Source: a virus (lineage: Duplodnaviria > Heunggongvirae > Uroviricota > Caudoviricetes). From it: a stretch of 4,609 nucleotides of DNA. Under the pieces are notes generated by a model that saw only the letters and a list, made by a program, of their open reading frames with translations, was not told the origin of the DNA and did not search any database. Where the stretch lies: the IMG/VR virus record IMGVR_UViG_2703718809_000009. The stretch is one strand, 5' to 3'. The position numbers and the translations under genes are program-made. Position 1 is the first letter of the stretch; each line of letters starts with the position of its first letter. Positions 1 to 4,609 of the stretch are shown here, one piece after another.

Positions 1-177
1 TGCCAGTTCGTCAAGCTGGCTGTCTCCCAGCCATACAGGCGGGACGTTATCACCAGCAAGTCGCCCGTCCTGTTCCTGCCACTGTTTCGCGTGCGCCCAG
101 GCATCACTACCCGCAAAGATGATTACCTCTGTCATTTTGTCGTGCGGCTGTTTTTTCAGATTCGGTGCCAGTTTCAT
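1..177 (-). CDS. Hypothetical protein, N-terminal 59 codons only (continues beyond window start); possibly the start of a larger replication-type gene
   Basis: ATG at 177..175 overlaps the TGA stop (176..174) of the upstream gene in an ATGA arrangement. The frame stays open to position 1 (MKLAPNLKKQPHDKMTEVIIFAGSDAW...). Not in the ORF track because it is truncated by the window edge. Function is unknown; the replication-gene suggestion is only by analogy with P4-like layouts. Confidence 0.5.
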   Translation of the reverse strand, partial: MKLAPNLKKQPHDKMTEVIIFAGSDAWAHAKQWQEQDGRLAGDNVPPVWLGDSQLDELA

Positions 178-473
178 TTTTTGCCCCTGAATGCGTTAAT
201 CATGCTTTTCATTTTCTGAATATTTGCCCGTGCCTTTGCGTTGCTGGTGGGCTGTTTGCGTGGTGTGGACTGTATCAGTGAAAAATCACGCCGGAACTGA
301 TAAACAGGCATCACACAGTCATAGCCGTACCCATCACGGCGGTAAGTAACGCACCGTCCCGCCACGCTTTTAATCGTTACCGTGCCGCCGTAGTTATCCC
401 GGAAAATATCGCCGGGGCGGATTTCAGGCCGAGCGGGGCCGCTGGCAGTAAAGCCAGAATTTTTCTTTTTCAT
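174..473 (-). CDS. Small phage protein, DUF4222-like (99 aa)
   Basis: ATG at 473..471 with GGAG 9 nt upstream. The translation contains PGDIFRDNYGGTVTIKSVAGRCVTYRRDGYGYDCVMPVYQFRRDF, which fits my recollection of the DUF4222 small-domain pattern (PG..RD..G..VT....R.GY..C...F). Stop overlaps the next start. Confidence 0.6.
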   Translation of the reverse strand: MKKKNSGFTASGPARPEIRPGDIFRDNYGGTVTIKSVAGRCVTYRRDGYGYDCVMPVYQFRRDFSLIQSTPRKQPTSNAKARANIQKMKSMINAFRGKK

Positions 474-479
474 GTTTTT

Positions 480-698
480 TTACTCCAGAGGCCGCTTTTT
501 AGCGAAGAGTTCAATATCAGATGTCAGAGAAACCTGTGTATTTGCCAGGTCTAACAACAAAGAAATAAGAATTTCCTCTCTGCTATCTGATTTATCGGTG
601 CTAAGGCTGTTCATCCACATATTGACGACTTCCCTGATTTTTTTCGCAGAGTGCAGGGCTTCAAATGCCAGGTCTTCAATATCATGTTTATTTCGCAT
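480..698 (-). CDS. Hypothetical small protein (72 aa)
   Basis: ATG at 698..696 (MRNKHDIEDLAFEALH...), with a G-rich stretch upstream. The ORF-track version (480..764) starts further upstream, but the 698 ATG sits 11 nt from the stop of the preceding gene (688..690), consistent with translational coupling. No family recognised. Confidence 0.5.
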   Translation of the reverse strand: MRNKHDIEDLAFEALHSAKKIREVVNMWMNSLSTDKSDSREEILISLLLDLANTQVSLTSDIELFAKKRPLE

Positions 699-900
699 AA
701 TCGCCCCCGCGTAACTGGTCTGCACTAACACCCGATTTAGTGAGCATTTCAGAAAATCCCGCAAGAGTGCTGATAAATTCGTTTTCCATTAAACGGCACT
801 GGCATTTAACCCGGCCTTTTTCCAGATACACCAGTACGCGCCCCGTATAATCTGACGGCACATTCAGCACTACAGATAAGTGCGCTTCATTATTATTCAT
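688..900 (-). CDS. Hypothetical small protein (70 aa)
   Basis: ATG at 900..898 preceded by a strong SD (GGAGGTGG, reverse complement of 903-910). ATGAATAA overlap with the stop of the upstream gene. No family recognised. Confidence 0.55.
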   Translation of the reverse strand: MNNNEAHLSVVLNVPSDYTGRVLVYLEKGRVKCQCRLMENEFISTLAGFSEMLTKSGVSADQLRGGDYAK

Positions 901-1129
901 GGCTCACCACCTCCATATCAGCCATGATAATTTTGCTGGCCTCATTCAGTGCCATATCAGCACTAAGTTGCATTACAGCCAGTGAATGAGGAACGAAAGC
1001 CCCGGCATATTCTGTTTCACTGGTAGCGTGCTTATGCGCCCTGTCCGCGATAACAGAAATATCAATCAGTGCATCAATCAGTGTTTTGATTGCTTCGGCG
1101 GCTGCGTCCGGACGGGTGTTATTGCACAT
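893..1129 (-). CDS. Hypothetical small protein (78 aa)
   Basis: ATG at 1129..1127 preceded by AGGGGG. Overlaps the stop of the Icd-like gene (1119..1121) by 11 nt. No family recognised. Confidence 0.55.
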   Translation of the reverse strand: MCNNTRPDAAAEAIKTLIDALIDISVIADRAHKHATSETEYAGAFVPHSLAVMQLSADMALNEASKIIMADMEVVSHE

Positions 1130-1487
1130 GGTGCACCCCCTGACGAATACGGGCGGCGAATATCATCACGCAGCCAGTTGGGGATTGTTGGCGGGCTTCC
1201 TGTTCGCTGGCGGCCTCGATGTGTATTACGCGTGGTTGTGCGGTGCTCAGGGCGATAAAACGCCAGATGAAATTGTTTTCGCATTTCTGAATAAACAGCG
1301 TGTTTTCTTCACGCCCTTTCCAGAAAGCCGCAGTATAGCCCATCTCCTTAACCATCTTGCGGGCATCAACCAGCGTGTCAGCGGCAACATGTACCGTAGT
1401 TGCTCCATCTGCCATGCGGTCGTGGTGTAGTGCCACAAAGGTGTATATAAATTTAGGGTGAGTTTGGGTATGCTGTGTTCCAGCCAT
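1119..1487 (-). CDS. Icd-like (host cell division inhibitor family) phage protein, 122 aa; first gene of the leftward operon
   Basis: ATG at 1487..1485 with SD GAGGT (reverse complement of 1495-1499) at ideal spacing. Translation MAGTQHTQTHPKFIYTFVALHHDR... resembles the Icd-like small proteins of P4-type elements as I recall them. The ORF-track entry 1119..2036 is an implausible upstream extension that runs through the operator repeats and antisense to the RHH gene. Confidence 0.55.
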   Translation of the reverse strand: MAGTQHTQTHPKFIYTFVALHHDRMADGATTVHVAADTLVDARKMVKEMGYTAAFWKGREENTLFIQKCENNFIWRFIALSTAQPRVIHIEAASEQEARQQSPTGCVMIFAARIRQGVHHVQ

Positions 1488-1518
1488 AATCGTTACCTCG
1501 TTTAACGGTTTGGTTAGA

Positions 1519-1560
1519 AGCCCGGTTAGTGTTCGCGCACTGCCGGGTTTCGTCGTTTTT
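1519..1560 (+). terminator. Terminator-like GC-rich hairpin plus T-tract on the + strand, lying inside the leader of the minus-strand operon
   Basis: cccggttagtg (1521-1531) pairs with cactgccggg (1538-1547): about 10 bp with one bulge, loop ttcgcg, followed by tttcgtcgttttt (1548-1560). There is no + strand gene upstream to terminate, so its role is uncertain. Confidence 0.35.
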
Positions 1561-1573
1561 ATGAATCGATCAT

Positions 1574-1676
1574 TGTGAGATACATAGCGACCATAATGTG
1601 AGATATACATTATATTGTGGTGATATACATTGCAAGTGTTTTTATATCTCACTTTTGTGTATAGTGATATACACAT
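1574..1676. promoter_or_regulatory. Divergent promoter/operator region with an array of GTGA(G)ATATACAT-like repeats
   Basis: Direct copies at 1575-1586 (gtgagatacata), 1598-1610 (gtgagatatacat), 1620-1630 (gtgatatacat) and 1664-1676 (gtgatatacacat); inverted half-site tatatctcac at 1643-1652. Start-to-start spacing 23, 22 and 44 bp. A perfect TATAAT on the minus strand (1614..1609) overlaps the second repeat, and a palindromic TTGCAA sits at 1630-1635. Confidence 0.5.
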
Positions 1677-1695
1677 AACAAATTGGTGATTAACT

Positions 1696-1998
1696 ATGTC
1701 TGTATACAAAAATGCAAAATCGCAAATGACAACGATCAGGGTTCCCCACGATGTTATGGAGGGCATGGAATCCGTAAAACTGGACGGCGAAAGCAACGCC
1801 GGATTCATAGTAACCGCCATGCGCGGTGAGATCGCCCGCCGCCAGGCAGAAGGAAGCGGAGAAAATCCCCTCGTGTCTTCACTGGATGCCTTAGCTAAGG
1901 TCGAACAAATCGGCATCAAGGCAGCGGAGGAAATCGGGCAACTCGTAGCCGTCGCTCGTGAAGAACTCCAGCGGCGTAAAGCCAAAGAATCTGAATAA
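1696..1998 (+). CDS. Ribbon-helix-helix (CopG/Arc-like) putative transcriptional regulator, 100 aa
   Basis: ATG at 1696 with GGTGA 6 nt upstream. The N-terminal segment TTIRVPHDVMEGMESVKLDGESNAGFIVTAMRGEIARRQ fits a beta-strand / helix / G-x-S-N turn / helix layout, followed by a charged C-terminal tail. Divergent from the Icd-like operon across the repeat array. An alternative start at the ATG at 1726 is possible. Confidence 0.65.
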   Translation: MSVYKNAKSQMTTIRVPHDVMEGMESVKLDGESNAGFIVTAMRGEIARRQAEGSGENPLVSSLDALAKVEQIGIKAAEEIGQLVAVAREELQRRKAKESE

Positions 1999-2007
1999 TT
2001 AGTATCA

Positions 2008-2034
2008 GCGCCGTGATGTGAGTAACTACGGCGC
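2008..2034 (+). other. Weak hairpin downstream of the RHH gene (7-bp stem gcgccgt/acggcgc, 13-nt loop)
   Basis: Inverted repeat 2008-2014 / 2028-2034, 10 nt after the TAA stop at 1996-1998. No clear U-tract follows, so terminator function is uncertain. Confidence 0.2.
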
Positions 2035-2348
2035 ATTGCTATGTAAATACTGGCAATAAACAGAAAAGGTAGTTCTACTCCGAATAATTTTATCTGACAC
2101 TACTCCTGAACTAACATGCGCTTATCTTACAGGATATAAATATAAATCCATAAAATCACGATTAAATAAAGTCGCTCCAAACATAAACCACACCCAACGC
2201 TTAACAAGATAGCAACAAACAGGTAAATAACTTGCAGAAATATTTATCGCAAGGATTATCATTATTAATGACAAATCACTTTACCAAGTCATTCCCCTCT
2301 CTTATCATAAAGAGAAAGTAATAAATAAGTTAAGGGAGTTAGAATGCT

Positions 2349-2885
2349 ATGAATCTAAAAAAAATAGCCACAAACACAAAAAACAAGATAACAGAAACAT
2401 TTAATAAACTTATATTAGAGGCATCTAAAACCCCCACACAAGATGAAATTAAAATACTTGAGAGAAGGAGCAAGAAGTTTAATTACTCCTTTTTCTCATA
2501 CGCAGTCACAGGAGCTATAATAGTTTTTTGCTCTCAACCATTAATTAAATACGCAAACCCAATACTTATTTTATTGAGTGGTCTGTTACTGTCTATCATC
2601 ATTATCATTCTCAGAATGATTTATATTTCACAAGCGAATGCATCATGGACAACCAAAAAACGCTCACATGTACTAGTTCATTTTCTTTCTGCATGTTTCA
2701 TAGCATCAACATTGACGTTGCTATATCAGGCTTACGATAATAACATCACACACAAATTGTACTGTAAAAATATACAACAACTTATTGAAAAAAGGATAGA
2801 AACAGAAAAAAACATCAGCATATTCAGTGGGATGCAATGCACCCCGGTATATGATTACTCTTTATTTGGATTTAATCTCTTATAA
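2349..2885 (+). CDS. Predicted small integral membrane protein (178 aa, about 3 TM segments) in AT-rich cargo; function unknown
   Basis: ATG at 2349 with SD AAGGGAG (2331-2337). Hydrophobic segments FFSYAVTGAIIVFCSQPLI, ILILLSGLLLSIIIIILRMIYI and HVLVHFLSACFIASTLTLLY are flanked by charged soluble N- and C-terminal regions. Codon usage is strongly A/T-biased and the local GC is far below the flanks (about 27% in a 60-nt sample I counted). No family recognised. Confidence 0.75.
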   Translation: MNLKKIATNTKNKITETFNKLILEASKTPTQDEIKILERRSKKFNYSFFSYAVTGAIIVFCSQPLIKYANPILILLSGLLLSIIIIILRMIYISQANASWTTKKRSHVLVHFLSACFIASTLTLLYQAYDNNITHKLYCKNIQQLIEKRIETEKNISIFSGMQCTPVYDYSLFGFNLL

Positions 2886-2893
2886 AGAATGTT

Positions 2894-2947
2894 ATTACTG
2901 ATTTGAGTACAAATTCTCAAATCAGTAATTCATAATATTTTATTCTG
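2894..2947. terminator. Probable bidirectional intrinsic terminator between the convergent cargo gene and alpA
   Basis: Perfect 14-bp inverted repeat attactgatttgag (2894-2907) / ctcaaatcagtaat (2916-2929) with 8-nt loop tacaaatt, followed on + by tcataatattttattctg and on - by a moderately U-rich run. The stem is AT-rich (4 GC pairs of 14). Confidence 0.5.
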
Positions 2948-2954
2948 AGATAAT

Positions 2955-3182
2955 TTAAACTACCCACTCACCTCGAATCCATGCCTGCACTTCTGAAAGA
3001 CGATATGCAACAGCAGTGGAACCAATCTTGATCCGCTTAGGAAATTTTCCTTCCTTCTCCAGCTTCCAGCGTGTGCTGTTCGCAAGAGTGGTTAGCTCCC
3101 GACATTCTTTCTCACGGATCATTCGGTCAATGTTAGGAATGTACTCCAGACCCTTTTTATCAACAATTGCCATTTTTTTCAT
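2955..3182 (-). CDS. alpA: AlpA-family phage regulatory protein (excisionase-like HTH DNA-binding protein), 75 aa
   Basis: ATG at 3182..3180, 1 nt after the int stop (TAA 3186..3184). Translation ...RELTTLANSTRWKLEKEGKFPKRIKIGSTAVAYRLSEVQAWI matches the characteristic AlpA/Vis-type helix-turn-helix pattern. The ORF-track start at 3191 is a TTG in the sequence, not ATG. Confidence 0.85.
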   Translation of the reverse strand: MKKMAIVDKKGLEYIPNIDRMIREKECRELTTLANSTRWKLEKEGKFPKRIKIGSTAVAYRLSEVQAWIRGEWVV

Positions 3183-3183
3183 G

Positions 3184-4419
3184 TTAACCAACCTTTTGTT
3201 TGAGGATTGTCACTTTTGAATCAGCACCTGCGATGCTATTGAGATATGTAGTCCAGAGTTCCAGAGCATCCAGTTTTTTAGCCATAAACTTACTCCGGTT
3301 GTAAACACCTGCCACGCCAGGTAGCGCATGGCCTAACAGTTGTTCTACTACATAAAATTCAACACCGAGATCACTTAGATGAGTAGATAGCGTTCTTCTA
3401 AGGTCGTGTAGTGACCATTGTTTTTCATGGCCCAAACGTTTACCGATTTTCCCCCCAATCTTGCTTACGCTTTCTCTAATTCGCAGACTTCCCAGCACAT
3501 AACCAGTATGTTTTGTCTCTTCGTGAACATCCGTTACCCACTGTCGTAGAATTTCAGGTACTGGTCTGACGATTTCAACACCAGTTTTTGAGTGATCTTT
3601 TGGTACAGTCCAAACCCAACTTTCGAGATCCCATTCGCTCCATTCTGATAATCGGGCTTCACTCATTCGACATCCAAATACTGTACAAAGCACAAACATT
3701 TTTCGCGTGTATTCAGACATTAGTTTTAAATCAGGCTCGACAAAAATTGCCTTCCAGAGCTGGCCGAGTTCGGCTTCATCCAGAACCCGATCCCGCTTAC
3801 CTGCAATCTGCCCCACATCACTCATGCGCAAATCCTTTAAAGCATCACACGTCGCGTACTGGCGTACCCGACAAAAACGAAGAGCTAATTTAGTGTCAGA
3901 AAAAACATACGCCGCCATAACTGGTGCATTACGTTTAATTCGGTCAAAACAGTCCAGCCATTCATATAGGTGAGTGTCATTTACGGGCAAATGACCGATA
4001 TAGGGAAAGATATGCTTTCGAAATCTGCCAAGCGTTACAGCATGAGTTTTACGACGCACCTTACAGTAATTTTCATACCAGTAATTTAGTGCATCCTCCA
4101 CTGTAACCGGCTTTAAGCGTTCTTCAGCCTGAATCTTAATCTGGATACGCGGATCACGTTTGTCAGCCAACCAACCACGGCACTCGTCGCGCTTTTCCCT
4201 TGCCTGTTTGAGTGACATATCAGGATATTTACCCAACGTTAGCCAGACCGGAGCAGCCCGGCCACCTGCTAACCTGTAGAAGAAAACAAAGCTCACAGCC
4301 CCTTTAGTACTCACACGAATAGAAAGCCCCTTTCCATCAGCAATGGTGATCTGCTTTTCTCTGGGTTTCCCCAGATATCCTTTAAGCGCTTTGTCGCTCA
4401 GTTTGTTCTCGCCAGCCAT
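3184..4419 (-). CDS. int: P4-type tyrosine integrase (site-specific recombinase, phage integrase family), 411 aa
   Basis: Start at ATG 4419..4417 (MAGENKLSDKALKGYLGKPREKQITIADGKGLSIRV...) preceded by GGGG; the ORF-track start at 4470 is a GTG extension. The N-terminus has the P4-int arm-binding domain pattern (...GKYPDMSLKQAREKRDE...). The C-terminus carries catalytic-domain motifs HDLRRT, LGH and the tyrosine in GVYNRS. Confidence 0.9.
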   Translation of the reverse strand: MAGENKLSDKALKGYLGKPREKQITIADGKGLSIRVSTKGAVSFVFFYRLAGGRAAPVWLTLGKYPDMSLKQAREKRDECRGWLADKRDPRIQIKIQAEERLKPVTVEDALNYWYENYCKVRRKTHAVTLGRFRKHIFPYIGHLPVNDTHLYEWLDCFDRIKRNAPVMAAYVFSDTKLALRFCRVRQYATCDALKDLRMSDVGQIAGKRDRVLDEAELGQLWKAIFVEPDLKLMSEYTRKMFVLCTVFGCRMSEARLSEWSEWDLESWVWTVPKDHSKTGVEIVRPVPEILRQWVTDVHEETKHTGYVLGSLRIRESVSKIGGKIGKRLGHEKQWSLHDLRRTLSTHLSDLGVEFYVVEQLLGHALPGVAGVYNRSKFMAKKLDALELWTTYLNSIAGADSKVTILKQKVG

Positions 4420-4434
4420 TTTTAGCCCCAAAAA

Positions 4435-4471
4435 GCAATACAAGCTGCAATACAGAGATGATTGCAACACA
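4435..4471. promoter_or_regulatory. Three direct GCAAYACA repeats immediately upstream of the int start codon (candidate regulator or arm-type binding sites in the int promoter region)
   Basis: gcaataca at 4435-4442 and 4447-4454, gcaacaca at 4464-4471; spacing 12 and 17 bp; 16-52 bp upstream of the int ATG. A palindromic ttgcaa lies at 4462-4467. Confidence 0.3.
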
Positions 4472-4609
4472 CAGATAACGAGGAAAATTCAGTGAAAGCA
4501 CCAGATAAACTTATTCTTTATTATCAAAATATTAAGTGTAAAAACCAGCAACTACACGAAAGCCTCAGAAAGCCATGCTAAGTGCTTCGGCTTGACATAT
4601 CCCGGCGTA

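Follow-up and report, generated by a model that had tools for sequence, protein, structure and literature searches.

The DNA analysed here, referred to as the window, is a stretch of 4,609 nucleotides (IMGVR_UViG_2703718809_000009) and is the left end of an E. coli phage-satellite type island of the PICI or P4-like kind. Its minus strand encodes a tyrosine integrase (3184-4419), an AlpA-family regulator (2955-3182), and an operon in which an Icd-like gene is followed by small overlapping ORFs, a DUF4222 gene (174-473), and primase, with ORF overlaps at 1129/1119 and 900/893. The plus strand carries a membrane-like ORF of 178 amino acids (2349-2885) and a gene of the YlcI/YnfO family (1696-1998; NCBIfam YlcI_YnfO_N, 8.5e-20). 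Parts of the window were matched in 1,641 of 5,426 complete E. coli genomes. At the locus of strain 95-3322 (NZ_CP027461.1, 1456.6-1457.0 kb), which is 99.7% identical, the genes that follow are those for primase, SSB, capsid, head decoration, and small terminase, and the PGAP annotation of the near-identical locus agrees with the Icd-like gene call. Between the 178-residue ORF and the AlpA-like gene lies an AT-rich perfect inverted repeat of 14 pairs (ATTACTGATTTGAG...CTCAAATCAGTAAT, 2888-2939), which the terminator scan lists as terminator-like on the minus strand and which is probably a bidirectional terminator.

The first gene of the operon (1119-1487, minus strand) encodes 122 amino acids, and was assigned by the NCBIfam model phage_ICD_like (2.7e-21, residues 73-116). 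NCBIfam names it 'host cell division inhibitor Icd-like', its toxicity being only putative. The ATG lies at 1487-1485 and is preceded by a Shine-Dalgarno sequence, GAGG, at 1499-1496. The Icd-like domain is confined to residues 73-116, and the N-terminal 70 residues are missing from most homologues (58-90 amino acids), with the exception of the first ~10 residues (MAGTQHTQTHP), which are kept. Since the DNA for these residues also holds the antisense promoter and the start of the RNA described below, the conserved peptide may be shaped by constraints at the DNA or RNA level.

Opposite the start of the Icd-like gene, a SymR-like cis-antisense RNA of ~75-79 nt was predicted on the plus strand (1482-1560) from an Rfam SymR match, the model R1, folding, and a conserved blastn block. 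The first-pass annotation had noted a GC-rich plus-strand hairpin followed by a T-tract. Such a terminator-type stem-loop is present (hairpin 2, 1517-1551, GAAGCCCGGUUAGUGUUCGCGCACUGCCGGGUUUC), consisting of 15 pairs with one bulge, and is followed at 1552-1560 by the U-rich tail GUCGUUUUU, where, judging by conservation of the tail in homologues, the RNA presumably ends. The folding-energy calculation proposed along with it found hairpin 2 to be stable at -23.2 kcal/mol (z -5.36), a value equalled by 0 of 200 shuffles. The hairpin is thus real on the plus strand, yet it constitutes only the 3' half of a two-hairpin RNA, which folds as a whole (1482-1560) at -33.8 kcal/mol (z -6.62). The other half, hairpin 1 (1482-1515), was likewise identified by folding and compensatory changes. 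Its stem holds the start-codon complement CAU (1485-1487), and its loop of 7 nt (1496-1502) opens with the anti-Shine-Dalgarno CCUC (1496-1499); in 74 of 89 distinct RNAs the next base is a purine, which makes the loop YUNR-like. The overlap with the Icd-like start codon and Shine-Dalgarno sequence that had been described earlier holds at the level of single bases, CAT (1485-1487) and CCTC (1496-1499) being their exact complements in the DNA.

A GC-rich stem directly before a U-tract, the defining feature of an intrinsic terminator, is found at hairpin 2 and GUCGUUUUU. The 1517-1551 hairpin was not listed by a simple terminator scan of the window because the rules of that scan require an unbulged stem and a loop of 3-8 bases. 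In 66 distinct homologues, G directly follows the stem in 100% and U occupies positions +5 to +7 after it in 80-94%, resulting in a tail consensus of G-Y-Y-n-U-U-U. The tail of the window (UUUUU) is among the best in the family, and the U-tract is short or interrupted in many homologues. A minus-strand terminator or attenuator was also considered and rejected; on that strand the hairpin is followed by CUUCUAACC, with no U-tract.

By blastn, the conserved block begins exactly at 1482, is especially conserved at 1511-1558, and recurs in over 1,100 of 5,426 E. coli genomes, including those in which its surroundings are different. Hairpin 2 in particular is near-identical across many islands with different flanks. 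The element is carried by about one fifth of complete E. coli genomes and is also found in elements of Klebsiella, Salmonella, Yersinia, Citrobacter, and Morganella. Homologues were gathered from 13 diverse E. coli copies, 120 IMG/VR loci found with a DNA pattern, and plasmid and phage copies, and covariance-model searches yielded 144 full-length matches; model R1 scores the window element at 95.4 bits. The collecting pattern, the source of most homologues, fixed TACCTC, TGGTYAGANGCC, and GGC. In the resulting alignment, which was fitted to the covariance model and, together with the pattern, favours the outer stem pairs, 97.2% of pair cells were paired across 66 distinct sequences, and compensatory changes were observed in 16 of 24 pairs, with 154 cells changed on both sides. 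The inner-stem pairs, which bear most of the compensatory changes, were unconstrained by the collecting pattern. None of 500 shuffles reached the observed pairing and covariation, and sliding the partner by 1-3 columns left 31-49% of cells paired. Both hairpins contributed, with compensatory changes in 7 of 11 pairs of hairpin 1 (96.7% of cells paired) and in 9 of 13 pairs of hairpin 2 (97-99% paired).

Upstream of the RNA, the sequence TATGCT (1469-1474, plus strand) falls within Icd-like codons 5-7 and lies 7 nt upstream of A1482, as expected of a -10 box. Numbered from the RNA start, T at -13, A at -12, and T at -8 were each conserved in 99% of 73 distinct upstream sequences, and the middle positions were variable (TATGCT, TAGACT, TACTAT, TATGAT, TACACT, and others). 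TAnnnT is the signature of a sigma-70 -10 box. Furthermore, the base matching the -14 G of an extended -10 box was conserved in 92%. The key A of the -10 box corresponds to a third codon position on the other strand, where the codon ends in T in 104 of 105 distinct sequences and encodes His, Ser (TCT, AGT), Cys, Tyr, Leu, or Phe; a third-position base that is constant across six amino acids is therefore kept for a reason at the DNA level and not for the protein. A possible, weak -35 region, TATAAA (1446-1451), is located 17 nt upstream of the -10 box, matches TTGACA at 3 of 6 positions, and mostly reads TGTAAA in homologues. The TATA-like element at 1444-1451 that had been suggested as the promoter of the antisense transcript is indeed present on the plus strand, yet it falls at the -35 position; its use as a -10 box was rejected, as conservation places that box at 1469-1474, and the RNA is therefore expected to start near 1482 and not near 1455. 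The antisense promoter was not called by a simple promoter scan of the window, the rules of which are too strict for so weak a -35 region. These observations point to a predicted plus-strand promoter embedded in the Icd-like ORF.

For the operon itself, sequence and scan gave a candidate minus-strand promoter with a -35 of CTTGCA (1636-1631), a 16-nt spacer, and a perfect -10 of TATAAT (1614-1609), predicting an mRNA start at ~1602. The sense leader would accordingly measure ~115 nt and would hold the complement of the entire antisense RNA. Of 99 distinct homologous regions, 52 have a comparable sense promoter, in many cases with TTGACA intact, and in 38 of these 52 loci the -10 lies 20-39 nt past the end of the RNA model. 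A repeat search identified five copies of the motif GTGAGATA(TA)CAT / GTGATATACA, in both orientations, over the divergent promoter region of the Icd-like and ylcI genes (1575-1690); these are presumably operators for a regulator. A LexA box (CTGT-N8-ACAG) was sought in 1560-1700 and none was found, and SOS control of the symE kind was rejected on this account. The sole exact CTGT-N8-ACAG in the window (1041-1056, plus strand) lies inside the 78-residue ORF of the operon and is probably due to chance, as 15 of 200 shuffles gave as many matches.

The relation to SymR was established from both directions. The Rfam SymR model (RF01809) matches 1482-1554 on the plus strand end to end (model positions 1-77). 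With 35.3 bits (E 4.5e-4) the match falls short of the model's gathering score, 61 bits, and it was the single credible one in an E-value scan of the window with Rfam. Of eight other family members, four are matched by the same model at the corresponding position (24.2-37.3 bits). Conversely, a covariance model built from 88 satellite and prophage homologues with SymR left out (R2) finds K-12 symR at 3836-3920 of its locus (L002; annotated 3836-3912), at 33.4 bits and E 3e-5 in 467 kb. As each model recovers the other's RNA, the relation is reciprocal. K-12 SymR is a 77-nt cis-antisense RNA with a promoter inside symE and represses SymE translation (PMC1891008). It folds into the same two-hairpin shape, and the -10 boxes and start sites can be aligned (K-12 TAGAAT-gcgtgtc-AGTCAT; window TATGCT-gtgttcc-AGCCAT); mutation of the K-12 box TAGAAT abolishes SymR (PMC1891008). 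Judging by fold, covariation, and model matches, this locus thus very probably contains a plus-strand RNA element that is conserved, structured, and a homologue of SymR.

The start of an opposing ORF is a nearly constant feature of the family. An ATG on the opposite strand is found at RNA bases 4-6 in 135 of the 144 members and directly upstream of the RNA start in 7 further members. A recognisable Icd-like domain was detected in 107 of the opposing ORFs, and the other targets include primases with an MA..QHTQT leader, HNH endonucleases, a GIY-YIG/NUMOD endonuclease, and symE. This variety of targets leads us to read the module as a portable 5' cassette which, by the evidence of its sequence contexts, is placed on different lead genes of mobile elements. 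Lower-scoring but clear members were also observed over the start codons of HNH, GIY-YIG/NUMOD, and P4-alpha-like primase genes (IMG/VR loci L023, L036, L112, L047, L026, and L052). The modules of L036 and L112 have 61-65% G+C, which suggests hosts outside the enterics.

The same SymR-like module is also present on IncR, IncY, and other plasmids of Klebsiella, E. coli, and Salmonella, where it heads a BREX defence island. On pEFER (L018, NC_011743.1) the module occupies 3023-3103 on the plus strand and the overlapped ORF starts at 3028 on the minus strand; the BREX-associated copy is found as well in L019 and in ~105 plasmid records. It overlaps the start of an ORF opening with MAGSQHTQTRPEFTWRF, directly upstream of brxR, for which the PGAP CDS is shorter. 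Judged from its position, this ORF is probably the 'brxT' of Picton et al. (PMC8565348, PMC9122601), and an antisense RNA is not mentioned in these two papers on the BREX island. In addition, several islands contain two modules that are 41-80% identical (L003, at 1770-1850 and 2514-2595; L049, L066, L092, L099, L105, L107). Tandem ylcI cassettes flank the second module, which is not backed by any credible Icd ORF and could be an orphan, a trans-acting copy, or a terminator copy. In three of these islands (L003, L049, L066), a frame of ~317 codons stays open from the second module onwards, crosses two annotated genes in antisense, and joins the Icd-like ORF in frame.

Downstream of the RNA, the YlcI/YnfO gene of the window starts after 136 nt, and in 130 of the 144 family members homology to a YlcI/YnfO-like ORF on the same strand begins 50-135 nt past the model match. 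It is possible that this gene is a read-through partner or a regulator. Its product has an N-terminal region with a strand-helix-helix look; a single-sequence AlphaFold model was too poor (pLDDT 63) to recognise or dismiss a ribbon-helix-helix repressor. No sequence relative was found in the PDB, and Pfam and PHROGs gave no function.

The proximity of this gene raises the most serious rival explanation, in which the plus-strand transcript is mainly the 5' leader of the YlcI/YnfO mRNA, hairpin 2 is an attenuator or leaky terminator, and any antisense role is secondary. The same-strand YlcI/YnfO ORF in those 130 members is what such a leader would predict, as is the arrangement in a large class (pEFER and L003 among them) where the gap to the start codon is only ~40-55 nt and holds no obvious promoter; in some islands, moreover, the second module stands directly before a ylcI copy without a credible Icd ORF. 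Yet the module also occurs with no YlcI gene, at symE and at HNH/GIY-YIG endonuclease and primase genes, and the near-constant anti-start codon (bases 4-6) and anti-Shine-Dalgarno loop would be needless in the leader of a downstream gene. In the window, the 136 nt before ylcI contain the operator-like repeats and a good -10 sequence of their own (TATAGT, 1660-1665), and the terminator has the strongest kind of U-tract. We consider the leader explanation unlikely as the main function, although the leader and antisense roles are compatible and the transcript may also, or instead, serve YlcI/YnfO.

Much less probable is that the structure acts in the minus-strand mRNA, as a stabilising or protein-binding 5' stem-loop, with no plus-strand RNA made; a stabilising leader structure of this kind had been offered by the first-pass annotation as the alternative to a plus-strand cis-antisense RNA. 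The region does lie inside the predicted 5' leader of the operon, and the complement of hairpin 2 still forms a hairpin (-14.9 kcal/mol, z -2.9), weakened because three G·U pairs turn into A·C mismatches. The complement of the whole element (1482-1560), however, folds at -19.3 kcal/mol (z -1.77), no better than shuffles. Further evidence against it comes from the homologues: the pair cells of the 66 distinct sequences include 222 G·U or U·G and only 3 A·C or C·A, the same cells are 97.2% paired when read as plus strand versus 83.3% as minus strand, and two pairs that are G·U in 63 and 47 of the 66 sequences would be C·A on the mRNA. Selection thus appears to have acted on the plus-strand fold rather than on the leader of the Icd-like mRNA. 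Nor would a structure in the mRNA account for a plus-strand -10 box that is conserved and kept at constant spacing, and the homologue SymR is a proven plus-strand RNA. Least probable of all, to the point of being negligible, is that the hairpin arose by chance, is a remnant, or terminates an unrecognised upstream plus-strand gene such as the 114-residue ORF 1086-1430. This ORF does end at 1430, but it is antisense to the N-terminal extension of Icd-like that other islands lack and is for that reason not conserved, and the element as such recurs in more than 1,100 of the 5,426 E. coli genomes and shows a covariation that greatly exceeds that of the controls. The G·U bias, the fixed -10 box, and the reciprocal SymR match instead favour the plus-strand cis-antisense reading of the predicted RNA.

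On this evidence we hold with good confidence that the RNA is a SymR-related cis-antisense RNA silencing the Icd-like gene and possibly, by polarity, the replication operon. That a discrete small RNA is transcribed and represses translation of the Icd-like gene is likewise probable. We infer RNA production, translational repression, and polar effects alike from the sequence. In the proposed mechanism, the promoter inside the Icd-like ORF (TATGCT) would drive a plus-strand RNA from A1482, three bases inside the ORF, which would fold into two hairpins and end at the hairpin 2/U-tract terminator at ~1556-1560. Such an RNA would match the 5' leader of the Icd-like mRNA base for base in antisense, Shine-Dalgarno sequence and start codon included, and would display its anti-Shine-Dalgarno in loop 1. 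Made constitutively, it would pair with the leader and occlude the Shine-Dalgarno sequence and start codon, as SymR does, so blocking ribosome access to the early/replication operon of the satellite (Icd-like, small ORFs, DUF4222, primase).

That the repression is also polar on the operon and works as a threshold filter has an even chance or slightly less. A block at the Icd-like gene could lower the downstream genes through lost translational coupling and Rho-dependent polarity; downstream expression is expected to fall because the ORFs of the operon overlap, a principle known from c4-icd-ant of phage P1. The RNA would then serve as a threshold filter under which leaky transcription of the island stays silent, and once the sense promoter is strongly induced, its transcription would titrate the RNA and pass through or occlude the antisense promoter, resulting in a switch-like release.

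If correct, this adds a post-transcriptional layer, an antisense RNA over the ribosome-binding site of the lead gene, to the silencing of satellite replication and packaging genes. The silencing of Gram-negative satellites (PICI, P4-like) before the arrival of a helper is understood mainly through protein regulators such as AlpA. An ncRNA feature at the element was absent in all 13 RefSeq loci inspected; as the Rfam score lies below threshold, annotation pipelines would miss it. The present analysis thus flags an unannotated RNA gene, including the copy upstream of the well-studied plasmid BREX defence island, and provides SymR with relatives and with a probable origin on mobile elements. We know of no SymR relatives outside symE loci, and none turned up in the literature searched. 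A literature search of limited extent returned no paper linking SymR with Icd-like genes, PICIs, P4-like elements, or satellites, and for PICIs only C4/isrK-type RNAs were noted in the HE-PICI paper. Within the limits of the literature searched, a SymR-like family in satellites looks undescribed so far.

A broader proposal, which we regard as doubtful, is that the module is a portable and diversifying 'antisense lock' on dangerous operons, with trans-acting specificity groups, a YlcI/YnfO switch, and a domesticated symER. Such locks would sit on satellite replication genes, HNH/GIY-YIG nucleases, primases, the brxT-BREX island, and symE. The fast-evolving hairpin 2 and the orphan second copies would define the trans-acting specificity groups, by which satellites could silence or exclude related satellites, as in plasmid incompatibility. 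Read-through of the terminator into YlcI/YnfO could couple the RNA to a protein regulator and produce a bistable switch, and the chromosomal symER would represent a domesticated copy of the cassette.

Among known systems, the predicted RNA resembles c4 of P1/P7 and its relatives in the Rfam C4 clan, CI of P4 and IsrK, in that an RNA masks the ribosome-binding site of an operon-heading icd, with the Icd-like domain in common. The polarity mechanism of c4-icd-ant was reportedly worked out by Citron and Schuster in 1990 and by Riedel et al. in 1993. In outline, an RNA over icd in the P1 immI region shuts off the downstream ant (PMC8198154). The c4 and CI RNAs, however, are processed from the transcript of their own target and pair over short, imperfect stretches, whereas the RNA of the window would be a true cis-antisense RNA with full complementarity; the Rfam C4 and isrK models gave nothing in the window, with E values up to 10 admitted.

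The sar RNA of the phage P22 immI region is a short antisense RNA with a promoter inside a divergently controlled immunity region. It resembles the present RNA in covering the ribosome-binding site of a gene harmful if expressed at the wrong time and in having beside operator repeats a small divergent gene, which in the window is a possible regulator. It differs in pairing with an intercistronic region, where the window RNA would pair with the leader of the first gene, and the Rfam scan of the window returned no match to sar, a sequence relationship being undetectable. Type I antisense RNAs such as Sok of hok/sok are likewise constitutive small RNAs that block a potentially harmful protein encoded opposite, and they too have diversified on mobile elements. 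In hok/sok, however, the target is a solitary small toxin with a fold-back and leader-peptide arrangement that is absent here, and the target in the window is the lead gene of a multi-gene operon, its toxicity being putative.

The closest counterpart is SymR (RyjC; Kawano, Aravind & Storz 2007, PMC1891008), and the predicted RNA of the window is a SymR-type cis-antisense RNA, not a new principle. Both consist of two hairpins in 77-79 nt, begin with AGYCAU three bases inside the target ORF, and have the -10 box, a predicted one in the window, within that ORF and 7 nt before +1. In both, complementarity extends over the start codon and Shine-Dalgarno sequence, the anti-Shine-Dalgarno is exposed in loop 1, and loop 2 has the core GUGUU-GCGCAC. 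SymR is stable, is present in roughly tenfold excess over its target, and acts with no need of Hfq or RNase III (PMC1891008). The two differ in sequence, family members scoring 24-37 bits versus the gathering score of 61, and in target, which is the AbrB-fold SymE for SymR and an Icd-like gene heading a satellite replication operon in the window. SymE is furthermore an SOS-induced toxin under LexA, and the control region of the window has no LexA box. Finally, unlike SymR, the RNA of the window has a U-tract after hairpin 2 and a YlcI/YnfO gene downstream, and belongs to a large, diversified family carried on mobile elements.

Follow-up and report, generated by a model that had tools for sequence, protein, structure and literature searches.

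The question raised by this locus is whether the small gene at positions 1696-1998 of the window, by which we mean the whole 4,609-nt stretch of viral DNA analysed here, encodes the protein that keeps a phage satellite silent, and through which sites in the DNA such a protein would act. The immunity of the satellite P4 is RNA-based. An earlier note on this DNA set the window apart from P4 in this respect: it described the product of the gene as a ribbon-helix-helix (RHH) protein, encoded divergently from the early operon and next to a repeat array, and it proposed a protein-repressor immunity or induction switch in a P4-like backbone. A protein of this kind would fill a gap stated in the PICI literature, in which AlpA, an activator, is named the master regulator of Gram-negative PICIs (PMC6092414, PMC11773190), and a global repressor of these elements is called “unclear” (PMC6092414). 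Table 1 compiles the features of the window on which the following analysis is based.

Table 1. Features of the 4,609-nt window, in order of position. Promoters and RNA elements are predictions.
Feature	Position	Strand	Basis or remark
Rest of the leftward operon in the window	1..1129	-	ORF calls, profiles, annotation of relatives L001 and L002
Primase gene, start only	1-135	-	
DUF4222 gene	174-473	-	
Small leftward ORFs	893-1129, 688-900, (480-764)	-	
Icd-like gene, 122 aa, first of the leftward operon	1119..1487	-	NF033153, E 2.7e-21; RefSeq in L001
Predicted -10 (TATGCT) of the antisense RNA	1469..1474	+	Inside the Icd-like coding sequence
Antisense small-RNA-like unit	1482..1562	+	SymR match, fold energy, compensatory changes
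Antisense unit, hairpin 1	1482-1515	+	
Antisense unit, GC-rich terminator hairpin	1517-1551	+	
Antisense unit, U-rich tail	1552-1562	+	
Box B1, TGAGATACA	1576..1584	+	About +15 to +25 of the leftward transcript; column occupied in other classes
Box B2, TGAGATATA	1599..1607	+	Over PL -10 and start site
PL, predicted leftward promoter	1607..1635	-	-35 TTGCAA 1635..1630, 17-nt spacer, -10 TAATGT 1612..1607
Box B3, TGATATACA	1621..1629	+	PL spacer
Box B4, TGAGATATA, inverted	1643..1651	-	PR spacer
PR, predicted -10 (TATAGT) for the RHH gene	1660..1665	+	Weak -35
Box B5, TGATATACA	1665..1673	+	Over PR -10 and start site
Shine-Dalgarno of the RHH gene (GGTGA)	1685..1689	+	Direct reading; relatives AGGAG/GGAGG at the same ATG distance
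YlcI/YnfO-family (RHH) gene, 100 codons, ATG...TAA	1696..1998	+	ORF call, family profiles
Arm and RHH domain (about residues 2-53)	1699-1854	+	
Long C-terminal helix (residues 58-99)	1867-1992	+	After a short linker
Hairpin, 7-bp GC stem, 13-nt loop, no U-run	2008..2034	.	Just 3' of the RHH stop codon
Membrane-protein cargo ORF	2349-2885	+	Low GC (30-34%)
Terminator-like hairpin after alpA	2929-2894	-	
alpA	2955-3182/3191	-	Phage_AlpA match
Tyrosine integrase	3184-4419/4470	-	Phage_integrase match

The open reading frame is a real gene, as the earlier note had taken it to be. It has a Shine-Dalgarno sequence (weaker in the window than the AGGAG/GGAGG of its relatives), a full-length match to phrog_6522 (E 1.7e-61) and 249 homologues at E<=1e-3, nearly all of about 100 aa and from Enterobacterales. 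Residues 8-49 of the protein match the NCBIfam model NF041551 (YlcI/YnfO), which represents the N-terminal 42 residues of the family, with 70.5 bits (E 8.5e-20) against a curated cut-off of 30 bits, and RefSeq copies identical or nearly identical to the window protein bear the YlcI/YnfO name. Pfam gives a weak match only, to an RHH-type Rv0623-like family (E 0.019). The hairpin that follows the stop codon is a possible weak terminator of the gene.

The gene is widespread within a small family. The exact protein sequence occurs in 7151 indexed assembly blocks, and DNA of the module is present in 418 of 5426 complete E. coli genomes; a tblastn search of 50,697 deposited phage genomes returned no copy. 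When 1.84 billion representative proteins were searched exhaustively by profile, the YlcI/YnfO family formed 73 clusters, about a dozen of them with two domains and about fifty short, of 52-77 aa and with the N-terminal domain only. Our search of the literature, including that on PICI repressors, yielded no work on the function of the family: in a survey of 2026, the only description given to YlcI/YnfO is “prophage-associated protein”, an accessory one in capsid-forming PICIs (PMC13612085), and the paper that describes helper-embedded PICIs does not discuss the gene (PMC10111431).

The backbone in which this gene lies is not that of P4. Judged by its gene content and by the junctions of its relatives, the element belongs to the helper-embedded Gram-negative PICIs and has a lambdoid capsid gene as its insertion site, and it matches the type described by Tommasini, Mageeney and Williams in 2023 (PMC10111431). 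Positions 1135-4609 are 99.7% identical to the relative L002, and the last 58 nt reach a truncated Phage_cap_E fragment, at which the window ends; the far junction of the island is seen only in relatives. The closest complete relatives, in E. coli, carry an island of about 12 kb with SSB, lambda-type major capsid, decoration and second AlpA-like genes; the island splits the major capsid gene of a lambdoid prophage, one half of this gene lying on each side of it (L001; likewise L002-L006). Genes int, alpA and pri are co-oriented, and GGTAGACA ori iterons are found downstream of pri (7110-7340 of L001). The presence of an integrase, an alpA/vis-type regulator and a primase-helicase (a D5_N/DUF5906 primase in L002) is common to P4-like elements and PICIs and does not discriminate between them. 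The complete relatives L001-L007 contain no sid, delta or psu, with Phage_cap_E and HDPD decoration genes instead, and no C4, isrK or CI RNA was found in the window, so that the P4-like identity proposed by the earlier note was rejected. The cargo ORF of the window has no family match and no match to a defence system in PADLOC.

The RHH fold claimed for the protein, which the earlier note had proposed to check by structure prediction, was borne out by AlphaFold2. Two single-chain models were computed, the first from 30 aligned sequences (pLDDT 80) and the second from 46 more diverse sequences (pLDDT 88.6 overall, and 95-97 for residues 11-50). Both have the same topology, with an extended segment at residues 8-17, a helix at 18-27, a loop, a helix at 34-53 and, after a short linker of low confidence, a helix at 58-99. 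The strand-helix-helix arrangement of about 45 residues that defines the RHH superfamily is thus present, and the models support the assignment of residues 8-53, approximately, to an RHH domain. The best structural matches are RHH antitoxins (Rv0298, TacA and CopA-SO, with MazE and ParD), and PutA-RHH, AmrZ, NikR, omega and TraM also match; the first model gave similar but weaker matches. A Foldseek search of the PDB gave no match, and neither the protein nor its profile retrieved an RHH protein from the PDB by sequence.

Membership of the YlcI/YnfO protein in the Arc/Mnt sequence family is not demonstrable. Neither Arc nor Mnt appears in the PDB profile search at E<=10, PF03869 (Arc/Mnt) has no match at E<=1 in the window and none among 46 family members, and RHH_1 matches only 1 of these 46 (E 0.0029). 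Alignment of profiles with hhalign gave E 0.0064 against Arc and E 0.12 against Mnt, with probabilities below 6%; the Mnt sequence used was checked against 1mnt. The weak register obtained places residues 11, 13 and 15 on the base-contacting Q9, N11 and R13 of Arc. Beyond the RHH domain, hydrophobic or small residues recur at a 4-3 spacing from L59 to L91, which suggests that the C-terminal helix forms a coiled coil. By profile, this part of the protein also matches the helix-hairpin-helix motif of Hef (E 0.008), a match that neither AlphaFold2 model reproduces; both show a single continuous helix.

The position of the gene also agrees with the earlier description, both in its divergence from the early operon and in its proximity to a repeat array. 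The 208-bp gap between the RHH gene and the Icd-like gene holds five copies of the motif TGAKATAYA, which are all the copies in the window; they fall within 1576-1673 and their starts are 23, 22, 22 and 22 bp apart. The number expected by chance is 0.13, and five or more copies were reached in none of 200 shuffled sequences. The alternative that the boxes are replication-origin iterons was rejected, given the separate GGTAGACA iteron array downstream of the primase gene in L001.

The boxes lie on conserved promoter hexamers. A TTGnnn-16/18-TAnnnT arrangement, mostly with TTGAC(G/A), occurs at the position of PL in 61 of 65 distinct operator regions of relatives, and a TAnnnT hexamer occurs at the position of PR in all 65, with columns that are conserved between box classes. 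The predicted start site of PL is near 1600. A generic promoter scan of the window called neither promoter, PL being missed because too few of the 12 consensus positions match, and both predictions therefore rest on conservation. With this qualification, the layout of the boxes over the two predicted promoters fits repression of PL together with autoregulation of the RHH gene.

To which protein the boxes belong was addressed by comparison. Species-representative genomes gave only 12 related loci, and viral and metagenome collections brought the total to 188, gathered from genomes, IMG/VR and metagenomes and comprising 87 non-identical combinations of N-terminal domain, operator region and left gene. 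In all informative loci, a gap of about 190-208 bp separates the RHH gene from a divergent operon that comprises small ORFs, DUF4222 and a replicase gene, a layout that is kept despite differences in integrase, cargo and type of replicase (D5_N/DUF5906, DUF927 or AAA_25). When the regions are aligned by their distance to the ATG, the five box columns are occupied in every class, and the sequence of the box is class-specific.

The class of the box follows the beta strand of the RHH domain. The strand hexamer QMTTIR of the window goes with box TGAGATACA, QLTTVR or QLFTVR with TGAAACACA, QSLTAR with GTCTTACAC, QQLNAR with TGAATACCA, Q(M/I/L/V)KN(I/V)R with AGGTGTGTA, (K/R)QISIR with TGAATCACA and QALAAR with a GTGTAAACA-like box. 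The hexamer gives the box class without exception in the 87 combinations (ARI 0.94, AMI 0.93), an association that is partly circular because the motifs of the boxes were derived from representative members of these same data, and to which linkage adds because no more than 30-135 bp separate the N-terminal codons from the boxes. At about the same distance from the boxes, the first leftward gene is nevertheless without association (ARI 0.20 against box class), and AlpA gives ARI 0.22 (55 rows); both were discarded on these values, against 0.94-0.97 for the RHH strand, as alternative readers of the boxes. The C-terminal half of the RHH protein itself has an ARI of 0.04, and a single C-terminal cluster covers six box classes. 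At the level of single residues, the association with box class is high in the arm (positions 2-5 and 7, with peaks at 3-4 and 7), in the strand (11-14 and 16, likewise peaks) and at residue 21, and is about zero from residue 43 onward. This agrees indirectly with the RHH mode of binding, in which an obligate dimer inserts a two-stranded sheet, formed between its chains, into the major groove. The pairing also holds across hosts: TGAAACACA goes with QLTTVR/QLFTVR in elements of E. coli, Photorhabdus, Xenorhabdus and Serratia that differ in their first leftward genes, replicases and integrases. The difference between QMTTIR and QLTTVR is conservative and that between their boxes is clear, and therefore residues outside the strand, in the arm, must contribute. 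Taken as a pattern of co-variation, these results point to the RHH protein as the reader of the five boxes.

On top of these observations, namely the gene, its computed fold, the boxes on conserved promoter hexamers and the co-variation of boxes and protein, we infer binding, repression, autoregulation, oligomerisation and a route of derepression. We consider it likely, with some reserve, that the RHH protein binds the boxes, represses PL and with it the leftward operon, and limits its own expression. The N-terminal RHH domain and its flexible arm would read the DNA, and the long C-terminal helix would probably link dimers into higher oligomers, with RHH dimers occupying five 9-bp boxes two helical turns apart. 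Occupancy of B2 and B3 would cover the -10 and spacer of PL, that of B4 and B5 the spacer and the -10/+1 region of PR, and that of B1 the early leader, which would shut off the replication operon (Icd-like, DUF4222 and primase genes) and restrain the synthesis of the RHH protein. The terminator-like hairpin after alpA implies that the leftward operon probably depends on PL, unless transcription is antiterminated. The protein-repressor switch of the earlier note thus stands as the best reading, because the RHH protein tracks repeats that overlie both divergent promoters; the protein may be the induction switch itself or a maintenance repressor that transcription driven by the helper bypasses.

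The contrast that the earlier note had drawn between protein-based and RNA-based immunity stands only in part. Models for C4, isrK and CI RNAs (RF01695, RF01394 and RF03163) have no match in the window at E<=1, but a conserved, structured antisense unit adjoins the operators. This 81-nt stretch folds into two hairpins (MFE -33.8 kcal/mol, z -5.4) and overlaps, at its 5' end, the ATG (1485-1487) and the Shine-Dalgarno sequence of the Icd-like gene. The match of positions 1482-1554 (+) to SymR (RF01809) is sub-threshold, with 35.3 bits against a gathering score of 61 (E 4.5e-4), and the same place is matched in L015 (37.6 bits) and L013 (31.6 bits). A consensus structure from 30 diverse sequences contains 18 pairs, nine of them with compensatory changes, and many of the pairs are G-U on the + strand. 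In all 56 unique sequences compared, the fold of the + strand is more stable than that of the - strand (means of -34.5 and -22.8 kcal/mol). Upstream of the unit, a TAnnnT hexamer occurs at fixed offsets in two sequence groups, which account for 25 and 15 of 40 unique sequences. The unit is most simply read as a cis-antisense RNA that would block translation of the first leftward gene. It would provide a second, constitutive lock, in which leaky PL transcripts would be poorly translated because the antisense RNA is complementary to the Shine-Dalgarno sequence and start codon of that gene. The Icd-like gene, which heads the leftward operon in all relatives, would in this way be the proposed target of the repressor at the level of transcription and of the RNA at the level of translation. 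Two relatives with the same RHH module (L012 and L013) have bona fide isrK and C4 RNAs in their operon.

The same RNA and the same neighbour can be read as parts of a toxin-antitoxin-like pair, in which the C-terminal helix of an RHH antitoxin binds and neutralises an Icd-like inhibitor of cell division, DNA binding serves only for autoregulation, and the antisense RNA acts as a type I-like antitoxin. The resemblance of the fold to RHH antitoxins, the Icd-like gene as invariable divergent neighbour, the sub-threshold match to SymR, itself a type I antitoxin RNA, and the retention of the C-terminal half across six operator classes, as would be seen for a conserved protein partner, all accord with this idea. 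The two genes are nevertheless divergent and not co-transcribed, the Icd-like partners, of 41 to 204 aa, have been shuffled with respect to the RHH protein, PADLOC and toxin-antitoxin families give no matches, and the boxes cover the promoter of the whole replication operon, beyond the Icd-like gene. We regard this explanation as improbable in its own right; it is compatible with the repressor model and does not exclude it. A classical type II system was rejected, as there is no conserved co-transcribed partner, the downstream cargo ORF is absent in relatives and PADLOC gives no match.

A further alternative is that the RHH protein is a local regulator, which controls its own gene and the cargo slot (ORF 2349-2885) and neither the replication operon nor the life cycle. 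B4 and B5 do overlie the gene's own promoter, the cargo ORF is downstream and co-oriented, and in other Gram-negative PICIs experiments have established AlpA as the master regulator (PMC6092414, PMC11773190). Against this, three of the five boxes are on or downstream of the PL hexamers, the RHH gene is set apart from the cargo ORF by the hairpin at 2008-2034 and some 350 bp of low-GC DNA, and the cargo is absent or different in relatives whereas the divergent operon is constant; we find a purely local role quite improbable. That the phased sites recruit RNA polymerase or bend the DNA for PL, or that the protein is a centromere or origin binder like ParG or omega, seems very improbable to us: P22 Mnt does activate its own promoter while repressing the other, but in most relatives PL has a near-consensus -35 and a 17-bp spacer, with the boxes on its -10 and spacer, the complete elements encode no ParA-type ATPase, and the separate GGTAGACA iterons downstream of the primase gene are of the kind typical of a PICI ori.

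How repression by the RHH protein would be lifted can be proposed from the embedded state of the island. In this state, int and alpA share the direction of the late transcription of the helper (PMC10111431). Release would probably come from the helper, whose late transcription could continue through the island, pass antisense across the RHH gene and enter the leftward operon. Alternatively, a helper factor, or one that depends on AlpA, might act on the conserved C-terminal domain.

The repression mechanism proposed here, an RHH repressor on divergent promoters together with an antisense RNA, is a textbook one, and its logic most closely resembles, by analogy, that of P22 immI and of pMV158 copy control. 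P22 Mnt is a small RHH repressor that forms tetramers through an extra C-terminal helical oligomerisation domain; its gene is divergent from the repressed operon, its operator overlaps both divergent promoters, and RHH recognition in P22 involves alternate beta-strand residues and the N-terminal arm. The short cis-antisense RNA sar lies over the ribosome-binding site of a gene in the same repressed operon. The window shares with P22 immI (Mnt/Arc and sar) the RHH domain with a C-terminal helix, the divergent operon, the proposed operator on both promoters and the antisense unit over a ribosome-binding site. It differs in that its protein has no significant sequence similarity to Mnt/Arc, in the five boxes at 22-23 bp in place of a single operator of 17-21 bp, in the operon, which leads to a primase and not to an antirepressor, and in its nature as a satellite, P22 being a phage.

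In plasmid pMV158, the RHH repressor CopG and the antisense RNAII, which is directed against the translation-initiation region, exert dual control over the replication operon, and the arrangement of a replication operon under an RHH repressor and an antisense RNA at a translation start is the same in our model. CopG, by contrast, is a 45-aa protein encoded on the same transcript as repB, and its binding site is a single pseudo-palindrome, whereas the gene of the window is divergent and encodes a protein with a second domain that would act on an array of sites; at the level of sequence, no relationship was detected. As for RNA-based immunity, the operon controlled by P1 immI (c4-icd-ant) is likewise headed by an Icd-like gene, but c4 and the CI RNA of P4 are processed from the same strand, unlike the predicted RNA of the window, which is cis-antisense and read from the opposite strand, and the window adds a proposed protein repressor module to P4/P1-type RNA control.

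The position of the RHH gene mirrors that of Stl/Rpr, although these are helix-turn-helix proteins and the window protein is of RHH type. The genes of Stl/Rpr, in Gram-positive PICIs (SaPIs), are also divergent, lie between the int side and the satellite replication operon and have the same presumed role (PMC6092414); their repression is relieved by antirepressor proteins of helper phages (PMC6092414). SymR of E. coli, the closest counterpart of the RNA, is antisense in cis to symE; it spans about 77-80 nt, forms two hairpins, has its promoter inside the symE ORF and begins a few nt within the coding sequence, so that it covers the ATG and Shine-Dalgarno sequence (PMC1891008). The unit of the window is alike in size class, number of hairpins, location of the promoter inside the target ORF and coverage of the ATG and Shine-Dalgarno sequence; it differs in its score (35 bits against a gathering score of 61) and in its target, which is Icd-like and not SymE, and no LexA control is evident.

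Taking these elements together, we put forward, tentatively and at somewhat less than even confidence, a broader reading. The two-domain YlcI/YnfO protein would act as the missing maintenance repressor in a large part of the Gram-negative PICIs, including the helper-embedded and capsid-forming ones. Its arm and strand and the five boxes would be swapped as a cassette, giving at least seven mutually non-cross-reacting satellite immunity groups, while the invariant C-terminal helix would be a shared sensor, acted on by helper phages or AlpA when repression is lifted. Together with the SymR-like RNA, the protein would place a double lock, of protein and RNA, on replication. Gram-negative PICIs are common and, if the RHH protein represses the replication operon, this would offer a concrete handle on how satellites are kept silent and sense the induction of their helpers. 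It would also provide a first function for the YlcI/YnfO family, and the operator and recognition-strand pairs, at least seven in number, would represent a natural data set on the specificity of DNA recognition by RHH proteins.

The short members of the family have a different setting. The YlcI/YnfO proteins of lambdoid prophages (DLP12, Qin) have the N-terminal domain NF041551 in common with the window protein but are of 52-77 aa, without the C-terminal helix, and are encoded at the end of the late region and not at a divergent early promoter. The helper prophage in which the island is embedded carries such a short YlcI/YnfO gene itself, adjoining cos/nohD.

The element is a helper-embedded PICI, of the type described in PMC10111431, inserted in a lambdoid prophage, where it interrupts the gene for the major capsid protein, as seen in the regions 3184-4609 of the window and, in two of the complete E. 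coli relatives, 1414-13715 (L001) and 12857-13132 (L002). The island has capsid and decoration genes of its own, and the final 58 nt of the window reach a truncated capsid fragment.

Two related islands, L012 and L013, carry bona fide isrK and C4 RNAs, which represent P1/P4-type immunity, alongside the same RHH/operator module as the window; therefore, judging by their gene content, the predicted protein repressor and RNA immunity co-exist in relatives. A different RNA, int-alpA, was found in a Photorhabdus relative, and its model (RF02996) gave no match in the window at E<=1. The coordinates of these and the other features are compiled in the table below.

Features of the window and of related loci
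Feature	Locus	Position	Strand	Remarks
isrK + C4 RNAs	L012	3436-3634	-	within leftward operon
isrK + C4 RNAs	L013	3199-3396	-	within leftward operon
int-alpA RNA	L015	7326-7394	-	50 bits, above threshold
Dense iteron array	L001	7110-7340		GGTAGACA/TGTCTACC; downstream of primase gene
Short ylcI of helper prophage	L001	20048-20242	+	64 aa; N-domain family of island protein
C-terminal half of RHH protein	window	1867-1992	+	residues 58-99; single long helix (AF2)
Antisense small-RNA-like unit	window	1469-1562	+	conserved; overlies ATG and SD of Icd-like gene
GC hairpin, 7 bp	window	2008-2034		no U-run; follows RHH stop codon
Cargo ORF	window	2349-2885	+	178 aa; low GC (30-34%); in region 2050-2950
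Perfect inverted repeat, 14 bp	window	2894-2929	-	T-rich tail; immediately after alpA

The C-terminal half of the RHH protein is almost invariant over six operator classes, and its modelled helix has hydrophobic residues in 4-3 spacing. Despite the single-helix model, the profile of this half matches the helix-hairpin-helix motif of Hef (E 0.008). Residues 58-99 may serve as an oligomerisation domain, a DNA clamp or a partner-binding site. In the helper prophage of L001, the short ylcI lies immediately upstream of cos, in divergent orientation to nohD, the gene for the small terminase; its product might cross-talk or form heterodimers with the island protein. The iterons of the same locus are likely the island's replication origin, separate from the operator boxes.

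An Icd-like gene, of 41 to 204 aa, is always the first of the leftward operon (in the window and in L008-L188), and these genes share an FxWRFxA motif and are shuffled against the RHH specificity class. Because the motif is present twice in the window protein (1119-1487, minus strand), as PKFIYTFVAL and NNFIWRFIAL, its sequence suggests an internal duplication. The antisense unit over the start of this gene folds into two hairpins followed by a U tail, shows compensatory pairs among the relatives compared, and has a sub-threshold match to SymR. The plus strand is preferred in all 56 of 56 relatives, and the predicted -10 of the unit falls within its target ORF.

Between alpA and the RHH gene, the relatives have other genes (Bro-N, AntA or small ORFs) or none. 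The cargo ORF that occupies this slot in the window belongs to no family in Pfam, NCBIfam, PHROG or PADLOC, and its predicted product looks membrane-embedded. The inverted repeat beside alpA would form a terminator-like hairpin, possibly bidirectional.

Follow-up and report, generated by a model that had tools for sequence, protein, structure and literature searches.

Within the 4,609-nt stretch of viral DNA analysed here (the window), a block of markedly low GC content separates the int-alpA module of an integrated element from a small regulatory gene, and it encodes a single predicted membrane protein. The locus raises the question of what kind of element hosts this block, whether the block is exchangeable cargo and what its product might do for the element or the cell.

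The host element

A sequence-only reading of the window had taken the element to be P4-like. Hallmarks of P4-like satellites are the capsid-hijacking and late-control genes psu, sid and delta, with epsilon in addition, alongside int, a homologue of alpA/vis and the alpha primase. Judged from annotation and Pfam labels in L001 and the other relatives, complete relatives of the present element have no psu, sid or delta, carry lambda-E-type capsid and decoration genes and lie inside the major capsid gene of a helper, and the P4-like assignment was abandoned. The annotated content of L001 and the other complete relatives comprises int, alpA, an Icd-like gene, DUF4222, primase, SSB, a major capsid protein, a head decoration protein and an HTH regulator, with the gene order int-alpA-cargo-ylcI-icd-DUF4222-primase-SSB-capsid-decoration and half of a prophage capsid gene on each side. 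Split capsid pseudogene halves border the element in L001, and the N-terminal capsid fragment abuts int in every examined E. coli genome locus with the same integrase. In the IMG/VR loci, S49 peptidase and portal genes come next.

The order of four zones (int/alpA; dynamic; primase/SSB; late captured capsid genes) found in L001, L025 and L026 agrees with the published scheme for helper-embedded PICIs (PMC10111431). That class is defined by its own capsid and decoration genes and by a location inside the helper major capsid gene. By gene content and position, we accordingly classify the element as a helper-embedded PICI (HE-PICI) of the capE group that interrupts the major capsid gene of its lambdoid helper prophage; the capE (Phage_cap_E) site group was set out by Tommasini, Mageeney and Williams in 2023 (PMC10111431).

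A swapped-in accessory cassette downstream of alpA

The low-GC block is a swapped-in accessory cassette that lies directly downstream of alpA and carries one stand-alone gene (Table 1). Sliding-window analysis reproduces the compositional contrast described earlier, with about 31% GC inside and about 46% in the flanks: in 200-nt windows, values within 2040-2962 run from 0.275 to 0.335 (mean 0.312), against a mean of 0.463 outside this interval (sd 0.05, minimum 0.36). An empty-site search against relatives places sharp homology breakpoints at 2040/2041, directly past the hairpin that trails the ylcI-like gene, and at about 2963, within the final alpA codons. The sequence-only reading had described a discrete, foreign-looking cargo block between alpA and an RHH-like (YlcI/YnfO) regulator, and this description stands; of the limits 2040-2950 that it gave, the left edge and essentially the extent are correct, but the true right edge lies at about 2962. 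Other open frames in the region were not retained. The 305-aa ORF at 1119-2036 (-) is a mechanical artefact that overlaps the ylcI-like gene, at a place where relatives annotate only a short Icd-like gene, and a 50-aa hydrophobic ORF at 2122-2274 (-) is not counted as a gene, as it starts with TTG, has no convincing ribosome-binding site and is not annotated in RefSeq relatives; because the region is invariant across three aligned relatives, it provides no evolutionary signal on this ORF.

Table 1. Features of the cassette, its flanks and the attachment junction, in window coordinates
Feature	Position	Strand	Basis
YlcI/YnfO-family small regulator, left flank of the slot, on the cargo-gene strand	1696..1998	+	NCBIfam NF041551, E 8.5e-20; phrog_6522; RefSeq annotation in the relative locus L001
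GC-rich hairpin after the ylcI-like gene, no clear T-run; last conserved feature before the cassette	2008..2036	+	sequence and fold, -17 kcal/mol, z -2.4
Accessory cassette in the dynamic zone of the helper-embedded PICI, AT-rich with 31% GC	2041..2962	.	GC profile, homology breakpoints
Candidate sigma-70 promoter, TTTACC-17-TATCAT, consensus match only	2280..2308	+	promoter scan
Shine-Dalgarno AAGGGAG, 10 nt upstream of the ATG	2332..2338	+	read from sequence
Gene for 178-aa three-pass inner-membrane protein (predicted N-in/C-out), small unnamed family	2349..2885	+	ORF listing, hydropathy, homologue alignment, AlphaFold2 model
Mosaic patch that spans codons 83-119, from the end of TM2 through the cytoplasmic loop into the start of TM3, with nearly all differences between two E. 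coli alleles	2594..2705	+	windowed identity
14-bp inverted repeat without mismatch, probable bidirectional terminator where the 178-aa gene and alpA converge	2894..2929	.	repeat finder, terminator scan
alpA, encoding an AlpA-family regulator/excisionase; borders the slot on the right and converges with the cargo gene	2955..3191	-	Pfam PF05930, E 3e-15
Tyrosine integrase of the capE-targeting HE-PICI clade (mechanical ORF to 4470; 411 aa in RefSeq relatives)	3184..4419	-	Pfam Arm-DNA-bind_3 and Phage_integrase; L001 annotation
Attachment junction: last codons (...TPGYVKPKH) of the N-terminal piece of the helper major capsid gene that the element interrupts	4583..4609	-	translation matches the truncated capsid pseudogene of L001

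That the interval after alpA is variable had been anticipated, and at least 13 alternative cargos are found between alpA and the ylcI/icd region in elements whose integrases are 88-100% identical. The int-alpA pair is present in 179 of 5426 complete E. coli genomes, 68 of which carry the 178-aa cargo. In an integrase-seeded survey of IMG/VR with 65 usable loci, the slot holds this cargo (TM178) in 20, distant members of its family in 2, DUF2971 in 11, TIR proteins in 7, AbiC-like proteins in 7 and several unknowns; DUF3800 and proteins of 449, 363 and 241 aa without known function are further occupants. Some of these occupants, the DUF3800 protein included, have domains of defence type. The TIR cargo, of CAP12/Pycsar type, matches the PADLOC candidate PDC-S35 (E 7e-67), the putAbiC cargo scores above the Pfam threshold (E 3e-16), and the majority of slot cargos match nothing. 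No experimental test of any slot cargo was found in the searched literature.

The 178-residue protein and its family

The cassette contains one genuine ORF, that of the lone 178-aa protein pointed out previously. A run of 178 open codons has a chance probability of about 7e-7 at cassette composition, the longest open frame spans 180 codons against a maximum of 145 across 2000 shuffles, and the coding reality of the ORF is further supported by homologues of the same length at 26-36% identity, with invariant residues. Among the signals around the gene, the inverted repeat that separates it from alpA has RNA fold z-scores of -5.7 (+ strand) and -5.1 (- strand), and the candidate promoter counts as weak evidence because the regional number of such sites is not above shuffle expectation. 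A toxin-antitoxin pair formed with the upstream RHH-like gene was set aside: the ylcI-like gene is widespread without the 178-aa cargo, and a hairpin and 350 nt intervene between the two.

No family had been recognised from the sequence, and searches of Pfam, NCBIfam, PHROGs and PADLOC likewise returned nothing above threshold, the Pfam and PHROGs scans covering the query and all 11 family members and those of NCBIfam and PADLOC the 178-aa protein. Known phage and defence membrane families, including T4 Imm, RexB, holins, colicin immunity and SAVED-fused 2TM proteins among others, gave no above-threshold match in Pfam, PHROGs or PADLOC. Sub-threshold hydrophobic matches comprised Saf_2TM in one member (E 0.038) and a holin/antiholin PHROG in one member (E 0.029); DUF443 was rejected at 19.2 bits against a cut-off of 26.2 bits. 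A word-indexed search of 5.8 billion proteins retrieved E. coli copies alone, all of them at least 88% identical, and the wider family was recovered only by an exhaustive HMMER scan; on these alignments, the protein belongs to a tiny unnamed family whose members are 26-36% identical. Neither PDB nor BFVD yielded a fold match with E < 0.8, and a profile search against PDB sequences gave no match. A tblastn search of 50,697 sequenced phage genomes revealed no homologue, and plasmids gave one weak unannotated Pantoea match of no contextual value. A literature search with the RefSeq accession of the protein also returned no match. In those respects that computation can address, the sequence-only view of the gene as variable cargo thus withstands scrutiny, with no housekeeping or holin match and a gene that is not kept at the slot in all relatives.

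Kyte-Doolittle analysis delineates hydrophobic segments at residues ~46-66 (weak), 70-93 (strong) and 106-128, preceded by 45 N-terminal residues with 11 K/R and 5 D/E. The charged N-terminus and three hydrophobic helices attributed to the protein earlier are therefore present, but the C-terminal tail, with 5 K/R and 5 D/E over the final 50 residues, is balanced in charge and not strongly charged. P71, G78, C139, Q143, F159 and C164 are invariant in the family alignment, and the loop between TM2 and TM3 contains 1-5 K/R, with D/E absent in all family members but one. By the positive-inside rule, this basic loop places both conserved motifs outside the cytoplasm. From that rule and the hydropathy scale, we predict a three-TM inner-membrane protein whose N-terminus and TM2-TM3 loop are cytoplasmic, and whose conserved QPLxKYANP loop and conserved C-terminal helical hairpin are in the periplasm, where invariance of the two cysteines makes a C139-C164 disulfide probable. 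AlphaFold2 modelling with the alignment reached a pLDDT of 85.2; the single-sequence model was poor (62.6).

Other capE HE-PICIs, whose integrases are 86-89% identical, carry homologues of 32-36% identity at this position and in this orientation. Elsewhere, one homologue is an opposite-strand insert between prophage head genes, and that of P. mandelii follows a type XI retron RT-protease at a distance of 49 nt, with both in one low-GC islet. Partnership with type XI retrons as a general rule was rejected: annotation and a six-frame search alike show no homologue at four other RT-protease loci, and the retron link is therefore a single case. Every homologue checked has a GC content below that of its locus. 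When two E. coli alleles are compared over 1694-3292, a 100-nt window in the mosaic patch is 71% identical and the remaining windows are 95-100% identical; of the 30 codons that differ across the full gene, 21 of them non-synonymously and 9 synonymously, 22 are within codons 83-119.

Candidate roles and known systems

Location and architecture suggest that the protein might be an inner-membrane, single-gene phage-exclusion determinant, analogous but not homologous to P22 SieA, a role that we consider quite possible and put forward tentatively. The gene is on the strand of the ylcI-like gene, opposite the inducible int-alpA and icd-primase operons, and its own putative ribosome-binding site and terminator, together with this strand, would make its expression probable while the satellite is quiescent. 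Most likely, the protein would act from the periplasmic side to hinder superinfecting phages from bringing their genomes into the cell, and the resulting superinfection exclusion, of the P22 SieA kind, would protect the cell and thereby the helper-satellite composite. Reasoning from location gives this role little support, as most slot occupants lack known function, and the role is further countered by the published account of the zone as regulatory, by family members in ordinary chromosomal neighbourhoods and by the lack of homologues among the phage genomes searched. A more elaborate form of the proposal appears doubtful: here the family would be a new one of disulfide-stapled, periplasm-facing three-pass proteins that shield the helper-satellite composite by blocking genome entry at the inner membrane, it would constitute a portable module (also found as a prophage insert and beside a retron), and the hypervariability of TM2-loop-TM3 would stem from a coevolutionary arms race against the ejection or tape-measure proteins of phages.

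If phage exclusion is indeed the function, the gene would found a new single-gene family of membrane-level exclusion, and the position right after alpA would be a defence hotspot in helper-embedded PICIs, a class first described in 2023, with a dynamic zone that has until now been read as regulatory. Single-gene exclusion proteins offer handles on the poorly understood passage of phage genomes across the inner membrane, and this one is small and self-contained, occurs in ~1% of complete E. coli genomes and comes with natural alleles and 32-36% identical variants. Should the exclusion prediction fail, the gene would be one more orphan in a recombination-prone slot.

An abortive-infection effector seems unlikely. 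Such a protein would be harmless in the inner membrane until a phage cue, sensed by its 45-residue basic cytoplasmic N-terminus or by a partner, led it to oligomerise, depolarise or permeabilise the membrane and kill the cell before the phage completes, in a manner resembling the small TM effectors of retron Ec48, CBASS and RexB. It is small, helical and multi-pass as these are, the alternatives in the slot include Abi-type modules (putAbiC and the Pycsar-type TIR effector), and the homologue next to the type XI RT-protease echoes pairs of retron and TM effector. However, that association is a single case and the cassette has no sensor partner; moreover, the best-conserved parts are predicted to be periplasmic instead of pore-lining helices, TM2 and TM3 vary most between alleles, and the cytoplasmic N-terminus is short or missing in several family members.

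We regard it as decidedly unlikely that the gene has no part in phage defence and is a lysogenic-conversion or host-adaptation factor (envelope stress, transport, colonisation), or a phenotype-free selfish passenger tolerated in a recombination-prone slot. This would suit those homologues in ordinary chromosomal settings with no adjacent mobile or defence genes (between DUF2756 and a LysR gene; beside csbD), the many slot cargos without known function and the emphasis on regulators in the published zone description (PMC10111431). It fits poorly with three diverged lineages of the family being kept in the same slot of satellite backbones that are 86-100% identical, and residue conservation at 26-36% identity points to purifying selection on function. 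Hitch-hiking with a single clone is also at odds with the data, because the gene travels with int-alpA-ylcI and is linked to three different replication modules.

Small colicin immunity proteins with 3-4 TM helices (colicin E1/Ia/A) neutralise their toxin from the inner membrane, and an orphan immunity protein against an external membrane-targeting toxin (a colicin or pyocin that forms pores, or an effector of a contact-dependent or type VI system) would share the size, multi-pass topology and periplasm-facing conserved surface of the 178-aa protein. The gene is AT-rich and stand-alone, and two Pseudomonas or metagenomic homologues have a pyocin S gene or an Imm42 gene within a few kb. These genes are however not adjacent to the homologues and have partners of their own, no toxin gene adjoins the cargo in any E. 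coli locus, and no family member matches a Pfam colicin, microcin or other immunity family, making orphan immunity very improbable. Least probable of all is a function directed at the helper, whether retiming or blocking its lysis in holin/antiholin fashion or tuning its cycle toward satellite packaging: the satellite sits within the helper and relies on late functions of the latter, the protein, like class I holins, has three TM helices and one family member gave the very weak PHROG match mentioned above, but the gene lies opposite the inducible operons of the satellite and at a distance from any lysis cassette, its predicted N-in/C-out topology and structured periplasmic C-terminus are unlike S105-type holins, no holin family scores above threshold, and homologues also occur outside phage and satellite contexts.

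The known system closest to the proposed exclusion role is P22 SieA, a 164-aa protein with three TM helices whose gene has a promoter of its own and which prevents DNA injection (Leavitt et al. 2024, PMC10883804). In both cases, a single gene of an integrated element encodes ~164-178 aa with three predicted inner-membrane TM helices, is AT-rich relative to its neighbours (GC of 0.34 for SieA, against 0.50 in the neighbouring gene on the opposite strand), runs opposite to the flanking operon and has its own regulatory signals, and both families are divided into types below 30-36% identity. Exclusion has been demonstrated for SieA and is proposed for the 178-aa protein, and the two differ in TM spacing, with a 50-residue loop after SieA TM1. 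The conserved motif FxRYPxEAxxFNK of SieA types A-C, which is predicted to be cytoplasmic, is absent from the 178-aa family alignment, and the motifs and cysteine pair of the latter are predicted to be periplasmic. Homology was rejected, as hhalign of the family alignment against P22 SieA gave a probability of 0.2% (E 0.32).

With retron and CBASS TM effectors the protein shares its small multi-pass membrane architecture and, for one homologue, a position immediately behind a retron RT gene, with both in one low-GC islet. Type IV retrons carry a 2-TM protein (Mestre 2020, PMC7736814) and type XI retrons are described as single-gene RT-protease fusions without a TM partner (PMC7736814). The E. 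coli 178-aa gene differs from the retron effectors in standing alone, with no RT.

As precedent for its location, the sequence-only reading had turned to antiphage cargo in P4 satellites, whose hotspot Rousset et al. in 2022 reportedly placed between psu and int. That precedent is the wrong one because the element is not P4-like: the P4 hotspot belongs to a different satellite family, whereas the present slot extends from alpA to the ylcI/icd divergent control region of a helper-embedded PICI. More relevant are PICI accessory regions, where immune systems are reported at element ends and next to pri (PMC11364771, citing Fillol-Salom 2022). PICI accessory regions and the P4/P2 hotspots follow the same principle as the slot, that of a conserved satellite backbone around an exchanged position in near-identical elements, often with anti-phage content.

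In the HE-PICI description (PMC10111431), the capE group matches the present element in having int and alpA co-oriented with, and inserted in, a lambda-E-type capsid gene of a lambdoid prophage, and in having the dynamic zone followed by the primase/SSB replication zone and then by its own capsid and decoration genes. The sections of it consulted make no mention of the 178-aa family, and the zone that follows alpA is portrayed there as regulatory and not as a defence zone, with Bro-network proteins and immunity RNAs predominating. In contrast to the zone so portrayed, the slot described here combines a YlcI-type regulator with one or two swappable cargos, several of which have defence-type domains.

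A conserved membrane-protein gene in an AT-rich block

The low-GC block that the sequence-only reading had placed at 2040-2950 is indeed sharp: in a sliding profile of 200-nt windows, GC falls to 0.275-0.335 (mean 0.312) at 2040-2962, against a mean of 0.463 (sd 0.05, minimum 0.36) in the rest of the window. ORF listing and hydropathy likewise agree with the lone 178-aa ORF described there; the analysis gives it three hydrophobic segments (~46-66, 70-93 and 106-128), a basic N-terminus (11 K/R and 5 D/E within 45 residues) and a charge-balanced stretch in the C-terminal 50 residues. The ATG lies 10 nt downstream of a Shine-Dalgarno-type AAGGGAG, and the open frame of 180 codons compares with a longest of 145 across 2000 shuffles, the probability of 178 stop-free codons at the block's base composition being about 7e-7. 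This is a real, conserved membrane-protein gene. A 50-aa hydrophobic ORF in the cassette leader falls in a region invariant across three aligned relatives; it has no clear ribosome-binding site and is unannotated in relatives, and was rejected as probably not a gene on those grounds.

Above threshold, the protein has no match in Pfam, NCBIfam, PHROGs or PADLOC. Among 5.8 billion proteins, a word-indexed search returned E. coli copies only, at identities of at least 88%; scanning 1.84 billion representatives exhaustively with HMMER added a handful of relatives of 148-175 aa and 26-36% identity. The family alignment features invariant P71, G78, C139, Q143, F159 and C164, with two consensus motifs, QPLxKYANP in the stretch from TM1 to TM2 and HDxYCxxLQ...EKNSxIFNNMxCR following TM3. 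As the TM2-TM3 loop carries 1-5 K/R, with acidic residues absent in all members but one, the positive-inside rule assigns this loop and the N-terminus to the cytoplasm, and the cysteine pair and both motifs to the periplasm. The topology would be N-in/C-out, with a periplasmic hairpin that a disulfide may staple. AlphaFold2, provided with the family alignment, returned a confident all-helical model (pLDDT 85.2) in which the long helix that begins with TM3 extends as far as residue 147, followed by a short helix at 152-161. Nothing in PDB or BFVD matches the model significantly, a family profile search found none among PDB sequences, and searches of all members against Pfam and PHROGs gave scattered sub-threshold hydrophobic matches only.

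Coordinates of the features discussed, in the window and in compared loci
Feature	Locus	Position	Strand	Remarks
178-aa gene	window	2349-2885	+	sole long ORF of the AT-rich block
Perfect 14-bp hairpin	window	2894-2929		between convergent 178-aa ORF and alpA; fold z -5.7
Weak promoter-like site	window	2280-2308		site count in region not above shuffle expectation
50-aa hydrophobic ORF	window	2122-2274	-	TTG start; in the 310-nt leader, antisense to the 178-aa gene
SymR-like RNA	window	1482-1554	+	two strong hairpins, then T-run ~1554-1559; fold of 1482-1565 z -5.7
Icd-like gene	window	~1305-1502	-	RBS and start codon opposite the SymR-like RNA
Copies of GTGAGATATACA / GATATACAT	window	1590-1680		direct and inverted; between divergent icd-like and ylcI-like genes
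End of interrupted N-terminal capsid fragment	window	4583-4609	-	last 27 nt; lambda-E-type, ...TPGYVKPKH
Capsid-gene halves	E. coli strain 104 (L001)	4446-5234 and 16543-16788
GmrSD_N/NsnA-like and RiboL-PSP HEPN proteins	E. coli strain 104 (L001)	5391-7107		far end of satellite
234-aa membrane protein and 114-aa lipoprotein-like ORF	another capE element (L106)	7967-9057		deeper in dynamic zone
Retron RT-protease and P0017 genes	Pseudomonas mandelii (L010)	6303-8447		low-GC islet, 0.37-0.40 vs 0.5-0.6

A helper-embedded satellite and its variable slot after alpA

The window matches E. coli chromosomes, and its complete relative in strain 104 is an element of ~11.3 kb with the order int, alpA, 178-aa gene, ylcI/ynfO-like gene and icd-like gene, followed by small ORFs, DUF4222, primase and SSB, then a lambda-E-type major capsid gene, a head-decoration gene, an HTH regulator and a terminal GmrSD_N/HEPN pair. 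[quoted passage not shown] The P4-like assignment of the sequence-only reading must be abandoned, as no psu, sid or delta is annotated in complete relatives, while capsid-gene insertion and gene order fit a helper-embedded PICI (HE-PICI) of the capE site group. In the passages of Tommasini, Mageeney and Williams (PMC10111431) cited here, HE-PICIs are divided into integration, dynamic ('Bro'), replication and late zones, the dynamic one being treated as regulatory; it is there that the cassette lies. A second site of defence-type cargo is formed by the pair at the far end of the strain 104 satellite, which resembles PADLOC NsnA / PD-T4-2. In L106, neither the 234-aa nor the 114-aa protein has a Pfam match.

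The same reading's proposal of a variable cargo hotspot stands. With an 'empty-site' query joining the ylcI and alpA flanks, homology in relatives ends at 2040/2041 and restarts at ~2963, inside the last codons of alpA. Of 5426 complete E. coli genomes, 179 carry the int-alpA pair (identity at least 95% in 176 of the 179) and 68 the cassette. In near-identical int-alpA relatives its place is taken by DUF2971 together with a SWIM zinc-finger gene, by a TIR protein of CAP12/Pycsar type (PADLOC candidate PDC-S35, E 7e-67), by putAbiC (PF16872, E 3e-16) or by an unknown protein of 265, 273 or 467 aa. Seeding an IMG/VR survey with the integrase yielded 65 usable loci (integrases 88-100% identical), in which the slot, in counts not dereplicated, holds the 178-aa gene in 20, distant family members in 2, DUF2971 in 11, TIR in 7 and AbiC-like genes in 7, the remainder including DUF3800, a 234-aa membrane protein and unknowns of 363, 449 and 241 aa; the 363-aa protein has no Pfam match, though it is HNH-like by eye. 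The cassette thus sits in a variable slot whose alternative occupants include defence-type genes.

Cargo orientation is regular, with TIR, DUF2971 and unknowns of 198, 265, 273 and 467 aa on the int-alpA strand, and the 178-aa gene, its distant homologues, putAbiC, SWIM and unknowns of 241 and 449 aa on the ylcI strand (L002-L007, L027-L030 and L059-L126), suggesting two differently regulated cargo positions. Same-strand cargo begins ~60 nt after a small ylcI-type gene in the divergent HE-PICI L018 and 33 nt after it in L007, short gaps that suggest co-transcription with this regulator; in the window the two genes are 350 nt apart, with a GC-rich hairpin lacking a T-run between them. The 178-aa gene is read in the same direction as the presumed maintenance regulator and against the int-alpA and icd-primase operons, which suggests that it is expressed during quiescence. 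The SymR-like RNA, a sub-threshold Rfam match to SymR antitoxin RNA (35.3 bits vs a gathering score of 61, E 4.5e-4), is 80% conserved in L018 and may be the satellite's antisense immunity RNA. The GTGAGATATACA / GATATACAT copies look like candidate operator sites for the small regulator.

Distribution and microevolution of the family

The distant homologue P0009 (36% identical) occupies the same slot and orientation in another capE HE-PICI (L018/L052), and so does a third lineage (L053), which shares 64% identity with P0009 and 32% with the window's 178-aa protein; the integrases of both elements are 86-89% identical to the window's. Elsewhere, P0020 is encoded among the head genes of a prophage, on the strand opposite to them and between a Mu-F-like one and the next, a layout resembling a classic moron, and P0017 of P. 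mandelii lies 49 nt 3' of an RT-trypsin fusion matching the PADLOC type XI retron model (E 1e-174), in an islet adjoining Fic and DUF4238 genes. A general partnership with type XI retrons was rejected because no homologue accompanies the RT-protease at four other loci; for this type, no TM partner is listed in the retron classification paper (PMC7736814). Other members adjoin a truncated integrase and umuDC or have an ordinary chromosomal setting. Each checked homologue is lower in GC than its locus, and none occurs among 50,697 sequenced phage genomes.

At least three different replication modules (primase/DUF4222; L031-L051, IMG/VR) are joined to the close E. coli copies, with primase identities of 100%, 93-97% or 47-48%, whereas int, alpA and ylcI stay near 100% and the int-alpA-cargo-ylcI block varies little along its length, showing modular recombination between dynamic and replication zones. 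Two E. coli alleles, 88% identical in protein, differ by 21 non-synonymous and 9 synonymous codons, 22 of the 30 within codons 83-119 (TM2 end, cytoplasmic loop and TM3 start), where a 100-nt window is 71% identical vs 95-100% in the others compared (1694-3292). As many of the differing codons involve two or three nucleotide changes, this patch looks imported.

Possible roles and known systems

We infer an anti-phage role for the 178-aa protein, which would possibly, as our tentative first choice, act as a superinfection exclusion factor at the inner membrane. Favouring this are the predicted periplasmic position of the conserved surface, a gene that stands alone without a sensor, and the family's occurrence also as a prophage insert. 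An abortive-infection membrane effector, the other function the sequence-only reading had thought plausible, appears unlikely, and a protein with no defence role slightly more so. A role as orphan immunity protein, countering a membrane-targeting toxin, is improbable, and one as modulator of helper lysis or life cycle is, if anything, more improbable still.

Superinfection exclusion is also favoured by a layout that mirrors P22 sieA (Leavitt et al. 2024, PMC10883804), an opposite-strand gene with its own promoter and a GC of 0.34 vs 0.50 in the neighbouring gene, whose 164-aa product has three TM helices and blocks DNA injection; homology to SieA was rejected (hhalign probability 0.2%). The report that the PICI EcCIMP1 strengthens superinfection immunity via an unidentified determinant (PMC11773190) makes such a phenotype plausible for this element class. 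The kind of locus is already known, since PICIs are described (PMC11364771) as having immune systems beside pri and at either end, 5' or 3'. Element class and hotspot principle are known, whereas the family of the 178-aa protein is unnamed and uncharacterised, and its gene offers a well-defined, cheap candidate for experiment.
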